DNA from: Octopus vulgaris
Taxonomy: Eukaryota
DNA: 64,000 bases
Reading direction: 5' to 3'
Assembly (NCBI GenBank): GCA_951406725.2
Contig: OX597814.1
Location: forward strand, 44,578,001-44,642,000
The translations under genes and the position numbers were made by a program. A model generated the notes under the pieces. The model was given only the letters and a program-made list of their open reading frames with translations. It was not told the origin of the DNA and made no database searches. Shown one piece after another: positions 1-64,000 of the stretch (positions within the stretch are counted from its first letter, which is position 1; every line of letters starts with the position of its first letter).

Positions 1-699
1 TATATATATAAAAACATAGGTACACACATTCACACATGGAAACACATACATACTGTGTGTGAGCGAGTGGATGTGTGCGAGTGCGAGTGTGTGCATATCT
101 GTGTGCGAACGGGTGCGCGTAGGTGTGTGTGTGTGTGTGTGTTTATTCTTCCGATTATTTTAATGATAAATCTTTGTTAATAAAAATACTTCATATTTTC
201 TTATTAGACCTTTTATATTTCTTTGGGGCAAATACACTTCTTAAGTGTATCGACGTTTCTACAACTCCAAGTGTCGTCTTTTGGAAGAAACGTTTCTGAG
301 TGGCGATTTTTATTGCCGTTTAATGAGAATGATGCTGGAACTTTTTACCGTTAACGCCAGTTTACTTTCCGTCTAGTGCTAGATTGTTGCTAGGCTGTTA
401 TCTCTGTGTTAGGTTTTGCCTTATACTTTGCTATTTATATAATTTCCATGACGAATGGGAATTCCATGTAACACATTTACATTCTCAACAATTTTTTTTT
501 CTATCTGGTTGTTATTTAGCCCCAGGTCAGCAATACCTGAACGAACGTATTTCATCTAGCATCGATTAGTATTATATAATGGAAGGTTTGGTTGTGAATA
601 TGGTTTCTTTCAAATAATATTTTGCAGATATAATATATTAATGCTAGGTTACTGTTGATTCTAACGCTTTTTTGTTTTGTCTTGTGAATGTTTCTATCG

Positions 700-1590
700 C
701 GTGAACATCTATTGCATTGTACAAATAGTTGGATTCGCTCACAATACGTTATACCGACATTCATGGTGAAATGAACACTTATAACGATGCAACCTGCTGA
801 TTATTAGAACATTCTCATTTTGTTATAGCAAGGGTGGGTGCTTATCTTTGTAAATGTTCAGATGTTGATGGGTAGATGATCGGAAGAGAACCCTAGTAAT
901 GTGTTCGAGACACGGATATGTCACCAAAAATTAAGCAGATACTGATGTCTGGAAAGAGTTGTTGTCTGATGTTGTTATATACGTAGATTCATTGATGTAG
1001 CAATCTAAGCATTTAAAACTAGTTTGATTATGTTAAGCCGATATAATTTTATACCGAAATTGTTGGTGTGCGCTATTAAGACGATCGGTAAAGTAAGTGG
1101 TTGTAAAATATATAGGATTGTTTTATAAAAGATTCAAACAGCTGTTTCTATTCTGAATATTTTGATATCTTTTATGGTGCGTATTGCTTGAGTGAAGTCT
1201 GTGATAATTGTGTAAAAGACACGTGAATGTATGAGTTTTAGGAAATCTGCCTCAAAGTCTGGTTTCTTGTAAAGTGATCTGATTAAGGATTTTAATGGAC
1301 TTAGTTAATTTAGACTTGAAGTTATGTGTCTTGTATAGTTGAAATTCAATGTCCTGTGCGATGATAAATTTGTTTCCCTTCCAGGAAAATGGAAGGTATT
1401 TTTGTTTTCAGTAAAACTGTTTACGTCGATACTGTTATATTGCAATGTGTTTAACTACTTGTATTTCGTGATTGGTTTGCATTTTTATAACCTTGGGGAG
1501 TGAGTTATTACTTGTAATATTATATCAGGCAAGATCATTGTTGCAGCTTTGAGCCCTCCACAGGCAGATAACTGTTAAACCGAACTTTCA
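700..1590 (-). mobile_element. Highly decayed non-LTR retrotransposon-like fragment (possibly Tx1/L1 ORF2 3' region)
   Basis: Strong A/C skew on the minus strand. Minus-strand translation near 1.5-1.6 kb gives a broken KVRF..CL..GGL..LPD segment resembling the L1/Tx1 'CLPK..GGL..PD' motif. No long ORF. Confidence 0.25.
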
Positions 1591-1605
1591 CAGTTCCGCA
1601 TTGTT

Positions 1606-1703
1606 CGTGTGTGTTTGTGTGTGTGCGTGTGTGTTTGTGTGTGTGCGTGTGTGTTTGTGTGTGTGCGTGTGTGTTTGTGTGTGTGCGTGTGTGTGCGTGT
1701 GTG
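1606..1703. repeat. (GT)n microsatellite with a 10/20-bp higher-order period (GTGTGTTTGT / GTGTGTGCGT)
   Basis: Directly visible alternating 10-bp units. Confidence 0.9.
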
Positions 1704-3459
1704 ATTTAGGAACACGGCGAATAGTGTTATAATATTTATAGGACAGAAATGAAGTTGATGCAGCCAGCGGCAATCTTCAAAAAGAACAATTCAGAGTAGA
1801 GTGCTTCAATCAACTTCTATGGCTCATACTGTTTTAAATAGCCCTTTGAGATATGACTTTGAGTATCACAGCAGCTACACTAACTGGCAATTATACAATC
1901 AATATTTCTGATATTATAACCCACAGAAAGTTAGCATTGTCGTAAACAGGCCGACTAATGAAAACTACATGCAATTATATTCCGTGGAGCTTCATACACT
2001 TCCCTCACAGCTTTCTCGCTCATTGAAACCTAGATACACAGATTATAATCTCAGAGAGTTGCAATAAGTTTGGGAAGCTACAAATAAGATAGGAGGTTTA
2101 CGCATATTCTAATAAACCGGTTATGGCATGTAGATGGAAGCAGGTTGCAAGTTGAGAAAGATTATTTATGCATAATTTCGATGGCTTTGTTGAAGACATT
2201 TATTCTCTACTGCCAGGACAACGATCGCCTCATTTTTAAATGAACAAACCACTGAGACAAGAGGACATTATTTCAGTTTTATAAAATTTAAGAAGAAAAT
2301 AATTATGTACTAACTAAAAAAGGACAAATCAGTAAAGGGAGATGTACTCCCACAGAGTGTGCCCAAATCCAACTGCCTTAAACACTTCAGTTCTATGAAT
2401 GATCTGAAGGAAATTTAATGTGGCACCAAACATTGCCTTTATTTTGGCTCGTGCCGTCTCCACTCCACCCTCATTTATTGAGGCAACGACAGACCATTTC
2501 CTGCAGAGGAGACTGATAATACCAAAATAGTTCCACACTTACCAAATGTGAAGACAATCAGCGTTTCATGAACATAGATATTCATGTAAACTAAAAATAT
2601 AATTGTTGTCAAACAGTTCAGTTGATATATTCTAAATTATTTGAGTTGAAATGTAGGATATAAATGAATCCAAGTCGAGCTGATGCTGCGGGATTTCAAA
2701 GAAACTATTCAGTATTTACTTTCTTGAACAATGACCAATGCTGTTGCAAATTCAGAATCGGATGTGATACCTCTAAGGATGGAAAATACATGAAAATGAT
2801 GCATTTAGTTGGAAATAATTCAACAGTTGTTGCAGTTTCACTTGAATCCATACGGATGTTTTCATGTTTTATGTTTCTATATTTTCATTTTCGTCCAATT
2901 TCTTCTACTCCAAGGGAAATAAATTTATCTCTTAAAATATCTGGCAACAACGAAGTAACATAAACAAAAATACGTATTGTTCTTCTTACAAAATGCCAGA
3001 AAACAGAAAAGCTATCACATGATTGTGCTTATTACATGGATCTGCCAAAAATGAAAGAAGAATTGACCAACTGCATGAATCACCTCACATAAAAAGACAC
3101 GTGAAACATTCGTTTTTGCTGTTAATACGATAAATAGACACGGTTCTGTGAAATATAACCAAATTTATAAACCAATATCTAGTAGAAAAACTTAGACATT
3201 TATCCTCTGCAAATACTACAAAACTAATAGAAATAGGCGAATTTCCAATGAAAGGTTGAAATACTTGTTGTTATGTACGTATAGGATATAGCGAAACACA
3301 AACCTAATTACATGGCAATATTTCAGAGATACACATCTCTTGCAGACTCAAATAGGCTTATCAATATCATTATTATCATATGGCTATCATCATGTTTTCA
3401 ATAATTATATACCTTTTGTTATTTGCAACACAAGGCGTATATCCGTATTACTGTAGCGT

Positions 3460-4080
3460 ATGCAACATGATAGTTTAGGATTCAAAGTAGTGTTGGCGTT
3501 CATACTTTCATGCTTTGTTTATTTTATAGAATATGTTCGATGAAAATAATGTTATTTTGTTCAGCATGTTTCCATACTTCTTGTGAGATCAACTGTTTTT
3601 ACGTATCGAGTGGGGATTGGGTAGAGTATATACCACCTGAGTGGGGTGGATTGTGCCGTATATTTAGGTGGCACATATGCATTTGAGTTCTTGGATGTGA
3701 TATTGTATTAGGGGCTTGCTGTGTATGTCAACATATTATTTTATGGATGATTATGTAGAACATGGGTTATATTTTATCTGGGGATAATTATTAGCTGTAT
3801 ATGCTGCGTGCATTTTTCACATAGTGTACTGTATGAAATGTGCTATTGAATGGAAAATATCTTATATGAGATAATATATTTCTCATATATCTTATCATAT
3901 ATATTTGGGAGTCGTGGTGTGTGTTTTTTTTTTTTTCACTGCTTACCTATACTTCTTAACAACTACTGCGATTTACTCTTGCTTAATTCTACACTCTTCA
4001 TCTCATATGATTATTGGCCTTGTTGGTTTCTCCTACCAACAAGTTAACGTGGGCTTCAATGTCCCACCACCATTTTAGCT
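3460..4080 (-). mobile_element. Decayed Penelope-like element RT remnant
   Basis: A/C-rich minus strand with frameshifted relics of PLE RT motifs (LYP-IP resembling SLYTNIP; IFYKIKQSMKV*TP resembling FYxQxxGxxMGTP). Confidence 0.3.
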
Positions 4081-4297
4081 TAGTTTTTATCGTTTGGAAG
4101 TATTTCTCTTAATCTTCACTCTACACAAATGCAGAATTTTTTCTTTTCTCTTTTTTGTAAATCTTGGGTTCCTTGAAAAGAAAAGAGAGACACTTTGAAG
4201 TTTTCTTTCGAAGCTGACGGATCTTCTCCGGAAATTATACATATGTAGAATATATAGACGTAGAATATATATGTATCTGTGTTTGTAAGTTCGTTTG

Positions 4298-4423
4298 TCA
4301 TATATATATATATGTATGTATGTATGTGTATATATATATATATATATACACTTATATATGATATGCATTTATATATATATATACATATATATATATATAC
4401 ATATATAAATATATATGTATATA

Positions 4424-4455
<32 letters not shown>

Positions 4456-4526
4456 AATATATATATACATACATGCATATATATATTTATGTGTGTGTGT
4501 GTGTGTGTGTGTGTCTGTGTGTGTAT
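4298..4526. repeat. Compound (AT)n/(ATAC)n/(GT)n microsatellite
   Basis: Visible directly. Confidence 0.95.
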
Positions 4527-5054
4527 AAATGTATGTACACATAATGCCCTTTAACTATACGTCAGTTGATAAGAACCTGAGACTAGGGCAAAGGAAATAT
4601 ACAGAGAAATAACATTCTTTTATTTATAATGCCCAAATCACGAGTTGATATATTTCTTATTTCTTTCCAATGTTATTTAACTTGGTTATGTCTATCATGT
4701 CCATCACGAAATATTATACATTTTTTTAAAAAAGAAAAAGACACCATATATTAGATAGAGTTTTATCAAATAAAAACTACTTTAAAATATCGCTTTAATT
4801 GATTGTAATATAAATTAACTGAGGTTAACACAATTTGTGAGTAATATAAATTACAGCTGAAATCTTTTGTATTCAATAGACTGTAACCTTTCTTCGAGGG
4901 TCCGTTAATTAGGTCTATTGACCATATTCTTAGATTTGACATTTGTCATTTAAGTACTCAGCTCTCAACTTCATAAATAAGTTGAAGACATGCGATTACA
5001 TTCATACATATACACAGAGAAAACCATACGCATGCGCACACAAGCCGCCCATCA

Positions 5055-5085
5055 TGTATATATATATGTGTGTGTGTGTTTGTGA

Positions 5086-5168
<83 letters not shown>

Positions 5169-5235
5169 CCTATATATATATATGTATGTATGTATATATA
5201 TATATATATGTATGTATGTATATGCATATGTATGT
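5055..5235. repeat. Compound (AT)n/(GT)n/(ATGT)n microsatellite
   Basis: Visible directly. Confidence 0.95.
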
Positions 5236-5491
5236 TTTTATGTGGTTGTGTGCTTTTATTAAGATTTGTTGAAATTCTTAGCAATATTATAGTCTGCCAG
5301 TGACGGAGTGACAAGGTTCTTTGTCTGGGTCATGAAAGTTTAAGGAATATGTGTCAATATTAAAATATACGAGTGCTTGGTCGCTTGTATATAAGTATAT
5401 TTGTATATTTCATATATATTTGCACATGAGCGAAGGTGATTATTGTTGTCATATAACACACGTTTTGCACGACTGTGTAATTGTTTTATGC

Positions 5492-5495
<4 letters not shown>

Positions 5496-5555
<60 letters not shown>

Positions 5556-5565
5556 TTATTTATTT
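5496..5565. repeat. (AT)n microsatellite
   Basis: Visible directly. Confidence 0.95.
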
Positions 5566-8362
5566 TTGTATAAGCGCCAATGTACCATGAGATAGTGAGT
5601 ATATACGCCACTTAAGAGAAGGCGAGTTCATTCCTTTAATACAGATGTTGAATAATCTCTTTGGGAACAGTCTCTTTCTGTCACTTCTTACGATACACGG
5701 CTTCTAATTTTAACTGATACTAAATCAAACACACATCACGAAGAAGTTGTCAATGATTTCTGTATTAACAACACATTTCACGCGTATTTTATCTTTCAAA
5801 GCTCTACTAGTGACATATTGTATTATACCACCATAAATATTGAGGTAAAATATTAAAGTAGGATAGTTATAAATAAAATTCGATTAAGAATTATATTCAA
5901 GTAGTTCTGAATTTATTTAAGACGGTTGCACGTAGATATTTTTCATAAAGTCAAATTTATATTTTCATAGCTTATGCTATGAAGGTAAAGAAGTAATTTG
6001 ACGTGATACGATAGAATATATTGTAATTTATGCTATACGAACACAAAATATTACATCAGTTATTTCTTAAAGAAAATGGACAACGCCTGATTTCCATCCA
6101 AAATTATTTAATTCACTGTGATTTTATCGTATTCAGTAATATTTAAAAAGAAATTTGATCCAATTTATTATACGCCTTATTAGTTAAGGTTCATTACTTT
6201 TCAGGTTCTGATAGAATTTAGGAAATAGTGTTTGGATTTTAAGTCTCAGGGCAAAGGTTGGGTTTAGTAACATTTGAATACTTTTGTTGATACTAATCTT
6301 CATTACAAAAATGGGTTGATCGCGTATGAACAGTTATATTTGTGTTGAATGTATTTGCGTATATGTATAACCCGTACATTTAACGCTTACAGATACAGAA
6401 TAACATCAAATAAATCGGACTATTATTTCTTTTGAAACAATTTCTGCATGGTAGCCTAGAAATCTGGAATTCTCATGCATTTTTAAATTCTTAAATTCTA
6501 TAATGAACAAATATTGGTTTGTTCCTGGCAGCAAATTGAAAAGTGTACACAGATCATCCACTGGACACTCATTATTTCTGGATACTCATTAATTCTGAGT
6601 TTTGTGTATTCAATGATTAAAAAAAAAAGTACTGTCTACCACCTTACACAAACGTTACCGGGGAGGTTTCGGCATCCATACCAGAAGATCATGTTTGTTT
6701 ACACTCATAGAAGTTCAAAGTGGGGCCAGAATGTAAATTTAGGAATTCTTTTTAAAAGAGAAAAATCTTAAATCAGAAAAAAATCAAAGTAAAACAACAG
6801 CTGCAAAAATTTATTGGAAACATGAAGAGAAATAAACTTAATAAAGGATACTAAATATTCGTATGAATAAGCACACAAGTGAGTTAAGTCATGTTTTTAA
6901 CCTAATAACAATGACAAAAGGCTATATAATGAACTTTAGAATAGTTTTACAGATTTATAATGTTTCACTCACTGACTGCATTTACAAATATTGGTTCCTC
7001 ACACTCCAAAAACCCTTTTTTTCACGTGACCAAGAAGAGCATTTCCATCCCCGTGCTACAAATTATTTCATCTCCACTTTTTGTACTCACTACAAATTCA
7101 AGATTTGGTTACTTTACGGCCTAAAACCCCAAGTTGTTGAAGATTAACTTAACAAAGGTAAGTACACCAATAATTATAGTTACAAATGTAAAATATGTGT
7201 ATATGTATAAATGTACGGATGACACTGGAACATTTTCCAAGATGGCAGAGCATAGTCTTCGTATGTGAATTATTTTAATGCCAAATACTATATATTGTCT
7301 TTGCTAAGCATCTTGTAGTTGTCAGTTGCCGGTGCTTCACTGAGGTGTGATAAACATTTGTTGCATTGTCTACCAAAAACTAAGTTCAATTCTCTCTGCA
7401 TATGGCCATTTAAGTTTTCGTAGAATACAATTCTAGGACCTGTCTCTACAACCTTTGAGATGAATTTTCATTATCTGAAATTATGTTTCTTCTTTTTACA
7501 ATTAGAATTTAAGTAATTAAAAGTTATTTTCGACTTAATACTTAACATTGGGTATCCTCCACGACTCCAGTTGATCAGTAATGAAACTGCTATGCTTTTT
7601 CCGTAGAATTAAATGTATCTGAATACGCAAGCGAGATAATGTATGCCTAAATGTAAGTGCATGTTAGATTTTACTTGTTACATGTACTAGGTGCACGTAT
7701 ATCTTTATTCAATGGCTCTCTATTCGATGTATTGTGACTCGTTATGCATATATATATAAATGCACGCATGTGATTTTTTCTGTATGTCCCTTTCAGTAAT
7801 GGACATATGGCACACAATCTAATGGAAAATATTTGGCGTATTTTACAAGATTTCACTGTATTATTATTTCGATTCAATTCCGTTGGTGAGTATCTACTTT
7901 GTTATTTTTTTTAATGAAAACTCGCTGTATTTTAAGTAAGTCAGCTTTTATATACTGTTTAGGTCAGAATTGGATTAAACAGTCATTTGTCAGCTCACCA
8001 AAGAAAACAATGTCGTCATCACATTGATGGACAGTTAAGAGAGAGAGAGGGGGGGAGAGAAAAGAGATGGGAGTGAGAGGGATATATAGAGACAGAGCTT
8101 GTATATAGATCACTACATCTATTATAACAGGTATAGTTGAAAATATATTATATGAGCACAAGAACTACATTTTCCACATTATCGCATCGCATATTTTCTT
8201 TCTCTATAACCTTAGACGAGACATTCATTTCCAATGACCACCTCAAATTTATCAAAAATGCATATTTGTTGCATCACATGGAGCAACATCGGGTCAATTC
8301 TCTTTTCTCTACATCAGTATTTTTATTGTGACTGTCCACCATTATTCCTTATTTTTAAAGGT

Positions 8363-8448
8363 ACACACATACACACACAAATACACACACATACAAACAT
8401 ACATACGTACATATATATATATATATATATATGTATATACATATATAC

Positions 8449-8505
<57 letters not shown>

Positions 8506-8562
8506 AGAACGTATGTATGTATGTATGTATGTATGTATGTATGTATGTATGTATGTATGTAT
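8363..8562. repeat. Compound (CA)n/(AT)n/(ATGT)n microsatellite
   Basis: Visible directly. Confidence 0.95.
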
Positions 8563-8749
8563 TCCGGTTCAGTGTACCACTTTTTAGCCGTCAAAACAAT
8601 TCCTTGTGGTTACTGTCGTAAATTATTAATACAACAATATTACATTTCATCAGATATTAATACCTTGCAAACATTTTCTGCAGCTAATAATGATGGGTTG
8701 ATATCATCCTCACTGCTATGCCAAAATTCACATTTTCCATCGTAATACG

Positions 8750-10150
8750 AATGGATCAAAGCACATGTCTCTTCTTCATTGATGTGTTATATGATAGTCT
8801 TCTCCTTTTATCAAACTTTAGGTGAGTATGTGATGCATTATTCAAGTATATGTCTAGAACAGATGGTTTGTTTTTTTTCTCTGTCAATGTCGTTAGTATC
8901 TTCTGTCTTGCGGCATATGTAACTATGTATAAGTTTTGACATAAATGTTTCTTTTCCAACTTTCTGTCTACGTTGATTATTTCAGCTACGGTCCCGCTAC
9001 ATGGAGCAACTGTAAATTCAGAGTGTCTCTTCAAAGGTTCTTCCCCTCAGACTCGTGGTCTGTTTAAATATCCACTGGTCACCATCACCTTAAATCATAC
9101 TTACAAACTGAACAGATGTTGAACATGTCTCTCATGATTTTATTTCGTTTATAGTGGGTACACTGCGATAGGCGTTTTCTTAGTGATATACAACGTCACT
9201 CGAAAGTCATTTGTACTAATTTTATAACCTTGCATAGATTTCATTCCAATCTTCTTTCCTACATTTAACATTGATATTGTCAGCGTTACTCTTGATGCGT
9301 ACCATCTACAAGTGATATTCCATATATTCCACGTCTTCTTGTGTAGGCTGTCGATAATAGTATCTAGTCCTATATTGCAAATATCACTATCAGCTTTGGA
9401 ACTGATTATGTCTGATTGGATTTGGTCTAATTAAATAGAGTTCTGATATATTCATTTTGTACTTCACTCAAACCTTTTCTAAAGCACCAACATTCTCATT
9501 CATTCTAGAAACTTTAACATTTGCCATTAGTAACAGGGGAGATAATCAGGCTATTTATATCCATATTTCTAATTTTGTCAGCAATTTTTCTTCAACTGGC
9601 TATCAGATATAAGTATTATTCATATCAAACTCCATTGTTAGAATTGATGGTGTAGCCATTTCTAACTGTATCTCAGTGTTATCATTCTGTTTTCGCTCTA
9701 AAGTTATTTCTTTATCTGTGAGCGTGCCCTGTTGGCCGTTTAGACAGTTTGTCATTAAGTCATAAATGGTGCTTTAGGAAGTCGTTTCGCATTTTCTATA
9801 TATTGGTAACATCTATTTATCCAGTATGTTCCCTATTCGATTGATTTTCTTTAGAGGGTATTATTTTGGTTGTGTGTTCCGATTTCGACAAATGTCTGTT
9901 GTTCCCAGTCTTTTGTTTGGTGAATAGTATTTGCAACACAAACCTGAATGCTTGTAATGTCCAAAGTCTGAGAGATTCAATTTATTCTGCAGGTTGTATA
10001 GTAATTTGATATGTCATAGAAAACATCAGGCCAGAATGTTTTTCTATGACTCGCAATCGTTCTTCCATTTAGTAAGTTGTTTACATTAAATCTTGCCATG
10101 AGAAATATTTTAGCTTGACATATCAAGGAACAATCTATGTTTCACTCAAT
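8750..10150 (-). mobile_element. Decayed LINE fragment (possible ORF1 zinc-knuckle and start of endonuclease)
   Basis: A-rich minus strand, with a Cys/His-rich 'DFGHYKHSGLCCKY' relic near 9.95 kb resembling an ORF1 CCHC knuckle. Many stops. Confidence 0.3.
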
Positions 10151-10649
10151 TTTTCCCCCTTCGTCACTACTTTGTCTACTGTATTATACGCTTCTTTATA
10201 TTTACTCAAAAAAGTTAAGTTAACCAGTTTTTATAGCATGATTGTACTAATGTCGAAGATTTAAACATTATGTTCACTACAGGATAGAAGGTATACTCTC
10301 CTATTCCCACATGGCGTAGTACAGATGTATATTTATGTATCTTTTATATATGTATACGTGTATTTACATATTATGTATGAACAGAGTTAAATGTGCTCAT
10401 GTATGTATGGAAGTACATTGAACCGCAAAAGAAACGCGATTTTTCAAAATGTTATTTTTATATGGTAAATTCTGAAAATTCATTTCGGGGATGTAAATGT
10501 AGATATTGCAAGACATTCTAGTTTATGACTGAGACCCAAATTGCAGGTAACCTTTAAACGTTTCCTAAAATGAGACGTTAAAGCGCAGCTACGTTGAATG
10601 ATGCGGGTGGCAGTCGCAAACAATTGTCATGAAAACCTAAATGCATGTG

Positions 10650-11617
10650 CATCTCGTGGAGGTTATTGGTATAAAAATCAACTTGAACCGCACTCCTGGC
10701 ATTCGAAATTTCTCCTTTTCCGATTAAGTTGCTAGGAGTTTGGTTCGGACCAGACCTCCAAATAGCGAACTTGGCCGAGGTATCGAGCAGAGTGACCCAG
10801 ATAGTCACCCTGCTCGATAGTCACCCAGATAGGGAAGGCGGAATAGTCAATGTGTTTATCGCATCGGTCATCACCTACCGCGTAACCGTCATTCATTGCC
10901 CTAATTCGTGGAAGAACGCGAAACCGCTTGTGAGACGTTCTATTTGCTGCCAAAAACCGTTAAAGGGTGGGCTATGGATGCCTTGGCAGGAACTAAGGCT
11001 TCCCTAGCCGAAACATGCGCTGAGGTTGAGGCGTCTGTGGATCTACATGGATGATGAATGGGTGTGGTCTTCGCATGCGAAACGGATTTTCCCACGTTCA
11101 CTAGTTTCAGTGAACAGGAAACCTGCGTCTAACGTAGATCGACTACATGTGTTATGGTGTGCCGTAAGGTTCTCCTGCTATTCCGTCGCTCGGGCAATGC
11201 TTGCGGTAGGGGTTCCACCACATTTGTTAGGGCTGGTAGAGGTGGAATGTGACGATACTTTAGGGGAGACCCCAGGTCTCGATGATAATCAGCTGGCCGG
11301 TTTGTTCCAACGTACATTTGGACCGGAGACTCTGGACAATTTTCAGAAGTCTCTGGCATGGCAGTGTTACCACGGAGCCTTAACTCTTCGGGACAAGCTC
11401 ACAAGATGTGATCGGGATAGGGAAATTTCCAAAAGTCTCTGTCCTGGCAATGTTACCGAGGGACTTTACCAGTTCGAGATAAACTCGCAATGCATGGTGA
11501 TTCTTGCCTGTCCACGTGTCCAAGGTGAGAGAAGAACTGCAAAACCGTTCTGCACGCAATTGTGCAGTGTCCGAGAATATGGGAACTGTGGGTTTACGTC
11601 GAACAGCTGCTGTCATG
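10650..11617 (+). mobile_element. Tx1/L1-clade non-LTR retrotransposon ORF2 C-terminal fragment nested in Tc1
   Basis: LLGVWFGPDLQ, PLVRRSICCQKPLKGGL, RHALRLRRLW, FQKSLAWQCY..AL..RDKL and a terminal CPR..KTVLHAIVQCP zinc-finger relic. Confidence 0.75.
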
Positions 11618-12457
11618 CAGGACCGTTTCATCCACCTGCAACATTTCCGTGATTGCATCACACCGGACAGCGTGACAGCTCACGAGACCTTTGGGACTGG
11701 ACAGCGACACAACAGTGACGACTTGGTACGACGTCGACTGGCTATCAACGACCTGCGTTGCTGCCGTCCTGCTTGATCGCCTGTCCTAACCGCCCGCTAC
11801 CGTCAAGCACGACTGCAGTAGGCTACACAACACCGACAAAATCATCAACAACGGAGGTTGATAGTCTTCTATGACGAGATCCGGTACTGCTTTCCGCCTC
11901 TGATTGCAAAGTGAGGGTGTGGTGTAGGAGGAGTGAACGCTAGTGACGCATGTGTCTTAGTGAGAGACACGTGGGGTGGGGAAAGAATCATAGTTTGGGG
12001 TCCTATAGCCCTGAATTAGAGAATTGGGCTCCATGTGTTCCAAAATGTTGGTGCAGGCAGCGGGAATGGCGTCACAGCGCAGCGCTACCTTGGCCAGATC
12101 CTAATAACTCACATCATGCCCTTCTTCGCTCGGCGCCATAGCCACGAGTTCCGGCAGGACAATGCTCCCTCCCACACGTCCAAGGTCACTATGGACTTAC
12201 TGTGTCAGGACAACATTAGAACCATACCATGGCCGGTTCTCAGCCCGTATTTGAACTCAATTGAACACCTGTGGGATGAAATCCAGAGACGGCTGAACCA
12301 GGTGGTCTCAAGGTCGACAAATCGTGTGGAACTGGAGGCAGCTTCCGTCAGGCTGTGTGCACAAGTGCCAATGGCTTTTGTGAACTGCCTCATGCACTCC
12401 ATGTGCCGACGGTGTATGGCCGTTTTGAACATCCAGGGTGGGCATGCACTGTATTGA
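11618..12457 (+). pseudogene. Tc1 DDE transposase pseudogene (C-terminal two-thirds)
   Basis: QDRFIHLQHFRD, VRRRL, QDNAPSHT and PWPVLSPYLNSIEHLWDEIQRRL are Tc1 signature motifs. Frameshifts and stops are present, and the probable start ATG at 10570 is separated by the L1 insert. Confidence 0.85.
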
Positions 12458-12699
12458 ACACGTCATGCTCTACAGTCATGATTTTCTGGATCCTCCCATT
12501 AACAGAACACATGAAAACGACCCATAGATTGTGGTTAAAGGGTTAAAGTGAATCCAAGAAAATCGTTTAATCACATTTATCAAAATTTATCTCTGACATA
12601 AGGAAATTAAAATATATTTCACAGTCAGACACGTCTCGAGTTTCTTTCGCGGTTCTGTGTATATGTTATTTGTTTATTACAAGAAAAGACACATAGAAA

Positions 12700-12861
12700 A
12701 CACTTCCAGAGGGAAGCGATAGGAGCAGGGATGAGATAACCTGACATTTCCAGATATTATATCTCGGGACTGGATATTAGAGATCTGGTTCGTGTAGTTT
12801 GGAAAGAAAATGTCAATGGAGTTCTGAGCAACCATAGATTGGTCGAAGGATGATGATGATC
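12700..12861 (+). mobile_element. RTE-like LINE 3' end remnant with (GAT)n tail
   Basis: Relic 'PEGKR..GMR.T' motif resembling the RTE P.GKR..GRP..TW C-terminus, followed by GATGATGATGAT. Confidence 0.4.
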
Positions 12862-14228
12862 ATTTGTTTATTTCTATTTGCATTGTTTATTCCATCGGAG
12901 TATATTGTAAATACCCCATGTCTTTAAACAAGAAACTCAGTTATTGCTACCTCAATCTATGTATCCCTTAATAAGTTTGTGTTAGCAACTATTCCACACT
13001 ATGTTAAGACTTGCAGCTACTCTACAATTAACAGAGATTTATTTTAACTTACTTTATTAATTTCAAGCTTTCTTTAAAGGCACGGATATATTAATGACGT
13101 TGAAATAGCATTTAGCAGCGTCAGACAAAGATGTATACAGCACAAGATTATAATTATAAAATCAAGAAAAATATCCTTGTTCCAATTACCCCCAATTAGA
13201 TATACAAGCATCTGTATGTATAATAAAAATAAATTGAGTTAAACATACACTAATAATCAACTAGTTTTATTGCTGTCAGTGTTGCATAAAGTAGAACTTA
13301 TAGGTGAATGGTATTGTTTATCTATATGATATTAAAAAGAAAATTATGTCTCTGATAACCTTGAGAATATTAGAACTACGCTGATTTTATTGAAAATCTA
13401 TATCATGAAAATCTAAGTGATATTAAATGCAGCCAAAATAAATGTCTATGAGTAAATACTGATTAAATTGTAGAAAACTCTAATATGATCGCCCGAAAAG
13501 AGAAACCTATAAACACAAGCAATAAAAATAATGCAAATTTTGTTTTTGATTTTTAAAAAATTCACAAAATCGTTATAAAAATAATTTATTATTACTTGAA
13601 AATAACCTTTATTACTACTTTTAGAATTGTTAAACATGTTTGGTCATCTGTATTCATGGATATATTAAAAACTAAAAAGTGATTCCAAATTATGCAAATA
13701 TAAAAGTCGAAAATTTATTGCTAATATTTAATGTTTTGCAAAGACATTTAATAAATAATTGATATTTAAACAAACAGCAACAACTAATAATATTCACACC
13801 AAACAGGTGATATTTAGGCAAAAATATAACAGATTGAAATTATCCAAAATAATATTAAATGCAGTATATAAGCATTTCTCCATATTTATAACCATAGAAA
13901 TATATGAGACGAAACCTAAGAAAATTAAAATTCATTGTAAGATTTTAAAATATTCAAATTCTGCGTATATTAAAATTCATGGTTTCCATCAAGATTGATT
14001 TACAACTATATTACAAACAATCGACAATAACTATTTGATTGAGTACAACACTTTAGCAAATTAGAAAATTATGTTAAATCTAAAAATTAATTTGTCAATA
14101 GAATATAATTTCTCTTTAATCTTAACACCATATAAGAGTGAAAGTAAAGTAAAATATCAAAATAATTGACATGAAATAAAGTTACATCTATGTACGAAAA
14201 TAAAGTTATTAGAGTGCTCTTTGATAAT

Positions 14229-14432
14229 CTTTTTCTACTATAGGCACAGAGCCTAAGATTTCGGGGTAGGAGCTAGTTGATTACATCGACTCCAGTAGTC
14301 AACTGGTACTTATTTTATCGACTGAAAAGATGCCAGGCAATGTAGACCACGACAGAATTTGAACTCGGAACGTAAAGCAAGAAGAAAAGTTCCTTAACAT
14401 TTTGTGCTTTATGCTAATGATTCAGCCAGCCC
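14229..14432 (-). mobile_element. tRNA-derived SINE, family A
   Basis: Shares the core (AACTGGTACTTATTTTATCGAC..AAAGATG..AGGCAA.GT.GAC..GAATTTGAACTC) with copies at 21.9, 35.9, 45.5 and 50.4 kb. Confidence 0.75.
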
Positions 14433-15114
14433 TTTGCTACAGCGTGCTATATAATACTGTACACGCATATACAATAGGTACAGACTCACTACATGGCGGA
14501 GGGTATGATCGAATATGTTACCTCTTGTGCTTAACTAATGCTTGTTTTATGGATGTTGAAACGATAAAATTCAAATCTGTATTTACTGGTGGTTGATCTT
14601 AAAACCAAAAGCCGCAGCATATAAAGATCAGCACTACCAGTTTTGTAATTCAGGTACTCACATAATAGCATTCCACTTAGCATTTTCAGTTACATTCTAT
14701 AGGGCAATAGGGATGATCGCCAAAAAATTTTTTGGGGGGCTGTCGTTTACGTTCGTCCAAATTTTGCCGTTTTAGTCAGAAATTATTTTCCTCTTTAATA
14801 TAATTTTCATACTGACCTCTTCCTGTCAGGTGTCCCAGATGAACCAACTTCGCGGCAGGAGGTTCAGATGAGGGCAGCTGTATCAAACTCTCTCATGCAC
14901 CAAATGTCAATTGCTAAAAAGCATTCGTGAAGTAAAATTATGTAGCAACAGCAAATGGTGGTGCCCCAGGATGGCCACAGCACGTGAGCTGAAGCAAGAT
15001 GAAATGAAATAAATAAAAAAATAATAATATTGTATACTTATTCCAAACTGAGAGAAAATAGAATTGTTACAAAGCATGAAAACAACTTGAAATATTTTGT
15101 TTTGGTCCTTTGGC

Positions 15115-15265
15115 TTCTGAATTCCAGTTCAGCTACGATCATCTTTGCCTTTCATCCTTTAAAAATCGAAACCTTTAAGTATCAATCAAAGGACGGGGGT
15201 TGATGTAATCGAATAACACTTTCCCTTAAAATTGGTGGTTTTGTTCCAAAATCAGAAGACATTAT
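15115..15265 (+). mobile_element. SINE family A, degenerate copy
   Basis: TTCTGAATTCCAGTTC..TTTGCCTTTCATCCTT..GGGGTTGATGTAATCGA, matching the other copies. Confidence 0.6.
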
Positions 15266-17788
15266 AATCATAACATACACAAGTTATATAACAGGTGTCG
15301 CCAGATCTATTTTCATCCACTGTAACAGAATCTGGGTGATTCTTGTTTCTTTATGTAACTTAATTTCTTTTAAAGTTATCTCTAAACATACAATTTATCT
15401 TGTTTTCTTTTGTTTTAGTTTATCTTGCAATATTGTTTTGTGGTTACGAGTTCTATAGCTTAGCAACTTAACTTAGAAGTTCTAAATTACCGATATTCTT
15501 CTTTAGCCAAGTTTCTTTCAGCACAAAAGCATCAAAGCCCCTTATTTATTGATATCGTTGCGTTTATTGAACTATGGCACTTCGAGAGGAGTTAATATAC
15601 AAAAGCAAGACACAGTTAAATAGAAATGACATTTGATGCCAGCTTTTTCAAACAAAAACATTTATTTAACTAACAGTAAAAGAAATTCTGTATTTTTGCT
15701 CACGTTAAGATGAAATACAAGTTGCGGTCGGAGAATTAGAGTAAACGAAGTTTTGAAAGTCATTTCTAAAACCTTATGGGAAAAAAAGGAAACAATATAA
15801 AATGTATGTCGCTAAAATTTCAAAAGGAATTCTGTCTTTAATTATGAGGATGATGTGTCCCACGTCCGATCCTATGCTACTTAGGTAGTCCTACGGTTTT
15901 AGCAAAGTATTTTTAGTACCTTGTCACTTCTAACTAAAACAAAACCCAGACAACATATACGTCAACAAAACTGAAACGAAAAGAAAGTAATTTCCTTATT
16001 GCAACAATGTATAATGTCAAAATGTCTTTCATTGAAACTTCGTCCACGGCATTTTCAACCAGCCTGTCACACTCCAGGCATAAGAAATGCTGCTGTTTTA
16101 AAAATATAGTATTTAGATTCGATAGTTGAAACAGACATTAATCGAACTTGTCATTGTCTACATACATCACTGTGAGTAGCAATTCTTTCCAAATCTTTTT
16201 GTTGTGGTTGTTTTCAAGTTCAGTATTATATTTTTGCTTAATATATATTGTTAGTATTCCTTTCCCTCGAAGTTACATATCCACTTTTTATTTCTCGTAC
16301 TTATTTCTATGTTTAACTGTATAATATTTTTTGTATGAAATTAAATTCTACTTTTCCGGGAATATACATTAAAAATATATTTTCAATGACGTTCCAAATA
16401 GTTGTATTGAAAATGGACGAACAGGAAATTTAGAAAAGCATAGTAAATTTAATAGTGAAATTTTAAAGACTGACGAATATCACCGATTTCACCATAGTAC
16501 TAAATCTACAATCTCTGATATCGACGGTGTGTGTGTTTTAATATAATGGAAGAAGATAAATGTATCGTTTGAACGAACAAAATATGGTCACTTGGTGTCA
16601 CACCCGTTGAGAATGATCAAACACTTAATAGAAATAGTGGGAAGAGGTTGGATGATTCATGGTTGTATCTACTTTTAAAGGTTATCATGGGATATTGCAC
16701 AAGAATACATTTACCATCTGTCATGTCATGATAAATGGTTACTTTTGCCATTCCTATTTCAAAATCAATTGATTTGTGAGGCATCTAAAATCTACCCTTT
16801 AACCATTGTCACTATGCACTCAGAAAACGTTTCTTCCATCATCTGTTTTAGTCACCATCGTATTCATTCGTGTTGGCGATATAAGGTCATAGCATAGTTT
16901 CAAATCTTAGTTTAAGTTATTTCATATACAATAATTAAGCGCATAAAATGGCATATTTTCAAACAAAACTTGTCATGAAACTCTCTGGCTTCTCATGAAA
17001 AGTAATTTTTTTCTGATTGAAGTTTTATAATGTCCTACTTTTTTTTATTTATCTTGTTTTATTAGTTGATATATTTACCACTTTAGTATTTCAACTTGAC
17101 GCATTCTACATTGAATGTAAACATAGTGGACATTTCAAAAGGACAGTTCAAGTATTAAACAATTATATAAGACTCGTTTATCATAGGACTCTCACAAATA
17201 GCAATGAAAATTTTCATAGTCATTTGGAAATTACTCTAAAGCCAAGGCAGCAGATTAATCACATTTCAATAGCAATTGAAATATGAGTCATTAAATTTTT
17301 TATCCACAAAAACAATAATGTAATTAAATCATTAATGTTCAGTCACAGACTTAATATGTCATCCACTTTATTCTTGCCGTTCGATGCCAACAACGAATAG
17401 AAATTATAGGGACTAATAATTTAAATCACATACTGAACTCCCACTGTTTGCAAGTTCAAAAGGGGTTCTGCACTGATCCGCTTGAATTTAAAAAGGGGAG
17501 TCGAACACAAGAGGAATGTTTTTCCAAATCAGGTAAGCTCAACTTTAAGTCGTGATATCCAACTGCATTACGAACAGCAATCCACGAAACTATTACCAGT
17601 AACAGATGGAATTTAATTAGCATTTCACTTTCCTAAAAACATATCTCAGAATCTGCAAAGTTCACGGGGCTTGCTCCTACACTTTCAAGTAACACAGTGT
17701 AGAAAAAAGAAATAGAAAAAAAGAATGTTACATACAATATTTTTACCTGTGAACGCATTTCTTCTGTAAGGGTGCATTATCTCGTCTG

Positions 17789-17898
17789 CCCCAGGTTATA
17801 GTAGAAGACACCCGCCCAATGTCCCACGAAGTGGTACTGAACCTGGAACCATGGGGTTGGGAAGCAAGCTTGTTACCACACAGCCACGCCTGCGCCTA
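17789..17898 (-). mobile_element. tRNA-derived SINE, family B (5' head)
   Basis: The minus strand reads GGCGCAGGCGTGGCTGTGTGGTAA..GGTTCCAGGTTCAGTACC with A/B-box-like sites. Similar to copies at 38.2 and 55.7 kb. Confidence 0.8.
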
Positions 17899-18524
17899 TA
17901 TATATAAAAATATATAATATATATTACACAGACATACATGACAGAGTTGGAATATTCGCCAGAACCATATTTGCTTCGAAAGTGAACCTTGTCGAGCACA
18001 AATTGATGAAAAGCTTATCAGTCGATACTTGGGGCAATATTCGTCGAAATCTAATATCTCACGATGAAAAAGAATTGCCAAATTTTTGTATGCTTAGCCT
18101 TATGTAAAGCACATAGGTAAAATATATTAAAGAAAAATGATATTATTTATTGATATTTGAATTACGTGTCATAATGTTTTAAAGTGATAAAATTTAAAAG
18201 TTGCTAATATATAAATCAAAATTAATCGATTATATATAACCTACACACATAAAGTTGGGTTGAAGAAAATATTTGTGATAACCACAGAATATAAATATTC
18301 AAGACAGGCACCCCAGATAACCTGAAAATATATTAATATTTCATTTAAAAAATATTTTCTTATCATTTGACAAAAAATATTGACATATAGTTTGATACAA
18401 CCCTGTTTTTGAATGAACATATATTTGGAATAATATGTGCTACGACCAGTATGTTTTCGTCAAATAAGGTTTCAGCAAATGTGTCATTGGGTATATACTG
18501 TCCACATATCTATTTCAATATCTA

Positions 18525-19625
18525 CTAAGGTTGGCTGAAAATTTCATAGGCTGACCAAGATACGCTTATGGAATGTGACTAAATGAGTCCCGCGCGGTCA
18601 GCACATTTCTCACATCGGTGTAGAAGTGCTTAGAGCCCATTGGTTAAGAAGCTTTCAGATTGTTGGTCAACAATGTCACAAACAGCAGGTAAGACGTTAT
18701 CTCAGCGACTCTGCGTCCCGACCAAGTGCCTTTTCATGTTGGGGAAGATGTTTAGTCAGACGGGGGCCAAATTAGGAGACTAGAGAGGATGATCAACCAG
18801 TTCAAAGCCACACTCACGTGCAACAGCCACTGGAATCAAGGATTTGTGTGCTGGAAATTTGTTATGGTAAAACTAGACCCATTTCGTCAGTTTTCCCGGG
18901 CGTTTGATCCTAATAATCTGGCTCAGAAAGTCGGTATAATACTCTCGATTGATGGTGTGGCACTTTAGAAGATAGGGCCAATGCAGATGAAACGATCATA
19001 GCTTTCATACTCATTTCAGTACTAGCCTAGGAAACATTTAAGGAAACCAACTAGATCTGCTTCAAACAATGTCAGATTTTCTAGGGATTTGACCTTTGAT
19101 TAGGTATCAGATGACGTAGTACCCACCGAGCAGAAACATTTGTCATGCCAAGTTCATTGCACAGAATATTCTCACCTACTTATGGGAAATGGTAATAGTA
19201 TTGGCTATTTGGATTAAATATAGCCGCCTGTTATTCATCACCATGTGGTCAATACGATCAAATTTTTCCTCGCTGATGTACAGTTTCAGGTCGTCCAACA
19301 TTTAGCTACCCACTATTCCCTGTTGATAAAGCTGGAGCGTCATCTCTTACTGTAACATACATGGCAGAATGCATGTCCTTGGGGATTAAACCGTTTTTTC
19401 TGCGAGTCCTCGATTACACCACGATGCGAAATTTTGTCCATCTTCGAAGAGAAGTCCATACTAATTACAATTGAAGTCTTCCTTGAACAGTCGCACGTCA
19501 GTTAACTTGGAAAAAACAATGCAGATATCAATAAGCAGAGTTGAAATTAATGCATGCAAGATTTCACAGCTCTAGCATCACTTATTCATAGTTAGCCTAT
19601 TAAATAAATTTTCAGCCCACCCCAG
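18525..19625 (-). mobile_element. mariner-family transposon relic
   Basis: TA-flanked imperfect TIRs (..GGTTGGCTGAAAATTT..ATAGGCT..). Minus-strand relic 'PL*SPNLAP..FPNMKRH' corresponds to mariner PYSPDLAPSD..FP.MK. Confidence 0.75.
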
Positions 19626-19700
19626 TAAACAAATATTCAGATAAATGTACACCACGCATACACATGTGTATATATAATTTGTGTATATATGTAGCACATA

Positions 19701-19912
19701 GGAGGTCGTGTCGAAATGTTCCTGGCTTCAGGTAAAAGAAAATACAGGAGGATTAGTTAATTATGATTTAATTCATCATATTCCCCTCACAGATTCACAC
19801 ACTTATCCCAGTGGTCCTTCAGTTTTTCTAAGCCCTGTAAAAGAACTCGGAAGTTATGACTTTCAACCTTTCGTAATACCTTTAAAGCCACGAATTTTTC
19901 AACATCCCCTAG
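19701..19912 (-). mobile_element. Short mariner-derived non-autonomous element (MITE)
   Basis: TA-flanked imperfect inverted termini. Internal minus-strand 'QGLEKLKDHWDKCVNL' matches the mariner transposase C-terminus. Confidence 0.65.
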
Positions 19913-19937
19913 TATGTATGTATGTATGTATGTATGT

Positions 19938-20036
<99 letters not shown>
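19913..20036. repeat. (TATG)n(TAGA)n microsatellite
   Basis: Visible directly. Confidence 0.95.
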
Positions 20037-20039
20037 CAA

Positions 20040-20202
20040 TGTGTGTGATTAAGTCCCTGTAACTTAGCACTTGGGCAAGAAAGACCGATAGAATAAGTTG
20101 TAGGATTCAAAAGTATGTCTTGAGGTCGATTTGTTCGACTAAAACCCTTCATGGTGGTGCTTCAGTATGGCTGCAGTCACAGGACTAAAACAAATGAAAG
20201 AA
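20040..20202 (+). mobile_element. SINE family B, 3' half
   Basis: GTAACTTAGC..AAGACCGATAGAATAAGT..GGTCGATTTGTTCGACTAAA..CAGTATGGCTGCAGTC..GACTAAAACAA, shared with copies at 25.2 and 56.0 kb. Confidence 0.75.
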
Positions 20203-20611
20203 AAAATAATAAAATAATATATAGCAATATTTATGTCAAAAGAATGTGGCAGTCCTATAAAGGACGATGTTACTGCTGTTTTAGCCTCAGGAAAACACAG
20301 AGTTTGTGTCCGGATAGCATTTGCAAAGGAGGTCATCGCTCCCATCTCTAATAATATATAGATATAATATAAAGTTATTTCTTTTCAAACGGGTACAAAT
20401 GTAGATGAAATAAGTTGGAAATCCACTGGTATTCGTTTAGGATCTTTTTCATATTTAAATACAACGGATTTCACAAATTTCTTTGATTTTCAAAGATTGA
20501 GATAGAAAGACAGGGTTAGCCTGCAAGACCTTTGCAGCATAGTTCCACGTTCATTTTCAAATTCATACACACACGCACACACACACACACATACACACAT
20601 ACACACACACA

Positions 20612-21310
20612 TATTACAAATGTAAATAGATACCACATAAAACATCGTTTAATGATTATACTAACTTGTAAAGATTTATGTCTTCTTTTATTAATTGACA
20701 TATTTTTATGTTTCAGTTTCTATATGTGACAGTTTTAATGATGTCATGTACAAAAGAAGCGTTAGAACTCTGAATTTCAAAGAGGCTGTATTGTGGGTTA
20801 TTCGGAAGATGGTCATAATCAGCGTAAAATCGCAGGACCCTTCACTTTGTTAAGTGACGTGCGGAGGGATAATCCTTGTTGCAAGGCCTCCGACATAGCA
20901 GAACAAGTTGGTGTCAGTCCCAGAACAGCTGCCAGGTATTTCAACATACTTGGTTACTATGTCAGAGAAACAAAGAAAGAAGACACTTCGACCAGCCAGC
21001 ATCAAGCACAGAAAAGGCCACTAGCATTTTGGGACACTGTCATATTCTCTGATGAGTCCAGATTTGCTGTATTTCCTGACAGTCTTTGAATGTGCGTCTG
21101 GAGACACTGTGAGTAAGAATTTGATGTGAAAAGATTGCAGCCTTTAATGAAACGTGGCAGTTATTTTGTGATTGTCTGGGGAGCAATTTGAAATAATGGT
21201 TGATCAGAGCTGGTGGAAAGTGAGGGAAACATAAAATCAGATAAACATGTGCCCATATTACAGAATGAACTCCTTTCAATCTTCTCCAGTGCTGAAATGA
21301 CTAAATGACC
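20612..21310 (+). mobile_element. Tc1-like transposon relic with an internal deletion
   Basis: LAFWDTVIFSDESRF and N-terminal HTH relics. Same family as 39.6-40.3 kb (shared 5' region ATAGATACCACATAAAACATC). Confidence 0.75.
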
Positions 21311-21853
21311 CAAGATTTCTGGGATGAGAATATAATTTAAAGTACTGCTTGATATTTGACTAGAGATGATAAAGTATTTTAGTTATATATTTTTTTCTAT
21401 TTATCCATAGATAAATAGCATATAGTTATAATAACATGTATGTTTTAATATGAAAAAATGAAAAGGGTATTTCTTATTTTGTTATTCTTTTTAAAATATA
21501 TTTTTAAATATTGTTCCAGGTATGTTTAAAAAAACAAATGTTCTAAGATGTATTTAGTTTAGAATAGTTAATAGTATACAAATACATTTTATGACTGTTA
21601 TATTAGTTTATTTTTCTTATTTTTTTAATTATTTTTATCTTTGTCTTTGTTCTTAATTATCGACACTCACGCTTGAAAACATAAATATATTTAAATTCAA
21701 TCTTTTCTTGGATCTATGAATCCTCATATATCAAACATTACACTGAAAAGATTCTGCCCCACAAACAATGGATTTTTATAATTTTATTGTGGGTAAGAAT
21801 CGAAACAATTGTATGCATTTTGTATTTAATATTATCATTTATTATATTATATA

Positions 21854-22054
21854 CTTTCTACTCAAGGCACAAAGCCCGAAATTTGCGGGGAGGGGCCAGT
21901 CATTTAGAACGACCCCAGCTCGAAACTGGTACATAATTTATCGACCTCGAAAGGATGAAAGGCAAAGTCGACCTCGGTGGAATTTGAACTCAGAACGTAA
22001 CGGCAGACGAAATACCGCTAAGCATTTCGCCCGGCGTGCTAACAGTTCGCCACC
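21854..22054 (-). mobile_element. tRNA-derived SINE, family A (well-preserved)
   Basis: Minus strand has a B-box-like GAGTTCAAATTCC and the conserved GTCGACTTTGCCTTTCATCCTTTC core. Confidence 0.85.
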
Positions 22055-22211
22055 ATTTATATCATATTATTATAAGAATATATGATATAATATTATGTTA
22101 ATAAATCTTAATTTTTGAATTGACAAATGTTTGTATCCATTTTCTTTTCATTTATATATATAAAAAAATATATATATATATTATATATAATATATATATT
22201 ATGTATAATAC

Positions 22212-22260
<49 letters not shown>

Positions 22261-22338
22261 GTGTGCCAAAATTTATTGATTGTATTCAAAAGAACATATA
22301 TGCATATGTGTATACATATATCTGTGTTTGTCTGTATA

Positions 22339-22575
22339 CGTGGTATGTTAAAAAAGTATCCTGACTGTTGCCATAGTAAAAAGGTTAAAGCACGCAAGTA
22401 AAGCTGTTTGACACAAATTGACCGTGAACTCAGCTGTGCATGTGCATTAAGTGTTGATGTTCTAGCTCACTACCGCTATTTACAGCAGTGCCTGGAATGA
22501 TGGTTCGTAGCATGTGATCATGGCATTGTCCATGACAGAGAAAGTTGAGGGGAGAAGCAGCATCAAGTTCCGCCA
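22339..22575 (+). mobile_element. mariner left-end fragment (same family as 34.8 kb)
   Basis: Aligns by eye with 34798-35010 (AAGTATCC.GACT.TTGC.ATAGTAA..AAAGCACGCA..CATGACAGAGAAAGTTG). Confidence 0.7.
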
Positions 22576-23309
22576 ATATGCTTTTACATTCGAGCTATGT
22601 GAAGTGTGTGCGTAGTTTATGACTTAAAGGACGCAAAGTGCCACCAATAAACTTCATTCCAGCGATTAAAAAAAAGTGGAAGAAACGGAAAATAGTTTTC
22701 GTAGATATGATCCAAAATACTTTCAAAAGTTTAGGATCCACTTAAGATATATTGAGACAGGTGTGGGTTGTAAATCGACCAACGGATTAAGTCATACAAA
22801 TAAAAATAGAACTGATGGTTTTGACAGCTTCTCCAATGTTTCCTTCTACCGAAATTCACTCATATATATTTGATCAACCTGATGCATGACAGAAGATATT
22901 TACTCGAAGAGCCATGTATGATTCAGCTCCAAAACCCTGTGGTTGCGAAGCAACTTATTAATTTCACAACTTAGTTGTGACATCTATAGTACCTTTTAAT
23001 CAATTGTTGCATGACAATTGTCTATATCACATTAACAGCATGTAGTAGCATTGAATTATAGACTACTGTAATGATTTCATATTACCGCCGCTTCAGCTTA
23101 ACTCCCAGAAACTTGAAATCAATTTTTCCCCTCTAATAATGTATGTATTTATCATAATTTATCTCCAAAGCAGCAACAGAAATAATGTCGCATTGTTGTT
23201 ATTGAATTTACTCTGTATATCAATGTAAATTGCTAGATACCTTATTTCCTTTGTTTCACATTTCTACATTCCATTCCTTGTGACTAATGAGAGAAATCGT
23301 TATTATTAC

Positions 23310-23310
23310 C

Positions 23311-23376
<66 letters not shown>
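23310..23376. repeat. (AGT)n microsatellite
   Basis: Visible directly. Confidence 0.95.
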
Positions 23377-23377
<1 letters not shown>

Positions 23378-25199
23378 CAAGGCCATATGAAACCAGATGC
23401 AGGCTAAACCTGTGGGTGGCATAATTGAAATAGATTTCAGATTCCCTGAAAATAAATGGAAATGGCGGCTGTATGTAGAGTTCTTTATACAGGTGTATAT
23501 TAAAGTCAAATTTAATTTCCCTTTTGCCTGAAGAAAGAAAGCATACTACAGGTAAATTTTAGAGACTATTAAATAAAAGAGGAAGATATTTTAACAAATG
23601 TATCTATAGGCTTACGATGAAAACCTGATGTTTGACAGCAAATCATAGAACATCTAACAGGATGTTGTTTTATTGAATCTCAATAGCTGAGCATATTCTA
23701 ATCAAGCCTACTTTGATCTATCGGTTAAAGATTTTAAATATAGTTAAAGCATCGCGAAGAGTTTACACCCATAGTAATTTGCATAATTTGAAATATAACG
23801 AATATAATCTTGGGGAATTAATGCAGTTCATTCGTGGAAATCGCGTAAATCAAAAATGATTTGTTACGAGGAAATAATAAATGCCGTATGCATAAATTAA
23901 TTGATGTAGAAACATTCCTTAAAATAGAGCAAATTGCTAGTGATTTGTAAAAAGCAGGATGGTAAATTCATGAAGTTATGAATTTAACTCACAAAATTTA
24001 AAGGTCATGTTCAATTAATTGAAAATTGTTTGCATACGTCGTTCAGTACATGAACCCCCAACTTATTTATCTGTATTCACACGGTAGATCCACTTCAGTT
24101 AGTTTCCTGAACTGATTTCGTTTTCATCATGCTAGTAACACAATCTAGAGGAAATAATGAATTTATCCTTTATAATTTAAGCACATAAACTACCTTGGGG
24201 ACTTAAATCTTTTCCCCCTCAATGTTACAGAATTTTAGTCTCTTCTGAATTAAGAGGAAGAAAATCGAGTTTATTTCTCCATTATCATATAAGTGCTAGA
24301 TGTAATTGTTCCCTAAACAGGACGTAAAAAACAACATAACAACTTAATATGAGCTATTTTGACTTCAGTGTTTACAAAAATTGGAGATTTTATGCTTCAT
24401 ACAGCCATTAAGTTCTATAGACGAACAGTCTTACACTGAAGGCAAGGGTTTTATTGTCTGTGTATATATCATTAGTGATCCTAGAAACCGAAACATTGCA
24501 AGGAAGTTTTCCATAATTTATCAGTGAAATTCTCTTCGCAATGTATATATGTATTTATGTATGTATGTATGTGTGTATTTATTCTCTTTTTATTTAAATG
24601 TACTTATGTATATCTCTCTGTATGTATTTGCGTTTTATTCTCCCATTTTTGTCTTATTTCACTTTTTCAAACATTCTTTTCTTGAAGTGTCCCTCAACTG
24701 TTTGCATTAAATCTAAATGCCTTTAAAACATGCAAACGTAACTGCATGCAAGTAGACATTCCGCAATACATATTGTTTCCTATCATATCTGCTAGGCTTT
24801 GTCCATAGCAAAGTCATGGAAGTGTCAACAGCTTGGTCTCTCACTAGATCTCTGCTGATGTTTAGGCCCGCTTTGATTAAGAGAAATTAAATCAAAGGCA
24901 TTTCAGTGATGACCTTTCAATACTTTCACGCATTATGTGCCCAGTATCATACCGTCCAATGTGTCTCTTTTTTTTTAAAGAGAAAAATAGTATGTGATTT
25001 GAAGAACTGTTGCTACGTTTTCTAGTGAATTGAGAAACCATGTAGAAGAGTTCCCGCTTATAAGTGAAGACTGTAAAATATTAGATTCGCTGCTATCTTT
25101 CCTATCTATACACACCTCATAAAACCACACGAATGATGGGTACAGAAGATATTTATAAGTATATATACATTATTTTAACTTATATATGTATATGTTTAT

Positions 25200-25423
25200 G
25201 TGTGTGTGTCTTTGTGTTTGATTGTTCCCCCACATCACCCCCATCACCGCTTGACAACTGGCGTTCGTGTCTTTACGACCTTGTAACTTAGCGGTTCAGC
25301 AAAAGAGACCTGTAAAATACGTTCTAGACTTACAAAAAATGGAGTCGATTTCTTCCACTAAAAAACCTTTAAGGCTGTACTCCAGAATGGCCGCAGTCAA
25401 ATGACTGAAACAAGTAAAAGAAT
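25200..25423 (+). mobile_element. SINE family B, 3' half
   Basis: CACCGCTTGACAAC..GTAACTTAGCGGTTCAGCAAAAGAGACC..ATGGCCGCAGTCAAATGACTGAAACAAGTAAAAG. Confidence 0.8.
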
Positions 25424-26309
25424 AACAGAAAGAATAATCAACATGAGTAATTTATACAGGTTTTGGACTAGTAACACTGTTGTTAGTGATGCCAGATTAG
25501 AATTGAGTAGTCAATCGTTACCATATTTTTGTGTCTAATATAGGTCATATTGTTTTACATCTCTCAAAAACACTTAATTTAACCTATCTCACCTCTGTCA
25601 GACACAAATGCGAAAATTTACACCTGTGAAATACAGGCGTACTCAAACGTGCAGCAAGAAGCGAGTTAGGACCCTATTAGAAGAATGATATTTTAAACTT
25701 TCTGTGCTTCGCAGAAATTCTCCTTTGAGTTACTCCATCAGAAATTTATATCATATGTAGCTTTATTATATACATACCAACACGACAATAGAAACACTGA
25801 CAAGAGAAATTACAATGAAAATAATAAAAATAATTAGAAGAGCAACAAAAACATTACAATACGATTGCTTTGTATTATTAGAACAACCAATAAACCAATT
25901 AAATATTTGTACAAACGTATAGCACTATTGATGGGGTTCTGTTCGATAACTATTTGGATTTATTTAATCAAAGTTTATGGCTTTATCTTCATTAGTGTTG
26001 CTAGTCGATAAACTGGACCAACAGCAATTCATTTATTAATATTGATTTCTAGCATAAGCACAAGACCACACACTGTTTGACAGTTACTATCGTGTATTGA
26101 CTTTAGTTTGAAACACTTCATTGGTAGTACAAAATTTCAAATAGCTGCTTCTCTTCATGTCAATGCGCTAAGCAATATGTTAAAATACACTTTTTCAAAA
26201 TTCAAAACTGGGAAACAGCATCATTACTAAAATATAGAATAGTCAGTATGGCCTGTTCATTGAATATGGATTTAGGGAAGCATAAAACGCAAGCTGTAAT
26301 TTATATTTA

Positions 26310-26456
26310 CATTCTGGGAGCAAATTCCCCCAAGGTCGATTTGCCTTTCGTCTACTCGGAGTCGATAAAATTTGTACCACTCGAGTACTGGGGTCGATGT
26401 AATCGACTAGCCCCCTCCCCCGAAATTGATGACCTTATTCCAAAATTTGAAACCAA
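26310..26456 (+). mobile_element. SINE family A, 5'-truncated
   Basis: GGTCGATTTGCCTTTC..GTACTGGGGTCGATGTAATCGACTAGCCCCCTCCCC..AAAATTTGAAACC. Confidence 0.75.
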
Positions 26457-27004
26457 TGTTTGATAGATTCGTTGGAAATGTAGAGCAAACCGAACAATCG
26501 TGTGGAAATCTAAATGAAAGACAGTAAGCTGATTGTCAGGGCGACGGACTGGTAGTTGAAACATAGATTAATTAGTATCTCATCATAGATATTACGTTGT
26601 ATTGAAGGCAATGGCACGAAAACTGTGCATGATATATTGTAGCAAATGTAAATAGGAACTACTAAAATATTAATTAGTGCTAACAGCACATGAGAATAGT
26701 CGGGCGGTATATCATATTTGTGAATATCAGTAAAAATTACCTCCGCAAATAATTGTATAAAACTGGTGATAAAATTTCGCCATGGAAGAATTGCCTGTCA
26801 TCAGTTCTTCGAAAGTGTTTCACTGCATAAACAGTATCCGTTTCATAATTGTTATTAGCAACAGGCTTATGAATGTAACACGGACCTCTTCATTTACCTG
26901 TGCCAAAGGAATCAATATACTAACAACAACTAAAATCTTACAATAAAAGACGCTGATCATTAAAGTTCGATTATTTTCTGATAATTTTCCTTAAAAGAAA
27001 TTTA

Positions 27005-27205
27005 AAAAAAGAAAAATCTATGGAAATACGAGGACCTTGAAATTGAAATACTTAAGGTGTAGGGCAAGAAGGTAAAAATAATACCAATAGTAACTGAACG
27101 ATGAGGCATCATTCCAAATATGAAAATATGGCTCGCACCACTACTCACTGCCCACAAATAACCCTGATTGGAACAGCTCGCATCTCGTGAAAGGCAAAAA
27201 ATATT
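27005..27205 (+). mobile_element. R4/Dong-like LINE extreme 3' coding fragment
   Basis: Translates to 'KYEDLEIEILKV*GKKVKIIPIV...ITLIGTARISR', homologous to the C-termini at 63.8-64 kb and 53.6 kb. Confidence 0.6.
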
Positions 27206-27754
27206 CTCTAGATTATTGTCCTTACCATACAAAATAACACATCAGTATATATAGATTCACCTTCAACAATAAACATGAAAATCACCACATTTCCAATTTA
27301 CAGTCAGCTAGAAAACAGAACAAAAGTATATTTTGTTTGAATGTTCAGAATTCAGTGTATTTTCCGAGAACACATGACAGCACGAATTGTTAGATATACC
27401 AACAGAAGTACAAAAACAACTTAAAAGTCTACGTAGAGGTCATGTTATGTGTATCATATATCATCTATAATGTTTTCTTTCTAAATAATATAGCAGCAAT
27501 TAATATCACAACACAAAAATACTAACATTGTCAAAACTTTTGATTATTGCTTTATTTTTATTCTTGCGAAAGTTACGGCGAATTTATATTATTTAATGAA
27601 GAAAAAAGAGCTTACAAGAATATCGTGATCAAGTTTTGTCTGTGTCTGTAAAACAAATTTCTTTTCTGTTTTATATTATATTCAATATTGTATTTGTATA
27701 TAAACGCTCACATTCAGGCTTACACCACACTAAAGTAACCACGCACGTATAAAG

Positions 27755-27934
<180 letters not shown>

Positions 27935-28219
27935 CTTATTAGTATTCAGAAGACCCAAGGTGAGAGGTAAGGCTATGTAAGTGCTATGGAAGGACTGTAG
28001 CTAAATTCTCGGTTCGATAATAATAAGAAAAATTGTCTTAAACCGTACACGCGCACACATACATGCACACACACACACACACACACACACACCTATATAT
28101 ATATGTCACGAGAGAGACACAGAGGGAAGGAAAAACCGAGAGAGTAAGTGTAATATATCTTGACTCTTTAACATCCTACTACTATCACGGCACTCCCGCA
28201 TTCTTCTTCTCCACTTCCC

Positions 28220-28275
28220 TCTTCTTCTTCTTCTTCTTCTTCTTCTTCTTCTTCTTCTTCTTCTTCTTCTTCTTC
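28220..28275. repeat. (CTT)n microsatellite
   Basis: Visible directly. Confidence 0.95.
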
Positions 28276-28521
28276 CCTGCCAAGAATTCATAACGACCTC
28301 GAACGCACAAGAGTAAACAAGATAGACAAAGATAGGCAGATACAAGGAAAATGCCCCTTGCATTTGAATACTATGCAAATATCCTTTTAAAAAGGGTTTC
28401 TTCAATTTTTTCCAAAGTTTAATTGTCTTCCACGCTTACAGTTGAAAAGTTTCAATGACTGAAACCGGTACGGAAATGTATTTCTATAAAATTATTTTAG
28501 CATTTTCTACTTTGACTCTTT

Positions 28522-28525
<4 letters not shown>

Positions 28526-28578
<53 letters not shown>

Positions 28579-28582
28579 CGTG

Positions 28583-28616
<34 letters not shown>

Positions 28617-28766
28617 ATTGGGTGGGTGTGTGTTTGTGTGTGTGTGCGTGCGTGTGCATATGTGTGTGTGCGTGTGTGCATATGTGTGTGTGTGCGTGTG
28701 TATATATATGTGTGTGTGTGTGTATATATATATATGTAAATAAATGTATGTATATATGTATGTGTA
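28526..28766. repeat. Compound (AT)n/(GT)n microsatellite
   Basis: Visible directly. Confidence 0.95.
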
Positions 28767-29852
28767 CGTTCTGGGTTAAAATCCCACCGAGTTTAACTTT
28801 TAAGTCATTTGAGCACTAATGTTTCACTGTCAATTTTATTTCTGAATTGCAATGATCCTGACATAATTATATAGACGAACATAGAAATGAGTCCAAGCAC
28901 TGAAAATTAGAATTTTCTTAAAGTCTGTAGTAATATGTGGAATTTTAAAACATTTATAAGGATTCAGATATTCTTTACTTTACACTCTTTTTCTTACCAT
29001 GTGGGCTGCAATTTGACCACATGATATTTAAGAGTGACATTTGGTATTATCTCCGGAGAGTCGATGACCACAGGTACAAACGCCGCTCTTAGACGCTACA
29101 TAAATAAAACCTCTATTTCAAGGTCCTTGTAGTAGATTAACGTCTCAGACATTTTCCTAGGGGATTTTCAATCACATGGTATTAACATATGTATGAAAAA
29201 ACTTGTTTTTTCACTGTGATTTTTCAACACAATATGTGGTCTCTCAGCCAGAATAGTTCGTTCAGTTTGAATACTAAGTTCTCAAAGAACGATGATGTCC
29301 TTATATTTTATTTCGTTGGCAGGATTATATTTACCTTACCTGTTGCATTACTATTTTGTTATGAGTTGCGTATCTTGGAGGTATCATTGCGATCTATAAG
29401 TAGGTTCGGTAGGAGTTCACAGGACAGAAGAAAACTATAGAGATGATAGATAGTATATGAGAGATTAAAATTATAAACATATCCTTTTTGTTTTTGTTTG
29501 CCAGTTTGATGGAACCAGTATCTGTCAGAAGGTTAGTATAGTCAACATAAGGTCATATGTGTGACAGAAGAAGCAGTAGCTGTTGATGCTTATATGTCCA
29601 ATGTATCGAAGTGGTGGTGGATCTGGTAGAGAAAACTTACTATATAGAAACACCGACTAACTTGTTTTACTAGTTTTTATACGTTTCCACTGACAAAAAA
29701 TAGCACACATTCGTAACCAATACAGTACCTTCATAAGCAGTGCTAATTCAGGTGTTTATCTGTACATTGGAAAAGTGAAAAAAACACCTTAATCGGCTTT
29801 CGAATCTTTTTCTTTGTATTAGTAGTAGTTGGATAATAATAATTATTATTAT

Positions 29853-30403
29853 TGAGTGAGAGAGCAGTGCGTGCCATAAAAGCGACACCGGGATAAAATA
29901 TACGAAGCCCAGTTTACCCATCATGACTACCGTCTAATAATGGTACACCAGGAACATGCAATTGAAGTGAGGTAGTTCATATATGCGCGCGACATGATGA
30001 TCTCATATAATGATAAACAGCACATAACCTCGTAGGTGGGGTCGTAGTTAGACTTAGCTCATCACGCTCAAAAGGTCCCTGAATAAGGGTTGTTCAAGGA
30101 TGTCGAAAGAAATACTCATATTTCGAAAGGTGAATTATCCAAACACCAAACATTCCTCTCAACACATGTCTATGATGCTCCCCCACTATTTCTCCTCATG
30201 ATCAGAGATGCACATATCAACAAACACGAAGAGAAATGTTCAACTGTTTAAGGTCAAACAAATGAAAACTAAACCTGTTATATTGAGCAGAATATTTGCT
30301 GTAGCCCATCGTGTATACCAAGACAAACAATGTACATGATAACACTTCCAGTCAGTTAAGACCAGAAGCTATGGGAGCCACTGACTGGTACTGCATCAGG
30401 GCA
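29853..30403 (-). repeat. Unclassified ~550-bp non-coding interspersed element bounded by (AAT)n and (CAT)n tracts
   Basis: Higher-GC block sharply bounded by trinucleotide repeats, with no ORF. On the minus strand it ends in an (AAT)n tail. It resembles a common octopus repeat (recall, unverified). Confidence 0.45.
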
Positions 30404-30482
30404 TCATCATCATCATCATCATCGTCATCATAATCATCATCATCATCAGCATTATCATCATCATCATCGTCATCACCATCAT
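30403..30482. repeat. (CAT)n microsatellite
   Basis: Visible directly. Confidence 0.9.
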
Positions 30483-32032
30483 AATACTGCGATAAATATT
30501 TTTGAGGATTCGAATTAACAAACTATAATTTGGTGATTAAGTTGTGAATGTATTGTGCTAACACAAAGGCAATTGCAGTAAAATAATAATATAAATTGCT
30601 TATACCCTTGTGCATGCCTACACATATACAAATATAAACAGACAATCTGATTTCATCCCGGGTAACCTTCTTACAATAAAATTCAGTAAACGATTCTATT
30701 GTCACTGACAGGATAATGATCCGCTTATTTCAGAGAGGCAATATAGCTTTTATAGGATTTCTTGATGAGACTAAATGATACATACTTGGTCCACAAGAAA
30801 ATGGGAACACCGACAAGACACATGAGTCTTTTGTGACTGACCTGAAAACATATGGCAAGATTACGAAAAATTGAGGAAAGGCCTTCACCAGGTTACATTC
30901 AGTTATAGGAAAAGTACTCAAAGCTCTCTCCATTCAAGAAACCAGTGAGGCGCAACTCAGTTACCAGTACTCATTCCAATATCTGAATCATTCAACTGGA
31001 CGTTAGGTGTAATACAGTTTATAGATGTTAAATTGAGGAACGTATTAAACACTATGTCGATAGGAATATTGAGTGCCTCTATCTAAAAGAAAAAGAATCA
31101 GGTAGCTGTTTAACAGTAATTTAAACGGCCTTTGAATGTCAGGAAATAGTTCTGTATCAGGACCATCTTCTAACGACAATGTTGAAATGCATGTAATGAT
31201 GAAATCTGCAGACAGGAGAGATAAAAAGAGAACGGAAAATATACTCTTAATGACTCGGAATACATATCTACGTATATTGCACAGCTTTTTTGCAAAAGGA
31301 CACCAGAGAAAAAGGTTTCTTTTCAGGAACCGAATGTAATCAAATATATTAACCCTTCCCTTCACCAGAATGGAAATTCGGTAGAAATAACCCAAGAACT
31401 CACGTACATTATAATGAGAAGTTAAAAAAGTCACTACGATTTTTGTACAAATGAGGCCTGACGTAGTGGCAAGAAACCAAATGAAAAAATCTATATTGCA
31501 ATCTGTAGAAGTAATTGTCCCTAATATCAAAAATACAAGATGTTACAATTACGTTAGTGGAATATTTCTGAATATTTCATAAAATGTAGACATAACAGAC
31601 TAAGCGAAATGACCTGGGTCAGAGAAAAAGAAGCATCAAAGTTGTACAAATCAATTTTCTGCAACCGCACATAACGTGATGATAGCTTGTAACAGACGTT
31701 AACATAATGGTAAATATATAAGAAAGAAAATAGTTATGGCGGAATAATGAGAAATTTGCAGATACTCCTCCCGGGCTATAACTTTCGATTTTTACCTATA
31801 ATTATGGGGACACTAATAATTGGGTTATGTAACTAAGTACTTCACCTCTAGTCTTGAGAAGACTGCTTCACAAAACAAACAAAAAATTCAAAAGGAAACT
31901 GATAAAATATACTTCACTTTAGCTTGCAATAGGTTAAGTTCATATACACACATGCACAAGCATAATTGAACACATAGGGATCCATACATACATGCTCACA
32001 CTCAAAAGTATTTGCGCCTGTGTCTGTATATA

Positions 32033-32106
<74 letters not shown>

Positions 32107-32119
32107 TCTATCTCTCGAT

Positions 32120-32237
32120 ATACATACAGATCTATCTCTCGATACAAATGTATGTATGCATTATGCATGTATCTATTTATCTATCTGTCTCTCTTTTCTC
32201 TCTTTTCTCTCTTTCTCCCTCTCTCCTCCTCTCTCTG

Positions 32238-32282
<45 letters not shown>

Positions 32283-32388
32283 TGAGAGAGACAGAGAGAG
32301 AGAAAGAGAGAAAAGAGAGACAGATAGATAAATAGATACATGCATAATGCATACATACATTTATATCGAGAGATAGATCTGTATGTAT
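32120..32388. repeat. Long inverted repeat centred on a (CT)n(AT)n(AG)n microsatellite
   Basis: 32120-32200 is the near-perfect reverse complement of ~32306-32388. Confidence 0.85.
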
Positions 32389-32849
32389 CTGTGTATATAT
32401 ACACACATAAACACACGCACATATGCATATGTACACATATGCATATTTATATACATACATCAATATATACCCATGATACTCACAAAGTTTCTACGAAGTT
32501 GTATTGTTCTTTGGTGGCGAACAGGAAAAGAATGTCCCTAGTAGCACTCAGTTATTTCAATATTCCACAAAATTAGAGTCTTCTAACGCATTGCATTTCC
32601 TTTTATCTTCGCTTCGTTTTGTATTTCAGTCAGTTATCGTTTCATTTTTGCTACGAATTGTGATATTTTGTTCAATGTGTAGTAAAATAGCACCCTGTTC
32701 ACAGTTTAAATGCATTTTTCTGTCTTTATGCTGCTATTTATTTTTACAGTTTGGACAATTATGCTCGTTAGCCTTTTGATAGTTGAATTGAAGTGCGGTA
32801 GTTCATGGTCTTCATGCAGGGCACTTTCAGGATAACATAATTATCCACT

Positions 32850-33300
32850 ACGATCTCTAACAATAACTATTTTTTTTATGAATGTTTCATGAATTACTAT
32901 AGTTGTATATTTGTGACTCTCTGATATGCAACTCATCCTCACAGATTTGCTTGCGGTCGTCTGTCACTACCATGGAGAAGGCTTTGAGCAATGCGCAATT
33001 GAGAAAAAGGTATCTTCAACAAACAGCCTAGGTTTTCACAGCTGTCAAACACTAACAGATAATGGGCTTTGTCCAATGGTAACTAAACGTTTCCACACAT
33101 CAGCTAGGACCTCCCGTTCCTCGTACAATGAGGGCATATTTAAAATGCCTCCACATTTAGCAATACAAAGCTATGTTACCCGCATCCTTGCTCTTTCCTG
33201 TATCTATTGCCAAAGCAAATCATGCATGAACAAGCAAATTTGTTCCTCGTACCACGCTTCTTTAAATGTTTTTCTTCTTTGAGCAGACCTATATTCAAGC
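32850..33300 (-). mobile_element. Possible pogo/Tigger DDE transposase relic
   Basis: Frameshifted minus-strand 'KSK..RVT*LCIAKCGG..NMP' resembles the pogo KxRVTxLLCxNxxG motif. Confidence 0.25.
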
Positions 33301-33903
33301 GTTCTTCGTAATTTCCTACACTACAAAAACATTACATTATTGTTTTTGAGGAGCTTATATTTGCCTTATCTGTTTGTTTGGTGCTGTTTTCTGCTTTTTC
33401 GCATTCGACATTTTAAATCTGTCAATTCCTTTTTACAATCTTAAGTGTATTAATTAACATAAGTACCACCAAAGTCTGATGATTACCACTTCTTACCACC
33501 TCAATGCAACAATCTTTCCGAAGACGCATATATAATCCGCTACAAACTAGGTGGATACTAAAATTGTTCCAAAATCTTCTAGCTGTACTGTTTTCTAAAG
33601 AAATTTTCTCGCTTCATATACAACAGTGCTAGATTTAGTTCATCTACGGAGAAACTTTGAACACATTTTGTTTCAAATCAAAACAATAATAAAACGAAAT
33701 GCAAAGCGTTTCATATTATTGACTCTATAAAAGAAATGCAGCACAAGATAAACAGCCACACTTATTATACCGAAAAATTATGTAAGGAAAAATAAAGCAC
33801 TGCAGCAAAGTATAAAATACATAGATAAAATGTTTCCAAAGAAGAAGCCATGGATGTTGTAGCATGGAAATCTAAATTTTGCTTACGGAAACAGCAACTG
33901 AGT

Positions 33904-34020
33904 ATCGCCTGAGGAGACACATATAGATCTTCTTATACAGGTAAATCGTTAAATAATTTAATTTAAACTTTAAATCCTGTATATACGAGGATCTGTATGT
34001 ATCGAAACATCTGTAGCGAT
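33904..34020 (+). ncRNA. Type I hammerhead ribozyme motif with long stem II
   Basis: Stem I ATCGC/GCGAT, core CTGAGGA (33909-15), stem II 33916-34003, GAAA (34004-07), short stem III CA-TC-TG, and GUA cleavage triplet (34013-15). Confidence 0.75.
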
Positions 34021-34797
34021 TAAAAAGCCAACTAACCGTACTTACACTTCCTTTTGACTCTTTTACATTTTTTTATTATTTACTTTTTATTTTCACACAC
34101 GAAGGATACCTAAGACTAGAATTAGTAGCACACCATAAGAATAATACCGGCTATTTGGCAATTCTAAGGGTGAACGAGCTCTATTTTTTCCTTTTTGTCT
34201 TCAAGAAACTTTGCTCTTTTCTATCTCTTATGTAATCTATGGATCCATGCACGGAAAAATGATAAAACACAGATTTGTTACAACGTAAAAACGGAGACAA
34301 GATAAACGCTATGGCTAGAATAAAAACTTCCGAAACACGTTGACTTTAATTCATTTCCCTAGTACTAGCTCCATTAAAAAATTTGTGGAATGAATGCCTT
34401 ATATGTTATTGATGTAAGAGTAGTTCACTTAATGGAAATAGAGCCTTCTCAGTCCTGAACTGTTGCCTACATATCAGAAAGGAGCAGATCTTCTAGCTGG
34501 GTTCCCTTAGAGATTCAAATAGGAGTCAATCTTGAAATGCTTCAATTACACCTAATTGTATGTTTGAAAGACTGTCGAAATAGTTTCTAGAAGCAGATGC
34601 AGCAAGAGGGTTGTGGTAGAAGAAATAGATGTGTGCAAGGGTAAGAACGGAGTAAAAAAGCATTTACAGTAAAATGAATTTAAAATAAAAAGTACTGAAT
34701 TAATGCTGTAATACAACGCAGCAAGAAAGTTAAATGAATGCAATTGAAAAGAATAAAAATTTACTGTATAAGTAAATGGGAAGTGGAATCTTGTATA

Positions 34798-35482
34798 CGA
34801 GATCTGATCAATAAGTATCCGGACTATTGCAATAGTAACGACGCTAAAGCACGCAGAGTAAAACCGCTTGACAAACATTGACCTTGAGCTCTGTTATGCA
34901 TGCGCACTACGTTTTAACGTTCTAGCTCACTTCCGCTGTTTACAGCAATGCTTCAAATTAACGTGTGTAACATGTGATCGTTGCATTGACCATGACAGAG
35001 AAAGTTGTTATGACGATACCTGCTGAGACGCCTAAAGCAAGTTGCAGAAAGTGTATGGAGAGGAGTGTATGAGCCGCACACAAGTGTACGAGTGGTCCAG
35101 CTATTTCCAAGATGGTCGAATCACCATCCGTGGGTTTTCCGAATATGTGCAGATTAGTTACGGTATGAGACGGGTGTCTGCCAAGTTTGTGCCAAAAGTG
35201 CTTTCAGCTGACCCAAAATGATACTCAGGTCTCAGTTACACAAAACCTACTTAATTATTTCGAGAACGATGGAAGCTCTTTGAAAACTTTACATATCTCC
35301 AATCTTTTGGTAAAAATTGATGCAGATTCTCAGCTCAACTTTTTACAGGATGGTCATTGCGACGAACACACACTATACGTGTTACTTCCAAGCAATGCGG
35401 TAGACAGCGGAAGTATGCTAGAACGCTAAATTATAGCCTCATTACTATGGCGACAGCCCGGATACTTATTGACCAGACCACG
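34798..35482 (+). mobile_element. mariner-family internally deleted element
   Basis: TIRs CGAGATCTGATCAATAAGTATCCGGACT.TTGC.ATAGTAA and TTACTATGGCGACAGCCCGGATACTTATTGACCAGACCACG. HTH relic 'KVYGEECMSRTQVYEW..YFQDGR' and 'GMRRVSAKFVPKVL'. Confidence 0.85.
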
Positions 35483-35844
35483 GAGGTCGCGACGAGTGCT
35501 GAATTTTATCAGAAACATAAGTGATTTATTGTTAAAGTGTAATAATATTTGTTCCGAGTAATATCTGAGTTCGAATAAAATAAATGTTAGAGATGATTGC
35601 CAAGAAACTTAACGAGTTTATTAACTGAAAAATGATTGGCCTATATATAACTTTTCAACTGTGAGAAGGAATCTAGCCGAATCAGAGTCAATTGGAAATC
35701 TGCGGCTGTGCGATTGTAATAACTTAGTTTATAGGGAAATGTGTTGAAGGCAAATAGATGAAGGAGGTATAAAGTTATGCATAGTGAAGCCGGAATCGAA
35801 ATTAGGTAGAGAAGCAAACGTGTCATAAACCGAGATAACAATAT

Positions 35845-35973
35845 CGGTTTAAAATTTTGGCACAAGGCCAGCGATTTAGGATGAAAATGTAAGTCGAAGC
35901 CCAGTGCTCAACCGGTACATATTTTATCGACTCCAAAAGAATGAAAGGCAAAGTCGAACCAAGTTTGAACTCA
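35845..35973 (-). mobile_element. SINE family A, partial
   Basis: TTTTGGCACAAGGCCAGC..TTTTATCGACTCCAAAAGAATGAAAGGCAAAGTCGA..TTTGAACTCAGAA. Confidence 0.7.
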
Positions 35974-37351
35974 GAAAAAATATTATCCTAACTAATATAT
36001 AAATAAAAAAATAAGCTATTTCTTTTCCAAGAAAAATGAAAATGTTCATGAAAACTCTATACCAACAACTATTTTGTCTGACTCAGACCCCAAGAACAAA
36101 TTTCTTAACTTCAACCACATTGGATACAAATCGCACAGATAAATAAAAATAACCTCCCGTATATACTTTAATTAAAACTATCTGGGAAAAGCTAACTTCC
36201 AATTAGAGAAAATGTACATAGATCTTATCTTAGATGAAAGCGGCTTTAGCGGAACACAAAGTAGGTAAATAAAAATAATTTTAAAATAATGTGTTAGATT
36301 TAGACAAAGAAAGCAAAATTTGAACAGGACATTCAGACATATGCGGAGGAATAAATGGATCCGATAAGATAACAAAGTATTGAAATGAAAGTGAAATAAC
36401 GAAAGTCCTTCAAGCCAATTCAAGAAATAACATTAAAAGATACTATGCTATTAGCCAGAGCTTTGCTATAAATGAAAAGGCAAAATTAAACACTGAGGAA
36501 ATGTAATTTACTTGCTAAATTGTGAGTATATAACTTTAAGCCGATATAGATGTTATGTACTTAGTACCAACACAGTCAGGAAGAGCTTCATTGAAAACAG
36601 ACCTGCTATAAAATAAACTTCAAATAAGCTATCGTAAAGATGGATCCGGCTGTCATTTAACAAGGAACTGACATTTGTTCTCTTGTCTTAACATACGTGG
36701 AAGGACATAGACACCTTTCTTGTATCTTTCCTATGTTATTTACGAATGGCTGTTTGACCCAGTTGATTTCAAGTAGAGGTAAACGAGTGACCTAATATTC
36801 AGGATATTCAGTGATATTAAGGAAAAACAGTAAATATAATGAGCTGTCTTTAGCATGTAATTAAGTTCCATCACATCTGCTTACTTCCCAATCTACATCA
36901 TCCAATGCACATTATAAAATATTATTCATTACCCCACACGTTCTCAAAATGCAGCGCTTGAGCTCAAATTTCAAAGAAATTGCAATATAAAGATGCACTA
37001 CATAGAAATGAGGCATAACATTTTATTTGAAAACTCTTTAAAGCATATTCAGGTTAAAACGTACGCATTCTGAAACAGGGGCCACAGCCATGGCTAATTA
37101 TAAACGTTCACCAAGTCAAAAATATTAACAATAGAAGAAATGAGTCGAACAGAGATATTCAAAATTATATTAGACATAGGATGATGTGTATCAAGTATAA
37201 CATTACTTCTATGATTAAACACAGACTTCAAACATTACGTATGATGTGATGCAAGAGAAATGCTGTTAGAGTATACTTTGAAGTTAATGAAGCCACAGAT
37301 CATCTGGCCAAATAATCAGGTTTTACATCATTGGCAACGTTACGCGCAGCA

Positions 37352-37357
37352 TATATA

Positions 37358-37388
<31 letters not shown>

Positions 37389-37474
37389 ATGTGTGCGTGT
37401 GTGTGTTTGTGTCTGTGTGTGATGGTATGTGTACCTATGTATGTACGTGTGCATGCATGTACGTATGTGTATAG

Positions 37475-37572
<98 letters not shown>
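37352..37572. repeat. Compound (GT)n/(TAGA)n microsatellite
   Basis: Visible directly. Confidence 0.95.
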
Positions 37573-37573
<1 letters not shown>

Positions 37574-37668
37574 TGCATGTTCGTATATACGTAGCTCATT
37601 CACTCGATTTTTTCGAAAATAGAATGATACACCCAACAGCGAATTTCAGAAGCGTGTGCATGTGTGTG

Positions 37669-37699
<31 letters not shown>

Positions 37700-38151
37700 A
37701 TGTGTGTATATACGTATGTATGTATGTGTGTGTGTTTATGTGTGTATGCATGTATGCATATATAGTCGTGGATGTGTGTAGCTGTGTATGAATATATATC
37801 AAATTTTACATACCATGCATGCCTTTAACTCCTTAATGTCTTGGGCTATAGAGATTTACGGCAACTCATCTCGCTCAAGATCTGACTAATACTGGTACTA
37901 TATACATTGGTCTATAAATAATGTAAGGTAAAATCAAGTAGGAGGACGCAGAAAGGGAAATATAAGCGGAAGGTGATCTATCTGACGTTCTGGCAAAATC
38001 TTGATAATTGATAGTCATGCACAAATGAACAGACACGCACAAACACACTCACAACCATATCTATCTATCTATCTTTCTCTCTCCCTCCTTCTCTCTCTCT
38101 CCCCCTATTTATATATATATAAATTCAAATAAGTTATCATTAATTACTTGG

Positions 38152-38235
38152 ACTAGGTGCCACGCCCAAGATGGAACTGAAGCCGGAACTATGTGGTTGG
38201 GAAGCAAGCTTCTTACCACGCATCCACGTCTGCAC
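38152..38235 (-). mobile_element. SINE family B, 5' head fragment
   Basis: TGGTTGGGAAGCAAGCTTCTTACCAC shared with 17.8 kb. Confidence 0.7.
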
Positions 38236-38292
38236 ATATATATATATATATATATACGTACATACATACATACATACGTACATACATACATT

Positions 38293-39628
38293 TATGGCTG
38301 CCCCCTCGTTATCGAGTATGGTCATTGCACGAAGCTTAACTGTTACTGGTGCTGTGATCGAATGTGACTTTTTAACCCAGCTAAAGAACTACAATGTCTT
38401 GTACAAAATTGGCAACTAAAACCTTTACTGGTAATAGCCGGATGTAGTTGTAACTGGGCTTCATGTACCTTTGCATGTCGTTTAAGTCCTCCTGCCGAAT
38501 TACACTCTCGTCCACATGCCCGACAGATATGATTAGTATGGTGTGTTACACCACCACCAGTGCCCAGGTTGTCACTCATCTGTCTCGTTTTATGACTACG
38601 AAGATGACTCATGAGTCCAGCTTTACTGAGGCAGGGTCTTGCACAGACATTTCAAGTCAGAATCAAATGAAGACCCTTTCCTTCTGGAAGTGTAACAGCG
38701 ATGCCCTTCCTGACATCCCTCCTTACTTTCTCATGTGCAACTCGAGATTTCTCAAACGTGGCTGTTCCCTCATGCACAATACCTCTCCACCTGCTTCGAT
38801 CGATAGCTATGCCTTCCCATGTGTCAGGAGAGATGCAAGCATCTCTTAAGGAAGCCTTCAGCAAGTCCTTATACCTCTTTTTTGGTTTATGTAGAGGCCG
38901 TTCTTCTTTAGCTAACTCTCCATAAAAGAGTTGTTTTGACATCCTTGAATCCTTCATTCTGACCAGATGACCACTCAATCTGAGCCTTTGCTTTAACACA
39001 AGAGCTTCTATACTTTCACACCGAGAGCCTTTGTGTATTTCAAGATCACTGATGCGGTCCTTCCACTTAATGCCATATATCCGTCTGAGGCACATCTGAT
39101 GGAAACGTTCCAGTTGTTTAAGGTGGTATCGATATCTGACCCACGTCTCGCAGGCATAGAGAAGAGAAGGGAGCACACATGCCTTGTATACCTTTATCTT
39201 TGTCTTTCTGCATATGTCTCGTCGACTCCAGAGGCGCTTTTCTAGCCTTCCGAAAGCAACACTTGCTTTCCTAATTCTATATGGAAATTCATCATCCACA
39301 TTGCCTTATCTATTAATAGTGCTTCCCAGGTAGACAAACTGATCAACTACATCAAGTCGTTTACCATTCACATGGTTATTTGGTACGCTATACTGCTTAC
39401 CAGGAGCAGGTTGGTGCATGAAAACAGTTTTCTTGAGATTGACTGTCAATCCTAAGGCAGTGCAAGCATCAGTGAATGCATTCAAAATGTGTTGCATATC
39501 AATCTCTGTGTGGGCTACTAGCTCACAACCATCAGCATACAAAAGGTCTCTTATGATAGAGGTAAATATCTTTGTTTTTGCAGCAAGGCGCCTGATATTA
39601 AATATGCTGCCAGAGGTTCGATAATGGA
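38293..39628 (-). mobile_element. RTE-clade LINE, 5'-truncated (RT C-terminal half plus C2H2 fingers and 3' UTR)
   Basis: ORF pieces: YRTSGSIFNIRRL..RDLLYADGC, FVYLGS, KASVAFGRL..TKIKVYKACVLPSLLYACETW, QLERFHQMCLRRI, KQLFYGEL..PKKRYKD, then C..C..H fingers. The 3' end abuts (ATGT)n. Confidence 0.9.
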
Positions 39629-39632
39629 CACA

Positions 39633-40340
39633 CAGAGACATGACAGAAGTACATAGATACCACATAAAACATCCTTTTATGCTTATACTAACTTTTGAAG
39701 GTTTATATTTTTTATTATTTGACCACATGTTCCTGTTTCCGATTTTATATGTGACTGTTTAATCGTTTCATGTACAAAAGAAGATTTAGAACTGTCTGAA
39801 TTTCAAAGAGGCTGTATTGTGGATTGTTCTGAAGATGGTTATAATCAGCGTAAAATCACAGAAAATCTTGGGATCCCGCTTTCTGCAGTAAACAGAGTGA
39901 TTGTGCAATCCACGAGAGAGGGGAAAGAATCCACGTCACCTCGCCCAGATCAACCAGAGCCCTCTCACAGGACCTTTCTGTTTGCTAAGAGAAGTGTGGA
40001 GAATAATCCTCGTTGCAAGGCCTCCAGCATAGCAAAACAAGTTGACTTCAGTCTCAGAACAGCTGTGAGGTATCTCAACAAACTTGGTTACTATGGCAGA
40101 ACAGCAAGAAAGAAGACATTTCGACTTGCCAACATCAAGCGGAGAAAAGACTTGGCCAGTGAGATGGTAAAGATGCCACTAGCTTTTTGGGACACTGTCA
40201 TATTCTCTGGTTGAGTGTACTCGAGACAGTGTTTGAGTGTGTGTCTGGAGACTTTGTGATCATGAAACACAGTGTCTATTTTGTGATGGTCTGGGGAGCA
40301 ATTTGGTGGATCAGAGGTGGTGGGGTGTGAGGGAAACAGT
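39633..40340 (+). mobile_element. Tc1-like transposon relic
   Basis: ORF 39819-40214 is a Tc1 N-terminal HTH region ending in LAFWDTVIFS(G). Paralogous to 20.6-21.3 kb. Confidence 0.8.
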
Positions 40341-40383
40341 TTTAATGATTATGAGGGTGTCTATTTACTTCTGTCATGTCTAT

Positions 40384-40385
40384 GT

Positions 40386-40484
<99 letters not shown>

Positions 40485-40532
40485 TGTATGTATGTATGTA
40501 TGTATGTATGCATGTATGTATATGTGTATATA
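40384..40532. repeat. (AT)n(ATGT)n microsatellite
   Basis: Visible directly. Confidence 0.95.
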
Positions 40533-40535
40533 TGA

Positions 40536-40842
40536 AGGCGCATGGCTCAGTGACTAGAGTGTCGAGCTTACGGTCGTGAGGTTGTGAGTTCGAATCCTGG
40601 ACCGGGTTGCGTGTTGTGTTCTTGAACATGACACTTTATTTCACGTTGTTCCAGTTCACTCAGCTGTAGAAATGCTTTGCGACGTCTCAGATGGCAAACC
40701 GTGTCGGCCTTTGCCTTTCTCTTGGATAACACTAGAGGCGTGGAGAGGGGAGGCCGGTAAACAACTTTGCCCGGACCTGTGCCTTGGAGGGTAACTTTCT
40801 AGGTGCAATCCCTTGGTCAGTCATGTCCGGAGGGGGTCTCAG
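40536..40842 (+). mobile_element. tRNA-derived SINE, family C
   Basis: A-box TGGCTCAGTGA, B-box GAGTTCGAATCC, then a core GTGTTCTTGAACATGACACTTTATTTCAC..CACTCAGCTG. Confidence 0.8.
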
Positions 40843-40869
40843 CATATATATATATATATAATTTGATCA

Positions 40870-41830
40870 AAAAGGTAGCACGTTGGTAGACTAAATTGTC
40901 CATATGGTCCCCATTACAGGCGATGTATTTGCAACATTGTCCAATCCAATTCTTGAAACCAATATGAAAAGATCGCCATGTGCGCTATTGTATCCACTTC
41001 TTCCCAGCCTTTTCCGCTTCATCTATGTCATCGAATTGTTGTCCTGCTCCGGAACGTGTGGGCTTTTCAAGGCGTCATATCTGGATTGTACGGTGGATTG
41101 GCTAAGGCTTTTTAATCTGATTAGCCGGCTGACCGATTTGTTGCGAAGGATGTGTCGAGTTACATAGTCACTTTCCTTTAATGGGCTTTCTTTGATTTTT
41201 GGATGTCTCACTGTACTACTCGATGTTTACTGTATAGCGTAATTTCATAATCAAGAACAACACAAGCATCATTCTCAAATTTTTGTTGCCATGAATTTTG
41301 CCATTGAACTTCTTAGACTTTGAAGAGATATGACGTTATTACAAGGGCTGGGTCTCCTTTTCCAGGTCATAAGGGTTAAGTCAAGTTTCTTATTCTGTCA
41401 CATGATCAAAAAACACATGTTTTTATTAGCTTCAAACATTTCCAGCAGATTAGAGCACTTTCACACCTGTTTCCTCCATATCGAGTTTCAGCCGTCGACG
41501 TATCCCCTTTCCACATACTTTCCGATATCTATAGTCTTCCACCATCTTCTGCAACACGTTGTGAACACGGTCCCGTTGCGCATCAGGTTTACAGATTCTG
41601 ATTCGTTTGTCCAGGTGAATCAATCCGGTCCTTCGTTCATGACTCGCGTCCGTGAGTGCAATTAATTATCTCCCACTGCTCGATTGATATTTCAATGTTG
41701 GTTTCCTTTACTTTAAATGTCATCTTTAAGTGAAGATTTCTCTAGTCAATGGGTTCATCGCCGACAATAACCTGAGGATTTTGGACAGGCTGCATACTTT
41801 CATCATCAACAACTCAATGATGAATGCATT
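40870..41830 (-). mobile_element. Decayed non-LTR retrotransposon fragment (clade unassigned)
   Basis: GC-richer block between AT tracts, with minus-strand relics resembling a C-terminal '..RIGL....C' region. No intact motif. Confidence 0.25.
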
Positions 41831-41835
41831 CCTGT

Positions 41836-41875
<40 letters not shown>

Positions 41876-43564
41876 GTAAGTGTGTGTATATGTGTGCATG
41901 CGTTTGTGTGCGTGTGTGTGTGTGCGTGCATGTATGTATATAATAGGAATGCCTGCAGCATATAAAACATAGTGAAAGCTAAAATATAATTGTCAGTATT
42001 TAAACATCTGTCAGTTTCTTTCTCTTCAAGAGTTGGTTACGTAAATTAACTGTTTTCAGCCATCCAATTTCTCTGCATCGACAATTGATTTATAACAATT
42101 AATTATAAATTTAAATTGATAAAAGGAAATGATAACTATGACTATAACAATGACAACCACAAATCTATTAAAATGTTGTTTGTTCTGGTTTCTTTACTTT
42201 TTTTCTTTTTTTTTTGCATTTATAATGATTTTTCATTCGCAAACATTAATTTTGTAATTGTAATACATCGTTGTTAAATATGTACACAAAGCAAGCAGAA
42301 GTGAAATAAACCATTCTAGGAGCAAACAATCGGATCATTAATGCCAATCTGAAACAAACCATGTGTGCTTAGCAACAACATATGGCAAGCTGAAACGAAG
42401 TCAAAACCTGAGCGAATGACTTGGAAAAAAAAAGAAAGAAAGAAACATGAAAATAACTTCTACGAACATGATATGAATGGTGGAAAATAATTTTATTTAA
42501 TTTTCTTCTGTACATTTCTTGATAATAAATCATACTAATTTTGCCCTCGTAATCATCGTTGTATTTATCTGTGTTTGTGATTATGTTAGATAACATCTCT
42601 CTGTTGCTGCTTTTTGCGGAAAATGTTTCCAGTTGTATTTATACCATATGTATATGAAGTCGTAATAATAGAAAAATAATAATGATATGTAGACATTTAA
42701 AGTAATTGGTAATATTTCCTTCCTAATAAATAAAACAAGCGACAGTATTTTCATAATTTATGATTAGGAATTGTAGAAGAGAGAGAGAGAGAGAGGGAGG
42801 GGGAGAGGAGAGATGAAGAGAAGACAAAGGTTGGACTATGCTGCTATGTTTGAGATCAGTGAGGATTTATAATATTGGTCAATAATGATGTTTACTAAGC
42901 AACAGGAGATTTAAAGTAAATTAAAATACATGACATTGTGTTAGAAGTTGAAAATAATAGTTTTTGTAACATTTCATGTTCACCTGCATGACCTGGATGC
43001 GACTGATGATATAATAATTTGCAAAACATTTCTCACCGTTGCTTAAAGCTGTGAATTGTCAGTGAAACAGAGTGTCAGATTACTAACCGAAAGATGTATT
43101 GTTCAATATCACAGTGGCGTGCCTACGCAAAGTTGTGTTCTGCTTACATTTCTAAATGATTTAGAAAAGGAATAATTTTACAGGATAACCACAAATGTTT
43201 ATTTATGAACATACCTAAAAGCTGTTGCTGTTGCTATTGATCAGTCTCAGATCAGCGTTCTAGCCATGGCTTTTTATTCCAGGGTATCTTATAGAGGACT
43301 ACATTACACAAAGAGTTTTTTAAGACAACTGACTATGGTTTCAAGGTCAAATTTGTTCTTATTTTCCAGGAAACAATGAAGTTTCCTCGATGACTCAATT
43401 TACTATATATCCATATATTCATAATCTTTCAATAATGGATAAATAACCTGATGTCTTCATTATATTCTCGCTAATTGGATAAACGTCTTTAATGCTTGGA
43501 TTATTTCGTTGAATGTCTTTTATGCTGAAATGTCTGTAATATAATGACTAGTTACTTCACGTGA

Positions 43565-43720
43565 AGGCGCAATGGCCCAGTGATTAGGGCAGCGGACTCG
43601 CGGTCATAGGATCGCGGTTTCAATTCCCAGACCGGGCGTTGTGAGTGTTTATTGAGCGAAAACACCTAAAGCTTCACCGGAACCCTCGTCGTCGTAACCG
43701 ACGGAGTGCTTCCATCCAGT
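43565..43720 (+). mobile_element. tRNA-derived SINE, family D
   Basis: AGGCGCAATGGCCCAGTGATTAGGGCAGCGGACTC..GGTTTCAATTCCC, a tRNA-like head with A/B boxes. Confidence 0.7.
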
Positions 43721-44596
43721 TACTTCACAAAATGATGCTACATTTCCTCTTATCCATTGAGAAGAAAATACTGTGTGAGATGGTGTTAATGATTATGAAA
43801 GGCTACGTGATGTCCGTAGTAATTGCAAATGTGTCCTTACATTTATGACAGCGTAGGCTATTTAGCTAAGCGCCCACAGCGTTCTAGATAGTCCATTACA
43901 ATTTTCAGATCAGAATATTCCGTAAGGTGTCGTTCCCCTTGTAGTAGTTATATCAGTGGAATAAATACAGTCCTGCAGGTTATTAATTCATTGTTGCTGT
44001 AAACATGATACGATTATATAATCTAATGTCCGCTATGATGGAACTACTTTACATTAGTTGCAGGTGCAACATAGATTCTCCTGAACCTTTGGTTCCAAAG
44101 CCTGTTCAGATTACTGATGTTTCAGAATCAAGGCTGTTTAGCTTGGTCAACAAATTCAATAAATATTTAAATGACTTAAATATATAAATGAAATACAGGT
44201 ACCTGTACATTACTATAAATGACACAGGTTTATTAATATTGTATAAGTCTGTTCAATGTAACAAGAATCTAGACAGGCGGCCGCAGGAATTTGAAGTTCC
44301 TCCTCGTAAATTCGTGTGGATTATAAGAAATTCTGGTCCCTCAGTGTCCGCGAGATCGGTGTTGCACCAGTAATACTGTGTTTAATATCACGGGATTTCA
44401 TTCTGATTGTAGCTGCAGAGTTCAATATCTAAAATTAGAGTAACGATAACCATAAATGTTTCGCAAAGTTATGTTTACTTCTTCCACCACTTCCTCCTGC
44501 TCATATACATTTTTACTGCTTCTACATCCTCGCTATAACAAAGACATTTCTGGTACTGTACCAATGCTAGAATCAATGTTATTATTATTTGTAGTT

Positions 44597-44800
44597 AGGG
44601 CGGCAGATTAGCAAACTCCAGTGAAGAACGAATCACTTTACTATTATTATTCCCACTCTTCACTTTCCGATTTGAAATTCCGTCTAGATCAATTCGACCT
44701 TTCATCCCACGGGGGTAAATAAAATAATGGACTATTTGAGAACTGGGTTTAATGTAATCAACTAATTCTCTCTTTAGATGCTTCTATCCCTGTGCCTTAA
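44597..44800 (+). mobile_element. SINE family A, old degenerate copy
   Basis: GGCGGCAGATTAGCA..TTTGAAATTCC..CCTTTCATCCC..ACTGGGTTTAATGTAATC. Confidence 0.5.
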
Positions 44801-45455
44801 AAAATAAGTATTTATACCACTTGTAACATTAAATAGACAGAACCATTAGAAAACTAAAAAGAAAATTATCTGTGGCTATTATTGTGAGGCATTTTTATTT
44901 TCATTATCTCGATATCGATAAAATTAGTATTTCTAAAGTACTATCATCGATATATAGATACTAGGTATTTCTATGTTGATTTTTACCAGGAAAAAAGATG
45001 GCTAGTTTATTATGCACAACTCTTTGCTAAAGTTTCATAGTATTTTTATGCTGATAGTTTCGAAAGTGGAGATATGTGAATGCTACAGAACTTTTGATCA
45101 AAAATGTTGAAATTTGGCGGCCGAGAAAGGAAATATTCGAAATGCTGAAATTGAAAATAGAAACCATCCCCATATTCATAGGTGCCTGGGGACGTGATTC
45201 ACAAGGTGAGACAGTGTAGATGAGGAAAACGAAATGTAATATACAAATATACAGTATGCAGATAATTTTAATATTAGTCACTGCAATCATTTTATATAGC
45301 GTACCTTCAATAATATAGAACGAAAAACAGAACACTTTATTCAATACTCGTAGAGTAGCATTCGATTGTACTGTAAGGTATTATGTAACAAGATTATTAG
45401 TAAAAAGAAAACAGTAGCTTGTTATGTGACCATAGAAGCGATGGATGAGAGAAAT

Positions 45456-45654
45456 TGGTTTCAAATTTTGGCAAAAGGCCTGCAATTTCGGGAGGGGTTA
45501 AATCGATTACATCGACACCAGTGCTCAACGGGTACTTATTTTCATCCACCACAAAAGCATGAACAGCAAACTCGAACTCGGCAAAATTTGATCTCTGAGT
45601 ACAGAGACGGACGAAACACTGATAAGCATTAAAGATTTTACTTGCTCGCCGCCC
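45456..45654 (-). mobile_element. SINE family A
   Basis: TGGTTTCAAATTTTGGCA..GTACTTATTTTCATC..TTTGATCTCTGAG..GCTCGCCGCCC. Confidence 0.75.
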
Positions 45655-47319
45655 TGATAAATGAAGGATATTTAAATTCATTGCACATGAGAATTTTACA
45701 TGTACAGTAAGAGGAAAAAGGATTTTTTTTTAAATAGTGAAATATTTCATTCTGGCCAAGGCACTCTGAAAATGCTATCGCCCTTGCTCCGCGTTTGGAC
45801 TATCTTTCCGCTCAAACTTCTTGGTAAAACGATGATCACATATCTCAACGCCTTCCATAAAATTTGTTGAATAACCATTTTTCTCTCTACATTGCCACCA
45901 TTTCATTTCTTTTACTCATTGACTACACTACTTTCTTCTCTGTAACCACCAGACAAAAAAAAATGTTTATTCGTCCTTATCCAAAGAAAATAGAGAGGCG
46001 GTTTGTATGGTAGACACTATTCTTGGATGAAGTTATCGGATTCGCTGCAACAAACGCTTTAAATAACACCACAAGACAACAATATCAGGAGATTGCAAAA
46101 ATGCACGCAGACGTGTTATGTAACACTCTAAACAGGGCCCCACTAATGGCACTATATTTCCTGATAAAATTGTCCATGATGTTCACTTTTTACACCGCCA
46201 GTTGTGTACTGCCTAGTAAAGACCTTTAGGAAATTGTGCGTAATCCACATCATCAAAGTCATCCAGAAAAAGAAACTGCTGAGTACATCACATCGTCGTT
46301 CCCAGCCCCTTACTTTGCTCATCACCCTCATTAGCTCTTTCCAGAATACAAGAATTTATGTTGTAACTATGTTTTTGAACTTAGCATAAAATTGGAAAAA
46401 CTTTGAAGAGACAACTAGCTTATAAAGGATTCGATAACAATGGATTCATTCAAGAAAATAATTATAAAGAACATTTTAGCCCTCAAATTCATTCCTTTTT
46501 AGATTTTTTGCTACAGTCGCATATCGACAACTAATAGAAAATTATGTCCAACTCCGCCAGATATTCTGTATCTACGAATGGTAAAATCGTTTTGCCATTC
46601 GTAAATACAGAATACCATCATTCCGTCATAGTGTCATCAGAGAATCTGACATGAAAGCTGAGAAGCGAATGCATTGATATTTTATAGGCTGGGTTATCAG
46701 TTCACTAGATATACGTAAAGCAGCGGAAACATCCGAACGCTTTTTCTGACCAGTTCACCTGTAAATGAAATTGGAAAGAGGTTTCAAAAGAATAAATTTA
46801 TTCTAAAATGTAGACATATGCATATTATTTCAGTACTCACACCCCTTCATTGTTCACATCCCTATCGACAAAATTGTATACATATAATACAAGCATCTTT
46901 TCAAAGGTAATACCTGCATTAAAAAAGTATAATTGAGTGGAAATATGTGAGTGTATATAAAAGATAGTTCCAAGGTAAATGGAGGTGAACACAGGTTTCT
47001 TTTATGAGTTTTACAATCAGTATGAGGTAAAATATATACTAGAACGCATTGAGCCCAGTTCAACAAAATTATATTTAACCGAATCCATAATAAAGTTTTA
47101 ATTTGGCATCATCACTGAGGTGTGTGAATAGCAAAAACAAAATTATGACCTAAACTTGAAATTTTAATAGGTGTTATAGTTAGTTAAATGCATTGATAAA
47201 ATCAGTCAATTCGCAGTATTCGCGGAAGCTTTGTTGGGTCATTGCATCATCGTTTCCAACAGGAAGCGCTATTAACATTAAAATGGTGGCACATCTACGG
47301 AAATACCTACCTCCCATAA

Positions 47320-49542
47320 CACTGGTCAACAAAATGAAACTTTCTTTTTATTCATCAGAGTTGCAGATTGACTTTGGTGGGTTAATTTTTGATGCTGATA
47401 ACGAAGTCCGATTTCCTCTATCAGGTCACATTTTTATGTCAATGATACCTTCTGTTTTAACTTATAGGATACGTAAAGCATGTCTATATCAAGTATATTG
47501 AATACAAGATACGATAATTTCATGGCTTTTTATTGTACAAAATTAAAATTATTGTGTACAAATAAGTTAGAATACGCTAAAAAGCATGACAACTTAAAAT
47601 CTTTGGGATTTGGACTTTCTAAGGTGTTTTGTCTCAGGTTCATCCCTGTATAACATCCAATAGTAGTCAACTAATATTCCTGCATTCCAAAATCCTTGAT
47701 ATATTTGTTTCATCAATGCAATATCTTGATGAAAGCGTTCCCCTTGCTCATCAGACACTACTCCGAGGTTCTCTACAAAAAAGTCCAGATGTGAATCAAG
47801 AAAATGGACTTTTAGTGACATCCGACAGTGCATTACAGCATAGGAGTCTAGAAGACATTTAATTCCACTTCTAAACTCTAGAGATCTCTTGTTGCCTAGG
47901 AGATTTTCACCAAGCCATTCGAAGGATTCCCAGGCTTTAAGCTCAATCTCGTCCACTGCTGTGAGGAAGTGGTTGTCCTTCAGGAGTTCTTTTATCTGCG
48001 GATCTATAAATGCGCCCTCCTTCGGTTTTACCTCGGTGATCTTTGAAAATGTGGCCTTCACATATTCGAAACCTTTCGAGCTTTCCATGGCCAGTGTCTT
48101 CACGAATTGTTTCATGAGGCCAAGCTTTATGTGAAGAAGGGGAAGAATAACATTTTCTTGGTTTAAAAGTGGCTTACTCTGGACGCTAGAAACTCCCGGC
48201 TCATATGATATTCTCAAAGGCCACTTTGATTGCAGATAGTGTTTGTTAGTTGCACGACTGTCCCATAGGCATAAAAAGCAACAATATTTCGTGAACCCAC
48301 ATTGCATTCCCTTCAACATTTCAATCACCTTCAAGTCTCCACATATTTTCCAGCTGTAGTTTGTATACTTTATGGCATTGAGGAGTACTTGCATGTTTTC
48401 ATAACACTCCTTCATGTACACTGAATTTCCTATGAAAATGGATGGTTTCTTATTGCCGTTGTGTAGTAGTACAACCGTGAGGCTTCTCTTAGATAAATCA
48501 ATGAATAAGCGCCATTCGGCTGGAACATGCTTTTGGAACAAACACTGAAATAACTCATCAGTGGTTGAAACAAAGTAGTCCATCAACAGAGAAGCATGAA
48601 ATTAGATCTCTATTTCTCTTCCTGAAATGAGTAATACAAATATCTTTCTTAAGCAGACACTGTTCTTGTTGACGAGAAGCTAATAGTTCAACTTTATCCT
48701 TCGGCAATGGCAAATCTCTAACTAAATCATTTAACTCTCCTTAAGAAAATTTCTGTGGTACGTCTTCATTTTCAATCGTGGAGTCTGAATCCACTTTGGT
48801 GTCTTCCACATCAGTAATATTTTCTTCAGAAAATACATCTTCGTCAGACATCTGAAGGCCATTTTCTGGTGGTATTGGAAAGATCATCTTCGTTGTGTGG
48901 TACTGGTCTTCTTGCTGATTCCAAGTTGGGATACACAATCTTATACTTGATCTTTATAGTAAACCCACATAAGCGTTTGGCTCTCTCCATATCATAGGTA
49001 TTGCAAACGGCATTGCTCTCTTCCTCTTATTTATCCAATCCCTTAGTCCATCTGAACAAGCTGAGCAGATGATGTGCAGGGCCCAAATCTTATCTTGATC
49101 CCCGAGAGAGCAGCCACAGTATAACTGGTAGATCTTCTTGATTTCACTTGTGATGACGCGTTGCTGAGCTTTGATGGTAAATGAACCACAGACGTGACAA
49201 AATATATCGGGACTGTTCTTGCAATGCCTTGACATCCTGAGTAGAATTTGATGATGATGATGACTTGGCACCTTAAACAGAAAGGAAAATTTATGAAAAG
49301 AAAAGATTATGCAAACATAAAATTACAAAATGAATACAAATAGTTATAAAACAGAAGTCAGAATTTACCTGTATAAGACGTTTATGTGTAGCGATACTGC
49401 TGATGTGAGTTATACACCTGTTATCTCATCAGAAAAAGTGTGCCTGATAGAAGGAAACGAATTCCATTTTTGAAATCTGCGGACGAAATTACATATAAAA
49501 CACCTTATAATATCCCTGATGAAAATTGGTTGTTGACCAGTG
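47320..49542 (-). mobile_element. Chapaev3-type (CMC superfamily) DNA transposon, full span
   Basis: 13-bp TIRs CACTGGTCAACAA (47320) and TTGTTGACCAGTG (ends 49542). TAA target duplication on both sides (47317-19 and 49543-45). Subterminal inverted motif TTTCC(T)TCTATCAGG. CAC termini with a TWA TSD are characteristic of Chapaev3. Confidence 0.85.
47594..49235 (-). pseudogene. Chapaev3-type transposase, disrupted by frameshifts and stops
   Basis: N-terminal zinc-finger region FCHVCG..W.LHIICSAC..MPFAIPMIWREP. Core WRLFIDLSKRSL..VLLHNGN, ICGDLKV, CCFLCLWDSR, LHIKLGLMKQF, MSLKVHFLDSH and SDEQGERFHQDI. Split over three or more ORFs; the last 330 aa are open. Confidence 0.85.
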
Positions 49543-50109
49543 TAATTGTAAGAATATTAAAAGGAAATAACATTCAGCCAGTCACTATGTGTATAAAAAC
49601 AACCGTTTGACCAGTGAACAGCTTTGGCTGTGAAAGAAATTATAATAATAAAGTGAAAGGTAATTAATATGATAATAATGACATCGAAAAATGGAACATG
49701 TCTCAAAAGCACCCTTCCTTCCCATGGCGTAGACTATTACAAGAAGAGTTTCAAGTAAACCAAAATTTTAAAGAATAAAAACCCTTCCCTTTGCGAATAG
49801 TATACGAATCTAGGAAAAACGCAGTTCATTTTTGTAAGAATGCTGTATGTTTCGATGGGAGGCGATGTTAATTTCAGATCCTCCAGTAATATACATTCAA
49901 TGCAAAAAAGATGAGTTGAAATCGTAACAACAATAAAAATTTCAACAATATCGCAGTACCACACCACGCTTACTAACAATGCTACTTGAAGTGAAAGATA
50001 GAGCGACGAGAAATATGAAAACGGTAACTGGATATTGCAATGACGTCTATGCTCATTATATTTCTCGGAAAATTGATGGTGATAATGTTAACATCCAAGA
50101 CAATATTTT

Positions 50110-50239
50110 TATCATCATTATCATCATCATCATCATCATCATCATCATCGTCATCGTCATTGTCATATTCTTCGTCGTCGTTATTATTGTTGTTTTTCGT
50201 TGTTGTTGGTGGTTGTGGTGGTGTTAGTGTTGTTGTTGC

Positions 50240-50288
<49 letters not shown>

Positions 50289-50432
50289 GGTGGTGGTGGT
50301 GGTGGTGGTGGTAGTGGTGGTGGTGGTGGTAGTGGTGGTGGTGGTGGCGGCGACAGCGGCAGCGGCGGCGGCGGCGGCGATGCTGGTGGTGGTGTTGGTG
50401 GTGGCGATGGTGGTGCAAGTGGTGTTGCTGTT
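50110..50432. repeat. Graded trinucleotide microsatellite (ATC)-(GTT)-(GGT)-(GGC)
   Basis: Visible directly. Confidence 0.9.
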
Positions 50433-50436
50433 GTTA

Positions 50437-50630
50437 AGGCGGAGGGCTGGCAGAACTGTTAGCAGGGATTCGCCTGTCGCTACGTTCTGAGTTCAAATTC
50501 CGCCGCGGTCGACTTTACCTTTCATCATTTCGGGGTCGATGAAATAAGTACCTATGATACACAGGGGTTGATGTAATCTACTTAACCCCTTCCAAAAGTT
50601 GCTGAGTTTGTGACAAAAATTTGAAATCAT
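50437..50630 (+). mobile_element. SINE family A (near full-length) with (ATT)n tail
   Basis: GGCGG..CTGGCAGAA..GTTAGC head, B-box GAGTTCAAATTCC, and core GTCGACTTTACCTTTCATC. Confidence 0.85.
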
Positions 50631-50659
50631 CATTATTAACATTATTGTTGTTTGTGTTT

Positions 50660-50665
50660 TTATTA

Positions 50666-50748
<83 letters not shown>

Positions 50749-50813
50749 TATTATTATTATCATTATTATTATTATTATTATTATTATCATCATCATCATT
50801 ATTATTATTATTA

Positions 50814-50884
<71 letters not shown>

Positions 50885-50885
50885 T
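50660..50885. repeat. (ATT)n microsatellite
   Basis: Visible directly. Confidence 0.95.
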
Positions 50886-50972
50886 TTGGATTTCTTTTAT
50901 TTTGCTGTTATTGTGATTGTGTTATTATTATCATCACCATCGTTATCCTCACCATCATCATTACTATAACTA

Positions 50973-51145
50973 GGGGCGGAGAATTAGCAGAGTTCTTACA
51001 ATATCGGAAAATGCTTAGGCTATCTTTGCATTTCATTCTTTCGGTATCACCAAAACAGAGCACCAGTAAAGCACAGGGGTTCGATATAATTGGTTAAGCC
51101 ACTCATCTCAAAATGTCTGACCTTGCACATAAATCATAAATCATT
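50973..51145 (+). mobile_element. SINE family A, degenerate copy
   Basis: GGCGGAGAATTAGCAGA..AATGCTTAG..TTTGCATTTCATTC..GGGGTTCGATATAAT. Confidence 0.55.
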
Positions 51146-51779
51146 ATTATAACTTCAAATCCTGCTGCGCTTGTAGTAGCCTAAATTGCACAGTATGATC
51201 AGGTGGAGAATTCGAACAGAGCTGATGTAATCCTTTTTACAGCTGCGTTCACCGCTGGTATATAAATTCTCTTTATGGTGCAAGACCACATAACAATACG
51301 AGAAATATGTAGTTCTATATCAGAATTATGCCTTGTTGTGAAAACATGCTATCCGAGGTAGATAACTCAGTTATTACACTCCCTAAGGCTTTTGCGCAAA
51401 ATTTTTAAATGACAAAAGTAGCAAAGAAAAGTGATAGTGGTTATCTGTCCTAAACCACTATTATGCTCCATGAATCGGCGAATAAAATAGTTCCGTCTTT
51501 ATCACTAGACAGGTTATGAGAGCTAAAAGAGCCCACTGCAATTCACACCCCATATGAACAAAAGAGACACTGATTCCAATAATAAAACCAACTAGTATTA
51601 AACGACCAGGGAGTATCACTTATTGCTACACAATCCTATCCTTTTATGAGGATGAGGGCCAGACGGAGGTGGGGAAGGATATAAAAATGATAAAAATTTC
51701 CCGAATAAATAAAGCGAGAATCAAGGTGGAAAAATCAAATACATTGTTAAATTAAAAGCTGTAATACACTTCCTGCGAA

Positions 51780-53517
51780 GAAGAATGAATGACTCTCCAC
51801 TAAGATAGGCCCAAATATTACTAAAAGGAACCGGGAGGGAGATGCGATGTTGTGTTGTTTCGGAGATGCTTGGACTTCACAATACAGGCCATCTTCATAG
51901 ATCCGGAGGGTAAGTGTGTGGTGCTGGATGTGGCAAGCAAGGAAAGCTACTAATAGCGGTTTATGTCCCGAATGGGCGGGGTCCGTCAGAGCTCTTCAGT
52001 CGTCTAGAGGCTATTTTCTAGGGATGCCCCTCTAGTGAGGGACTGAAACGGTATCTTAGACGAACGCATCGACTATGTAGGAATAGCTAGCAGGAAAGTG
52101 GGGTGCAAAAGCGCCTCAAACCTGCTCAGTAGTTTCCCTTTAGCTGACCATCCCAATGCGCCAATGTGGACTTGGTCAGACCGCAACGGGTCGTCCAGAT
52201 TGTACTTAGATAAGATTTTCTGTAGAGTAGGTGATAGTGATAGCGTAGGGTGTCCACATTTCATAACAGTCGGCGACACAGACCACAAATTCTTGATGTG
52301 AACGTTCGACCTAAATGGGTTACACAGAGAGGGGCCCGAATACTGGAAGCTGAATGCGTCGTTCGGCACGCCAGACTTAGACGGACCAGCTTAAAGGGCT
52401 AACTTAGAGCATTGACGGGGACAATAATTAATAATAGAGGGTGGCTTCCTTTAAGAAGAGCAATAAAAGAAGAGTCAGGTTTAATAAGTATGTAGCTTTA
52501 GAGAGAGATACAGTAGAAAAGAAATTAGTAACTTAGAAGAAGAACGAAAGAAAGGGATCGTGACCGATGTGCTTGCACGGAAACTGGACCTTGACCATCA
52601 TTTGAGCGCAAGGTTCCGCAGTCAGGCCTGAGACGCGTTCGCTAAGACACGGAGGAACAGAAAGCATTCGATGGCCTTGGGTAACAAAGGCAACATATGA
52701 TCTTAAAACCATAATCTGGTGTTTGGTGGGTCGGAACAATCACGTTCTATTCCATTCCAAGATGTGCGAGGTTTTTCCGGCATTTCGCACAACTGTCTGG
52801 GGCAAGAGGCAGCACAAATTGACGGCGTGCCGGATTACTGTGAACGGCTAATCACAGCCACTGAATTAAGGGATGCCACGGCTGGTTGCATAAGAGGATG
52901 ATCGCCGGGTTCAGAGGAGCTACCCTATGAGCTGTACACAAGTATTCCAGAGCTGTTCGGCGATCTCTTCGCAAACGTCTACCTGAACTGGCAACCCGAG
53001 GTGTGGTGACTCTGCTGAGAAAGAAACCGGACAAGGAGTACAGCGTAGATAACTTCCAGTACATAACTCTGCTTAATACAGAGTTGAACATTTTGGCCAA
53101 AGTGTGAGCGAAGAGGTTGCCACTTGTCGTCGGTGGGCTCATTGGCGAGGTACAAACGTGTTCTACCCAAAAACGATCCATCCACGACAACTTCCACTTC
53201 ATGCGACACATCATAGAGGGAGTGGCTAGGAAAGCTGGCACTGGTGGGGCCCTGATCAGTTTAGATCAATAGAAAGCTTTCGATAGGGTCGACCATCAAT
53301 ATCTGGCAATGGGGCAGGTTTTCAGGAGCTGGATCTCGACAGTTTACGACACCATCTCCTCGATCGTCAAGGTCAGTGGCCACCAATCGGAATTGTTTAG
53401 TATTTTGCGCTCGATACGCAAGGTTGCTCGCTCTTGTATCTTCTATATGCGATGAGCTGAGAGACACTCCTACGAAAAGTGGAGGCGTTGAGCGATTTCC
53501 CCCGAGAGCTAGGTGCT
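51780..53517 (+). mobile_element. Tx1/L1-clade LINE ORF2 pseudogene fragment (APE plus N-terminal RT)
   Basis: GKCVVLDV, IAVYVP, WTWSDRNGSSRLYLDKI, TDHK, YWKLNAS, PYELY, RGVVTLLRK, ITLLNTELNILAKV and LDQ*KAFDRVDHQYL. Many frameshifts. Confidence 0.8.
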
Positions 53518-54017
53518 GTTTTTACCGGGGATTTGTCAAGACACCGCAAGGACCTCAGGCAGGCAGTACTTCACGCAATATGCGTGCAGTTCCAAGTAAT
53601 GCTGGCTTTTGCAATACACCTAGATTGTAGAGTATTTCTAAAGTTTTCAGATGTTTCGTTTTCAGATTGGCTGGTATTGAATCTAATGCTCCGATGCCAA
53701 TTGGGATAAACTTTATGTTTGACTCTCGTTGCTGCCACGTCTTAGCGATCTCAATTTTTAGGTCTCCATATTTATCAAACTTTTCTCTTTCTTTCATGAG
53801 AATATGTTGAATCCCTGGCACTGTCACGTCAGTTATTAGGCACTCCTAAAGGTTATTATATCCGGCCTTCAGGGCACTAGTACCTTGTCTGTCTGGAAGT
53901 CAAAGTGCCAGGGGATTTTTGCCTTCCCTTTTTCGTCCATTACTTTTTCCGGTGTATGTTGATACCAAGCACGGGTAACCTCATATCCATACTTACGGAA
54001 TAGTAGCCAGTGGAGGT
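53518..54017 (-). mobile_element. R4/Dong-clade LINE 3' fragment (restriction-like endonuclease region)
   Basis: KEREKFDKYGDLKIEIAKTW..FIPIGIGALD..LQKPALLGTARILREVL, with upstream 'WHFDFQTD..' and 'RPDI' relics. The 5' end abuts an AAT/ATT tract. Confidence 0.8.
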
Positions 54018-54035
54018 ATAATAATAATAATAATA

Positions 54036-54079
<44 letters not shown>

Positions 54080-54152
54080 CGTTATTATTATTTTTATTAT
54101 TATTATCACCATTATCATCTTTATCATTATCATCATCATTATTATCATTATT

Positions 54153-54185
<33 letters not shown>

Positions 54186-54197
54186 TTATCATTAATA

Positions 54198-54234
<37 letters not shown>

Positions 54235-54237
54235 TAC

Positions 54238-54302
<65 letters not shown>
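54018..54302. repeat. (AAT)n/(ATT)n microsatellite
   Basis: Visible directly. Confidence 0.95.
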
Positions 54303-54999
54303 TTCATACAGACTAGAAGGTTGTGGACACAACTGTGACGAAGAGAATAATTTTGATAATGATGTTGATGAGAATTAAATGGCAGCTGGGGTGATGAGAA
54401 GGGATAGAATGAAGACGATGAAGATGATAATGATGATGAAAACGGTAATGATGATTTTTAATTTTTATCTAAATTAGATTGTTGAATTCAAGAATTTACA
54501 GCAATTTGTATTGACCTCAAAGTGCAAAACTGCGGTGAAGTCAGCTCCGATCAGAAAATATTTTTTTGTTTTTGTGTCATAAAACATCAGTCGTAGGTAA
54601 TTAATTGCTTAGCAACCACAGAATCTTCCAGTAAAATGACGCAGGAAATGTTTAGTTCAGTTCCCACTGGCCAGGTAAAATAGGTTTATTTGGCTGATAT
54701 AATCAATATACGAATATAGGACAAATATCATAAAGTACGTTATTTCTTCATTCATTTATTCCTTCATTCGCTCATTCCATTAGCCTGCCAGTAATTTTGA
54801 TGTTTTGGATAAGATCTCGGAACTCAAAACTAGAAAACTATTTACCAGTTTCAGTTAGTTCGATACTATACAACCATCGACATTTTCTACACAAACGAAT
54901 ATTTCTAGTCGCTTATGCTTTTTATGTAATGGAGAGACATGTATGTATAGTGCTTACTTTTGCTAATTGCCTTAGTTCAGTTGTTCTTGTAGAAACTAC

Positions 55000-55590
55000 C
55001 AAAAATATTATAGATTCATAACTGCATTATCACCCCTATTACCAGCTCACCCGCATTCTTGATTAACCATAACACTTCCACGAGATCGATGATCTCACTT
55101 AGAATATCCTTTACTCTCAGATTAATAATATTGTAACTACCATAACACTTCCAACAAGACTCTAGCTTGCCGCCAAATCCACCACAGATCTGTAAAAAAT
55201 AGCACACATACAGTCCCACTAACATGCTATTAAAACATTCATCTACCATCGCTTCTCTCACCATGCTAATAAAAGTAAGATGGCAATTATCACCACCACT
55301 GCTAGATTGGTAACACTAATCTTACCATCTAACATTTCCTTCACGAAATTACATTTGCTTCTAAACCCAGGCTTCTTTCTTCTATGCAATACCTTTCTTT
55401 CTCTTCCACCACCACCCCTCTCTCCGACTATCTATTTCTTTCACTCTTTTATATCGCACGGAAAACAGTTTCAGCGAATTACTTTTCACAAATTTCATGG
55501 AACTGGCTGTCCTGCTTCCCATTAATCACCACTACAGTTTCGATAGACGAATATCTGCCGTAAAATTCAATATCGGACATCACAGAAAGG
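55000..55590 (+). mobile_element. Decayed CR1/L2-like LINE 3' region
   Basis: C/A-skewed block ending with a 'HSFIS..WNWL..FP' relic typical of CR1-type ORF2 ends. Confidence 0.3.
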
Positions 55591-55702
55591 CCGCTTGTCG
55601 CCCATCAAAATATTCTAGCCTTGAAAACAGCAAAACCTTAATATGCGTCTATCCACCGAATTTATATGTTTTATATTCTGTATTAAAGTTTAGAAATACA
55701 AA

Positions 55703-55878
55703 AGCGTGGGTGTGTGATAAGAAGCTTCATGCCCAACCACATCGTCCGTGTTTCAATCCCACTTCGTGGCACCTTCGGCATGTGTCTTCTACTATAGCCT
55801 CGGGTCGACAATTTGTAATCAGAAACTGGAAGAAGACCGTCATATGTATATGTATATATATATGTATATACAAGTGTG

Positions 55879-55934
<56 letters not shown>

Positions 55935-56150
55935 CGTGCGTGCGTGTTGTGTGTATGTGACTTTGTGTCTGTTTGTACTCTCCACCACCGGTGTTGTAAT
56001 TTAGTGGTTCGCCATAAGAGAGTGAGAGAATAAGAACCATGCTTTAAGATAATCAGTGCTGGGATCGATACTTTCGACTAAAAATCCGTAAAGGCTGTGC
56101 CCCAGCATTGCTACAGTCTTATAACTGAATCAAGTAAAAGATAAAAGTAA
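55703..56150 (+). mobile_element. SINE family B, complete (head - internal GT microsatellite - 3' half)
   Basis: Head GCGTGGGTGTGTGATAAGAAGCTT..GTGGCACCTTCGGCATGTGTCTTCTACTATAGCC, then (GT)n, then the 3' half seen at 20.0 and 25.2 kb. Confidence 0.8.
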
Positions 56151-57051
56151 ATAGACAAGTAAGCCCTCTCGACCCATGAAGAACTAACAAATACAAGTTT
56201 CATAAATGTTAATGTTCAAACAACAACGATTATTACTACCACCACCACTAACATAACACTGGAATCACCATCACAATGTCAGTGTCCCATTACAAACATA
56301 TCTTATTCTTAAATCTGCCTCACCATCGCCACGATTCATCTAGAATAGTATTGCCGTTCATAACACTGACATATTTTCTATCCTAATAGGTGAAGTAACT
56401 GCTGAACTGTACTGATGCCCTTTCGTTCAGTTTTGTAAGCACTGAAGATGTAGATACAAAAATTGAAAAAAAAAGATACACGCAAACCGCTTATTATATA
56501 TTTGATCTACTACACAGAGAAGAACTGAAACAGAACACTCTACTTCGGGGCCATTTTAGCCGTACGGCATTTCATATATAGAGGGGGTGTTATCCCCTTT
56601 GTATATGAAATGTGTGGATAAAAACATAGAATTGATGCCAACGACACTATTGAAAAACAATTGTATTCTTCCAAATTCAACAATGCCTCTTTGTGATTCT
56701 GCATAATATATATGAGTACACGCATGCACAGACGCGCACACATGTACACATACACAATACGTATCATATATATATATATATATATATATCTATATATATA
56801 TATATTCATAACATAAGGATAAGAATCATGTTAATGATAATTATCAGGTAGTCAGCGTAGAAAAAAGCATTTTATATATTAAATTCATAATTAAATATAT
56901 ATATATATATATTACTGAGATGTACGTACATAGCAAGTGACCTGATATGGGATCGTGAGCTAGAACGAAAACAATTGCAACGTGGAAGGTGTTTATAAGT
57001 CATTTAAGAAACACACAAAAACCGTTAGATTCACTTTCAACATTTAAATTT

Positions 57052-57107
57052 CATTTGCCAAAATATTTTTGTCGGTTTGAGACAGCGACATGTTCACTGA
57101 CAAAATT
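57052..57107 (-). ncRNA. Minimal type I hammerhead-like motif (left palindrome arm; G3-C8 core)
   Basis: The minus strand reads AATTTTGTCA-GTGAACA-T-GTCGC..CCGAC-AAAA-ATAT-TT-TGGCAAAT. G12 is mutated in this copy. Confidence 0.45.
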
Positions 57108-57123
57108 CCGAGATGCAGCACGG

Positions 57124-57179
57124 AATTTTGTCACTGAACAGGCCGCGGTCTCAAAGCGACGAAAATATTTTGGCAAATT
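57124..57179 (+). ncRNA. Minimal type I hammerhead-like motif (right palindrome arm; variant core)
   Basis: Stem I AATTTTGTCA/TGGCAAATT, core CTGAACA+G, stem II GCCGC/GCGAC, GAAA, palindromic ATAT, then TT. Confidence 0.5.
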
Positions 57180-57223
57180 AAATTTAAATGTTGAAGTGAA
57201 TCTAACCGTTTTTGTGTGTTTCT

Positions 57224-57285
<62 letters not shown>

Positions 57286-57400
57286 AGTAGTTGAATGAAT
57301 TATCTTGTTATGGATAATTCGGTTAACCTATACCTGGGTAGCAAATTCACATCAGAGAAGACACGGTTGAAGTTAATTCGTCGTTCAACTCCATTCTTTC

Positions 57401-57455
<55 letters not shown>

Positions 57456-57484
57456 ATATATATGTGTGTGTGTGTATAATTATT

Positions 57485-57571
<87 letters not shown>

Positions 57572-57603
57572 TATATATTTTTTCTCTCCCTGATCTTTTC
57601 CGT

Positions 57604-57645
57604 GTTACTTTCTGTCGAAGAGCGTACGCTCGAAACGTAAAAGAC
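57604..57645 (+). ncRNA. Minimal hammerhead-like motif in a putative PLE terminal repeat
   Basis: CTTT-CTGTCGA-A-GAGC(GTAC)GCTC-GAAA-CG-TA-AAAG. Confidence 0.55.
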
Positions 57646-57731
57646 TTTCTCACTTCCCGAGCATTAAACTAATACATCTGCCTGACGTTTACACACCCGT
57701 CTTCGTCTTTTATTTTTTTCGTAAATTCTCA

Positions 57732-57785
<54 letters not shown>

Positions 57786-57899
57786 ATGTATATGTTTGCA
57801 TGTACGTATATGTATACATACTTAAATACATATCTACATTTTCAAGAGTCACGTAGATGTATCGATAAATTTTGAAGAACACATTGATTTTTTTTTTCC

Positions 57900-60170
57900 T
57901 CTATTTTTCTTCTCTTTCTTCCCACACTTCAACTGAGTTTAGTTTGCGCCATAGTTATGACTCCATAAAAAAGGAGCAAATTTTTAGTGGAGACCAATAA
58001 GGCGTACTACCAGCACTTTTCCTATCAAACTACCTTTGAAAACCACGAAACTAAAACCGGTTAAGCAAATATTAATAAAATATTTTTAAAAGATTCCAAG
58101 TGAACTTTCTACATTTATTTTCTTTAAAAATTATTTTCTTGCACATTTCCACCACGCGAGGACTGAAAATGGCACCAAAATCTGATTGAAGCTCTACTAC
58201 GACTGAAAAGATTTTAAAGAAAGTAAGATTCTTTCCAACCTTCCAATGTTAACATTTAAAAAACGTGATAGAATGTAGACATATAGCAAAGATTTTAACA
58301 AGAGTGTAGGTCAAATTCAATAAGCAGTTTAGTCAAACCTTAAACTAATTATTTACAGCCATAAGAACGTAATTCTACGGAGTGCAAAGCAGGAACCATG
58401 TACCGAAATAAGAGAACAACGTCATTAATCTGCAAAGACAAACACATTTTATTATATAAAGCTTAAATCATATCTGGAAGTCAAACCTCACAAACTGCAA
58501 ATATGCTATTGGCATGCGTTGAAAACTATCAGGGAAGTCGAAACATATAAAATGGATTAATTCAACAGAGAATGTTCTCCTCAGGAAATTACAAATTAAG
58601 CCAATTCTTTCTGAACTTGAACAAAAAAGATTATAATAAAGAATATGACTCTAGACAACTTCAAAACGGAAATCGAACTATTATAATTCAGGAAGAAGTC
58701 TAGTAAACACACATTCAAATCAGGTGAAGAACAAATGGAAGAGAAATTCAAAAAAGAAACCACAGACCCACTATATTAGAAAACCATTAAATTCTAGAGA
58801 TAATATGCAAAAATAAACAGTTAAAATCTCTTCATAGATAGGAGTAGAGTGCAAATTGGTTTTGTAATTATTACAATGAATTCAAAAACAAAATATTTAG
58901 CAGATGAACCATTATCGAGAAAAGGCTAAAATCTATACTCCTTGTGCATAAGCAATAAATTAAGTGACAAAAGAATTAAACTTATAATCACTAGGGTTAA
59001 GAAAACAATTATACAAACTCGAAGATAGTTAGACAACATAGAAAACGCTAAATCCTCCCTTTCCTCAGACAGAATATCTGCCAGAGCCAAAGATCTCAAC
59101 TTGTACAAAGAAGCAAAAATTATAACTAAAAAGAAACCAATTCCATACAGTGCTAACGAAAATCTAAATCTAAGAATGAACCCAATTACTACGGAAAACT
59201 CAGGAAAACAAAGGAAAAAAAATTATCAAGAAGTATAGAAACATCACCAAAATGATAAACGTTAAAAGTCATTTTGTTTAGAAACTGTCGACAGATTTTG
59301 TGACTCTAGGTGGTAAAAACCGACCAGATAATCAATCTTTCATACAGAAATCCTTCAGCACAAGATATGCAAGTTTTCTAAAAACGCTTGAAATTCTATC
59401 CAACAACACAATACCTAACTATAATAAAATAGTAGACAATCCCTCTCACTTCTGCAGAATATTATGCCTAACATAAGAAATATTTGACAAGGAAAATAAT
59501 GATGAATCAGTTGTAAGAAATCAAAGTGGATACAATCCAAAGTTTGGAACAAAGCTTTATAAAAATGTTTTTATACACAACTTTCTTTATCATGAACTAC
59601 CATAATCTAAATCCAAGTCCAATACTGGTCAAAAAGAATGAGAAATTATTCATAAACACAAAAATAATAATAACGTCATACTTTCTTTTTAAAAGGACAA
59701 GAGAAGAACTGTAGTCATTACGGATACTGAAACCTACAAACACATTGCATTTTTCCTACTACGATACTCTTATTATAACAAAATAAATTATCTCCGATCA
59801 ACAATGAAGAAACGCGACACTTTCATTCTCCTACGACGAATACGTTTAACAATCAGGGAGTGCAACAACCTGACGAAGTTTTAATGCAAGATCAACAATC
59901 TATACGGGCTCGTCAATATTTTCAATGATAAAACGATATATAAGACCAGTATGGAATATGCCGCCATTCATTAATGTTAACTTCACAAGTGATACAGGTA
60001 TGTGAGAGATGTGAAACAATCATACTCAGCAACATGTGAAACAATCATACGCAAAAACAGTATGTAGACATACTGCTCAAAGCCAGTCTCAATGATATAA
60101 TGAGCCTTGTAAAAGTAGATTTGAACCACCACCCAAAGAAAGTTTTTTCGTATTTTATTCTCATTTTTTC
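57900..60170 (+). mobile_element. Decayed Penelope-like element (ORF N-terminus to start of RT)
   Basis: Strongly A-rich plus strand. Relics 'VVITDTETYKHIA' (PLE DKG..VVIMD..Y), 'NLYGLVNIF' (YGLPKIH) and 'IRP' at 59.7-59.95 kb, with an HHR-bearing repeat upstream. The upstream extent is inferred from composition only. Confidence 0.5.
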
Positions 60171-60329
60171 GAACTAATACAGGCAGAGTGAACCTTTCAT
60201 AAGTTTTTTAAAAAAAGGGAAAACTATGCTCGGAGATAAATCTATCAAAAAAAATATACAGACGAATACAGATCTGCTAGCCTTAAGAAGCTGCGCTACG
60301 AACAATGTTTACGTGCAGATAATCCTAAA

Positions 60330-63300
60330 CTGACAGATCCGTCTCTTAATGTAAGAGCCGAAGCTCGTCATGCTTCAATGTCAACAAAACAAACTACAAA
60401 CCGCGATGGTCATCGAGCGTATTACAAAAGACCACGTACCCGAAAATTGAACCAAAGTCTGATTGAAAAATCAGCTACTGGATCAAATCTTCCCGACACA
60501 CAGGAGCTGGACGTACTCCACAACTGGAATATTCCAACGGATGACCATCCATGCTCGTCACCAAACACTCAAAAGAAAAAGAACAACACAATACCTAACT
60601 ATAGATAATAAAGAAGTTCCTGCGGCCTTCTACCATGCCATATATTTTCCCACAGATAAATCGAACACTATACAAACCTACATAAACTGGAGACAGAAAC
60701 ACTCTGAAGCCAGACCCTACACAGACAGTAACAAACTTGCCAAGAAACATTATTAAAAAAATTACTGACTGAAGTAGAGATTGACCAAATTAGACAAGCA
60801 GTAGCGGATAGAATGAACAAAGCTGCAGCTAAAGAAGATAATACAGAGGAAATAATTATAGACCAGCCCAGAGGTGATAAAAACGAAGTAAGGATTGAAA
60901 GAGTTAGTATAAGTGATAGGCAAAGTGAAATACTCCCTGAACCAATCATAAACACTAAGACAGATGAACATCAAATAGATGAAGAAAGTCACACAAATAT
61001 TGACCCAACAGAACTACATGAGCTAAAAAGTCAAATCATGATTGAATGGCTGAAAATTAAAGAAACCAGTATGGATGAACGTGATACACTCCCTAAAATC
61101 CGCAACTCTAACCAAAACATGAAAATAATTCGTAAAATCCGGCTTGCACTTAAGGATATAATTTCAGCTAATGATGTTGATATCACAGATCTCAACCACC
61201 TATACTATGCATCCGCAAAAATCTCAACGATCCTATGTGGTGAAAAGATTAGAAAACGGCAACATTTCCACAAAAAGCCTTCTTGGCAAGAGCGTTTGCA
61301 ACAACAAATTAAACTATTTATATCTGACATTGAATATTTGAAAAACCTTAAGGTTCATAACACTACCAAACCTGCAAAAACTCAAAAACTAATGAAAAAA
61401 TATAATATGAAAACTATACTTGATATTGATGCCACCATAGAAACCATCAAGCAAAAAATATCTGCTAAAGCTGCCCGCATAGCGAGGTATGAAAAGCGTA
61501 TTAGATCCTTCAGGGACAACAACATGTTCAAAAATAACCCCAAAACTTTTTACAGGAAGATAGGAAAAACACCAGTTACTGTAAAGTCTGTACCATCAAA
61601 AGAAGAAGTGCAGGGATTTGGGAATAAAATTTGGGAAGAAGACAAAACATACAGCGAAAAGGCCCCCTGGATTAATAGAATATCTAAAGAACTGGACTCC
61701 TTAAAAGAGCAAACGTGGGAGGGTGTCAAGGTAGAAGATATAAGATCTGCTCTCAGGAGGTCAAGCAAATGGAAGTCTCCAGGAAAGGATAAAATCCCTA
61801 ACTTCTGGTTTAATGCCTTCCTAGAAAGCCATGAACTGCTAACAGAACTTTACAATGATGTTTTGCAACACCCTAGTAGGATACCTCCTTGGCTAGTTAA
61901 TGGGTTAACATTCCTGCTTCCCAAAAGTGAAGAAACAAATGAACCAAAAAACTATAGACCCATAACCTGCTTAACAACTATGTATAAAACACTAACATCT
62001 GTCCTGACGGAATATACCTAAAGTTTTTTGACAGACAGCAGCATATTCCCTAATGAACAGAAAGGATGTAAACGTGGATCCTACAGTTGTAAAGATCAAC
62101 TACTCATCAATAAGATGATCTTAGAAGATTGTCACAAACGACACAAAAACTTATCAATAGCCTGGATAGACTATAAAAAGGTTTTTGATAGCCTACCACA
62201 TAGCTGGATTAAGAAATGCCTGGACATGTATAAGATAGCACCTACTCTGCGAAAATATTTGTCCGTAAGTATGAGATCATGGAGAACCACACTAACTTTG
62301 AACAGTGACAATGAATCTCTAAATGCTGGTGATGTAAAAATGTCATGTGGCATTTTCCAGGGTGACTCACTATCACCACTCCTCTTCTTTTTAGCCTTAA
62401 TACCCCTCTCAAAACTGCTCAATGACGGGCAGTACGGATATAAAAAGTTTGATAAAAATATAAATCATCTCATTTACATGGCTGATTTAAAGCTCTTTGC
62501 AGAAAATGACCAACAACTCAAGGGCTTACTAGCGATTGTCAAACAATTCAGTGATGACATCAGAATGCAATTCGGCCTCGATAAATGTGCAAAAGCTACC
62601 TTTATCAAAGGAAAAATGACAGAAACATCTAACATTAACGTTGACCAGCAGAATGTCATAAAAGAATTAGACCCAGCGGAGAACTACAAATATCTAGGGG
62701 TAATTGAAGAGACGGAATAAGGCATTCAGAGATGAAGGAAAGGATCAGGAGAGAATGTTATCGCAGAGTAAGAGCAATATTCAAGACAGAGCTGAATGCG
62801 AGAAACAGGATCGAAGCGATCAATGCACTAGCCATACCAGTCGTGACATAGTTTCAATATCGTTAACTGGTCAATTACTGAAATATGTAATCTTGACAGA
62901 AACATACGAAAACTGTTGACAATGCATAGAATGCACCACCCTAAGGCAGATACAGAACGACTTTATCTGCCAAGAAAAGAGGGAGGCCGTGGTGGACTTT
63001 TACAACTGGCAATAACAATGAAGATTGCTACAATTGGCCTAGACACCTACCTGAAAAACTCTGAGGACTGGATGTTAAAACTTGTCTCAAAACATGAAAA
63101 CAAGAAAGCATCATACTCAGTAACAAAACAGGCAAAGGAATATCTAAGTGAATTCCGAATACAACAAATTTCGGAATTAGAGATAGACATAGAAGAAACA
63201 GGCACAGAAAAAGCTAAGCGCATGAAAACCCGTGCTAAATCTGCGGCCTTAGATATTCTGAATGATAAATGGCAAGAGAAACCTCTCTATGGCAAATACC

Positions 63301-64000
63301 CAAAGAGAGCGAATAATGCAGATGTTGACAAAGCCCTGACCCATCAATGGCTAATGGCCTCTGGCTTAAAATCATAAACAGAGGGATTTATCATCGTAGC
63401 TCAAGATCAATGCCTACCAACAAGAAACTACCAGGCCAACTTATTAAAGATCGGTAGTAGCCCAACATGTCGTGTATGTCAGCAACCAAATGAAACCATT
63501 GATCATGTGGTTTCCAAGTGCAGTCTTCTAGCGCCTACAGAGTATCTTCACAGGCATGATAGAGCTGCACAATATATTCACTGGGTAATTTGCAAAAACG
63601 TGGATTTGCCCCATGAAAAAACTCGTGGGAACACAAACCACCCCCAGTGCTTGAAAATGACCACATCTCACTCCTCTGGAACTTCACCATTCAAACTGAC
63701 AGAAAGATAGATGCAAATAGGCCAGACATCATATTGAAAGACTTCAAACAAAGAACATGCCTCCTCATTGATATGACTGTCCCAATCGATATAAACGTAC
63801 CTGTCAAGACCTACCCAAAGACTGAGCAAATATAAAGATCTTGAAATAGAAATCAGCAAAATGTGGAACCTGAAGACTAAAACAATACCTGTTGTCATAG
63901 GTGCCCTGGGAATGAGAGCGAAAGGGGATGATCGCTACCTAACTCAGATACCAGGAAACCCCAAAATGGCAGAAATTCAAAAGATAGTGCTCATGGGAAC
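60330..64000 (+). mobile_element. R4/Dong-clade non-LTR retrotransposon (RT plus restriction-like endonuclease), near full-length, running off the window
   Basis: Single disrupted ORF: [62 protein letters not shown] (YMDD mutated), YKYLG, RLYLPRKEGGRG, CRVC..ETIDHVVSKC, RPDII..D..ID, KYKDL. Confidence 0.9.
60378..64000 (+). pseudogene. R4/Dong polyprotein pseudogene (RT-CCHC-REL), several stops and frameshifts
   Basis: ORF-track pieces 60378-60608, 60463-60756, 60813-62021, 62028-62720, 62916-63377, 63507-63710 and 63647-63835 join into one collinear protein. Confidence 0.85.

Follow-up and report, generated by a model that had tools for sequence, protein, structure and literature searches.

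Introduction

Engineered swaps established the tertiary pair between positions 3 and 8 of the hammerhead ribozyme. G12 is the general base of the hammerhead, and U17 and a G3-C8 pair each predict slow cutting.

Minimal hammerheads are described in Penelope-like elements (PLEs), where opposite-strand pairs have been noted and where the elements of Schistosoma carry a natural U3-A8 pair (PMC4209133). In the PLE hammerhead of Anolis, a single C3G or G8C substitution abolishes cleavage and the double substitution partly restores it (PMC11167929); as an engineered change, G3-C8 is also described in PMC3884650. PLE insertions are known as solo pseudo-long terminal repeats (pseudo-LTRs) and as head-to-head inverted pseudo-LTRs with a one-sided tail, in microsatellite targets (PMC3846280, PMC8557442). 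In vitro work on the element of Anolis traced this tail to two sites inside the RNA at which reverse transcription begins (PMC11167929). A CX2-5CxxC linker marks the Neptune and Nematis types rather than Penelope and Poseidon (PMC8557442).

Here we analyze a palindrome with hammerhead-like arms in a 64,000-nucleotide stretch of the Octopus vulgaris genome (contig OX597814.1, positions 44,578,001 to 44,642,000), called the window below, whose own numbering is used throughout. With a probability of roughly 0.85, the best explanation is that two copies of a PLE solo pseudo-LTR were inserted head to head and have since decayed; both copies are predicted to be inactive, and the G3-C8 pair of the family is likely a natural compensatory variant.

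Results

The original prediction placed a palindrome at 57002..57228, and the inverted repeat there is real, with 90% identity over 228 columns and 89% over ungapped arms of 80 nt. The element itself, however, is larger and asymmetric, since its left arm continues to 56912. The left arm (56912..57110, minus strand) covers unit positions 9-206 and includes a 3' tail, whereas the right arm (57111..57228, plus strand) extends from the 5' limit of the family to position 116 and lacks the tail. The two arms meet at a fold-back junction (57110..57112, plus strand), where G57110 is common to the left arm and to the typical 5' start of the family, G-AG-ATG. Both outer ends sit in (TA)n, at 56895..56911 on the left and 57229..57282 on the right. 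The window also contains transposase remnants (DDE_3, Tc3-type HTH) and a broken LINE, at 12020-12457, 39723-40214 and 60732-63710, with RVT_1 of the LINE at 62022-62717. A second inverted repeat, at 32026-32470 (78%), is made of microsatellite-rich sequence.

The unit terminates in about 30 open codons, which in the left arm occupy 56912..57003 on the minus strand (ATG 57003-57001), a segment that includes the tail between both 3' ends of the family. Two database proteins labelled Octopus (P0001/P0002) continue this reading frame as a PLE-type N-terminus, as does the genomic copy L180. Coding copies were located by a genome search with the protein that continues the ORF-start peptide; a search with the GIY-YIG family as a route to the parent was rejected, as it gave mostly another PLE family (781 aa). 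In L180 one pseudo-LTR (3721-3924) is followed by the ORF and then by a second pseudo-LTR (7982-8182), all on one strand, so that the unit found in the window flanks a frame with reverse transcriptase (RT) and GIY-YIG parts. The open frame of L186, 1025 aa long, carries a C-terminal GIY-YIG domain (PF01541 at 915-1005, E 1.8e-5). Pfam gave no match to RVT_1 or any other RT family in L186, and the RT was recognized from its motifs; read from the translation, L186 has YVDD and a CX3CXXC linker. An unbroken full ORF was present in 0 of the 10 coding copies fetched.

These features are those of an endonuclease-bearing (EN+) PLE: a single ORF with RT, identified from its motifs, followed by a C-terminal GIY-YIG endonuclease, and pseudo-LTRs that include the ORF start, occur in direct and inverted orientation and have an optional tail. 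The linker before GIY-YIG is of the CX2-5CxxC type, which, like the (TA)n flanks, is found in Neptune and Nematis, and points to an EN+ PLE of one of these two types. Judged by sequence, the window unit is a solo pseudo-LTR of about 206 bases from this PLE, and the window holds two of them.

The unit belongs to a large repeat family, as had been proposed: a pattern of 31 bases taken from the sequence that follows the ribozyme has 3498 matches in the genome. The first 100 of these 3498 places in the list gave 67 loci and, after removal of duplicates and of copies riding in a Helitron-like carrier, a sample of 90 arms in 53 loci. The proposed hammerhead layout is present in each window arm, in the order stem I, core, one extra base, 5-bp stem II, GAAA, ATAT, UU and stem I'. 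Intact family copies have U4 G5 A6 A9, G12 A13 A14, A15.1-U16.1 and H17 of the minimal type I core, together with a palindromic stem III, an extra base after A9 and a pseudo-LTR location. The UUU cleavage triplet suggested earlier agrees with the column counts of the family. The extra base between A9 and G10.1 and the palindromic stem III are likewise family-wide, but they are not the rarities they were taken for, both being normal in the PLE hammerheads of PMC4209133. The stem I' consensus needed correction, since the base opposite U is A in 54 of 83 arms and G in 24 of 83.

The variant core, which had been predicted from two damaged copies, proved to be the state of the family. Exact matches to a 28-base core pattern number 1652 genome-wide for G3-C8, 8 for C3-C8 and 0 for the canonical C3-G8, with 0 matches for reversed controls. 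With positions 3 and 8 left free there are 1873 matches, and the first 100 listed comprise 93 G3-C8, 4 G3.U8, 3 other and 0 C3-G8. Arms of the 53-locus sample that were collected without bias toward the core have G3 in 60/64 and C8 in 62/66. An apparent C/G polymorphism at position 3 in a first, BLAST-type sample was due to query bias (8 against 1652 exact matches). Under the label of another organism the variant core also occurs, because a loose-end consensus of 22 contigs from run X16 (organism C) shows GTGAACA.

In intact copies, stems I and II form the minimum free energy structure (z -3.41 and -2.76). For two copies paired by way of the palindromic stem III the predicted energy is -28.8 kcal/mol, against -30.8 for two monomers. 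Searches with Rfam detected no hammerhead at 55000-59000 of the window at E<=10, nor in five other loci among the 150 rows listed out of 184. The expectation that the core would be more conserved than its flanks failed: non-CpG divergence is 4.2% (30/707) in the core and 3.6% (113/3097) in the flanks. This comparison is uninformative among dead copies because neutral decay predicts no difference, and the informative comparison is that between families.

Related PLE families in the same genome, with RT identities of about 50-60%, carry the motif shortly before the start codon of the ORF. Family B has 3160 exact matches; of the first 100 listed, 98 carry C3-G8 and 96 have C rather than A at position 9. 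Family B is young, with intact 1312-aa frames and an Asn-rich insert (e.g. L189:7384-7433); its stem III is a non-palindromic GAAC, and L199 keeps A9. Family C has U3-A8 at the same site, and family D, a single copy (L210), has a fully canonical CUGAAGA with C3-G8. In the more distant PLE family of 781 aa, 6 of the 30 GIY-YIG loci (L126, L128, L129, L132, L137 and L143) carry a minimal hammerhead that has U3-A8 and lacks the extra base.

We aligned 14 natural copies and the two window arms, leaving out, among others, L204, L206 and L212, which are decayed or truncated. The 3-8 pair over these 16 rows is GC in 5, UA in 5, CG in 4, UG in 1 and a mismatch in 1. Paired cells make up 94.9% of the alignment, compared with 82.0±1.5% after shuffling (reached in 0/500 shuffles) and 30-48% when the structure is slid, for rows that were chosen by hand, mostly by a pairing descriptor, and that represent three to four independent lineages. 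Two-sided changes occur in stems I, II and III across families, and 6 of 11 pairs have one, a number equalled in 178/500 shuffles. On the proposed check of stem I and II pairing, the Watson-Crick 3-8 pair and the stems covary, in few lineages and in rows chosen mostly by pairing. Such cross-family covariation provides strong support that the motif represents a real hammerhead. A quick RT tree separates families A, B and C (SH-aLRT 100), with G3-C8 confined to family A, the family of the window. It was built from rows of this genome alone, and its root is unreliable, the outgroup filling 23% of the columns. For this reason, the view that G3-C8 is derived rests on parsimony and on the canonical state elsewhere.

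We think that the ribozyme of the family is somewhat more likely to be active than not. We give a little better than even odds to the fuller account, in which this octopus PLE lineage would use a working G3-C8 hammerhead and, within the clade, the 3-8 pair would have taken C-G, U-A and G-C forms by crossing a dead intermediate. Cutting would not be required at every insertion, and the pair could therefore have passed through such an intermediate.

The main alternative accepts the same origin and sees in the hammerhead of the family a relic, catalytically dead or nearly so, that persists only as a fold, such as a protein-binding or promoter element, with G3-C8 reached by drift. It sits poorly with a 3-8 pair that differs among related families (C-G, U-A, G-C) and is Watson-Crick each time, as this tertiary pair is important for catalysis and G-C requires two transversions, and with the retention of U4 G5 A6 and G12 A13 A14 A15.1 U16.1 while loop II varies in length and sequence. 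It gains, on the other hand, from the 5' ends of the arms: 56/90 start within 12 bases of a fixed limit and 1/90 at the cut site, suggesting that the templates were mostly uncut RNA. Moreover, family B thrives and has spread with C9, so the constraint on the core may be loose in this clade, and a hammerhead with little or no activity could be all that G3-C8 represents. Ribozyme mutants leave in vitro insertion unimpaired (PMC11167929), and PLE minimal hammerheads are described as cutting poorly (PMC4209133). On balance we regard the relic as possible but rather unlikely.

The arrangement of the two window units is usual for the family. Head-to-head pairs were found in 32/53 sampled loci, and in 27 of the 32 an arm with a long tail is joined to one with a short tail. 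The 3' ends of arms cluster at 139-155 in 37/90 and at 196-206 in 44/90. Solo copies have 61 distinct 5' junctions, 11 of which continue into the upstream region of the element, which ends in a branch-point, a pyrimidine tract and AG. Among the other 50, a G stands just before ATG in 43, and in 15 the sequence is G-AG-ATG at a place where C or T stands in the element (13/24 in an earlier subset, p 2e-4 against 0.2). Window positions 57110-57113 are one such 5' junction. The extra G would be compatible with an RNA that starts at one fixed point and whose cap G was copied, or with a very small exon joined by splicing. No splice donor that explains the 5' G-AG was found in 9 upstream regions scanned, and no joint at the acceptor-like site was found in the contigs of 4 runs, which are assembled, lack molecule ends and bear neither way.

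A palindromic copy was also captured by a non-autonomous Helitron-like element of about 2 kb (about 1.5-2 kb shared) and spread with it (L071-L087, e.g. L074:3299-5254); the end of the carrier, a hairpin plus CTAG, is Helitron-like in our reading. Because this one palindrome spread inside the carrier, exact-match counts overstate the number of independent insertions. At L162:1745-3088 there are at least 7 head-to-tail hammerhead-bearing units of 170-190 bases, resembling a retrozyme array; here dimers of the G3-C8 ribozyme could arise in cis.

The two window hammerheads were then compared with the family. The right one (57126..57178, plus strand) consists of stem I at 57126-57133, the core at 57134-57140, an extra G at 57141, stem II at 57142-57146/57156-57160, GAAA at 57161-57164 followed by ATAT, and UU at 57169-57170; by this layout the cut predicted originally, at 57170/57171, is correctly placed. 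The lesions reported for the two arms, C3 on the right (57134) and A at position 12 on the left (57070), are present, but the list was incomplete. The right copy, with its C3.C8 mismatch, has a further mismatch in stem II, at pair 2 (C57143/A57159). The left one (57053..57105, minus strand) keeps G3 (57097) and C8, and besides G12->A it has a changed extra base and a change that breaks stem II pair 5. Neither window copy has an intact core, and both ribozymes are predicted to be inactive. Their folds are unremarkable (z -1.10 on the right, -1.31 on the left). The right arm differs from the column majorities by 4 substitutions in 116 positions and the left by 15 in 198, plus a 1-base insertion; this divergence of 3-8%, beside a family median of 4.9%, fits neutral decay of the family.

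The original prediction went further and interpreted the palindrome as a functional cassette with a ribozyme on each strand, possibly an RNA switch. Two hammerhead layouts do lie on opposite strands, and read-through RNA would form a hairpin predicted at about -137 to -139 kcal/mol, a possible ADAR or Dicer substrate. In that RNA, however, the pairs of stem II have a predicted probability of at most 2e-16, and no transcript of the locus could hold a cis dimer because the hammerheads are on opposite strands. Both cores are broken, this layout occurs with both cores kept, and the ribozyme start in both arms, at 18 of the 53 loci in the sample, and the divergence of the arms is that of the family. 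Scanning 10 window frames revealed no host gene, only transposon and LINE remnants. Since head-to-head pairs are usual in the family, a standard PLE fold-back that left an insertion by-product explains the palindrome, and a cassette or switch is very improbable. It is scarcely credible that the palindrome is instead a DNA transposon of MITE type, bounded by long inverted repeats and inserted at TA, whose likeness to a hammerhead is due to chance. In its favor, the flanks are TA and one fixed-centre palindrome spread as a unit (51/231 distinct arms in the whole sample). Against it, centres vary and arm ends are unequal where a MITE has fixed equal termini and a fixed inside, the unit forms the direct repeats at the ends of an RT and GIY-YIG element, the fixed-centre form rides inside the shared Helitron-like carrier, and the hammerhead covaries across families.

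Discussion

A PLE origin would account for the window palindrome through the following steps. The DNA junctions suggest that the element RNA starts at a fixed point about 20 nt upstream of the ribozyme. The RT-GIY-YIG protein would nick (TA)n DNA, and reverse transcription would start internally, at two places within the beginning of the ORF, as indicated by the two 3' ends at about 145-150 and 206. Copying would then be confined to the short 5' end of the RNA, which is uncut, giving a solo unit of about 200 bases, and fold-back or template switching, to which the junctions again point, could join two copies head to head. The master element would have a hammerhead in both pseudo-LTRs on the same strand; the two would pair as a 5'-3' dimer by means of the palindromic stem III and cut slowly, perhaps helped by protein. 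Once inserted, copies decay neutrally, as shown by their divergence.

The window palindrome itself is an ordinary, dead copy, and the interest lies in its family. G3-C8 beside sisters with C3-G8 and U3-A8 amounts to an evolutionary test of the 3-8 pair, and together the families could be used to ask whether cutting by PLE hammerheads is under selection at all. Descriptors of the ribozyme should permit all pairs at 3-8. If our interpretation is right, searches based on CUGANGA miss such ribozymes, so that thousands of animal copies, and some PLE families counted as ribozyme-less, have gone uncounted. The sharp 5' limit and the two 3' ends of the solo copies add a second animal group to those that support a model in which PLE reverse transcription starts internally on RNA that has not been cut. 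Our literature search found neither a natural G3-C8 hammerhead nor an octopus PLE hammerhead, an absence that is uncertain as supplements may list cases; the word ribozyme does not occur in the main text of an octopus repeat annotation paper.

The closest relatives are the PLE minimal hammerheads described by Cervera and de la Pena (2014, PMC4209133). Like those of the octopus, they are of type I with an extra base between 9 and 10.1 and G10.1-C11.1, have a palindromic 15.2-16.2, and are mostly solo, with some opposite-strand pairs 100-700 bp apart. The octopus family differs from the hammerheads reported there in having G3-C8 rather than C3-G8 or U3-A8, in its U17, and in the occurrence of three 3-8 states in one clade and one genome. 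Natural 3-8 covariation, as found here, was described by Perreault et al. (2011, PMC3088659), but in that account as U3-A8 only. Poseidon of Anolis carolinensis (Frangieh et al. 2024, PMC11167929) shares with the octopus element AT-rich targets, two internal reverse-transcription starts, within the beginning of the ORF, that give the tail, a hammerhead beside the ORF start and an uncut RNA template. Its G3-C8 is an engineered double mutant with partial rescue, whereas G3-C8 in the octopus is the natural state; unlike Poseidon, the octopus element has its hammerhead about 56 nt upstream of the ATG and a CX2-5CxxC-type linker. The published inverted-pLTR PLE insertions (PMC3846280, PMC8557442) are the same in principle as those of the octopus, which has thousands of copies, with tails of about 55-60 nt compared with 30-40 nt. 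What the octopus family adds to these systems is the family-wide fixation of G3-C8 in an animal, with sister families that show the other two pairs.
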